Shown here in pieces: positions 1 through 64,000 of a stretch of DNA of 64,000 nt. The notes beneath the pieces were generated by a model, which saw only the letters and a program-made list of their open reading frames with translations, was not told the DNA's origin and made no database searches. The stretch lies in NCBI RefSeq assembly GCF_009914755.1, contig NC_060931.1, one strand, 5' to 3'. Position 1 is the first letter of the stretch. Every line of letters starts with the position of its first letter. Source of the stretch: the human T2T-CHM13v2.0 reference genome, Homo sapiens. Position numbers and translations under genes: made by a program.

Positions 1-67
1 AACTTTTTCTGAACAAAATATTTCCATTCTTAAGATACAGGCTTGTAATTCACATACTTGATGCTAC

Positions 68-82
68 TCAATGGCGTCTTAT
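68..82 (-). CDS. VWDE: VWDE last exon coding part (IRRH*), followed by 3' UTR towards position 1
   Basis: acceptor cttcctactacag|ATA AGA CGC CAT TGA. Confidence 0.9.
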   Translation of the reverse strand: MRRH

Positions 83-496
83 CTGTAGTAGGAAGAAGGA
101 AATTGTGTTTCAATGAATAGTATAAAATCATTTAACCCTTACTCATTATTTGTTGCCTCCTTCCCTCTGACATGATACGTAAAGCTCTTTTGGTTCTGTT
201 TGCCACTAGATTCAATACTGTTTTCATAAAATTGAAATCAAATCAAGATCATACTTACGATCCAAGCTGTCATAACCTAATGGAGCTTGCATACTAGGTG
301 ATTCCATCGTGGCAAAATGTTACACTTTAGAAACATCCATGCCCAATAAAACTAATTAATGTTTTGATATCCCTCAGGAAAAAACCACTGATACTCATAA
401 CACATTGCAGTGTTTCTCTGAAGTGTCTTTCCCCATCCTTTTCTTTCTCCACCTCTTTCTATTCCTCTATTGGATGTAATTAGTTACAAACTCTTA

Positions 497-680
497 CATA
501 GTGCTTGTTATGTCCCAGGCACCACTCTAGGTACTTCACATATATTAACATATTTAATCCTTACAATAAGCCTAACATTAGGTGCTACTATTAATGCCAT
601 ATTGCAGATGAGAAAACTGAGACTGAGGGGGTTAAACTTGCCTGAAATCACAGAGCAAATAAGTGGCAGGGTCAGAGTGA
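497..680 (-). mobile_element. MIR SINE fragment
   Basis: cagatgagaaaactgag matches the reverse complement of the MIR core ctcagtttcctcatctg; flanking MIR-like sequence. Confidence 0.75.
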
Positions 681-2333
681 GTGCACTCAGCCACAAGCAG
701 GAGGTTATGATGCTTCTCAAAGCCTTTTATCAACCCACCCTCTTTAGCACCTTTTTCTTCCTTTGCTTATTTTCCCTTTCTCTGTGTTTCTTGTCTCTAG
801 CCAGTAATTCTTTTTCATTGAAATTCTAGCAATCCAATCAGTAAGCTCCATTTCTTTTTTTTACCCACTATCTCAGGTTGCCTGAGGAAGAGCCAGGAGG
901 TAGTTAGCCAGCCTGAACCCTCCTTTGGGGAAGGTAGGGAAGAGGGGAGCAAGGGATGGAGTTGGAGAAGGTTCTATGGATACCCATGGATGGTGATTGC
1001 TTTTTTCCCCACTAAAGAGAAATTTATGTTTTAACCTATGTGTGGGAGACAAAGAAATACCGAAAGCAAGTAAAGAAAAAAAAAAATGACACCAGTGATC
1101 AACAGAATAAAGCCAGAATGAGATTGAAGTTAGAAGCTTGGGAGAGCAGGTTACAGTAGAACAGGACATATTGTCCTCATGCTTAGCCTTTTATGCCCTT
1201 TTCCTTCCCCACGGCCTTCTGGCATTTTTTCCCCTTAGTGTGATTTTAAATGCATTCTTAGAAGCAGCATTAATGGGGATAAAGACGATTTACTATTGAT
1301 CATATGAGGAAGGATTCAGATGGCAAATAAATACATAAAATAGAATATAGAGCAGCCACCTAGTTTAGTACTGTCAAAGTGGAGTTAAAAAGCTTTAGAG
1401 GTCATAGGGTTTTCTGTGCCATAAAAATCTCACATCAAATCAAATCAAATAATATATACTTAGGCTGCCTTCAAACCCAAGGAAGCTCAAGCTTTTATTT
1501 TTATTTTTCTCAAACAATATTTAATCAAATAAGTACTCAATAACTTTTGCTTTCCAGTTTTCAAACCATAGCCCTATTATGATCTGGTTATTTTCACAAT
1601 GGGGGCCAATCCTACAGGATGACACCAGTGCTCGGAGAAAACTATACATATATCCATTTTGTCTCCAAGCCAGATTGATCCATATCAAGCTTCAAGAAGA
1701 AAATTTCTAATCAGTTGTCAAATTCTGGTACTCCAGCATACTTTTATATTCATGACCCTGGGGCATTTTGAAGTGCTAAATAGCATATAATGACTTTTTA
1801 AATTACAACTCCTACATATTAACTTTAAGACATTTTTGAGAGGTTTGCTGCATTTGTGTGTCTGTATGTTTGTATGAGAGAGAGAGAGATTATTAGAACT
1901 ACCCTTGTGTGTATAGGAATTAGGACTGAAATAACATCTCGGCTGTTGATATTTGGAAATTTAAGATTAGAGACAAAACACAATGCAGTTTAATCCTATA
2001 TGAAGAAATAAGATCACAGAAACTTTTTAAATATATGTTTTATAGCACTGGCCCTACAAATAAGTGTCTTGAATCTATATTGTGGAACATTTGCTGTCTC
2101 AACTACAGTGTCATGAAACACTGCGTTACATTGGACAGTTGTATCTATACATTGAAATTCCTTAAATACACATCAAAATTTTATATAATAACTCTACCAA
2201 AACACAAAAATGATACAATTTTTAATTTTAGAGGCAAATAAATGCTTTTTTTATTTTGGAAATAAGAAAAAAACATTAATTAGTAACAATTACTAAGTAG
2301 AAGAGATATGCAAATGTCAATGTCTAATATTTA

Positions 2334-2525
<192 letters not shown>

Positions 2526-4317
2526 CTAGTGGTCTGGGGCTATCTGGTGATTGGACACCAATGCAGTCATAAGAATCTATTAATGAACCATCAATGAATG
2601 GATCTAATCTATGTACTCTCATCTTTCAGAGCACACGCACACATCAAAAACAAAGCACCCAAAATTCAAACAACACTTTTGGAATTCTATAAAGATATTA
2701 TTAAAAGAAACAAAAATTTCATTGGCTACATTTTGAAGTATTTGAAATATATCTCTTTTTTTTTCTAGAGGAGCTGAAGTCATTAACAGAAGATAGCATC
2801 TATAATTTACTTTTTAACATTAAGCAAAAATTTAAAAGAGACAACCCAGTACTGGCTAGTGTATGGAAAATTTGACAATTTTTATACTATCATTGGAAGT
2901 TTAATGTGAAATAACTACTGAAAATTTCTGAAAGATACTCATGCTGTCTATATCATACATTTCTTACTTGAAATCTTTCCCAAGACAATTAAAAATACCT
3001 ACATCTATCTCAATATCTCAATATCTCAATCTATTTATCATCTACCTGTAGAAAGAAAATACTTATAATACTTAATAATAACTTGTAAATAACTAAAATG
3101 TTAAACATAAGAGGGGAAGTAAAGGGAATTTTTGTAGTATTTATATTATGGAACTTAATATATTGCTTTAAATTTTGTTTTTAAACAACATAAATTCTTT
3201 CAAACAATATTGAGTGAAAATGAGCGTACCACAAAATTATATATAATAGTTATTTTTATAGGACAAATACTGCTTCAATATCACATACTTGCAGCTTACA
3301 CATTCAAGAATAATTTGTCCTTTAAGATAAATGCAACATTGACAGGGTATGTTTTCATCAGGGCTGCTGTATACAATTGGGCAGGTTGTGTAATCCACGA
3401 GGGCTCCACAGCTGAGAAAGCACCATTCACATGATACATATCATAGATTTGAATTTTTATTACAACAATTTTCCAACAGATGGTAGTAACATATTTTGTT
3501 TAAGAAATATCATTATATTAAGACAATTTCTCAATAGTTTGAAATAAAGAATTTGAAGTAGGATGACTTTTAAATTCACATAAAAATGCTGCAGGATGCA
3601 GAAACAGGGTGCACAGCTTCAGGCTGTGCTCAGACAACCTCAATCTGCAACCACTGAAGCATATTTCCCCATTAATATGCTTTTAACATCTTCTCATCCT
3701 TCTCTCTTATGGTCCGCATAGAGCTTACTCCAGAACAAGCACCCAAGTTGAGGTTGCTAACTTTTTTTTTCTAGCATTTTATCACATCTAAATTCCAATT
3801 GGAATTATCAATATTTGAGCATACATATCTTATGTAAATACCAGCACTTAATAGTACTTTCATATATTTTTCTAGGATAAGAAATGTATACATTACAATA
3901 GCAATTACTAATAAATTAGGGTCTAAGAGTCACAAAAACTACATGCAAAATTTCTGATGCATGGAAACAAGGGTATGGTTCATAAGACATTGAAATGGAG
4001 GGTACATTATTTCTAGTAAAAAGGCATGATCATAATAAAACTGTGTAATTTCAGTTTACAATACACTTGGCCACCAATTTTTAAATTATGTAATTATTAA
4101 TCATTTGGAAATATTTTGAGGGATTTGCAGTTTTTCCCATTAAGTTAATCATTGTTAATATTTTAACATCTTTTTTCAAGTTTCCACAAAAAATTTCAAA
4201 ATTGCATGAAATTTGATCTTCCTCTACATCTTAAGATTTCATCTATGTAGAAATTTATAACTAATACTGGATAGAGATATACTAAAACTCTAAAAAAGCA
4301 ACCGAAATTAATTCTAG

Positions 4318-4649
<332 letters not shown>

Positions 4650-5001
4650 TAGAGTGATTAATTTTTAATACATTTTCATATTTTCTAAGGTATCCATGAT
4701 ACATATGTATTTATCTTATAATATGAAATAATATTTAAACTTCTATATATCAATACCTTCTTTGGCCCACCTGGGGAAACTTTATTGGTAATCCACAGAC
4801 CATAATTTGAAATTATCTCTTCACACAAACTATTAATATATTATACTACACTTTTTTCTTTTAAATGGATATAAAATTTAGGAAGTTTTTGTTTTATATC
4901 TAAAATCATTTTTTAAAAAGGATCAGCATGCTGGAGTTTTTTTCCCCCTTATGGACTTGTCCTAAAGCTATACTTTAATTATTATAACAGATTCCAATTC
5001 A

Positions 5002-5163
<162 letters not shown>

Positions 5164-5833
5164 TTAAATTACTAGTCAAATCCTATCCATAACCCACAAA
5201 ACTTTTCATTAGAGAGAAAAAAAGAAATAGTTACAAGTAAGTGATTAAAGAAATTTTTCCCTAATATTTTATCAAGAACATTTTTGAATGTCACTACATA
5301 TTCTTGGAAAATGTGACCTTAACAGTTGCAAAATGTTCCATTGTTTGAATGCGTCGTGATTTAACTTTTCTCCAGTTGTTGGACATCTATGTTGCTTCTC
5401 ATTTTTTCATTTTGATCAAAACATTCTAGTAGCAGCTAATTTAAAACAATTTATAGAAAGGAAAAAAATGAAACATTTGAATAAAGACAGCCACCCTCAG
5501 GAGCTAACCAGCCTGAGTGGCACTGTTATCTTCTCTTGGAAAGGTCAGAACTGGATGGTTTGAGGTGGGGCCAAGAAGTCAGTAATTTTTAAAACCTTTC
5601 CCCAACCCCAACTTCAGGACTTAAGGACTTGTTATTTTTTCTGGCAAGTGCAGTAGAAAAACTGAAAAATACAAGATATCCTCTTCTGCTAACCTGAAAG
5701 AATGAGTTCAGAAGAGTAAAAACTCTTTGTGTTTCAAAGAGGTATCTCCTAAAGCAAGAATAAATATGCAAAAATTTTAAAAAGACCAAGCAAACAAAAG
5801 TGAAAAAAATGCTCTGTTTTAAACTCTGCTTTA

Positions 5834-5980
<147 letters not shown>

Positions 5981-6037
5981 TTAAGGTAAAAGCATGAAAA
6001 GTCAGCCCTTAAATTCAACAGTTTTGTCTTGGCTTTA

Positions 6038-6277
<240 letters not shown>

Positions 6278-9152
6278 CTATTAAAATAAAAGATCACTCA
6301 TTAAACCTGTCCTTTCTAAATCATGAAACGCAATGCTTATACCTATAAGCTACTAGTGGGTTAGCACAATTTGAAATATATTGGTTAAGTGTTCATAACA
6401 AATTGAGTCTTTCATATTACAATGAATATATTATAAACCTTATGTTTCACTATACAATAAAGCATGGAATGATCTAGACAAAACCCAGAAAATAAGTCAA
6501 AACGTAGCTCAAAATAAGAATGTGCCTGTTCTTGTGGAAATTAGACAAATCTCAACAATTTTCCACATATTTAAAAAGCACTTTTAAATTAGCTTTCGAG
6601 TACTTACTGAGGTTATGAAGGCACAGCTTTATATGTGACTTATTCCAGAGAATGCTTGGTAAAAATATTTATAACAATAAATCCTTGGTTTTGTTAAGAA
6701 TATTTGTTAGATAATTTAGAATATATCTTACTGGTAGTTCCTATTTGTATAATTCTGTTTTATGAAATTCAGAGTAACGTTAATATGTATTAATTTTATG
6801 AGATGGTTATGATTACTTCATGTTTCTTCCATATATGGAAATTAAATGCAGGCATTTCTTTTAAGTAATACACAGGCAAGCCTGTCCAGAAAATTTAAAA
6901 TTTAATTTCTTCCTAAATAATAATTAAATAAATGTTAGTTTGTATTTTAAAAATAAATTTCAAATTAACTGGTATTAATAACAGGACTAGTGTGGACTGA
7001 CGCCCTGTTTGAATTACTAGCTGCTTTCTTTATTTCCAAACACTGTAAGAAAAATTCTACTGTTTTCAAATGGATTTTAAATGGAAATAATATAGAACTT
7101 TATAGTAATAATATAACTGAAAGCTTTTAGCAAACAGATAATTTCCAGTATTTTAGGCTGAACTTTTTTTTGGTTCATGCTTGAGTCTACTGTTATTTCT
7201 CTGACATTTTATTGATACTTTTTATTGGTAGAGAAATGTTCTTACATTTTCTGCTCCCTATCCTTCATACAATTTAAGATTATTATTATTTATTAGAAAA
7301 TATATATTCTTTCTACTACAAAAACTCCATATAAAATGCCTGTGGTTAGGAATTTGAAACGTAAAAAAGCTCCACAAATTGTTTATGATGCGTAATCTTG
7401 CTATAATTAATCATCCACAAAAACTTGAAGTGTAGAAATAAATTATTTATACAAAAAAGCATACATACTTAAAATAATATATACAAAGGGCATACAATTT
7501 AAGGGTGGCCATGTCTACCCATAGTCTCACATTAGGAAAACGAGGTTTATGAGAAAATCCACCCTCCACATATATTTATGAGATCTATAGGCCTCATTCT
7601 GTCACCAAATCCTGAAGTGGGCTAAGTAATTGGATTCACTCTCCATGTGAAATCCAAGAGGTGAAGCAAATTGGAAGGTGTATTTAAATATCTCTCCAGC
7701 CATACATCCTAAGCCTTGCTTACTAGTTTAGTAGTTTAACTTTTTTGTGATGTTTCTAGCTCAATTTCTATCTTCCTCTTTTAAAATTCTATAGTGCACA
7801 TAGTATATGTTTTTCATATGATTTTATATTCCACCTAATTTTATTCAATCACTTTCAATGTGTGTGCCATCTTCCCTTCCCACCATTTAGGCTCACAACA
7901 AGATGAGATCTAATAAGAATTACATGTCATAGCAACTGTCTAGATCATACTTGAAAGCCAGAAAGTATGAGGCATGGAGCCTTCAAGTAAATACCAGCAA
8001 GAAAGCTGTGGAGGCAAGCTCATTGTAAAACCTACTCTCTCCCCACAATGATAATCTGTTTTCTGGCCCTTAAAGCATGGAATACGTTCAATAGATAATT
8101 TTTAATTCAGTTTAATAATTGAGAGATTTCTTCCTTTATCCACTTATACAACTGGCATATACATTTTAGAGAACTTTTCTTACTTCATCTTACAACTACT
8201 TCAAGTAGCATGAAAGATGTAACGTTTTCATTTCCTTCCTTACATTCTCCATTCAAAACTACATATATAACTCTTTAGCATGGATTTAACCATAGTCTTC
8301 TAGTTTTCAAGATTTCCCTTAACTTAGTCTTTACTTCTTTCTGTTTCTCAAACTGCTTCTTCAAAGGAATACGAATTACAGGAACTCATTCGCTATGCCC
8401 GTATATCCTGTGTTAGCGGGATGACTTCTTTTCTGCTTTATTTCCATCCTAAGAATCCTAGCCAACATCCAAAATAAAAGAAATAGAATTGCAAATCAAA
8501 GTGCATCGTGGCAAGGAAAACCTAAATTTTAGGAATTAAATTATGGAAATACTCTGACATGTTCTATAGTAAAAATCTACTCTACATTTTTAATAAACTC
8601 GAAAATATGAAGATGTAGAAAATACACATTACATATTATTGGTTGACATTAATTCATACCCTCAAGACATCCCCATTATTCCGAAAATAACCTGCAATAT
8701 TAACTATATGAGGGAAAGTGTTAAAATACTAAGCCCATGAAAGAGAAAAACAATGCATTTTTATGTCTCTGTATCTTCTTGCATAGCGCTGTGCACAGGT
8801 GATTCTTCATAAATGTTTAATGAAACTAAGGTGAAAAGAGATTATGGGATAATAGTGGACAGTAGATTGACCATAAATCAAACATTTTTGCTGTGTAGGC
8901 AACAAAAATGACACAATTTCATTATAACAGACTACAAGAGAACTTTGCTTATCTGTTTCATACCTTGGGCCTACAAAGCTGCACAGAGAGATGCCAAGGT
9001 ATGAGCTTCAATATATCGAGTAAATATAACCGTTTTACATAATAACTTTGATATATTTTTGTAAGCTAGTAATTTGGTGGGCATACTTGAAACATCGCAA
9101 GAATTCTGGGGAAAAAATCGCATCTTTCCCTTTGAAACTTGTCTCATGTTTA

Positions 9153-9350
<198 letters not shown>

Positions 9351-10248
9351 TTATTATTTAAAAAATGAAAGCTGCACAGAAGTGCAAAATGGTGCATAAT
9401 GAAATATTTTATTTTTACTGCAAGTAAAGCCCATAATGTATAATTAATTAGACTTTGCCAAACATAAGAGGAATGAAATTACTGGATAATCGCTTTGAAA
9501 GTATGTTCATTAAGTTTACAAATAACACTAAGCTTAGAAAAGCTAGAAAGGGAGCTGGAATTTAAAGTGGCGGTGTTTGTCCAAGATGACGGTGCTCCTG
9601 CTCTATCAAGAATGTAGAGGCTATGATTAGAATTCAGAATGCCTTCACTAAGCTAGAAGAAACGATTGCAAGTTAAGAGAAGACAATTCAATTCAACAGT
9701 GTTAACAGGATGGTTTGTAATCTGTTCAAATACATGTAGCCATGCACACCTCTTTATCGCCTTCCCAATTAAAATGAGAACACTGCACTCAAGTCCTAGC
9801 ACACTCAAAAACATTCTTTGTTTTTGCTTCTTTATTTTTGTTTTGCTTTGAAAGACATCCCCAATTTTATTTTTCACCCTAGATCCTACCCATTCACCAA
9901 CATCTACTACAAATACTATTTTCTTCCTCACTCCACTTGCCAAAATTAATTTCTTCCTTCTCTGCTTCTAAGGAACTGTGTTTCAATAACATTACTTATC
10001 ATAACTCAACTTGTATCATAGTCTTTTTTATAATTTTATAATTTTATAATTCTGTCACTAACAATATGCGACTTGAAATGAGGGCAAAAATCAAGTGGAT
10101 CCTTGTTTCCATTTGCATCATGCTTCACAAATAATTGGCCAGCTATAAACATTGAATTACACTTTCATTGAGAAAAAGTCATTAGATTATAATGAATTAG
10201 ATCAAACATAGATAACTGCAAACATTGCTGCCAAAGAAACAAGCTTAC

Positions 10249-10544
<296 letters not shown>

Positions 10545-10920
10545 CTAATACTGTGATAAATAAATGGAATAACATGAAGGGTATCCACTTAATTCAGAAT
10601 TGCTTAGATATTTAATGAAATAGGATGTTTGTATTGCGATGAAAAACTTAAAAGAAACCTAGAAGATTCAACACGTTTCTCTTCACCACAAGGTAGGTGA
10701 ATGAGGGAAATATAAAAGCAAAAAAAGTATTGGTTGGTTAAGATAACAGTAAAGCTGTAAGACACCATACGGTTCAACATAAAAACAAAGGGAATGAAGA
10801 TGAAAGAGTTTTAAAAATCTGTCTGAAATAACAACTTCATACCTATCTACCTGTCTTGTCAGGTCAGTTTTATGTTTCTTAGGTGCACGTCTTCAGGACA
10901 TTGGCATATTTTAACTTTTA

Positions 10921-11082
<162 letters not shown>

Positions 11083-11508
11083 TTAGGCTTGGAGTAGTCA
11101 TATTGTTGGTTATTATCTAGCTAGCTCATAACTGCTAATCACATCTGCTAATTAATAAGATTGCAGAGAAAGATAAAATACAATTTATATTCGGGTTTCA
11201 AATGCTTTCTGATTCTCATATTCAGTTATTTTATTTTATTTTTGGTTAATAGAGAGGGAAAAAATAGAAAACCATTGAGCCAAGTGATAAACAAGACTTG
11301 GCTATTTGGGAAAATTATTAGTTATTGATGAAAGCAATCATAGACATAAATTTAAAAAGAAATTTATATGCAATTTAACAGATTTGAATTCCTGTTTTCT
11401 CAAAGAAAGACCATGAATAGCATCATATCTTAGTACTGGCCACTGTGGTTGATATCAGTGCTATGCAAGATGGTAACTGTTGTCATCAATCATCAATGTG
11501 TGTTCTTT

Positions 11509-11869
11509 TTATTTTTTTCCTGGGATAAATCTATTTTATTTATTTATTTATTTATTTTCCATTTTCTATTATTATGATTATTATGATTATTATTATACTT
11601 AAAGTTTTAGGGTACATGTGCACAATGTGCAGGTTAGTTACATATGTATACATGTGCCATGCTGGTGTGCTGCACCCATCAACTCGTCATTTAGCATTAG
11701 GTATATCTCCTAATGCCATCCCTCCCCCATCCCCCCACCCCACAACAGTCCCCAGAGTGTGATGTTCCCCTTCCTGTGTCCATGTGATCCCACTGTTCAA
11801 TTCCCACCTATGAGTGAGAACATGCGGTGTTTGGTTTTTTGTCCTTGCGATAGTTTACAAGAACTATCA
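11509..11869 (-). mobile_element. 5'-truncated L1PA (about PA3/PA4) 3' end with tail; same orientation as VWDE
   Basis: L1 3' UTR (tatacttaaagttttagggtacatgtgcacaatgtgcagg...); TSD caatgtgtgttcttt at 11494-11508 and 11870-11884. Confidence 0.93.
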
Positions 11870-11956
11870 CAATGTGTGTTCTTTACGTAGAGTTTGGGTT
11901 CATTTCATGTAGCATTAAGGCCATCAACTATTCAAAGAAGCAGTTTCATTATATCA

Positions 11957-12088
<132 letters not shown>

Positions 12089-13077
12089 TTATGTTATTAT
12101 GTCAGTTCTTAATTTTTAAAAAGTCAGTTTATATTTATAAAGCACTGTCACAATAAAATCTTGTTGTAAGAGTAATTTATAATACATTAAGCTCTCTTTT
12201 ACTACAAAACTTAGTTCTGTGGGACTGACTATATTAATTCACACTGGAAACACTTACAAATCAACAGCATGCTTTGATTAATAAAACGTTTTGTTAACTG
12301 GAAGAAAATATAGGACCTTGGCCTTCTTCTGAAAAGTGAGATTTGAACTTACTTATTCCTGCCTTACAAATAGAGCTTTTCTATAGTTCCATAGTTATTT
12401 TCATATGCTATTTTTATTGAATGTTTCTGTTAGTTCACCCTAAATTTACTTTAATTTGTTAATTTGTAGCTTGCTTTGCCATAAAAACATTTAACATGGC
12501 TCTCAGCTTATCCATAATTATATGCACCATCTACCAAACTACCTTTTCACATATTATTTTAAAATAAACAACTTATTTCTTTAAAGTATCATCCACTTTA
12601 GGAATGCTATTTCATAAATTTTCCGCTTAAGATTTAAACCAAAGCAATGCAATTATATGGCTACAGATGTATTTTTACAAATTCACTTTTTAGGTTTCTT
12701 CTTACTACTTTACATTTTCTAGTTATTTGGCATTTAACACTTTATTTGAACCATATTTGGTAGATCATTCAATAGCTGTCTTTGCTTGAAGCTAAAACAT
12801 TTGTAGATATATAGTACCTTATAACTAAACCTCAAATCATTTCAGAGGGTAATTTTACCAATAACAAATAAGCTATTGCCCCTTGAATCTCTGATTTCAG
12901 AAATTTAATTCTTTAGAATCTTTGAATAAATTATATTTAATAAGTATTTTAAAATGTAGAGTCCTATACCAGCTTTGATAAGAATATTTTAATATATACA
13001 CAGTAAAACTGAATTGTCTTGTAAAATGGTTTTTAAAGAAAATTATGCTATATTTTAGGCCTTATATTTGATTTTTA

Positions 13078-13430
<353 letters not shown>

Positions 13431-13889
13431 TTAGTTATGATAGAAGCAAAAGTCTCTGAAGTTTGAATAGTTAACTAATAGTCCCTCTAGATAATACTGA
13501 GAACGTAAGAATACTCCAACAACTCTCTTGCTTAAGTTTAGTCTCAAACAAGCCAAAACACAAACAAAGCAAAACAGTAACACAACAGTAACACAAGACA
13601 GCTTCTATGTTGCCAAAGCCAAAAAGTTGATTTTCATCAGAGAAAACAATGTTAATAATTGTGAGAAGATAGAAACAATGCCTTTAAAATTAAAGTGATA
13701 TATAACTTGCTGTAATCTCGAAAGAGTTGGAAAGATTACAGAGAAACCTAGTTCATGCAAATAAGCAAATATGCCAGAATTAGTATTTGAAGTGCCAAAT
13801 GCCCACCGTGAGCTGAAAAGAATACAGACCACAATGTTAATCAGATCTATATTGACATCTTTTATCTGTTTAGCTGATTAATGCTGGGA

Positions 13890-14040
13890 AATTCAGTGGG
13901 CACTCCAAAACTCTGTTTTCTCATCTGTATAATGGGAAAAATAATACCCAATTTGTGGGGTTCATGTGGATAATATGACACAGTTGATACAAAATGTTTC
14001 CACAGACCCTGGAACACAGAAAGTACTCAAATATATTTGT
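13890..14040 (+). mobile_element. MIR fragment
   Basis: ctctgttttctcatctgtataatggg core and cctggaacacagaaagtactcaa end. Confidence 0.65.
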
Positions 14041-14288
14041 AATATATATTATATAGTTGTAATACTCTATAATATTAACATGATTTTAATAAATAACTCA
14101 GCAGACTCACTTTTGTTCTTTCAAAATGTGATGAGAATACAGTATAAATGATCAATAAATAAAATAAACGGAAATAAGTGAACTAAGCAGAATAAATAGA
14201 AATTAGTATATGGAAAAGCATATCTTTTTAATAACTTAAACTTGAATTAGATAATTTTCTTTGTATCTTCTGAAGAGTTTCATACTAC

Positions 14289-14857
14289 CTCTGCAATTGA
14301 TACCATCTCCATAATACCCAAAGGGGCAGCGTCCACATTGGAAGTGACCATCTGAGCTTGGCACACAGGAAACACCAAGAAAACAAGGCTAGCCAGCACA
14401 AGGTGATATTTTGGTTGATCCAAACTTTTCTGGCAAAATAGCAATTGCTTTTGTAATAGATGACACAAACTCATCTTCATACTGTGTGTAACCTTGGGAA
14501 GACCTGCTAATTTGAGAATATACCCTCCTGTCTCTGTTTGGATGGTGTTCTGGATATCATCATTTGCTTTGCCATGGGTGTTGTTTGGGTTCCTGCTTAA
14601 AGAGCTACTGTTCTTCACAGAAACTTCCAACTCACCCAGACTGAGATTTGTACTGAGACTATGATCCACATGTTCAATATCTGATATCTGATGGGAAATA
14701 GGCTTTACTGAATTATCCATTTGGGCTGTAATTAATTTCAGTGATGAGCGGGAGATGTTGTTAGTTGTGCTCAGTAACTTTTTGATAGTAGTGGGAGTAG
14801 GAGTAAATCTTGTACTAATTAGTGAATATTCTGTTGATGGTGGCTGAAAATTTATAG
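14289..14857 (-). pseudogene. Disabled VWDE exon (569 nt): Ser/Thr-rich linker plus EGF-like domain, with frameshift and in-frame TAG
   Basis: acceptor gtgtag|CT after a T-tract, in phase with exon 19; 3' part reads [37 protein letters not shown] in a different frame; donor AG|gtagta. Confidence 0.85.
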
Positions 14858-16339
14858 CTACACAACCAAAAAATAAAAAACGTTAGTCAATAGCATTTAT
14901 AAATAGTCTTCTCTACCTGAAATATTTTACATTAAGTAATTCATTCCTTCATTTAGTATCTACACATGTCTAACATTGTAGTAGGAGCTGTGTACTAACA
15001 AGAAATCATGACACTGTTTCTGCCTTCAAGGAGCTTATAATCTTTTGGGGTACACAAGATAACCCAGAATGTTAAATAGTATAAAAGTCAAAGTACAATA
15101 ATTTATTTCATTAAGATTTTGAAATGGCTAACAAACACCTGTTGATCACCTCATACACATGAGCCTCAAAACAAAGGAAAGCACAGCCCCTATGCCTGAG
15201 CAATTTAGAATATTGTCAAGGATAGAGACATGTGAGCCATTCACTATGAAACAATCATTGAGAACTACTACAAGAGTGATAAATATAAAATGAAACCTAC
15301 AGAAACACAGAAGAGTAAGTAATTTTCCCTATAAAGAAGACAGGAACTAAATGTATAAGCAAAAATTGGGAAATTATATAAATGCTATTTTATATGAGAG
15401 GCAAAGAACCACAGGTCTAATAATTTTACAAATGTGATAAAATCAGATTTTATGTCCCCATCTTTCTTGACTGCTCAACTAGAAATTAAAACATTTTTAC
15501 ACATCTTTTTGGCGGGGGCGGGGGGGTTCATTATTTATTTCACCTGCCAAAATACTTCATTTCCTTATTGCACTTTTTTACTTCTTTGGTATGGAAAAAT
15601 CTAACGGGTTTTAGAGTATGAACACATTTTAAGCAGTGATTAGATACGTTTTTCTTGTTATGCTTTCTATTGCAAATTTAGGATTTGATTTTGCACTGTC
15701 TTCATGCAAAGCTCTTCTGAAAGGTCTTAAAATATAAAAAACACTTAATGCTTCTCAAAGCATTAAGATTTTATGTAAATCAAACCAAAACCAGAAAAAG
15801 ATAGAAGAAAATGAACCAAAAACAACAAAAATAATCCTTAACATAGTTGGCAACAAGTGCAATGAAAGATTTTTGAAAAATGTGAGGACTTCATGAAACA
15901 TAAAAAGCATATGGGTTCAGACTAATAGAAACAAGAGTGCACCAAATATAGCCCCAAACATAAATAAGGGCAGTGAGGTAAGCACAGTTGTGTCAAAAAA
16001 TACAGCAAAAGTGCCCTGGACTAGCAGTCCCCAGAAGAACTGCTTTAGATGATCTGGGCCAAGTCAGTGTCCCATTCCCTCAGCCTCTGTACACAGAAGG
16101 GACTCCTTCCAGAACCAAATTGTTTTAAGTGAACCTTCTCCTTAGGAGAGTTTTTATTGTCAGAATTGGAGAAAGAAGCAGAGAAGAACTGAAACTCCAG
16201 ATTACAAAAATTACCATTAAAGAAAGTAAGAAAAGAGCATATGTTAGCAAATGTATGTTAGTAAAGCACATTTTTTCTTTTGAAATGTAATGATTCAATG
16301 TTCCTATGAAGGTATATATCAGAGATATCATAAAAATTA

Positions 16340-20080
<3,741 letters not shown>

Positions 20081-20467
20081 TGAGGGCTATTAAGAAAGCA
20101 CTATGACACAGGAAAGGCCTTGTGAAATAGTGAACTTCTTATCACATTTAGGGTTTGAGCAGATACTGGATGACCAGTTTCCAGGGATTTATAAAATATA
20201 AGTTTGAAATAGTCCCTTCCAACCATAAGCTTCTGCGAAATCACTTTAAATGATGCTTTGTTCATTAGAGGACATAAATGCATTTTTTCTAAAATATAAG
20301 CCAGATGATTGAATAGATTAGCAAGAGAAAGGATAAATTTTAAACCGCATCATATAACCTTTAGGTGATCTTTCTAAAAATAAAAATACCTGAGGAATAA
20401 ATATGTTGGTCTTCTAGAAAACAAGTAAGAGGAATTACTTGTCATTAGATTTTAACTATGACCATTA

Positions 20468-20650
<183 letters not shown>

Positions 20651-20767
20651 CTATTAGACAACCAAAGCACCACAAATAAGAATATACAATACAAACGCCA
20701 CTTGGATTAAACTCTGCAAATTAGACTGAATAACTCACTTAAATGTCATCTCTTCTGCACACTTTTC

Positions 20768-21112
20768 TGGTATGGACTGAATTGTGTTCCCCTAAAATTC
20801 ATATGTTAAATCCCTACTCCTACATGTGAACATGTTTGGAGACAGGGTCTTTAAGGGGGTAAATAAGATAAAATGAGATCATAAGAGTGGCACCCTAATC
20901 CAATAGGACTGGTGTGCTCACGAAAACAGGAAGAGATACCACACATGCAGGGAAGACCTGGTGAGAACATAGCCAGTCTGCAAACCAGAGATATCTCACC
21001 ACAAACCAACCCTACTCGCACCTTAATCTTGAACTTTCAGCATTCAGAACTGTGAGAAAATAAATTTCTGTTGTTTATGCCCCTCAATCTGTTATAGCAG
21101 CCCAAGCTAACG
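20768..21112 (+). mobile_element. MaLR solo LTR (MLT1A/B-like)
   Basis: tggtatggactgaattgtgttcccctaaaattcatatgtt start; cagaactgtgagaaaataaatttctgttgttt near the end. Confidence 0.85.
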
Positions 21113-21989
21113 TACCTTCCTTCAGTTGAATTCACCCACCCGATCAATTTTGCCCATTTGGGTTCTCCCACAGAACTTTGCCCTTCATGCTATTGATTCT
21201 TATGTGCCCCACTAGTTAGCAATAACCTCAAGAATAACTGTGCTTTATTCATGTTGCTATCCATTGACTCTGGTACCTATCATAAAACTAAGAAAACACC
21301 ACCAACAACCAAAAGTCCTTTTGTATTAATAAGCCCCTTCCTACAATACACAAATGACTCTGACAATGTTAAGAAACATATTTAGTCACTCATGTGTAAG
21401 GGGATTTGGTTCAACTTGTTTTTCTCTTAAATGCCACTGAATGAAGTTTTTATTGAAGAAATGGGTCTGTTTGGGAAAGAAAACGGCTAGATCACTTATT
21501 ACAATGGAAGGTGTGAATATTAGGGATGGGATATTCAGGAGTAAATGTGAGAAGCAGAAGTAGAGAATTCCCCTTTCCATCCTATACTGTGTTGCTCATA
21601 TCTGTGGGGCTGGGCAGGCTCAGCCCAATTTGAAGCACAAGATGCTGCTGCTTCCTTAGTACGTAATTGTCATCAAAAAGGGTCCCATTCACTTAATTAA
21701 ACCAAAGGTATGGATCTTCAACACTGTCTTCTATAACTTAGTTTTTTCTCTTTTAATCTTTTAAAATGTTGATGCCCACCAATTTTTTTTGTCCATTTTC
21801 CTCTAAATCTAAGGGTTTTCCTGGACAATTCTATGACATAGCTGATTATTCCAAGATTTATATTTTCAACTTAATCCTCCTTTCTGAGCTTACATGGATA
21901 TTCCATAGTAACCCTAGTTTCTGTGCATCCAAACTGAATTCATTATAATTCCCCTCCAAAAAAACTTGTTCTTCCATTACGTTGCTTGT

Positions 21990-22347
21990 GTGTCTTAGTC
22001 AGCTTGAGCTGCCATAACAGAATACCACAGACTGGGGGGCTTAACCAACAGAAATTATCTTGCCATTCTGGAGGCTCAATGATCCAAGACCAAAGTGATC
22101 AAACTAGCTGACTGAGTTTTTGGTGAGGGCTCTCTTCCTGGCTTGAAGACGGCCACTTTCTTGCTCTGTCCATACATCACAAGCTCTCTGGTGTCTCTTC
22201 ATATAAGGATACTAATTCTGTGGGATCAGGGCTCCACCCTTATAACCTCATTTAACCTTGATTACTTCCTTTCTCCAAATATAGCCACACTGGGAGTTAG
22301 GGCTTCAACATATAAATTTTGGGGGGGATGCAGTTCTATCCATAGCA
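21990..22347 (-). mobile_element. MaLR solo LTR (MLT1A-like), inserted in L2-like sequence
   Basis: tgtcttagtcagcttgagctgccataaca...gggcttcaacatataaatttt...ccatagca. Confidence 0.85.
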
Positions 22348-23245
22348 ATGCAAATGCAAATTCTACACACCCATTCACTAAAATCAAACACTTAAAACTT
22401 AATGAATCTCTTTCTCTCATCATGCTAAAACCAATCACTGGCCAAGTACAATCAACTTGCTTCTTTATTATCCCTTTCATCATTACCTCATCTTCATCTT
22501 AGGTTAATATATCTTCATCTTTTTTCCTATATATTTGAAGTATTTCTTAACTCTTCTTCCCACCTTCAGATTTACACAGTTCCTTACCCACAAGTGGTCC
22601 ATCCTACACACTCCTCCTTAAACTATCTCACATGTAAACTGTATTGTCTTTCTCTCCCACTTCAAAATTTTAAGAGAGTCTCCATGGTTTTTATGTGGTC
22701 TTGCTACTGCTTACCTCTCTAGCTCCAACTCTTGTAGCAGCTCCCCTTTCTTCCTATATTCCAGGCACACTGAACTATTCACAGTGGCTGCCCAAGGAGT
22801 GCTGTGATGTTGCCTGCTTCTGTCCCTTTGCTCCTGCTGTTGGTTTTGCCTGGAATGCCTTTCTCTCTCTTGATCTATCAGATTCAGTTCTCATGTGTCT
22901 AGTATAGTCTAGTCACTTCCTTTTTAAAAAATTTTTCATTATTTCTCCAGGTAGATAAGATTCCCTGTGTAGTATTCCTACTAGCCCTTTTGTGATTTCT
23001 ATCAAAAGACACAGAACACTTTATTATACTCTGTAATTACTAGTCATATTCCCTGCTGTTACACTCTACCTATTAAGTCAGAAAACATGTCTTATATATT
23101 TTTGCATCCTTTGTATCTAGTTCAATGCATGACACTTAATGCATTTACACTAAATAAATACATGAGTCAAAAACAGAAACTATGCTATTAAAAAATAATT
23201 AACTGCAGCAAAAAAAATCTCATAGCAGAAAATAGGAACTTTTCC

Positions 23246-23383
23246 CATGGCATATTTTTCCATCCCCATAAAATCCTTCTGGACATGAACCACAATGATA
23301 GGAACCAAAGGTATTCAGGCATTCTACTCCCTCAAAGCAAGGCTTGGAGTCACACTCATCAACATCTTCCTGGCAATTTTTGC
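23246..23383 (-). pseudogene. Cryptic/silenced VWDE exon (138 nt) encoding a calcium-binding EGF domain; donor GG instead of GT
   Basis: acceptor tatacag|GC; translates GKNCQEDVDECDSKPCFEGVECLNTFGSYHCGSCPEGFYGDGKICH with no stop; phase 1-1; ends CATG|ggaaaag. Confidence 0.88.
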
Positions 23384-24044
23384 CTGTATAAAATATAGAT
23401 CAAGAGCTCAGATTATTTAATTTGAAAAACATCGTATGTCCAATTGTCTTATTATATAACTTCTACTTTTTATGTCTGTCCTTCTAACCCCAAAAGAGCT
23501 GCTATGCATTATGAGGACAGAAGTATGCTGTTTTTAAAACTTACTGTATAATCAAATATAAAGTCACTAATTACATTCAATTTAATATTAAACCAGACCT
23601 TTCAAGTACATACGATTTCTTTTTTGTAAATAAGATGAGTTAAGAACTCCATTAATAGTTAAGGCAAAAAGCTTCATATTACAGCAGTAATTTGAACTTT
23701 GTTTAAAAAGTCAGTAATTTTTAAAAGTTATTTAGGATGGTTGTCTGTTTAGCTTAAGGACAAATTGTTTAGTCTAGTTATAAAAATTCATGAAAGTTGT
23801 TTGTGTTAGGAAAGTCAGTCCGTCCTTAATCAAAGTTTTTGAGTTGATGTGGTGCTCTTTGAAATGCTTAACAACTCATCTGAACGAGTAAATTCAGTCA
23901 TACGTGGATGGTAGCCTTTATTATACTAAAATTTATGAGGCAATCAACATTTGAATTCTTTCAAATAGAGTCTACAGTGAAGTAGAAAAGAGATCTACAT
24001 TCATAGTTCCCAATGATAAAATTTTTGTTTTAAAATGCTGAAGA

Positions 24045-24379
<335 letters not shown>

Positions 24380-24980
24380 TTAAAATGGGTATCTTCAAGA
24401 AAAATATCAGCTCATTAACTATATATTTACTTATTTAATATTTACATCTATTAAATGTACAGAAAATATTCATATGAGTTTTTAAAAAGCTGCGGGAAAT
24501 TAAAGGTTGGCAGTCATATATTTATTTCCGTAATCACACATTTTAGGGCAATTAATGAGTTAGTAAATATGCTAACATTTCATTTGATTTCAACTTCTTA
24601 CCATGATATTTCTAAGTCAACGAATTATCAGTAAAACCTCTCTTAAGTGATAACTTTTGTATTTTCTCTGGCATAATTCCTTTATTTTTCCATATTATAT
24701 CTTAATAGTAATACATTTTAATACACTTCTCCCTACCAAATACAGGTAGGAATGTTTAGGAACCTGCAAAACAGGTTCCTACATTGCTATAACAGTTATA
24801 AAAATTGGCAAAATTGTAATAGTGCATGGAACTTGCAATTTACAAAAACAAGGGATATGGATAGTAATTATATTTGTAATAACTTTTATTAAAATTGTAA
24901 AGATGTGTACTAAAATCTTTAGGACCACACATTTGCTTAAGTAATCTGTAGATATGTGTTTCAAGGAGCTTTTCTTTCTA

Positions 24981-25226
<246 letters not shown>

Positions 25227-26142
25227 CTACAAAACAAAAAAAAAGGAAATGTCTTATTTTTCAATAAAATTATCTTCAGTTTATGCCCCAGAAATCATGA
25301 CAGTCATGTGTGTTTATGTACAAGTATGACCAAATCACTTATATTTGATATATATACACACACACACAAATGTAATATAAAATTGTATTAAAAATAGTTT
25401 AATAAGGCAATTACGCCCACTCCCAGGTGCATAACCACAATATAATACTAAGGATAACTTTTCTAAAAAAAAAGTTACAAGATGATCAATTTCTGTCATG
25501 CAAGTAGAACAACTTAAAAAATCATTAAAGTGGAAAGCAGTTAATCACCTGGGTTATTCACAAATCTAGAGAGCAAATGATCTCCCGAATTACTGGGTTA
25601 ATATGGCATAGAACGCAGCTGCTCTTACAATATTACTTCAGTGTAAAAGCGTGTTCCAAGTTTCAAATGAGCAAAGGACATATAAAGGGTTTCTAAGTAT
25701 TAAGTGCTCATGACTGACATAATCAAAAGAAAAGTCAATAAAGAAAGGAATTATAGTTGCCAATTATTTATCTCAAGTTGTATTTATAATCTTGATTTCT
25801 AATTCAACATCTCAGGTCCTTTCACTTGATGGAAGAGGGTATAATTATCAATCTTAGATTAATCACACATCTTTCATGAAGGTGGAGCTGAAGGAGTTCT
25901 TTATTCTTGTCATAGTGAAGTGCCAAATAAAACAGTATAGAAATTATTAATTTAGATCTGTGCTTCTAGGCTTGAGACTCTCTCTAAGGTTTTAAATTCT
26001 TACAAAGAATAGTCAAAGTTTCGGCAGTTTAATTTTCCATACAATGTTTAATAACTTTGTTGCTCTTTACAACTAGCAATATGGCTTGTATTTTAAATTC
26101 AAATAAAGTTGTTAAAATTGCAAAAGAATCCAGTGGCACTTA

Positions 26143-26517
<375 letters not shown>

Positions 26518-26941
26518 CTAAAAGGTCTATTAGCTGCTTTCATTTTTTTTTTTAACATTCTGAGTAAGTTCAATTCCATTCTTAGACACATGAAAGTAAC
26601 TGACAGGTGCAAGACCTCAGGCATTATTATGAAAGTATGAAATCACTTTGGATACAGCACAGAATATATAAATACCCATGCACTGGCCACACTGGATGCT
26701 GCACCTCTTCTGTCTTACTTCTTGGTGTTGACTGCCTCACTACTCTCTCTCTCTCTGGCTGTGGATCCTTTGCACTCTGTTTCTTTAAGCCTCACTTTCT
26801 CCCTCTACTCCCTTTCTCTATTCCTCCCTCACTGCCCATGACTGCTCCGTTTCTTTGGCTCCTTTGAACGTTTCTCGCTGTACTTGCCTCCCCAGCTATA
26901 ATACGTGGAAGCCATTAGTCATACTCATCTTCTGATCCTCA

Positions 26942-27298
<357 letters not shown>

Positions 27299-28401
27299 TT
27301 AGAGGACAGGCAGAGTTCCCTTTACACTCATGAAACAACTGAAAATCTCTTTTTATATTGTCTTATATTAAAAAATGTCTACCTTTCCAGCCCACTGGCT
27401 TAACAGTTGGAACAAATAGCCCCATTACATTGTACTGAGCACAAAAATTCTGCTTGCATCCACAAAGCACTAATGCCCCGAGATTGTAGCTCTGACTCCT
27501 GTTCTGCCCCTGCATATCCTTACACAAGCAGCCTAACTTATTGATCTTAATTTCCTCATCCTCAATATGAGAGATTTAAAAGACATGACATTTTTATGAC
27601 CCTTTATGACTTTGAACACTATGAGACTATAATGAATCAATCAGTCAAACTATAGCCATTGACAAAACAGAGGCACCAATTCAGAAGTTGTATTGTATTT
27701 TCATCTCTTGCACTACATTTTTCCTCAAATTTCCATTGTCTTCCCACAGCATTCCATGAGTCTTAAACCTAAGCAGTGAATCATCTGGCAAATGTAATGA
27801 AACACAGTAATGAAATATGCACATACAATTATAATGATATTACACAGCATTGTATAAATATAAAGCTGTATGACTTCCTTAAATAAAATTACATGGGGCC
27901 AGGGAATAATTGTGTCCTATTGTCTCTAATAATGTCTCATCTCCCTGTGAGGGAAGAGAATTTGGACACCTATATGGAACCAACATAGCTCTATTTATGA
28001 AAGTGAGGAAGTTATATGGTACATGACTATAATTTGGGGTATTGTTTGAAACAAAGCATCTCAAAATTATCTGTACCCAATATTATACTCATGACATCAC
28101 ACAACAGTAGTACTGGAAGGCACTTTATAGATTACTGAGTCCAGATACCTTGTTTAACAAGTGCTGAATCCATGGCCTTTGAGCTTAAATGGTTAATAAC
28201 TTCAGAAAACTGAACAGAGGTAAGGCTAAGCATAGGAAATTGTGTGTAGCTGAGTTAATAATTCTCATTTCTTCCATTAATAAATCACAAATCCTTTCCT
28301 AATCAAATATTAAAATAAATATCCTATACCCTCAACGTAAATTTTGCAGTTAGGAGAGATGCTAAATTAAACACAGAGGTCATTCATCTTAAACACATTT
28401 A

Positions 28402-28590
<189 letters not shown>

Positions 28591-29939
28591 CTAATGGAAA
28601 ATTTTTAAAAAAGAAAACATCAAAGTACAGCGTGTAGAAAAAAAAAAGTACATAGAAGGATGGCAGTGTATGTATTGATGATTCCAACGAAAGCACATAC
28701 ATCTATTTTGATACTTCATAATCGTAAGTGCATATGAGGAAACAAATTACCTGAATACGTAAATGTCTACAAAACTGATCAATTTGGAGGTAATAAAAGT
28801 ACACATAAGTTTTATCTTTACAAAGTTATAGCTTATAATTTATAAATAACATGGGAGAAAATCTCTCTTTTGGTATTTTTCACTGCTAAACTCATCCTAG
28901 GAGTGCTTTATTCATAAAGAAATAAAACCAACTTCTTTTTTTTCCTCCACAATTTATAAAATCACATTAGGTTATAGCTATTTTCCATTTCCCTAGCAGC
29001 CCACTGTGTTCTGTGAACACAGCCAACTAGACCAGATCTTTGGCATAATTATATCCACACTTGATAATGGATATCATTACACCAAACATTTGAAAGAGAT
29101 GCTGATAAGCACAGAAAGAACATTAAATGTAGAAAGTATTCTTAGGGAGAGAATTGAATGTTATTCAGGAAATATAAACTTAGCTCATTTTACAAAATCT
29201 CCTTTAATATCACTTGGAAAATTGCACAAAAGTTAGAGCAAAATAGCTCCAGGAGGAGAAAACAATCTTGAATAATAATATTTTTAAAGTACTTATGAAT
29301 ATATGGAAATGAAATATTTGGGAAAAATAAAAATCAAACAATCTCTCAAAACCAGAGATTTGATCTGATGACTAATCTCAAGAAAATAAATTTTAAACTT
29401 AGAAAAAATAATACTTTAAAATTTTCATGTACATAAATATTATTTGTATGCACCTCAGCTTTGAGGAGTCAAGTGTCTCTTAAGTCAGCAGTTCACATGT
29501 GAGACAGCCCTTCTGATAAATACGGAAGGCTGGATATAGACTAAGAAGAAGTTGTGACTTCACCTCAGCTCAGGCTGCACTGCTGTTCTGTAATCCATCA
29601 AGTGGCAGGTATTTACATGCTCCAATAAAATTAGTTGCCAGGAAATACTCCCCATAAAAATACTAACTTTATACATTTTACAAATTTTAACCAAATGTAT
29701 GTCACTTGATGCAAAGAAGAGTAGGTAACATAAGATCTCTTATTGGAAAGTCATTATTACTACTGAAAAAACAATGTAGGTAGGAGTGAAGTAGTAAATA
29801 ATTTAGTCTGGACTTCCTCTTACAATTTTTTAGAAGTAATCTGCCATTTCAAAATGTTGAAGGTAGGAACCTCTTCGTTGCAGGCAGAGTAACAATTTCA
29901 GTTAACTTATATAAACTTGAGGAAGGCTTTTCTCTATTA

Positions 29940-30185
<246 letters not shown>

Positions 30186-30233
30186 CTAAATGTTCTAAAT
30201 TCATTATGAAATGTTAAGTATTTACTTTGTTTA

Positions 30234-30452
<219 letters not shown>

Positions 30453-31114
30453 TTAAATTATGGAAATATTTTGTTAGTAAATTACATATAATGAAAACAT
30501 AAATTTTAAAATATATGCCTAGTATAATGTAATATATAACAGGGAAACAAAAGTCACATTGGGAGTGAGTTTTATTCAGAATAACGAATAACATATATAT
30601 GTTAATATGATGCAAATTGCTCCCAATGAATCATGCATTTCTTGGCGGTTCAAATCAAAGAAGTTACCAATATTGGTCATATACAATGGATCACTATGTA
30701 ACGACTTTTGTAGCAAAACACACTTGACTATATAGATGACACACAGTGGATTGTTTTTCTGCCCAGAAATTCCTTCATTTCTCCTGCAAAAGCTTCCATC
30801 ACCTCATCTACTTGAAACTGTCCTTTCTGCCCCCTACACAATTCCCACAGGGTCTCTCATATTCCTATATGACCAATCTCCCTGACTATGCTTGACTGGT
30901 GCAGGGGCGGACCTAAGCTAGGCCAATATTTCAATACTCATGATATTTTAACTTTGTACCAATGGAGATGTCATGTCAGTTGGCCTCTGATGGCTTGAGT
31001 TGCAAGACACAAAACTATGGAGTGGTTGGTGGCCATTTTTTCACTATGGAGAGAAAGCCAGTATATAGTGAAACAGGAAAATGAAGCCCACAAACAAAAG
31101 CCAAATTGAGACAA

Positions 31115-31118
<4 letters not shown>

Positions 31119-31147
<29 letters not shown>
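31119..31147. repeat. (CA)n microsatellite
   Basis: uninterrupted acacac run. Confidence 0.9.
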
Positions 31148-31149
<2 letters not shown>

Positions 31150-32899
31150 AAAATGCACACATACTGAGTCTTCATGGTGTTCAAGTCCCAAGTTCAAGAT
31201 TTTTCTTGAGAATTCAGCTACTTTCTTATTCTTGATTCTCTAAGAAATATACTATCCTCATAATAAATATTTTTGCTCAAGTTAGTTTATTAGTAATTTG
31301 AAACTAAATAAACTCTACTTAGTTCACTCTACTTAATAACTCAGTGACACATTATGCTTAAGCTACACTTTTAGTATTGTTTTTCAGTATGAAAATGCAC
31401 TGGTCCCAAAAGAAGAGAAGCCAGCATAATGTTCCAGGTACGGATAACTACGTAGGAAACCAAAAGCTATATTTTGCTGTCAAAATTTAGATTTAGATTT
31501 TTCTTTGAAACTTATTACTGTCAAATGTTTTCAACCACTCAGAATTTGTCATAGAGCATGCTGATGCTTCAATATTGTGGGTCAGCAGGAAAGGGAAAGG
31601 AAAACATGATCACCCTAATCTGCAGCTAACAGAAATTACGTTTTTGAAGATTTGATGATTGAAAGAGTGAGCTGCAAATCTCCATATTTAAGGGAGTATG
31701 GAGAGTCTAGCCTAGCAGATCTACCAGTGGTTTCCCTCTTGTAGAAGAAGAATGATGATTTCTCAGAGTAGTCATGATATCTACACTTAGGTGAATGTAC
31801 AGTCTCGGTTTCTTGTGCAGAAAGAAAGCTCCAGCTAATGACTGGCAATATAGAGATTATTTCCAACTTTCTATTTCAAGGGGCCTACCCAAAATGAGGA
31901 ATATACAGTGTTCTATTTCCTTTTCATTCATCAATATTTTGTGAGTATATATTATGTGCTGAAAATATCTCAGTGAAAAAAGATCACAAAGAAAATGACA
32001 GACAATATATAATTGTATTATTGCATTAAAAGAGACTCAAATAAGATATAATACAAAAGGAGTTATTAAGTCTAACTAACTAGCACAGTCAAAGAAGCCT
32101 TCAAAAAAGCAAATACTTCTCTTCCTGAAAATAAAAAGGGAGACTGCTATTTGGACACTGGGAGCAGAAGTGGAAAGAGTGCAATTCACATGAATGGAGG
32201 GAATAGTGTATGAAAAAGACAGGGATGCATGGAACAGCATAAACAGGAAGTTCAAGCCTACAAATATAGACAAGAGCTAAATCATAATGTGCCATCCATT
32301 TCTTGGTTAACATCCTGTATTTAATCCTATAAATCAGCAACCTTAAAATTGGATTTTGTAGAGTCTTGACTGCTTTGGGGGAGGAAGTGAAAGAAATGCT
32401 TAAGTGGTTGAATCTCTAGCTAAAGACTTGCTTAAAACTACTAATACAAAAGTAGAAAAAAGCATGTAAAATATGTTACACTTTATATTAAAAAAAGAGT
32501 TTCTATCCATTTTTTGTACCAAAGAAATATAGTAAGGATTAACCAGAAAATGATGACAGTAGAAACATACTTTAATGAAAAGAAGGAGTGATGGAAAGCA
32601 GATGACAGGGATGACAAGAAAGTAACAATTCTATGTGCATACCTTTGTATAGCTTCAACTCTTAGAACTATAATATTTCATATACCCTCCAAATAATTAA
32701 ATAATTATAATCAACCAGAGTGTGGAAGAAACTCAAAATGGAAGACAAATATTTTTAAAACCTAGTTGTATTATAAATAAAACAGATAACCACTCTAAAC
32801 AGAGTGGAAAATAGTTAATCTAACTCACTTTGGAAAGCAGTATCTGCCTTTATATTGTGACCTTGTTTCATGAATTTGTTTTTTTACAGAGGAAAGGCT

Positions 32900-34330
32900 T
32901 AGAATTTCTGAAACTGACTTACATATACATTTAGATTAAGAAACCAGGTAAATATATTGTGGATCATGAGAGCCAGTTTTCACTTGTAAAGAAAAGAGTT
33001 ACAAATAAGGAAAGGAGAAGGCTAGAATGAACCTTATGGCACTGCACTGAAATCAGAAGTATCAGTATCAACTCACAGAGATGACAGATAGATAAACCGA
33101 TAGATAGGTAGTTACATGTGTGTATAAGTGTACATACATAGATTTTCTAACTGTATCCATTAAAAGGGCCAAGAAGGATTAACTACCCTGTAACAAGAAG
33201 CACACCTTGCACCCAAGTCTTGGATTTTAAATGACCCTCTTTGATAAATGGAACTACAGTCTTTAGAGAAACAGTTGATTCTAGAGTTGGGGTAGGAAAA
33301 ATATGAGTCTGGAATATCATATGATGCCAGAATGTGATAAATTGTTCAAAAAATTATGGGAGCAAGTTAAAAGGACGTGTGAACGAATTTGTAATAGTTC
33401 CCAATGGTCAAAGCTAGAATAATTTAAACAGCCAAATAAAGAATGATAGCATTGAGTTATAATTCATGAAATAAGTTTCCATTAGTCTATACTGGCATGA
33501 GTAAATAAATGAATAAATAAATTGGAAACAAGGAACAGCTCTTCCTTTCAGTAGAATTCCAGATAATATGTGTAGAAGAAATGATGGAAATAGAAAATCA
33601 CCACTGGTAAATACCATAGTCATAATTGCTACAAGCAAAAATTATAGTTGGATGCTAAAATTAGGAAGAAAATGTTTGAGGAGCTATCATATATTTGCAT
33701 AATCTAAAAGTGTCTCCCTACAACGTATTTATTAGTTAAAAAGGGAAAAACAGGGAGCTTAAAGTGAAGATACATGGCAAAAACCCCTTAAGTAAGTGAT
33801 CAAAATTTACATTGCCCGTGATTAGATACATTGCATCATGAAAGGATGCACTAAAAATTGTACAACATGGCATGACCTCAATCTAACCATAAAAAAGGAA
33901 CATTCCACAAAATAACTGGCCAGTGCTCTTCGAAAGAACCAAGTGTGCAAAAGATGAAGAAAGATGGAGCACCGTCACAATATTCAAAAGAGCCAAGTGT
34001 GCAAAAGATAAAGAAAGATGGAGCACTGTCACAATACGAAAGAGACTGAAGAAACATGACAAAATGCAGTATAAAATCTTAAATTAGATCCTGAATCAGG
34101 AAAAGGACCATTATTAGTTGGACAACTGGTAAATTTACAGAACAAGGTCTGTAAATTTGTTAATAGTATTGTATCGAGGTGAATTTTCCGATTTGAATAA
34201 TTATTTTATGAATATGGTTTATAAATAAGATATTAACTTTATGAGAAACTGGGTGAAGAATTACTGGAAACTGCATTATTTTTACAATTTTTCTGTGAGT
34301 ATCAAGTTATTCCAAAATAAAAGTTTTTAA
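32900..34330 (+). mobile_element. Old L1MC-type 3' end
   Basis: resemblance to L1MC 3' UTR, ending caaaataaaagttt; boundaries approximate. Confidence 0.65.
33929..34036. repeat. 54-bp tandem duplication (2 copies, 4 mismatches)
   Basis: ttcgaaagaaccaagtgtgcaaaagatgaagaaagatggagcaccgtcacaata followed by a near-identical copy. Confidence 0.9.
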
Positions 34331-34778
34331 AAATTACTTCGTAAAATGGGAAGTCATTAAGGATTTTGCATGAACTGATTTCCAAAATGCTAGATTTTAA
34401 AGAGGAACCCAATCTTCGAAGGGAACTGAAATTTGAACTAAGAAGGTGAGCAGGAATCGATTCACGTTGACTGAACATGTAATAGGGGAGCTAGGAGAAG
34501 ACATTAGCTTAGTGGCAGGGCGAGCACATTCCACACAAAGTGAATGCAAGGCTTTGAGCAGGGCCCATGTTCGTAGGGTTGGGGATCCTAAAATAGTGGC
34601 ACATTAAACAGACTTGACTGGAGGTATGAATTAAAGGCTAGAAGAGCCTTTAAAACCCAGCACTGGGCAAGACTGGCGCTAGGAGAGACAGACTTAACTT
34701 CAGCACAATGTAAAATAAAGACGGATATGCACTCTAATTTTAGTTTGGGCAAGTGAACATCTTTCTTTCTATAGTTTT

Positions 34779-35139
34779 TGATTTGGTTTGGCTCTGTGTC
34801 TCCGCCCAAATCTCATCTCGAATTGTAATCCCCAGGGATGGAGGGAGGGACATAGTGGGAGTTGACTGGATCATGAGGGCAGTTTCTCCCATGCTGCTCT
34901 CATGATAGTAAGGAAATTCTCATGAGATCTCGATGGTTTAAAAGTGGCAGCATCCCTCTTAACTCCCTCTCACCTGCCACCTTGTGAAGAAGGTGCCTCC
35001 GTCTGCCTTCTGCCATGATTTTATGTTTCCTGGGGTCTTCCCAGCCATGTGGAACTGTGAGCCAATTAAACCTGTTTTCTTTATAAATTACCTAGTCTCA
35101 GGTAGTATCTTTATAGCACTGTGAAAATGGACTAATACA
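34779..35139 (+). mobile_element. THE1D-like MaLR solo LTR
   Basis: TG...CA termini: tgatttggtttggctctgtgtc ... ggactaataca; 5-bp TSD gtttt/gttct. Confidence 0.9.
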
Positions 35140-36252
35140 GTTCTGTATAGTGTGTTAGAGGATTCCAGATTTTACTCTGTATTTATCAGAAGTTTGCAGG
35201 AAGTGGCAGGTAGTATGAGAGTAAATCACAACAAACAATGCATCTGAAGGTAAGTACAAGATGTGCTTTCCAAGAGAATATAAATCTACAAAATTCGCTC
35301 CTGGCACATCACTTAGTTTTCATGTGATGTCATATGATTTATTCTGCCATGACTAATACAATGTCTATTCTCTTAAGTGATATTAAAATTACTTACATGT
35401 ACCTTTCTATTTTGTCTTATTACTTCATTGGGATTAAAATATTTCATGACTTACTTAGAAAGCCTCCACCCATAAAATCCTGAAGTTAGCATACTTTTGT
35501 TTAACTACTTGATAAAGACACATACAAACCTATTTCCTCCTGTAAATTCTCAATCTCAGAATCACATTTGGCTTCATTAATTTAGAGAAAAAGTAAGAAG
35601 AATATTATAATGTGGTTTGCTGTCTTAAGTTTTCAGCTTACCCACATATACTTTTGAAATTCATAGAGTCATCCTTAAAATAAAATTTCCATGTGAATAA
35701 AGACAAGGAAGACCATTTAAATAATCATCAAAAATAAGGTATAAGTTGATATACTAACGTTCAAACTGATCATGTCTGTTTCTGTGGCCTTTAGAAAGAT
35801 AAATACTATTTTTTAAAGGTGAGTCTTTTCTGTCTAAAATCCATAGTAAGGAAAATATAAAGAATAAATGCAATTAGTCCTCATTTTTTGATTTGTAAAA
35901 GGGAAATGTTCATATCCAGTTGATGCAAGATGTCTTGGCTAAAAACAATGTCTCTTCTTTATGTTTTTACATTTCAAGAAATACAGAGGCTTACATAAAT
36001 CAAGCTTGATATTCTTTTAGCTTTTTAATATAAGTGAAAACAGTGAGCCGATACTTCAATAAAAAGTTTATAAGATATTTTAAGAAAGTTAACAAAGAAG
36101 CGTCAACATTATGTAACTTAATCATTTTCCTGTTCAGCTCTCTAGATATAATATCGTTTGGATTTATGTTGCTAATTGATAGACCGAATTAATCCAAGAT
36201 AATATTAATCTGAGTATCTCATACACTCTATTGTTTCTGAACTCTATAATTA

Positions 36253-36420
<168 letters not shown>

Positions 36421-37016
36421 CTACATATTTTACTTAATTTCAGAAAAAAAAACTAATTATTTCCAAGCCCCAAATTAAAAGCATATGGAAAATAATATTT
36501 TAAAGTATACCTAAAATGCTGCTTACAACACTAATTAAGCCATTAAATGTTAAGAGTAATCTGGTATTAGAAGAGGTATCTACCATCAAACCAATAATAA
36601 TATTACAAACACTACCAGTCCTAAAATCACAGGTTTCACTAATGTTTAATAATATTTTATATCAATTAAGGACAAATATTAAGAAATTACCACTACAATA
36701 AAGTACATTTTGGTTTTGCCGTTTTGGCTTGTGCCATATAGCTGGGTTATAGAAAAAAATATTTCTGTAATAAAATATAGTAGTTAGTAATGCAATGTAT
36801 TAAAATTTCAAAATGTCATCTGTATCAGTAACATCTGGTTGTCAAAATGGGTATATGCAGTGTGTAAAAATTATTAAACCCCTTGCCTAACTACTGGGAA
36901 AACCTAAGTGAATACAACTCTACTAGCAGTAGGGTAGAAAATCACGTGTATTCAGAACCTTAAAAATCTTGATGAAAATTTTTTTTAAAGCCTGGGTTAC
37001 TTCAGTCCATACTTTC

Positions 37017-37900
37017 ACAAATTCAACAAATGTTTAGTAATTTTTATTTATCTGTTGCTATTCTAGGTACTGGGGATGTAGTAATGAACAAAACAAAAGT
37101 TTCTGCCTTCATGTAATTTGCATTCTAGATGGGAGGATTAAAAAAAAAATAAAAAGATAAATATAAATTATATTACATAATTGTTTTCAGGAATATAGAA
37201 AAAATTATATTAACTATATTAAGAGAGATTAAGACCATGGAATTGTGTAAGAAAAACAAGTCTATTTTGAATGACCACAGAGGATTTTCTGATAGTATGA
37301 CATTTGAACAGAGAAGTAAAGAAAGTAAGTCATAAAGATCTGTGGTGGGAGAATCCTCCGGTGAGAGGGAGCAGTGAGTGCAAAGACCCTGAGGTGGAAG
37401 CAGGCCTGGCTCCTTTGAGGAACAGCAAAGCTGCCAGTGTGGCTGAAAAGCAGTGAGCTGGGAGAAGAATGCTAGATGAATTCAGTGAGAGAGGAACCTC
37501 AGACTACCTAGGGTCTTCTACGCCATGGTAGGGATTGTGGACTTTACTCTGAAGGAGATGGAGAGCCATTCGAGCTATATAAACACAGGAGCAATATGAT
37601 CTCACTCACATTTCAGTGGGGTCACCTGCTGCACAGAAATTTAGTTTTGGGAGAATCTACGATAATCTGAGGGGGAAATAATGGTGGCTTGGACTATGGT
37701 TGTAGCAGGGAAAGAAATGAAATGCTTTGAAGCTGGAGCTGGATTTGCTGCTAATGAATTAAACTTGAGGCATGAAGGAAAAGGACAGGCAAAAATGACT
37801 ACAAGTTTTTAATGTGAGGAATTTACTAAGAAGGAAAAGGCTGTAGGTGGAAAAGAGCAAGATGGTAAGAATGGGAGGGAAATCAGGAGTTACTGGTTTA
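37017..37900 (-). mobile_element. L2 LINE 3' fragment
   Basis: attcaacaaatgttt...ctaggtactggggat...tgaacaaaaca...ctgccttcatg; boundaries approximate. Confidence 0.75.
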
Positions 37901-38441
37901 CTTATTAAAGGAAACAAAACTTTTTACAGTTTCTTTGTCTAACATATTAAGAGAAAATATACTGTATAGATAGATGCATTAGAGAAAAAGAGTTTTAAGC
38001 AAATCAGTATAATTAGCCAAACTATATAAACACAGTGCTTTAAAAATACTAAATTTGAGTTCTGGGAAAATAATGATTCCCTATAGGTAGAGGGCCCAGT
38101 TGTGTGTAAAGGCCCTGAGGTTAAATGATCTTGGCATTTTCAAAGGACAGCTCAGAGGAGCTGGAGTGGAACAACAGGGTGACAGTAGCAGGGAATGAGT
38201 TTAGAGAGCCACTGAGTGCCAGATCACACTGTGCCTTCTAGGCTGTTATAAGTTACTTTGGCTTTTACTCCAAATAAGATGAGATGCTGTTGGAAAGTTA
38301 GTAATGTGTTCATTAATATGATTTGGAGGTTTTCTCTATAAAATCTGAATAAACACTGTTAGGATACTGAGGGTGAAATAAAGATCAAACACATTTTTAT
38401 AATGAAATATCACATGCAATATCAAACTTTGAGAGTACTTA

Positions 38442-39823
<1,382 letters not shown>

Positions 39824-41863
39824 TTAAGAAAAATCTATTATTTAAAAAATAAGAAATAGTTATTCCCTCAATATAAAAAAAGAATAAAATACTGATTTTC
39901 TTGACTACAACTTTCCTCTTAACATTCTATGTCAAAATATGGGTTTTTGCATTTTGCTGACCTGAAATTTGATTACCATACTCATCTTTTTATTGAAATA
40001 TATTGCTTGCAACTTCTTTAAATAATTTAAACAAAAATAAGATAATTTATACAATTAATACATTACAAATATTGAGGAGGATGTTTACCAAGTAATGTTT
40101 CTGATAATAATTATTTAATGCAGAATTAGATTGCCAAATAATTAATTTACACAGATGAATATAATTTCAGAGGAGTACATGTTCCCGCAGCTAATTAGCA
40201 TTCTCTAGTTGCCAGTAGACAAACAGAATCAGAAGCTAAATTATAACTAGAAGGTAGCTTGGGGAGTTGGCAATCTGAGCAAGGAGAGTTTGCTGAATGA
40301 CCCTAGTAGCCTGTGCAATCTAACTGTGAACCATCTCTCCCATCACAGGAATATCACCTCTTCCAGACCAGCCACTTTGATGTACTGTGTATGTGGAGAA
40401 GCTATCTCTTCTAAAAATCACTGAAGATACACAACTGTGTTTGCTCTTCTGGTTGTTTTTCCCCTTTTAATTTTCTTAAAATTTAAAAATAACTCTTTTT
40501 TTCTCTTTTTACAAAAATGGTCTGTGTTAGTTACATTAAATTATTTTAAAAACAAATTTTACTTTCCAAACCAACTTAAGGTCGCTAATATTAAGATCTT
40601 TGTGCAAATTCCTCAAAAGCCTCTTTTATATTTTGGGCATATCTTCACCTGTCAATAAACACACACACCTACTCCAGCATTTTCATGACTACAAAGTGTT
40701 CTACTATATGACATCATTATATTTAGAGTTTTAGTTAAACCTGTTTATTGATCACCACTTAACTATGACTTTTTCGTCTTACAAGGAAAGATACAATAAA
40801 CATCACTGGGGGTATGCACATCCTTAACTATTTTTTTTTACAATAAATTTCCAGAAGTAAAATTTCTTGGCAAAATGCACACATAGGTGCAGGTTATATA
40901 TGATATATATGTTCCCTGGAAAGACTGTTACTAAATGTACTATCTCTACGCTTCCTGATATTGTATGAAAGATGTTCAACCTTTATTTATCTATTTGACT
41001 GCTAACGATGTTAAAGTTTTCATATTTTTGTTGGTTTTTGTACTTTTGAACATATCAGATTTCTTTTGTGAAAAGGTTTTTTTATATTATTTGCTCATTT
41101 TAATCGGAGTGCTGATTATACATTAGTGATGCATGAGTATTTTCTATCTGACCTGTTTTATACGTAGCAAATATTTTCCTAATTTTTGATTTGCATTTTG
41201 GTTTTCAGTGATGGAATTCAAATATATAACATATTTTCAAAAATGATTTTTCACTTCAGTAAATATTATACAAACAGAAACTTAAATTTTTAATACTTTT
41301 ATTTAAATTTAAATTTGATTTACTTGGAATTACTTGTTTGAAAGATGAATGGAAGGTGGCTATGACCTGAAAATACAAATAGTTTACTCACAGATATGAA
41401 GTATAATCTTTAAAAAAATATTAGCCTGCCAGGAGTAAAGGAAAAAGAATTAAAAATATTAGTGAATATATAATCTTAGGTTTGTTTCCTGACTTCATAT
41501 TCTATTACACTTATCTACCACTGTATTCATTTCAAAAACTGGTTGATTATTCCTAAATATTTGTTCTTAATTATGTCTGTCATCTCTGTCTAATATACTA
41601 TTTATTACACGTTGTTAAAAGTAATTTTAATGAATAATCCACCAAGTTGTCATGCTGAAATGTTAAATAAGGCAGTTTAGATTTTACATGGTTTTAATGA
41701 TGTTGTGTCTATTTGTGTGTGGTGAGAAAAATGTATTCCCTCTAAGATGATGGTTAATATAAATGCTATTTTCTTAAACAAACTAATGTTGAAAAATGAT
41801 AGCTCCTAATTTAATAGAGATGTTTATCTGAAAGGAGAAAAAGGAAAAATACTTTCAATGTTA

Positions 41864-42226
<363 letters not shown>

Positions 42227-42394
42227 TTATGTATCACGATCATTTTGTTGTATGCACTGAAGGAAACAAAGTAGTCATAATCACCTCAATCTCTCCCACT
42301 ACTCCTTTCTTCCCTTTCACCACTCCAGTCAAGCTGCTCTCCTTGAGCAGGGCAGGCTGGCTCAATGGTCTTCTCCCCGTATGTGTATGCACGT

Positions 42395-42708
42395 GACCAT
42401 CTCCCTCATCTTTGAGTACTTGTTAAATGTCACCCTCACCAAATGGCTTTTCGTAACCACTCTATTTTAATATAAATTCCAACCCCTCTTTTCAGCCTTC
42501 CCTTTCCACCCAATTTAGTTTTCTTCACAGCAAGTATCTTCCTCAGATACACTTTATATTTTACTTATTAAATGTGTTTATATCTCTCTTCCCCTTTGCA
42601 AAAGCCAGCTCCATGAGGGTAGAGAGTGTTTGTTTTGTTCACTGCCATACCCCCAGTACTTAGAACTTGGCTTTTCACCTAGTTGTTGCGTAATTAATCT
42701 TGTTGAAT
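42395..42708 (+). mobile_element. L2 LINE 3' fragment
   Basis: agctccatgagggtagaga...ttttgttcactgc...cccagtacttagaac...ttgttgaat. Confidence 0.65.
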
Positions 42709-43589
42709 TGTCAGATTACATTCATCACTACTACACTTTCTTGAAATTTTTCCACTAAAATGTCTAAGCTTTTAGTTATAACCGTAAAGGATTCTTGCCC
42801 GTTAGATCAGTTCCTTCAGGTTCTTAACACCTGTTGACACCATTGGAGTATAACTCTCTTATAGAACAGTCTCTATATATTGAATAATTTTACTGACAAT
42901 TATCATATTACAATTTTTTAAGCAAACCACAACCATTTGCATCATGAAAAAAATGTTGATGCAACACTAAGACATTCTTATCATTTTCCTTACAGACATC
43001 TCAGAACCATGAATCTCCCAGAACGATATAACTGAGTTTAAATCTTTCTATACAGGTATTGATAACAAAATAGTTTAGATTACTTTTTGGTCTTTTGCCT
43101 ATTTTACTTTAAATTCCAGAGGCAAATATCCAGGTATCCATAATAGTTATAATAGTTTTTTTCCTGAGTATTCTTGTCAAGACTTAGGAGTAATTAGTTT
43201 TAAAAATAATTCTAATATGTTTAATCATTTTGCCTAAACTTAAAGATTGTTTTATTATCACATGGAAATGCTATAAACATCTTTAGAGTAAATAATTTAA
43301 TCATTATTAAAAATTTAAAGAGTCTAGCAAAAAAGATTCTCTGCATTTGTAATAATATTTATTTTTACAAGTTCAGCCTTGCAAATAATCCATGTTTTTT
43401 ACTAAGAATTAGATTTTAAGGCAAAAAATTCTACACAAATAAACTAGTATCTTGAAACAAGCCAGTAATGCCTTTCTGTCTAATTTCAGTGACTAGGACT
43501 AAAAAATTATAAAACAATACACTGTTTAAAATAAAACAACAAAATCAAAGCAAACAAAACTACTAAAAGAAGAAACTTTCAGAAAATTA

Positions 43590-43703
<114 letters not shown>

Positions 43704-43893
43704 TTATATTTAGTGATATATAAAAAATTGCTTAGCAATCTCAACAAACTTTCAATTAATTATTGTTTTTATCATAGTTATTGAAAATTGAATCATTTAA
43801 AAACTAATTTACCAAAAAATTTTTTACATAAAAAGTTTATAAGACATAATGATAAAATACACATTTCTTCTTAAAGCTTCACTTGCAGTATTA

Positions 43894-44133
<240 letters not shown>

Positions 44134-46254
44134 TTAATGAAAAAATAGGTTTAAAAATTTCCAAGAGAATATACTAACCAAAGCATGTAATAAATTAATT
44201 AACATGAAACACTGAATTGTAAGATTATTCTCAAATTATTTTCTCTTTCTTAAAACATATGGTTGCAATTTTTGTCTAAATTAAGCCAAAGCTATTGAAT
44301 CTACCTGATTTTTACAAAGAATTAATCAACTATAATATATACATATGTACACATAAATACATATTACAATTTTCAATTAGGTTATAAACCTGTATGCAAC
44401 TGAAGGAAATTCAAAAAGAATAGATAAAATTTATTCTTTTACATATTACATATATTATAATTTTACATATTATATATACTAACATGATTTTTTCTGTCTA
44501 AGATTTGTAACGTGGGCCCAGATACTTCTGTAATATTTCTTAGCATATGTGTTCATGTTCCATCCATTGTTGAATAGTAGCAATGGCTTTTAATTATTGA
44601 TAAAGGGCTTATCATCTCAAAAAACAGACAAATCACAACAAATGAAGATGATCTCACAACAGTAACAAGCTATCTTCTTTCACCTCCCAAATGTCCCAAT
44701 ATATTCACAACCTTGAGATGCTCCCTCGCTTCGATAACAAAGAAAAAATAATTTGGAAAGGAAATGGTAACAAAAAAAGAGAAAAGAACTCCAGGAATTT
44801 GTATAACTAAACAAAAAGAACAGATTTGCCCCCAAAATTGGTCAGAGAGGAAGTATGCTATCATATCCAATTAATGATTCCAAAGTCCTCCTAAGAATCT
44901 AAAAGGAAAAAAGTTGTTAAAAAATGTTCTATCTTCTTTTCTTCCATACAGATTTTTTAGGTATGAAGTTATATTAATCAGATATAGGCATACTGAACTA
45001 TTTTTTTAGAAATATATACTTTTCCCATGCACATAAAAAATAACAGAAACATTCAAACTCTTAACCAACTCTCTAAGGTGAATACAGAATATTTCTAGCT
45101 TAGATATAGCCCATAACATCCATTCCTCAAGCCAATACATGAGGGGTTGTTCTCTTTAAGCCTGTGAATAGCAGCATAGTCTGTTTAGAAACACACTCGG
45201 ACACCAACTGGTTCCCTATGAAGTAAAGATTTAATGCTACTGTACTTAAAGAGGACAAGATGAGGGGTATCCAGAATGAAATCCAGAATTTTTTCTTCAA
45301 CAAACAAAAGCCATTTTTAATTCTCAGAGAATAAGAACATGCATGCAAACTTCTAAAATGTAGAAATATATTTAGGCTATTATTATATTATTTTAGCAAT
45401 GCTTGCCTTGTTGAAAGAATTGAAAGCATGAAAATATATTTTAAAGTATACCTGTAACTGAAGAAAATCTTTGACTAACATGATTTTGGAAAACATCAAT
45501 AACATCATCCTCTTTCTGTTCTCTCCATAAACTATAGTAATATTTGCATAATACACTTTTCAGAGCTAACTTGAAGTAGAATTGTGTCAAATAGTCCGAG
45601 AGAGGGTATAATGTAATATGTCTAGGCTGTAATTAAAAATATAATGTTGCTCGTGGTGCTCCTGAAATCTGAGCGAGTAGGTAGGTATTACTGAGCCTGC
45701 TTACTGTTAACAATCCTAAGATGACCTCTCTTAATTCCTCTATCTCTTTAGCCATCTCTTTTCTTGAGTGCATCATTCCAAATGATTCTCTTTCTCTCTC
45801 TCTCTCTCCTGGCTTTTTTATCTTCTTGTTTCTCTGATTTAATTATTTATAATATGGACATGAAGGTCTATAGATACCTTGTGTTTGGTATATTTACTAA
45901 AGACAATGTAATGTTCTACGGTGAAAATGTATGTGGTATGCCAATGAAATTGTAATCTCTCTTAAAGGTTATATTTTATGTATCTGTAACTTGCTTTGAT
46001 CTCTACATCAGGGGCTCAGTGGGAAAAAGAACATAATCAAGCCAATCACTGCTATGCATGGTTTGTCCTCGCATATTCTATCTTGTTATGTGGGAGGATT
46101 TCTTCACTCTATCCATTGACACATATGTGGCCATGTATCACAACATCCATATAATCAGTAATTGAAATAGAAGAATTTTAAGACACAAGATCCCAAACAT
46201 AAACGTACGTTAGGGAGAGAAACTTGAAGGATGCATTATGAGATCTATATTTCA

Positions 46255-46899
<645 letters not shown>

Positions 46900-48186
46900 T
46901 CAACAGCACATATTTTACTAAATAATAACTTAAGCCCTAGAATGTTTTAACTAAGCAAGACCATGAAAATCAAACTTATACAAATACAAGCAGCACACAC
47001 AGGAGTACATGGAGCTGCTGTACTGCTCTGAGTTTGACTCACTTTGGTTCCCCAACACATTTGGCAAATCATATCCAAGCCTGCCTCAATGATTCTGGTT
47101 CTGTGGTGAGCACTGGAAAGCGAAGAAGAAAGAAATATTTCTATTTTCTTCCACTTTATTGCTAATGTTTACTGACACACCAACAGAAGACTCTGGTTTT
47201 TCTTAGGGATTAATACCACCATCTCAATTAGAAATTTAAGTACTTTTAATACATAAATCAAATTATTGTTGTCACCTGAAATATCTCCACACTTAGCTTA
47301 TTTCTCAGCACCTGATTTCCAGAGTTGAACTTCCTGAGAACTGGTGCAACCCAGGACTGGCCCTATCTTCATTCACAGGCCAAACCTTTTTTGAGGCAGG
47401 AATGTTTCCATGCAGTCTCGAGTCTTGGCTAGCTCTCAAAACAGATGATTCTTAATACTGAATATTCTCCCTGTTAGCCTAATCAGAAAGGGTACAAGGG
47501 TGGGGGTGCTGACTATTGACCCCTGACACTGTCTGCTGAGTGCTAACCAATGTAAACCAAAATGTTCCTGTGTTCTCAAAGCTTGACCTCTGCTTCCCCT
47601 CACGCTGTAGTTATGCAATTCTGACAAAGTGGTCCACACTTCTCACTTCTTTTCCTGGTTCCTACTGTGTGTACATGGACTTTATTCATAAACAGGGTTT
47701 ATCCTGGTCCTGAGTCCTATTCTCACAATCTTACCATTTATCTCATCTTGTCCTTGAACGAGAAATGAATCCAGGTCAAACTCGAGTCCTGTGGGTGAGA
47801 CCTTCCAGGTTCACCGTGCTAGCCTGCCTGGACCGTTTGATATTGCCCCCACTTCTTCCACTGCTTATTAATTCCCTGTCATCTCTGCTCATCTGCTAGA
47901 ATAGCTCTTCAGTTCTTGGATCCTATTGCCACCAGCAACAACCAAATCTCCTCCTCTGTTTAGCTAGCTCAATCTTTGCAGTCCATAAAACTCATAGCTC
48001 TGGGTCAATTCTACTCTAGTCAGAGACTCTACTACTTGGCCTGGTATCTGTCTTCCAAAATGCATGATAACTAAATATTACTAGGCTAACTTTCGTTACA
48101 CGATGGAATGAATTAGAGGAATAGACCTTCTGCTTTACTCTAATTTGAGCTATTTCTTTAAAAAATGAAGGTACATCTCAACTTTA

Positions 48187-48465
<279 letters not shown>

Positions 48466-48711
48466 CTATGGATATAATTAAAAAATAATCACTTAGAAAT
48501 TCAATTTTGGAGAAAACGTGTAAATTATCACTTTTAAAATCCTAAATTTAATTCTTCATAGATAGTATATAAAGATAATAAAAGAATTAAATAATTTAAA
48601 AGCTTACTTGATATTTCAGAAAAATTCCATCATTATAAAATATGACGTATTCAAACCTCAACATAAAGTATAGTAGGCTTTGTATTTAGGATGTTTTTAA
48701 AAAGTACTTAA

Positions 48712-49040
<329 letters not shown>

Positions 49041-49379
49041 TTAAAAAATTAAAACATTTTTTCTAGAATAAACGTATATAATTTTAAAACCTGAGAGGGA
49101 CATATATGTGTAAGAACTTAAAGTATAATAAATATATATATAAAAAAGGATTAATAATAATCAGCAAATTACTAAAATGATATATTCATATATAGTCACT
49201 AAGATCACTGACTCCTCCAGTTATCACGAGAATTAGCACAATTGCAAGGAAAAAAAAAACAAAAAGAAAAATATTAGGGCTTTATACTCTGGGGACAAAA
49301 TCTATTTTTTGGATATGATGTTTAAAAATCGTGTTTGAAAATCAATACATTCATGAAAATAAAATCCAACTGTTTTTTA

Positions 49380-49709
<330 letters not shown>

Positions 49710-52412
49710 CTATAACTCTGGGGTTTATCTTAAGAAAAAGCAAGCTAAATTTAGAAAAATGATTATTTCTAGCAATCAACAAAGTAATACATTCATATTC
49801 TGGCCCATAATCACACAAATATTGATAGCCAAGCAACGTTATCAGCTCAAGCTTATATTAATGCAGGTTGAATATCTGCCTTTGAAAAGTCTAGCTCTTG
49901 AAAAGAAATTTGCATTCTTTGAAGCACTTATCTTTTCTAAAAGATGGAACAAACAAAATTAAGGTTTAGTACATTATAATTCCTTGTTATAATGAGAAAT
50001 AGCCACAAGAATGTAAAATCAAATTACTTTCTCTCTTACTGTTACAGTTTTCTCTTATAACTCAACTTATCATTACTCTGGGCTGAAAGAGTTATTCATT
50101 GCAGAGGTGATTATACTATCTTAGTGAAATATCTTATTCCTTTCATTTTTCTGAGGTTAAAGAAATTTGAAGTTTCCTCTAAGAACTCACAGGAAAATTT
50201 TATATCATTTTGAACTCTGGGCATTTGCAAAATCAAATCTGGGGATCTGAAAGTTTTCTGGACAAGTTTTTTGTTTAGTTTTGTTCTGTTTTAGAAAGAG
50301 GAAAAATATCTGAGTGGTAAATTTTTAAAAGAAGATTTTAAAATGTTCTAAAATAATTTGTCTATTTTATAAATATGCTAATTTTAGGACAATCACAAAA
50401 TAATCTTTCAGCCTTGCCATGTAGATTTTGGAAAATTCTGGAAAGACCTTGAAACCTTTTCTGTGGAGAAAATGTACTTTTAGATATTTTACAGTGTTAT
50501 TTTGTTATAGTCCCAATGACAAATGAATTATTTTCAAATTTACCTAGTTAACAAATATTTTGCTAAGCATTTTAAACATTAGACCAAATCAGTATATTCG
50601 AACTTGAAGGAAATAATAAACTACTTTTGAATATATATTTGATTTTAAATATTATATATCTGAGTAAAAATTTATCCTTAAATAAACTAGGAAAAGGACA
50701 TTTAGTTTAAAACAGGGAAAAGCTATCTATGGAAATGATTATTAAGAATAAGAGAAGACAAATGACTGAAAAAAATAATTCATGATGATTAAAATGTTTG
50801 AATCAATACTTTAAATTGAGAACTATCTGGGCAGATTGATCATTGCTTGCAACAGTATAGATGAAACAAAATTTGTTATATTTAAAGAAAAAGGTTTAGA
50901 AACAACAGATAAATTATGTCTACTTAGAAAATCAAAATTAGTATTCCTTTGTCAATTGTAATATTAGTATGTATTAAATATATTAATACATTTTCCATTT
51001 TACCATGAAGCTTTATTGACTTTTGACTCAATACTTTCATTTGGTGTTGCTTCCCCAAATTGTGTGCAATTTGCATAGCAGAGTTTTTTTTAATTAATTG
51101 CATAAATGTTCTAAAGAGCATAATAAGTAGGTGAAATTTATTATTTATTCAAGAGGAAAAAGTGATTTTGCTACAATACATATACAGTATAGAGAATTTA
51201 TATCTATTATGCAGAGTAGTCAAATAATTACATTTTATGTTTACTGCTGCTATTATGAATATTGTTTTATTACTTTGTGAACTTAAATCACAGGGCTTAA
51301 TTAAACTGACCTCCACATACAGTAATAGCTTGTGTAAAATATACAAAAAAAAGGGCTAGAAAAAAACCATTTGGAATAGGGCATGAAATAGAGCATGAAA
51401 ATTCAATTCAGAGTGATAAATTTTGAGGATTATTATAAAACTCTTTTTAAAATACCAAGCATAATCATTTCTAGGCCTGATATTTGAACATTATATGATC
51501 TATCCTGATTTATTTTATGTATTTATGGCTTGTTCCACCATATAAAACACCTCTGTTAATTAAATTAATTATATGTCAACAGTCTCTCATGCATTTCAGT
51601 TATCCTATTTGGCTAACAAAATATGATAAGGCTAATAATCCCATAAAAGGCTAATATTTCAATAAATAATTTCAATTTCTGCCCATCATGTAGGCAGATG
51701 ACATACATTTTATCACTTAGATAATCTACTTAGAGTAATTTATTTTAAGGCATATTATAGTAGGAGGATTTCTTAATATTTGAAAAAACTTTAAAATATT
51801 TAAAAAATAGAAAATAAAAAGTATACATTGAAAGGAAGAGAAAAATTTTAATCACTATCAACATCATTGATGTTTGTCTTTCAAGATTTATTTGACATAA
51901 ATACAATCGTTCCCTTAAAAAAAAAAAGGCATTGTTGTATTGTATAATGTACTTCTATACTTTAATGGTGTTTGCAAAATATTTTGTCAGTGTTTATGTA
52001 TCAGAAATATTGACTCAATCAGCCAATCAGCAGTTACTGGATGTTTGCAGGTTTCTTAAAACATTATTAGACAAATTCTGTTATAAATATTGTGTTCGCA
52101 CACTTCCCTAAATAGTTCTCTAAGACATATTTTTGAAAGTAGAATTGTTAGGTACAAACACACATGGAGTTTTAAGAATGTTGATATGAACTGCCAAATT
52201 TTCTTATGAAAGATTCTACTAATACACACACGTTTGCCTAACTCTCTGTACCTCACCCAACTCGAGGACTATTTCTTAAAGGCACGATAAAGTTATTTTT
52301 ATTTTTGATAGCTACCAGACTTTGGTTATATCAAATATCAATATAATTCAACATCCAAAGCTGCAGAATATAATTATCTGTTGAAATAGTCTAGTTTATA
52401 AAAACACTATTA

Positions 52413-52511
<99 letters not shown>

Positions 52512-52754
52512 TTAAGGTTTGTATAATTATTCAGCTGGGCATGAAGATATACATCTACATATATCCAAGATGACAATTTATTGAAGGATGATTTAATACA
52601 GACTAAGACTTTCTTAATTCTTCTCTTATTTCATAACATTTTTTTCCTTTTAAGGGTGAGATCAAATGAAAAGATAAGGCATCATATTTCAAAACAATCA
52701 AAGCTTTAATATCTTATTTTCTAAGTACAAATCTGCATTTTTAAATAGTGAGAC

Positions 52755-53527
52755 ACTGACAACATCAAATGCTGACAAGGATGTGGAGCAACAGGTGCTG
52801 GTGAGAATTCAAAATGGTACAGCTATTTTGGAGAACAGTTTAGTGGTTTCTTACAGAACTAAACATACTCTTAGCATATGACATAGAAATCATGCTCCTC
52901 TATGTTTACCCAAAGGAGCTGAAAACTTATTTCCATAGAAAAACCTGCACATGGAAGTTTATAGCAACTTTATTCATAATTGCCCAAACTTGCAAGCAAC
53001 CATGATGTTCTTCAGTAGGTAAATGGATATGCTGTTGTACATATAGACAGCATGGAATATTATTCAGCCTTAAAAAGAATTGAGCTATCAAGCCACAAAA
53101 AGACATGTAGGAAACTTAAATGAGTATTAAGTGAAAGAAGCCAATCTGAAAAGGCTACCTACTAAGTGATTCCAACTATATGAAATCTAGGAAAAAACAA
53201 CACTATGGAGACAGTAAAAAGAGCTGTGGTTGTCTGGGGTTGAGAGGAGGGAGGGGTGAACAGGCAGAGCATAGGCAATTTTTAGGGTAGTGAAACTAGT
53301 CTGTATGTTCCTATCATAGTGGATACACGTTATGAGAAATTTGTCCAAACCCATAGAATTTACAACACCTAGAGCGGACCGTAATGTAAACTATAGACTA
53401 GGTGATAATGGTGTGTCAATGTAGGTCATCAATTATAACAAATGTAGCACTCTGGTGGGGGACGTCGACAATGGGGTTGGGGGACTATGCATGTGGGAGA
53501 TTTACAGAGTATATGTGAAATCTATAA
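52755..53527 (+). mobile_element. Old L1MC/MD-type 3' end
   Basis: caaatgctgacaaggatgtggagcaac ORF2 end; aaacccatagaat...taatgtaaactat 3' UTR. Confidence 0.8.
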
Positions 53528-56419
53528 TAATAGTGAAACACACTATAATCTCCAGAAATGTATACAACAGTTGGTTTTATGCCAGTTCCTTGGTAATCAA
53601 TTCCCCATACTCATTTACAGGATTATACCACCAATGAGCCAAGGACAGAGATGGTAATACTTAACAACCCAATGTTCTGAATACAGTTAACTGGCACAAG
53701 AGCAACTATCTAAACAAAGGTAGGCTCATCAGATTGCTTCTTGAAAGAATTTAGTATTTAAACTAAAAGACACGAAGTTGGAAGCTTTAGGGGATATAGT
53801 ATACATTTTTAACTTCTCATAGGCTACATAGGCTAACTTTAATTGATATGATGCTAGTTCACATGTAGTATAAGGACCTAACTAGCTTGCTAAGTAGAAA
53901 TACAAAAAATATAACACATATTCATATTTCCATAGAGTCTTCTAAATAAATAATATTTCAAATATATAAACTTTTTTAGAATTGCTTTGATTACAATTAT
54001 GATCTTGAATTAATATTTTTTCTTGACTTCTAGAAGGCTCTAGGGATATATAGATTGTGAATATATACACATATATATGAATTCTGTGAGAATCAAAACG
54101 TCTTCATGAGACTATGATATTAAAGTGAAATTTTGCCCTCTACTATTTGCTGTTTTGGTGATTTTAAAATTAAATATTATGACTCCTAGCTAGATAGGGG
54201 CTATTGGTTGTAGACAGCAATACGTCCAAGTAAAAAATGACATTTCACAGACTGCCTTCGAAGATAGAGATGATCCTGGGAATTCTTCTAAAGTAGTTAT
54301 GATAAGAAGGCTTTTTCCAAATAAGCTCCTTAAAAGGGAGTAAATTTCAGTTAGCAGAAGCTCTCTTTCACCTTTTGAACTTTCTCTTTTATCCTGTCTA
54401 AATGCAGATAAAGAGGCTAAAACTGGAGCTTCATCCTGTCACCATGAAGGAAAAGATTAGTGACTTTCAGAGACCTCAGCCTGACATTGTAAAGTGGCCA
54501 AATTGCCATCAGCAGAGAACACCTGCTCCAGATATTTGTTCAGTAAGAAAAAGAAACTCTTAAGTAGATTAAGTGACTGTCATTTTTGTTTGCTATCTAT
54601 GCAGTCTAATTTAAGTTCTAAACGGTATTCCAAGGCAAGCTTCTATCGGCAAGCCAGAGAGAATAATTCATGCATATGTTTGATTAACAGACATTAAGAG
54701 TAAAAAATAACAATTGTCTCCCAGAATTCCTTCTCCCTAATTACTTAGAGGACTTGAATATGGAGATTATGAGGTACTTTTGAGTGTTCTGGGTTAGGAA
54801 ATCAAGTGGATGATAGTGACATTAACAAAACAGAAAATATTTTAAATTTGGAAGGGATGTCATAAAATGCAAATTTTAAATATTATGTTTTTAAATTCAG
54901 TGTAAAAAATATTTGTGGTGAAGTGATTATTTGTATTTTATGTTATTCCCTGGTGTGAAAGTTTTGTTTTCTTTTTTATTAGTTGTCAATGTTTCTTAAA
55001 CTAATATAGATAAATGATGGGTTTTTCCATGAAACACAGAATTTTCCACAAATATTTGGTAATATTATAGGAAGATGTATAAAAATTAAATACTTTTTAT
55101 GACAAGAGTGCCAAAAAATATTTTTAAAATATTTCAAAAACTCTTGTCTTGGCCACCCAATGAGATTGATGCATCTCTCTGGATTTTCTCCTTCCTAATG
55201 AATGACACTAGCTATACTAAACTGAGCAGATGCTGCCCTTTCTTAGTAAACAGACTGCCAGTTTTAGCTGGACAGCAGCTGTGTACAGAATGTGAAGGTT
55301 TACCAGCTCACTCCCTCAGGATAATTCTCCATAGACTTCTCATTGCACACAGAACAAAACGCAGAGCTCCCTAAATGATCAGGCCTTGCGCTTTCAAACC
55401 CCCATCTTGTTATGTTCTCCCTCACTCATTGAGATCTAATATTTCTGTCTGGCTTTCACTCTTGTGAGTACAACATACTCTTATTGCCTTAGGGCCTGCT
55501 GCTTGCTGCAGCTGCTGTTTGAGATGTTCTTCCCCTTGCTTTCTGTCTGACCAAGGACAGTTTAACCTCCAGCTCTCAGCATCAGTGCCCTTTTGTTAGA
55601 CGTTTCGCTGGTGACGCTTCATTATATATTTCATCCTCTCTCACCTTCAGTATTCTCTTCTACAGTATTTTTTAATATTTTCATTCATCAATTGCAATTT
55701 ATAATTGCATGAATACTCTGTGCCATGTGGGCAGGGACCACATTTGTTTTGGTCACCCCTCTGTACTAAGGAGATGCTGTGTTGATTAGAAAATAAGCAT
55801 AACTCCAGCAGTACATATGTGTGAAATGATTAGTGCGTTATTATTATACTTGTGGAATACTGCCAATAAATACCTATTTGAATTAATAAATTTTATAAGT
55901 TTATTATTTTGATCTTATTATAATAATAAACAATAATTTAGCCTTATTTCTTTTTTAAAGATAGAACTACTGCCTTGCAGTTAATGATAAAGTAAATCTA
56001 AACAATTCAATTTTCCATAAATGTAGTATGTATTTCAAAACACTGAAATAAAATTATATGTTGAGAACATTGTCTTAGTTTCTATAATCATGTAAAGTAG
56101 ACAATAATGCATTATTTGCTTTGAGATTATGGCCAATAATGATATATTACATCAACTTTAGATGTCATTTGGAAATAAAACAGTAGTTAAAAACAGAATG
56201 TGAAATTGGAGTGTGTGTCATTGTTTTTATGAAAAAAGATTGCATTACAGACTCAGCAAAAAATTAACCATAGGAGAAAACTTATTGTAATTATTATTTT
56301 TGCTGACATTAAGAGAGATTTCTGAGAATGCTAGAAATTTAAAGGAATCAATTTTTCTAATAATACTGGTTTAAATTCCAAAGCTATGACGAGCAAAATA
56401 ATTTTTGAGATTGGGTATT

Positions 56420-56490
56420 TTATATATATGTGTATATATACATATTTATGTATATTTATGTGTATACACACACACACACATATATATATA
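56420..56490. repeat. Compound (TA)n/(TG)n/(CA)n low-complexity microsatellite
   Basis: tatatatatgtgtatata...acacacacacacatatatata. Confidence 0.8.
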
Positions 56491-57535
56491 AATATATTGG
56501 GTTATTAAAACCTAAAACTATGTTTCCTTTTAACTACTATAATAACCAACTAAGTGATTTTACTTGTTTGCTATAATTGTGTGATTTGGGGTCGGCTAGC
56601 TTGGGGAGTCTAACAACCTCAGTAATAAAATGTTCATGAGTGTTACCCATATAATCATCATTGTTGCTCAATCAAGTGTTCATCTGCTTTGATAACACTG
56701 TCTAAAAGAGTGTCTCCCGGAACTTTCAGTGTCCTATATATGGTTGAACCCAGGTAACTAAATTGGGGTTTGAGATTCACAAAATGTCGCAAAAATAATA
56801 GAGAATTTGCACTTATCAATCTTCCACAAATGTTAACATATTACAAAGCCATGATATATTTGTCAAAACTAGGAGATTTACCTTAGGAGTGCACTCTCAA
56901 ATAAATAAACTGAAGACTGTACTCAGATTTTACGAATCTGAATTTTTCAATTTTCCCAATCAGGATATCCCATTGCATTATTCATTATTTTCTAATCTGT
57001 GACTGTTTTTTATTCTTTCCTGGTTTTTCATAATTTTGACATTTTTGAACAGTACTATTCAGGTATTTTGTTAGTGTGTTCTTTAATTTGAGTTTATATA
57101 AACTTTCTCATTATTAGACTAGGATTATGCTTTTGGGGGAAGAGTACTACAAAAGAGAAGTGCTCTTATTATTACATGTTATCAGGAGACATGTGATGTC
57201 AACATGCGTTATCACTAGTAAAGTTAACTGCAATCACTTGATTAATATAATGTCTGCCAGGTTTCTCCACTGTAAAATTAGTAGATTTTTTTTTTCCTTA
57301 TCATACCCAATTATTTGGAAACAACTCAAATGCAGCCAACAACCAAAATGAGGGAAGTTATTCAAAATCTTTTAGGTGAAGTAGTAGCAACAATAATTTG
57401 TAATTCTTTAAAGACGCTTCGTTTCCTTGCCTCTATTTAATTATCTACTCATACATTTATAAAGTAAGAACTTAGGGATATTTACTTTAATCTTTGAATC
57501 ATATTCAGTTTATTTTTAGATATTGTCTGAAGCAT

Positions 57536-57660
57536 TCCACTAGAATGTAAGTTTCATGAAGGCAGAGATCTCATTTATCTTGCTCATCACCGTAACTCTG
57601 AGGCCTTAAATAATTTCTGGCACAGGATAAACATTCAATAAATATTGGTGAATGAAAGAT
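57536..57660 (+). mobile_element. L2 3' terminal fragment
   Basis: ccactagaatgtaagtttcatgaaggcag...ctggcaca...tcaataaatattggtgaatgaa. Confidence 0.7.
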
Positions 57661-57954
57661 GAAATAATATAAAATGTATATTTTTATGATAACTTTTACT
57701 CACCCTTCTTCATCCTTTAATTAAAACAGGAATGGACTTGAGGAAACCAAAGAATTTTTAACACACTCAATCATTATGTCCAGTGGAAAAATGTGAGATG
57801 TCTGTTTTGATGCTTTCACGTGTGGGGGGACTTTACAATCTTGGCAAAGAACCCTAAAGAAATTTGACCAATGTAAAAAGAAATTTAGCTTCAATCTAGC
57901 AATAATGGTAGACTGAGTATCTTACTGAGATTTGCACTAACTCAATACAACCTA

Positions 57955-58344
<390 letters not shown>

Positions 58345-58727
58345 TTAAAATATCATTAATCATTAAAAAAATTATGGCTTGCACCTGTTCTATACAAGGA
58401 AAAGTAGTTTTAAGGAATACTAAATTTAAGGGTACACATCTCATAATTAATATACTCATTCAATTACACATTCAATGTAAATATTAATACATTTATTCCA
58501 TTCATTACATTTGTATTGTAAACAAGGGAAATTAGATCTCAGATACCTTACTAAAATAGCTGATACATTCTAAAATAAGACAAGTCAATCTGAAGTTATG
58601 TTAACACATAACACAAAGATAAACTGATCTTGGAAAACTCTTGCAAAATTGCTTGAAATAGTATGCACAAGAAGTTAATGCATAGTTCAGGAGGCAATAA
58701 AATCGGGGAGAAGGAAGGTATTGTTCA

Positions 58728-59105
<378 letters not shown>

Positions 59106-59204
59106 TCATTTATCAAAATTCTTTTCAGATAAAAAATAGAATTAAATAGAAAAATAACCCAGGAAAAATAAGAAGAAACTATGTATGACTTGGGAAGAAC
59201 CAGG

Positions 59205-59362
59205 GCCCTTACTAAATGCATGATCTTGGACAAGGCACTCAACATCCTTCTCTTTTATATTAGGTGGAAGTGGTACCCACCTCAAAGTGCCATAGTGAGG
59301 TATAGATAAAGTAATGTATATAATGCAACTTCTACATAGTAATGGCTAAAAAATCGTTAGCC
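59205..59362 (+). mobile_element. Degenerate MIR fragment
   Basis: cttactaaatgcatgatcttggacaag...gtacccacctca. Confidence 0.5.
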
Positions 59363-62300
59363 AGGTTATAATTCTTGTTATTATTTCTATGCTTCAAAGC
59401 AAAGGAAAAACATAAAGGAAATATTGATATATGTGATTGAATTATAATTTTTAAAATATAAAAGTTAAATAATAAAATTATATGTAAATAGTACTATATT
59501 GTGTTATATTTATGTATAATTATACTATATTTGTTATTTTATTTTAACCATGTAATATTATCCATTTAAAAACTCTAAGACTACAAATGGGCAAAATGTA
59601 CAAATAGGTAATTCACAAAAGAAACACAAATGCCTAATAAATACATGAGAATATTCAGTATTGCAAAAGGTATGTTTATGTACTGCTATTGGAATTAAAA
59701 ATTATCAGTATGTTTTAAATGAACAACTATATGTATCAAAAGCCTCAAAAAGACTTTAACCATTACTAATTTAACTTATAAAAATCAATCTTACTAAAGA
59801 CACTAAAATTAAAACAATAATTACATGTACATTCGTCAATTGCAGAATTACTTATTATAGCAAAATCCTGAATGTCCACACATACGGTGATGGTTTAAAT
59901 AAATATGATACATGTATGACATAATATTATTTTCAAAAATTATGAAAATGAATTTATAATAATAGGAAAATGATAATGCTATAACTGTAACTGAAAAAGA
60001 ATAGCATGTTTTTCAATTGAACATATAACATGAACATTACGAAATATAAATAAGATAAAACAATAGCAAAATGTTAATAACGGTAGTTATGACTGTGTGG
60101 ATAGATTATGAAGAAATGTTGTTCCATTCCTGTTCTTTATTTCCTAAGCTTTATGTAATGCATAAGCATTATTTAAAACATTACAAATAGTAATTTATGT
60201 AAGTCCACGTGTATTAACCTGTAGAGAAAAAAAATCTATTGATTTTCTGGTTGAATACTTTAAAGCCTTAGTACAAAAAAGGAATGAGAGGGTGGGGATA
60301 GGGAACACTTCCTCCTGGAGCACAGCCTGCTCAGGTTAGCTGATCTCCAGGAAAACAGCCAAGGAAACTGTTTCACCTACACATTCGTGTGAGGTTCTAG
60401 AAACAATTACAGCTAAATCAGCCTTAAGAGAAAAACACAAATATTTTTAAATGTGGTGAAGTTCCTCCAATTTTCTCAAGCTTTTCTTTTAAATTCTGAA
60501 TTTTTTTTAGTTCTTTACAAATGAAGTGTCACAAAAGCGACTAATGAGCAAATAAACAAAAAAGAGATAATGAGACTTAGCCACAATGCCACACATTAAA
60601 ATTAAACACTGTTAAAATTTCAATGTCTTTCCAGAGATCTTTTTACATTAGTGCTTAAAAAGGAAAATGATTCCTGTGTCTGCAGTATTTATAAAATGTG
60701 AATAACAATAAGGAAAACAAGCCTTTTGCTAAGACATAATCTTATATGATGTGATCTCTCCCCAGGGGCCAATGGTAGCTGCATGACCTCTAGGTTAAAA
60801 GAAAATCGACTTTAAGAATGAACTCACACCCAAAAAGTGTATAATTATATAGGGTAAAATTGTGAGTGATGATGAACACGTTAGTAATTTGGGAAGCATG
60901 ACACAGACATATGTCTTCAATAATACAATGCCTCTATTAGCTACCTATCACAACTGAACACCTATTTATGCAGAACTCACTTGGGAAACCAGTCAGCTGA
61001 GAAAGATTGTGATAAGGGAGAAGATCAGGTACATGACTTTGGTCATGTGACTCATGCTTAGTGTCTGTGTCCACATCTTTATAATGAAGTAACACTAGCT
61101 ACCTAAAAGCATCACTGAGAGAACTAGTGAGTTTACATATGCAATAATGTCCGCAAGTGCAGGGAATTTATAAGCTGCAAAATAAATGTCAGATTAAAAC
61201 CCTTCTTACCATTTTGATCATATAACTTAGGATGCTGAGTTAATGGGCTTAGTGTTTTGACAGATTTAGACTTAGTCTCATTCCTTAGATCATGTGGATA
61301 AAAATGTGGTATCAATAATAAGAGTTGAACTGACAGGATAACTGGTCGAAGTATCATAAGTAGAAATAATGTCTATTTCATGACAGTATCATTAGATGAA
61401 TGGGGACTATGAACGAATTAGGGGAACTTGCATTTGAAAATCATGCCAAGGATAAGTAGAATTGTCAATAGAAATTCAGAGTGGCTTGGATAAGTAATGC
61501 AAGATAGCTGAGGGACAACCCAAGAAATCACACTTTATGTTTTTTCTTCTGCTTATTTTTTGAAGCATTTTGGAAGAAAATGTATTTGTCAAATGAAATA
61601 AGAATGAAAGAAGCCACTTGGGCTAGTTCACTATACAAGACAATGCTATGATCACAATCATATCGTGTTGTAAAAAGAGTGAACGTTACGTAAAGTTAAG
61701 TTGCAAAAAAAAAAAAAAAAACACATCCGATGTGAGTTCATGTACAAAACCTTTTTAATTTTGTCCATTTAAACCTGATGTGTTTGAAAGACATACACTT
61801 ACATATTCACAAGTATAAAGAAAAAAAGGTATGCTGGCTGCACAAATTTGGGGTTTGAGGAGAGAGATTCAGTGAGATAAGGCCATATGCCTCCAGAGTA
61901 TTGAATGTCCTGCAGGTACACTGTCTTTCAATTGTGATCAGAAAATACCTGGAGATTTCACTGCCAGGCTGAGTTCTTATTAGTCTTAGAATAGGAGGTG
62001 CTGAGCCCGTAAGTTTTACTCCATCAGTTAAGAAATGAAGTGACAGGTAACAACTGACAAAAACAAGCACTTTAGACACACAGTATTTTACTATTTGCAG
62101 GTAATACAGCTAAGCACCTGAGCCCTGGAGAACGACTGCCTGTATTCAAAACTCAGCTTTTTGACCTGCTACCTGTGACTGTAAGAGCACTATGCCTAAG
62201 AATATATGTTTTCTGCACTGTTTGATGGAAATGATGATAGATTGTATGCTACAGTTGTAAACTTTTATACAAGATATTGTCGGTGAAAGTGTTTCTGGAC

Positions 62301-62387
62301 TGCATGGAGCATAACACTAACAATTACTATTATTATTAGACTAGGTAATGTGGGAATAGTCTTTCAGATTAACTCAATACAAAATTA

Positions 62388-62738
<351 letters not shown>

Positions 62739-64000
62739 TCAATTAAAATTGATTCCCAAAACAAAAAATAAAGCAAATAAACTCACTATTGCACATAAAG
62801 ACCCTCTGAAATGTCAGGGTCTCTTAGTAAGTCATAAATGACTTAACTAACTTGCATGTTTCATAAATGCGATAAACAAATCAACAAAACTCTTTAGAAT
62901 GTACTTTTGAAACACTTAAGCTTTAAGAACTTTATTTTCATTTAATTCGAACAACCAATAGAGCTGGCTGCTCTTGAGTTAGGATGTCAAGTCACAGGAC
63001 CTACAAGGATTTCTCTTGGGCCTGGTCCTCTGGATTTGAATATCACCATTATTTCTCTACAACCAGTTTCTCCCAAAGTAGCCACATGCCTAAAAAATTC
63101 TATTTCTGCCAAATCATGGAATGCAACAAACTGAACTAATCTTTTAATGCTAACTCAACAGGTGTAAAGTGCTTTCAAACTAAAGTTTACTGCATTCTTG
63201 GATGCAGAAAAACATTAAAAATTTTAAAGTTATTTTCCAAAGTTTTGGAAGTATGCCTACTAAGCACAGGAAAACGAATGGGATGGAGGGGAGCAGGTTT
63301 GAAGGGGAAACAAGAAAAGCCCATGGCGAAAGGGAGAATTATTTAGTCTTTTTTAGGAAACCTTTTATCTGAGTAGTCTTTGGCCTGGAAGATACTTTTT
63401 CCATGAAATCCACAGAGGCCGAACAAAAAGCTCCACTTTCCAGCACTAAAAGTGGACAGAAGAGCAGGCAGTGAAACAGTTATCCTAAAATGCAACTCTT
63501 GTTTGAGGCTCCTGTGCTCCCAAATTACCCAAATAATAAGCACCACAAGGAACTGTCTGTATTTGAATACCAGAGTATCTTGTTGGCACAGTTGATAGAA
63601 AATCTTCAAATACTTATATTATATTTATTGATGGAAAACACTGTAATAAAGATGGCATCTATGAAATAGAAAGGTGAAAGAAACAATTCAGTCACTAAAA
63701 ATACCTCATCGTGGAAAAACCTTATCTAACTAAAAAATTATCAAATACTTATTATATAATTTTAAATTACAGAAGTGTTTATAAATCAAAATCAATTTCT
63801 CAACTTTAATAAGGAGAACAAAAAATCAGAGATACTAATTTACAAGTGGATCTCACAAGTGTAGCCTACGAAAAATAAGTCATTATAATTAGAATTATAT
63901 TTCTGCTTTTTATTTTGTTTGTAGTTATGGCAATTAAACTATACAAAGATATTATTTTCCAAATGATCTCTCTACAGAATTTTTTTTAGTACAAGATATT

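What the first reader, a model, noticed from the sequence alone, without database searches (positions are those of the whole stretch)
23246..23383. Hidden, frame-intact calcium-binding EGF exon silenced by a GG donor
Seen: intron 18 contains a 138-nt segment with a good acceptor (tatacag|). It translates with no stop as GKNCQEDVDECDSKPCFEGVECLNTFGSYHCGSCPEGFYGDGKICH and is too short for the ORF track. It is phase 1-1, so it fits in frame between exons 18 and 19. Its first Cys would complete the unfinished EGF at the end of exon 18. At the expected donor the sequence is CATG|GGAAAAG rather than |GT. Known: D-V-D-E-C and C-x-N-x4-Y-x-C are the cbEGF calcium-binding and beta-hydroxylation consensus. 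The C-F-x-G-V-x-C...CG-x-CP-x-G-x-x-G-D-G pattern is the thrombospondin/cubilin-type EGF. Inference: an ancestral VWDE exon lost by a single +2 T>G change, recently enough that the frame is undamaged. A weak in-frame GT lies 6 nt further on (AAA A|gttcct, ending the exon at 23240) and could give low-level rescue.
Basis: partly seen in the sequence, partly recalled or inferred. Interest (0 to 1): 0.82.

Follow-up and report, generated by a model that had tools for sequence, protein, structure and literature searches.

The report
Ancestral VWDE EGF exon, donor lost
An intron of the human VWDE gene holds an intact, very old exon for a calcium-binding EGF domain that fish, birds and other mammals still carry, but in the human reference it has no usable end signal and is left out of the main messenger RNAs.

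Summary
Window 23383..23246 (minus strand) is a 138-nt, phase 1-1 open segment behind a working acceptor. It encodes the missing sixth Cys of the EGF at the end of exon 18, then a complete calcium-binding EGF (Pfam EGF_CA 33 bits, cut-off 27). GG stands where a donor is needed.

It is a true ancestral VWDE exon. Orthologous sequence follows exon 18 in 11 gene models of 10 species, from sturgeon and teleosts to chimpanzee. Camel and reindeer models splice exactly at the human GG position. The human copy is as similar to orthologues as exons 17 and 18.

It is not hidden. RefSeq NR_144534.2 uses the same acceptor and runs 669 nt to the next strong donor (22715), with a TGA after eight extra codons.

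The claimed T>G change and its date could not be tested, because no primate DNA was available. The +6 GT scores below all 28 annotated donors.

There are other signs of erosion:
- An unannotated 569-nt linker+EGF pseudo-exon in intron 19 carries a frameshift and a TAG.
- A Cys of the exon-18 EGF is Tyr in the human sequence.
- A common stop-gain allele is published.

Verdict: ordinary lineage-specific exon loss, moderately interesting.

The parts
23246..23383 (-). 138-nt, phase 1-1 ancestral VWDE exon. It encodes Cys6 of EGF2 plus a complete calcium-binding EGF, and it is absent from the three RefSeq NM transcripts.
23384..23385 (-). Acceptor AG behind a pyrimidine-rich tract: 12 of 18 pyrimidines, within the range 9-16 of the annotated acceptors. 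RefSeq NR_144534.2 uses it.
23244..23245 (-). GG at the position where camel and reindeer models splice. It is not a usable 5' splice site.
23238..23239 (-). In-frame GT six bases further on (AAA|GTTCCT). Its crude donor score of -1.8 is below all 28 annotated donors.
22715..23383 (-). 669-nt exon of RefSeq NR_144534.2: the same acceptor, extended to the donor GAG|GTAAGC, which scores 9.7 and is the best of 36 GT sites. No masked repeat lies inside it.
23219..23221 (-). TGA ending the read-through (…CH-GKSSYFLL*), 504 nt upstream of the exon junction at 22715.
23020..23025 (-). AATAAA followed by a GT-rich stretch. This may be an intronic polyadenylation signal for a short isoform; not tested.
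25007..25226 (-). Annotated exon 18: EGF1 plus EGF2 without its sixth Cys. In human, codon 25056-25058 is Tyr1232 where the orthologues have the third Cys.
20473..20613 (-). Annotated exon 19: a 141-nt Cys-free linker with no Pfam match, joined directly to exon 18 in the annotated mRNAs.
14289..14857 (-). Unannotated 569-nt pseudo-exon in intron 19, encoding an S/T-rich linker plus a thrombospondin-type EGF. The seal orthologue is 570 nt. The acceptor tgtgtag| and donor AGAG|gtagta look intact. A 1-nt deletion lies near 14519-14521 and an in-frame TAG at 14389-14391.

Best explanation
Window 23246-23383 (minus strand) is the human copy of an old, conserved VWDE cassette exon. It encodes the last cysteine of the second EGF of exon 18 and one whole calcium-binding EGF.

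In this reference the two bases after the exon read GG, at the place where other mammals' gene models splice. The spliceosome cannot use GG as a 5' splice site, so the 138-nt exon cannot be defined.

Two outcomes follow:
- The main mRNAs skip the exon and join exon 18 to the Cys-free exon 19. The second EGF is then left without its sixth Cys.
- When the still-good acceptor is used, the exon runs on 531 nt to the next strong donor at 22715. A TGA comes after eight extra codons, 504 nt before the next junction. RefSeq files that transcript as non-coding, and it is probably degraded by nonsense-mediated decay.

Shown here: the sequence, the domain, the presence of the orthologous exon in other species, the splice position in camel and reindeer models, and the RefSeq exon.

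Inferred: that a T-to-G change at +2 is the cause, that it happened late in the primate lineage, and that the long transcript is degraded.

The loss fits a wider erosion of the EGF region of human VWDE: a second, larger ancestral exon in intron 19 is broken, a Cys in exon 18 is Tyr, and a common stop-gain allele is in print.
For: Sequence and phase. Domain: EGF_CA at 33 bits against a cut-off of 27.

Orthologues:
- tblastn of 57 of the 63 stored proteins against the window gave non-exonic hits at only two places. At 23223-23390, 14 queries hit: 11 orthologous models of 10 species and 3 cross-hits of another EGF.
- Camel joins CH| to exon 19, reindeer joins CH| to the large linker exon, and sturgeon continues into a linker.
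- In an alignment of 10 sequences, 17 of 45 columns are invariant. These include 6 of the 7 Cys, D6, D8, E9, N23 and Y28. The seventh Cys (C44) is present in all 9 sequences that reach that column.
- Identity of the human copy is no lower than that of flanking coding exons 17 and 18, except camel exon 18. Dog 84% against 77/78; camel 84% against 77/86; turtle 71% against 64/62; bird 76% against 61/59; sturgeon 70% against 55.

Transcripts: three NM transcripts skip the exon, and NR_144534.2 carries 22715-23383. The donor at 22715 is the best of 36 GT sites, and the +6 GT scores below all 28 annotated donors.

Erosion elsewhere in the gene:
- The pseudo-exon 14289-14857 has a frameshift and a TAG.
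- Tyr1232 stands where chimpanzee, orang-utan, Rhinopithecus and all other models seen have Cys.
- VWDE p.Arg385Ter is listed with a loss-of-function allele frequency of 0.167 (PMC11576641, table passage).
Against: - No DNA of any other vertebrate could be read, so GT in outgroups is inferred only from where two automatic gene models splice.
- The camel model is poor downstream. Its tail looks like a frame-shifted reading.
- The protein searches could not reach proteins longer than 1344 aa. Full-length orthologues were never seen, and the sample leans towards partial and truncated models.
- 16 models join exon 18 to something else: Pongo, Daubentonia, Rhinopithecus, Diceros, Mirounga, Scotinomys, Ovis, Chelonia, Apteryx, Varanus, Latimeria and 5 teleosts. 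The exon may therefore be alternative in many species, or those models may be copied from human.
- Dog, turtle, bird and chimpanzee models end by read-through just after the exon. That could mean a conserved short isoform rather than a loss.
- The high conservation of the human copy fits continuing selection as well as a recent loss.
- Only RefSeq transcripts were seen. No RNA-seq and no population data were available.
Confidence: 0.62

Rival explanations
1. The exon is still in use as the last coding exon of a short VWDE isoform (about 1302 aa: VWD region plus three EGFs, ending GKSSYFLL), or as a regulated unproductive-splicing exon. On this reading the lack of a donor is part of how that isoform is made and is not a defect.
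For: - The reading frame and all key residues are intact, and conservation equals that of the coding neighbours.
- Models ending by read-through right after the exon exist for chimpanzee (1300 and 1302 aa), dog (1266), turtle (1310) and flycatcher (1215).
- AATAAA with a GT-rich stretch lies about 195 nt after the TGA.
- The acceptor is used in a RefSeq transcript.
Against: - RefSeq files the only transcript that carries it as non-coding and spliced onward, not as terminal.
- The truncated models may all be projections of one human or chimpanzee template that run on to the next stop.
- Their tails after Gly-Lys differ in every species, so no conserved C-terminal peptide exists.
- Camel, reindeer, sturgeon and mouse models splice the exon onward.
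Confidence: 0.2
2. The exon was always a minor alternative cassette in mammals. The exon 18-19 junction is the main form everywhere, so the human GG removes only a rare isoform.
For: 7 mammalian models skip it: Pongo, Daubentonia, Rhinopithecus, Diceros, Mirounga, Scotinomys and Ovis.
Against: - Skipping leaves the second EGF without its sixth Cys in every species, which is an odd main form.
- Two turtles differ: Chrysemys has the exon and the Chelonia model lacks it. Absence therefore depends on the model.
- Several of the skipping models carry human-style isoform names and may be lifted from the human annotation.
- Conservation from sturgeon to mammals is stronger than that of exons 17 and 18.
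Confidence: 0.1
3. The GG is an assembly error or a rare allele of this one reference, and most human genomes have GT and include the exon.
For: None from the calls. It cannot be excluded, because only one human assembly was readable.
Against: - RefSeq's curated transcripts, built from human cDNA, either skip the exon or read through the site for 531 nt.
- The chimpanzee models read through with the same eight codons.
Confidence: 0.05
4. It is a chance open frame that only looks like an EGF.
For: A 46-codon open frame alone is not rare in an intron: (61/64)^46 is about 0.11 by my own arithmetic.
Against: - The Pfam score is above the curated cut-off.
- Identity to VWDE orthologues is 70-98% at the matching place in the gene.
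- The phase matches both neighbouring exons.
Confidence: 0.01

Closest known systems
RefSeq NR_144534.2 (VWDE non-coding transcript variant), exon 22715-23383
   Same: It has the same acceptor at 23383 and contains the whole 138-nt segment.
   Different: The annotated exon is 669 nt long, ends at a different donor, and is not marked as coding. Nothing in the annotation says that its first 138 nt are an ancestral EGF exon.
Calcium-binding EGF domains (Pfam PF07645) of Notch1, thrombospondins, fibrillin-1 and factor IX
   Same: - Six-Cys pattern, D-x-D-E-C start and C-x-N-x4-Y-x-C (the motifs are recalled; the residues were read).
- Pfam score above the cut-off.
- PDB sequence matches to Notch1 at E 3.3e-16 for the whole chain, fibrillin-1 at 4.2e-06 and THBS2 at 2.5e-04.
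- The best human paralogue hit is THBS4, at 50% identity.
   Different: It is a member by sequence only. Calcium binding and fold were not shown: the predicted model has pLDDT 64.6, and Foldseek found 0 matches at E <= 0.001.
Lineage-specific loss of a conserved exon through a splice-site change (a pseudo-exon inside a live gene)
   Same: The exon is conserved in outgroups, the frame is intact, there is no usable donor, and the main mRNAs skip it.
   Different: The ancestral GT was not read in any outgroup genome, so the causal change is inferred. The acceptor is still active and feeds a read-through transcript.
VWDE as a polymorphic pseudogene (p.Arg385Ter, rs17165936; PMC11576641, table passage seen)
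   Same: It concerns the same gene and points to weak constraint in humans.
   Different: It is a different lesion, in a different exon, that segregates in the population. The paper does not mention the EGF exon (one occurrence of VWDE).
Poison exons and NMD-coupled alternative splicing
   Same: Inclusion brings a stop 504 nt before the next junction. By the 50-55 nt rule (recalled), that marks a transcript for decay.
   Different: Classical poison exons are conserved as such. Here the stop lies in the unconserved-looking extension, and the tails after Gly-Lys differ between species. NMD was not tested.

Membership tests
Calcium-binding EGF domain (Pfam EGF_CA, PF07645) | Score at or above the Pfam gathering cut-off | tested here: met
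   33 bits against a cut-off of 27, E 7.3e-08, covering profile positions 1-43 of 43.
Calcium-binding EGF domain (Pfam EGF_CA, PF07645) | Six cysteines in EGF spacing, plus D/N-x-D/N-E/Q-C and C-x-D/N-x4-Y/F-x-C (consensus recalled) | tested here: met
   DVDEC...C...C-LNTFGSYH-C-GS-C...C was read. In 10 aligned sequences D6, D8, E9, N23, Y28 and six Cys are invariant. C44 is present in all 9 sequences that reach it.
Calcium-binding EGF domain (Pfam EGF_CA, PF07645) | EGF fold | tested here: inconclusive
   The single-sequence model has pLDDT 64.6 and one central hairpin. Foldseek against the PDB gave 0 matches at E <= 0.001. The top rows are all EGF domains, but with probability <= 0.41.
Calcium-binding EGF domain (Pfam EGF_CA, PF07645) | Binds calcium | not testable with these tools
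   This needs expressed protein.
Orthologous exon of VWDE | Same place in the gene (directly after the CxCPPELxG end of exon 18) and the same phase | tested here: met
   Camel, dog, chimpanzee (2 models), mouse, turtle and flycatcher models continue from ...PPEL.G into KNC/KTC/RDC.... The phase is 1-1 in human. The junction residues V (camel) and A (reindeer) both need a final G, as in human.
Orthologous exon of VWDE | Sequence identity in line with neighbouring orthologous exons | tested here: met
   Identity is 70-98%, equal to or above exons 17 and 18 in every comparison except camel exon 18 (86% against 84%). Two teleost models give 51-53%.
Exon lost by a 5' splice-site mutation | No usable donor at the ancestral exon end in this genome | tested here: met
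   GG stands at 23245-23244. All 28 annotated donors of the window are GT.
Exon lost by a 5' splice-site mutation | Outgroup genomes have GT at the same position | not testable with these tools
   No vertebrate genome other than this one can be read. The only evidence is indirect: the camel and reindeer models splice there.
Exon lost by a 5' splice-site mutation | Exon absent from productive transcripts | tested here: met
   It is absent from NM_001135924.3, NM_001346972.2 and NM_001346973.2, and present only in NR_144534.2. This covers RefSeq alone; no RNA-seq was available.
Poison exon / NMD-coupled splicing | Premature stop more than 50-55 nt upstream of a downstream exon junction (rule recalled) | tested here: met
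   The TGA at 23221-23219 lies 504 nt before the junction at 22715.
Poison exon / NMD-coupled splicing | Transcript rises when NMD is blocked; the element is conserved as a regulator | not testable with these tools
   No expression data and no outgroup DNA were available.
Thrombospondin-type EGF | Closest relatives are thrombospondin EGF repeats | tested here: inconclusive
   In the human genome THBS4 is the best non-self hit (E 1.2e-6, 50%). THBS2 and CUBN are also listed, alongside FAT1, NOTCH1-3, CRB1 and CRB2. In the PDB, Notch1 ranks first and THBS2 comes at E 2.5e-04.

The most novel reading that the evidence does not exclude
Human VWDE, a gene required for limb regeneration in axolotl (PMC7390686, abstract and passages), may be in stepwise decay in the human or ape lineage. 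The signs are:
- The cbEGF exon has lost its donor.
- A 569-nt linker+EGF exon has become a pseudo-exon.
- A structural Cys in exon 18 is Tyr.
- A stop-gain allele is common.

The still-intact cbEGF exon would then survive only because it serves as the coding end of a short isoform, or as an unproductive-splicing switch that sets VWDE level.
Probability: 0.2. Interest if true: 0.55.

Novelty: new member of a known kind. Interest (0 to 1): 0.4.

Why it matters
VWDE is almost unstudied in mammals, but it is needed for appendage regeneration in axolotl (PMC7390686).

If the reading is right, the human protein is not the ancestral one:
- It lacks one calcium-binding EGF.
- It lacks a mucin-like linker and a thrombospondin-type EGF.
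- It carries a second EGF with only four of its six cysteines.

That matters in three ways:
- For anyone modelling or expressing the human protein.
- For interpreting variants in this part of the gene.
- For comparing human VWDE with that of regenerating species.

It also gives a clean case for dating an exon loss in primates, once the outgroup DNA is read. It does not reveal a new mechanism.

Tried and rejected
**Reaching full-length orthologues.** The protein search takes only candidates of 0.55-1.75 times the query length. I therefore stepped up three times:
- Exon 12 as query (321 aa): 20 hits among 132 candidates, with 1146 left out.
- A bird partial model as query (P0006, region 350-507): 37 hits among 51 candidates, with 57 left out.
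- The camel model as query (P0025, region 270-445): 23 hits among 38 candidates, with 51 left out.

The ceiling stayed at 1344 aa, so no full-length VWDE was seen.

**Models not examined at the junction.** My pattern anchor failed for 10 models: P0029, P0032, P0034, P0036-P0042. I did not read their junctions by eye. The tblastn later showed the exon in P0034 and P0038. Among the rest it gave only a weak hit by P0039 to the second EGF in the intron-19 pseudo-exon, and no hit to the finding's exon.

**Structure.** The 45-residue peptide folded alone gave a low-confidence model, and the fold search reached no significant match. I do not use it.

**My first reading of the second EGF** (a 141-nt exon with acceptor ttttgccag|) was wrong. 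Homology runs on upstream, and the real unit is the 569-nt exon starting at 14857.

**Repeat origin** of the 531-nt extension is rejected: no masked repeat lies in 22715-23383.

**Literature.** Four searches were run:
- VWDE alone: 162 papers, 30 listed.
- VWDE + exon + splice: 23 papers, 15 listed.
- NR_144534 / rs17165936 / ENSMUST00000203074: 3 papers.
- VWDE + pseudogen: 11 papers.

No listed paper describes this exon, and NR_144534 occurs in none. I read only passages:
- PMC7390686.
- PMC11576641.
- PMC11990869.
- PMC13621357. It reports a skipped-exon event in VWDE without naming the exon; its supplements are closed and might name it.

**Recalled, not from any call:** the cbEGF consensus, the splice-site consensus and the rarity of non-GT donors, the 50-55 nt NMD rule, the C1-x-S-x-P/A-C2 O-glucose motif, and my guess that the chimpanzee and orang-utan 'isoform 3' entries are projections of human transcripts.

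Full report
**What is there**

VWDE lies on the minus strand. Behind tatacag|, bases 23383 to 23246 form a 138-nt segment with no stop. After a split first codon it reads KNCQEDVDECDSKPCFEGVECLNTFGSYHCGSCPEGFYGDGKICH.

The segment fits in frame between its neighbours:
- Exon 18 (25007-25226) ends with one spare g, and exon 19 (20473-20613) starts with two bases.
- The segment is therefore phase 1-1.
- It would insert Gly plus 45 residues and keep the same Val junction codon.

The two bases after the segment are GG (23245-23244). A GT follows six bases later.

Pfam places the peptide in EGF_CA at 33 bits against a cut-off of 27 (E 7.3e-08). PDB sequence matches are to cbEGFs of Notch1, fibrillin-1, factor IX and thrombospondin-2. 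In the human genome the best hit outside VWDE is THBS4, followed by FAT1, NOTCH1, CRB1, NOTCH2, CUBN, NOTCH3, THBS2 and CRB2.

**The unfinished EGF**

Exon 18 encodes one full EGF and a second that stops at ...CDCPPELK. In the annotated mRNAs a 46-residue stretch with no Cys and no Pfam match follows. The segment's KNC puts a Cys eight residues after the fifth Cys, which is the usual EGF spacing (recalled).

**It is annotated, though not as coding**

The three NM transcripts join 25007 to 20613. NR_144534.2 has an extra exon 22715-23383. It uses the same acceptor but runs 531 nt further to GAG|GTAAGC.

I built a crude matrix from the 28 annotated donors of the window, whose scores range from 1.5 to 12.6 with median 9.3:
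- The donor at 22715 scores 9.7, the best of 36 GT sites in the stretch.

The read-through adds GKSSYFLL and a TGA at 23221-23219, 504 nt before the junction. No masked repeat lies in the exon. An AATAAA lies at 23025-23020.

**Orthologues**

No vertebrate genome other than this one can be read, so I used database proteins. The length window of the search forced three steps and never reached proteins above 1344 aa. The sample is therefore made of partial and truncated models.

A tblastn of 57 of the 63 stored proteins against the window gave non-exonic hits at only two places. Six non-VWDE hits were dropped first: P0043, P0048, P0057, P0059, P0061 and P0063.

At 23223-23390, 14 queries hit:
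- 11 are the orthologous domain, in 10 species: chimpanzee (2 models), dog, camel, reindeer, mouse, painted turtle, flycatcher, sturgeon, Danionella and Liparis.
- 3 are cross-hits of another EGF: P0004, P0054 and P0022.

How the models continue after the exon:
- Camel continues CH|VETQ... into exon 19.
- Reindeer continues CH|AINV... into a large linker exon.
- Sturgeon runs into a long S/T/P-rich linker.
- The mouse model leaves the exon early, after ...CPEGFQ.

Both the V and the A junction codons need a final G, as in human. Those models therefore splice exactly where human has GG.

In an alignment of 10 sequences, 17 of 45 columns are invariant. They include six Cys, D6, D8, E9, N23, Y28, S12 and P14.

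Identity of the human copy to each orthologue is at least that of exons 17 and 18, except for camel exon 18:

| Species | Hidden exon | Exon 17 | Exon 18 |
|---|---|---|---|
| Dog | 84% | 77% | 78% |
| Camel | 84% | 77% | 86% |
| Mouse (37 aa) | 76% | 66% | 78% |
| Turtle | 71% | 64% | 62% |
| Bird | 76% | 61% | 59% |
| Sturgeon | 70% | 55% | (48%, misaligned) |

**Results that cut the other way**

16 models join exon 18 to something else: Pongo, Daubentonia, Rhinopithecus, Diceros, Mirounga, Scotinomys, Ovis, Chelonia, Apteryx, Varanus, Latimeria and five teleosts.
- Fifteen bird partial models and Sigmodon stop at exon 18.
- Two turtles disagree, so absence depends on the model.
- Several of the skipping models look lifted from the human annotation. 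That is my guess.

Dog, turtle, flycatcher and chimpanzee models end by read-through just after the exon:
- All begin Gly-Lys and then differ: GKRLDFLP, GKITFPCNTAITLH, GKII, GKSSYFLL.
- Gly-Lys fits GGT AAA, a plausible donor, as well as the human GGG AAA. Protein therefore cannot tell T from G.
- These models may be projections of one truncated template, or they may show a real short isoform.

**Wider picture**

The second non-exonic place is 14289-14857 in intron 19. This 569-nt unit is 60-78% identical to a 570-nt coding exon of the seal model. It is also matched by the Scotinomys, reindeer, green turtle, sturgeon and opossum models. It encodes an S/T-rich linker and a thrombospondin-type EGF.

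In human:
- Its acceptor (tgtgtag|) and donor (AGAG|gtagta) look intact.
- One base is missing near 14519-14521.
- The EGF part holds a TAG at 14391-14389.

RefSeq does not annotate this unit.

In exon 18, human has Tyr1232 (25058-25056) where chimpanzee, orang-utan, Rhinopithecus and every other model seen have the third Cys of the second EGF.

A published table lists VWDE p.Arg385Ter (rs17165936) with a loss-of-function allele frequency of 0.167 and homozygote frequency of 0.033 (PMC11576641, passage). Codon 385 in the window is CGA.

Leigh et al. note that the number of EGF domains varies among species and that transcripts are poorly characterised (PMC7390686, passages).

**Reading**

The most likely account is an ancestral cassette exon that can no longer be defined in human because its donor reads GG. 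It is skipped in the main mRNAs. When its acceptor is used, it produces a long read-through exon with an early stop. I give this 0.62.

The main rival, at 0.2, is that the exon still works as the coding end of a short isoform or as an unproductive-splicing switch. That would also explain why it is so well kept.

The cause (T to G) and the date are inferred, not shown.

**Comparison and novelty**

The domain is an ordinary cbEGF. The process is an ordinary lineage-specific exon loss. The exon's acceptor and sequence are already inside a RefSeq non-coding transcript and in chimpanzee database proteins.

I could not find in print that it is an ancestral coding exon, or that human VWDE has lost two EGFs and a linker. 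I rate it a new member of a known kind, with interest 0.4.

Noticed in passing
window 14289-14857 (-): An unannotated 569-nt pseudo-exon lies in VWDE intron 19. It encodes an S/T-rich linker plus a thrombospondin-type EGF, and it is coding in the seal, Scotinomys, reindeer, turtle, sturgeon and opossum models. In human the splice sites look intact, but there is a 1-nt deletion near 14519-14521 and a TAG at 14389-14391. The frame set by the acceptor is open for all 189 codons.
   Followed up: yes
window 25056-25058 (-), exon 18: Human has Tyr1232 at the third Cys of the second EGF. Chimpanzee, orang-utan, Rhinopithecus and all other models seen have Cys there. Together with the skipped exon, this EGF keeps four of its six Cys in the annotated human protein. 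Whether the change is fixed in humans was not checked.
   Followed up: partly
window 20473-20613 (-), exon 19: Annotated exon 19 is a Cys-free 47-codon linker with no Pfam match. The camel, rhinoceros and primate models have it. The seal, Scotinomys and reindeer models go straight to the large linker exon instead, so it may be a mammalian alternative or a late addition.
   Followed up: no
window 23020-23025 (-): AATAAA followed by a GT-rich stretch lies about 195 nt after the read-through stop. It may be an intronic polyadenylation site.
   Followed up: no
VWDE codon 385 (exon at window 43912-44129): A paper's table lists p.Arg385Ter (rs17165936) as a common loss-of-function allele, which makes VWDE a polymorphic pseudogene (PMC11576641). 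The window has CGA at codon 385.
   Followed up: partly
P0047 (mouse mCG51455), residues 509-545: The mouse model leaves the cbEGF exon early (…CPEGFQ) and joins an exon-20-like EGF, skipping exon 19 and the linker exon. This is either a different donor in mouse or a model artefact.
   Followed up: no
P0005-P0019 (bird partial models) and P0025 (camel): Fifteen bird models end ...PPELQGK plus a few odd residues, which looks like reading into the intron after exon 18. The camel model's tail looks like a frame-shifted reading of the EGF repeats. These automatic models need care.
   Followed up: no
window 23246-23381 (-), residues C10-D-S-K-P-C15: C-x-S-x-P-C between the first two Cys of the cbEGF matches the O-glucose consensus (recalled). 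S12 and P14 are invariant in the 10 aligned sequences.
   Followed up: no
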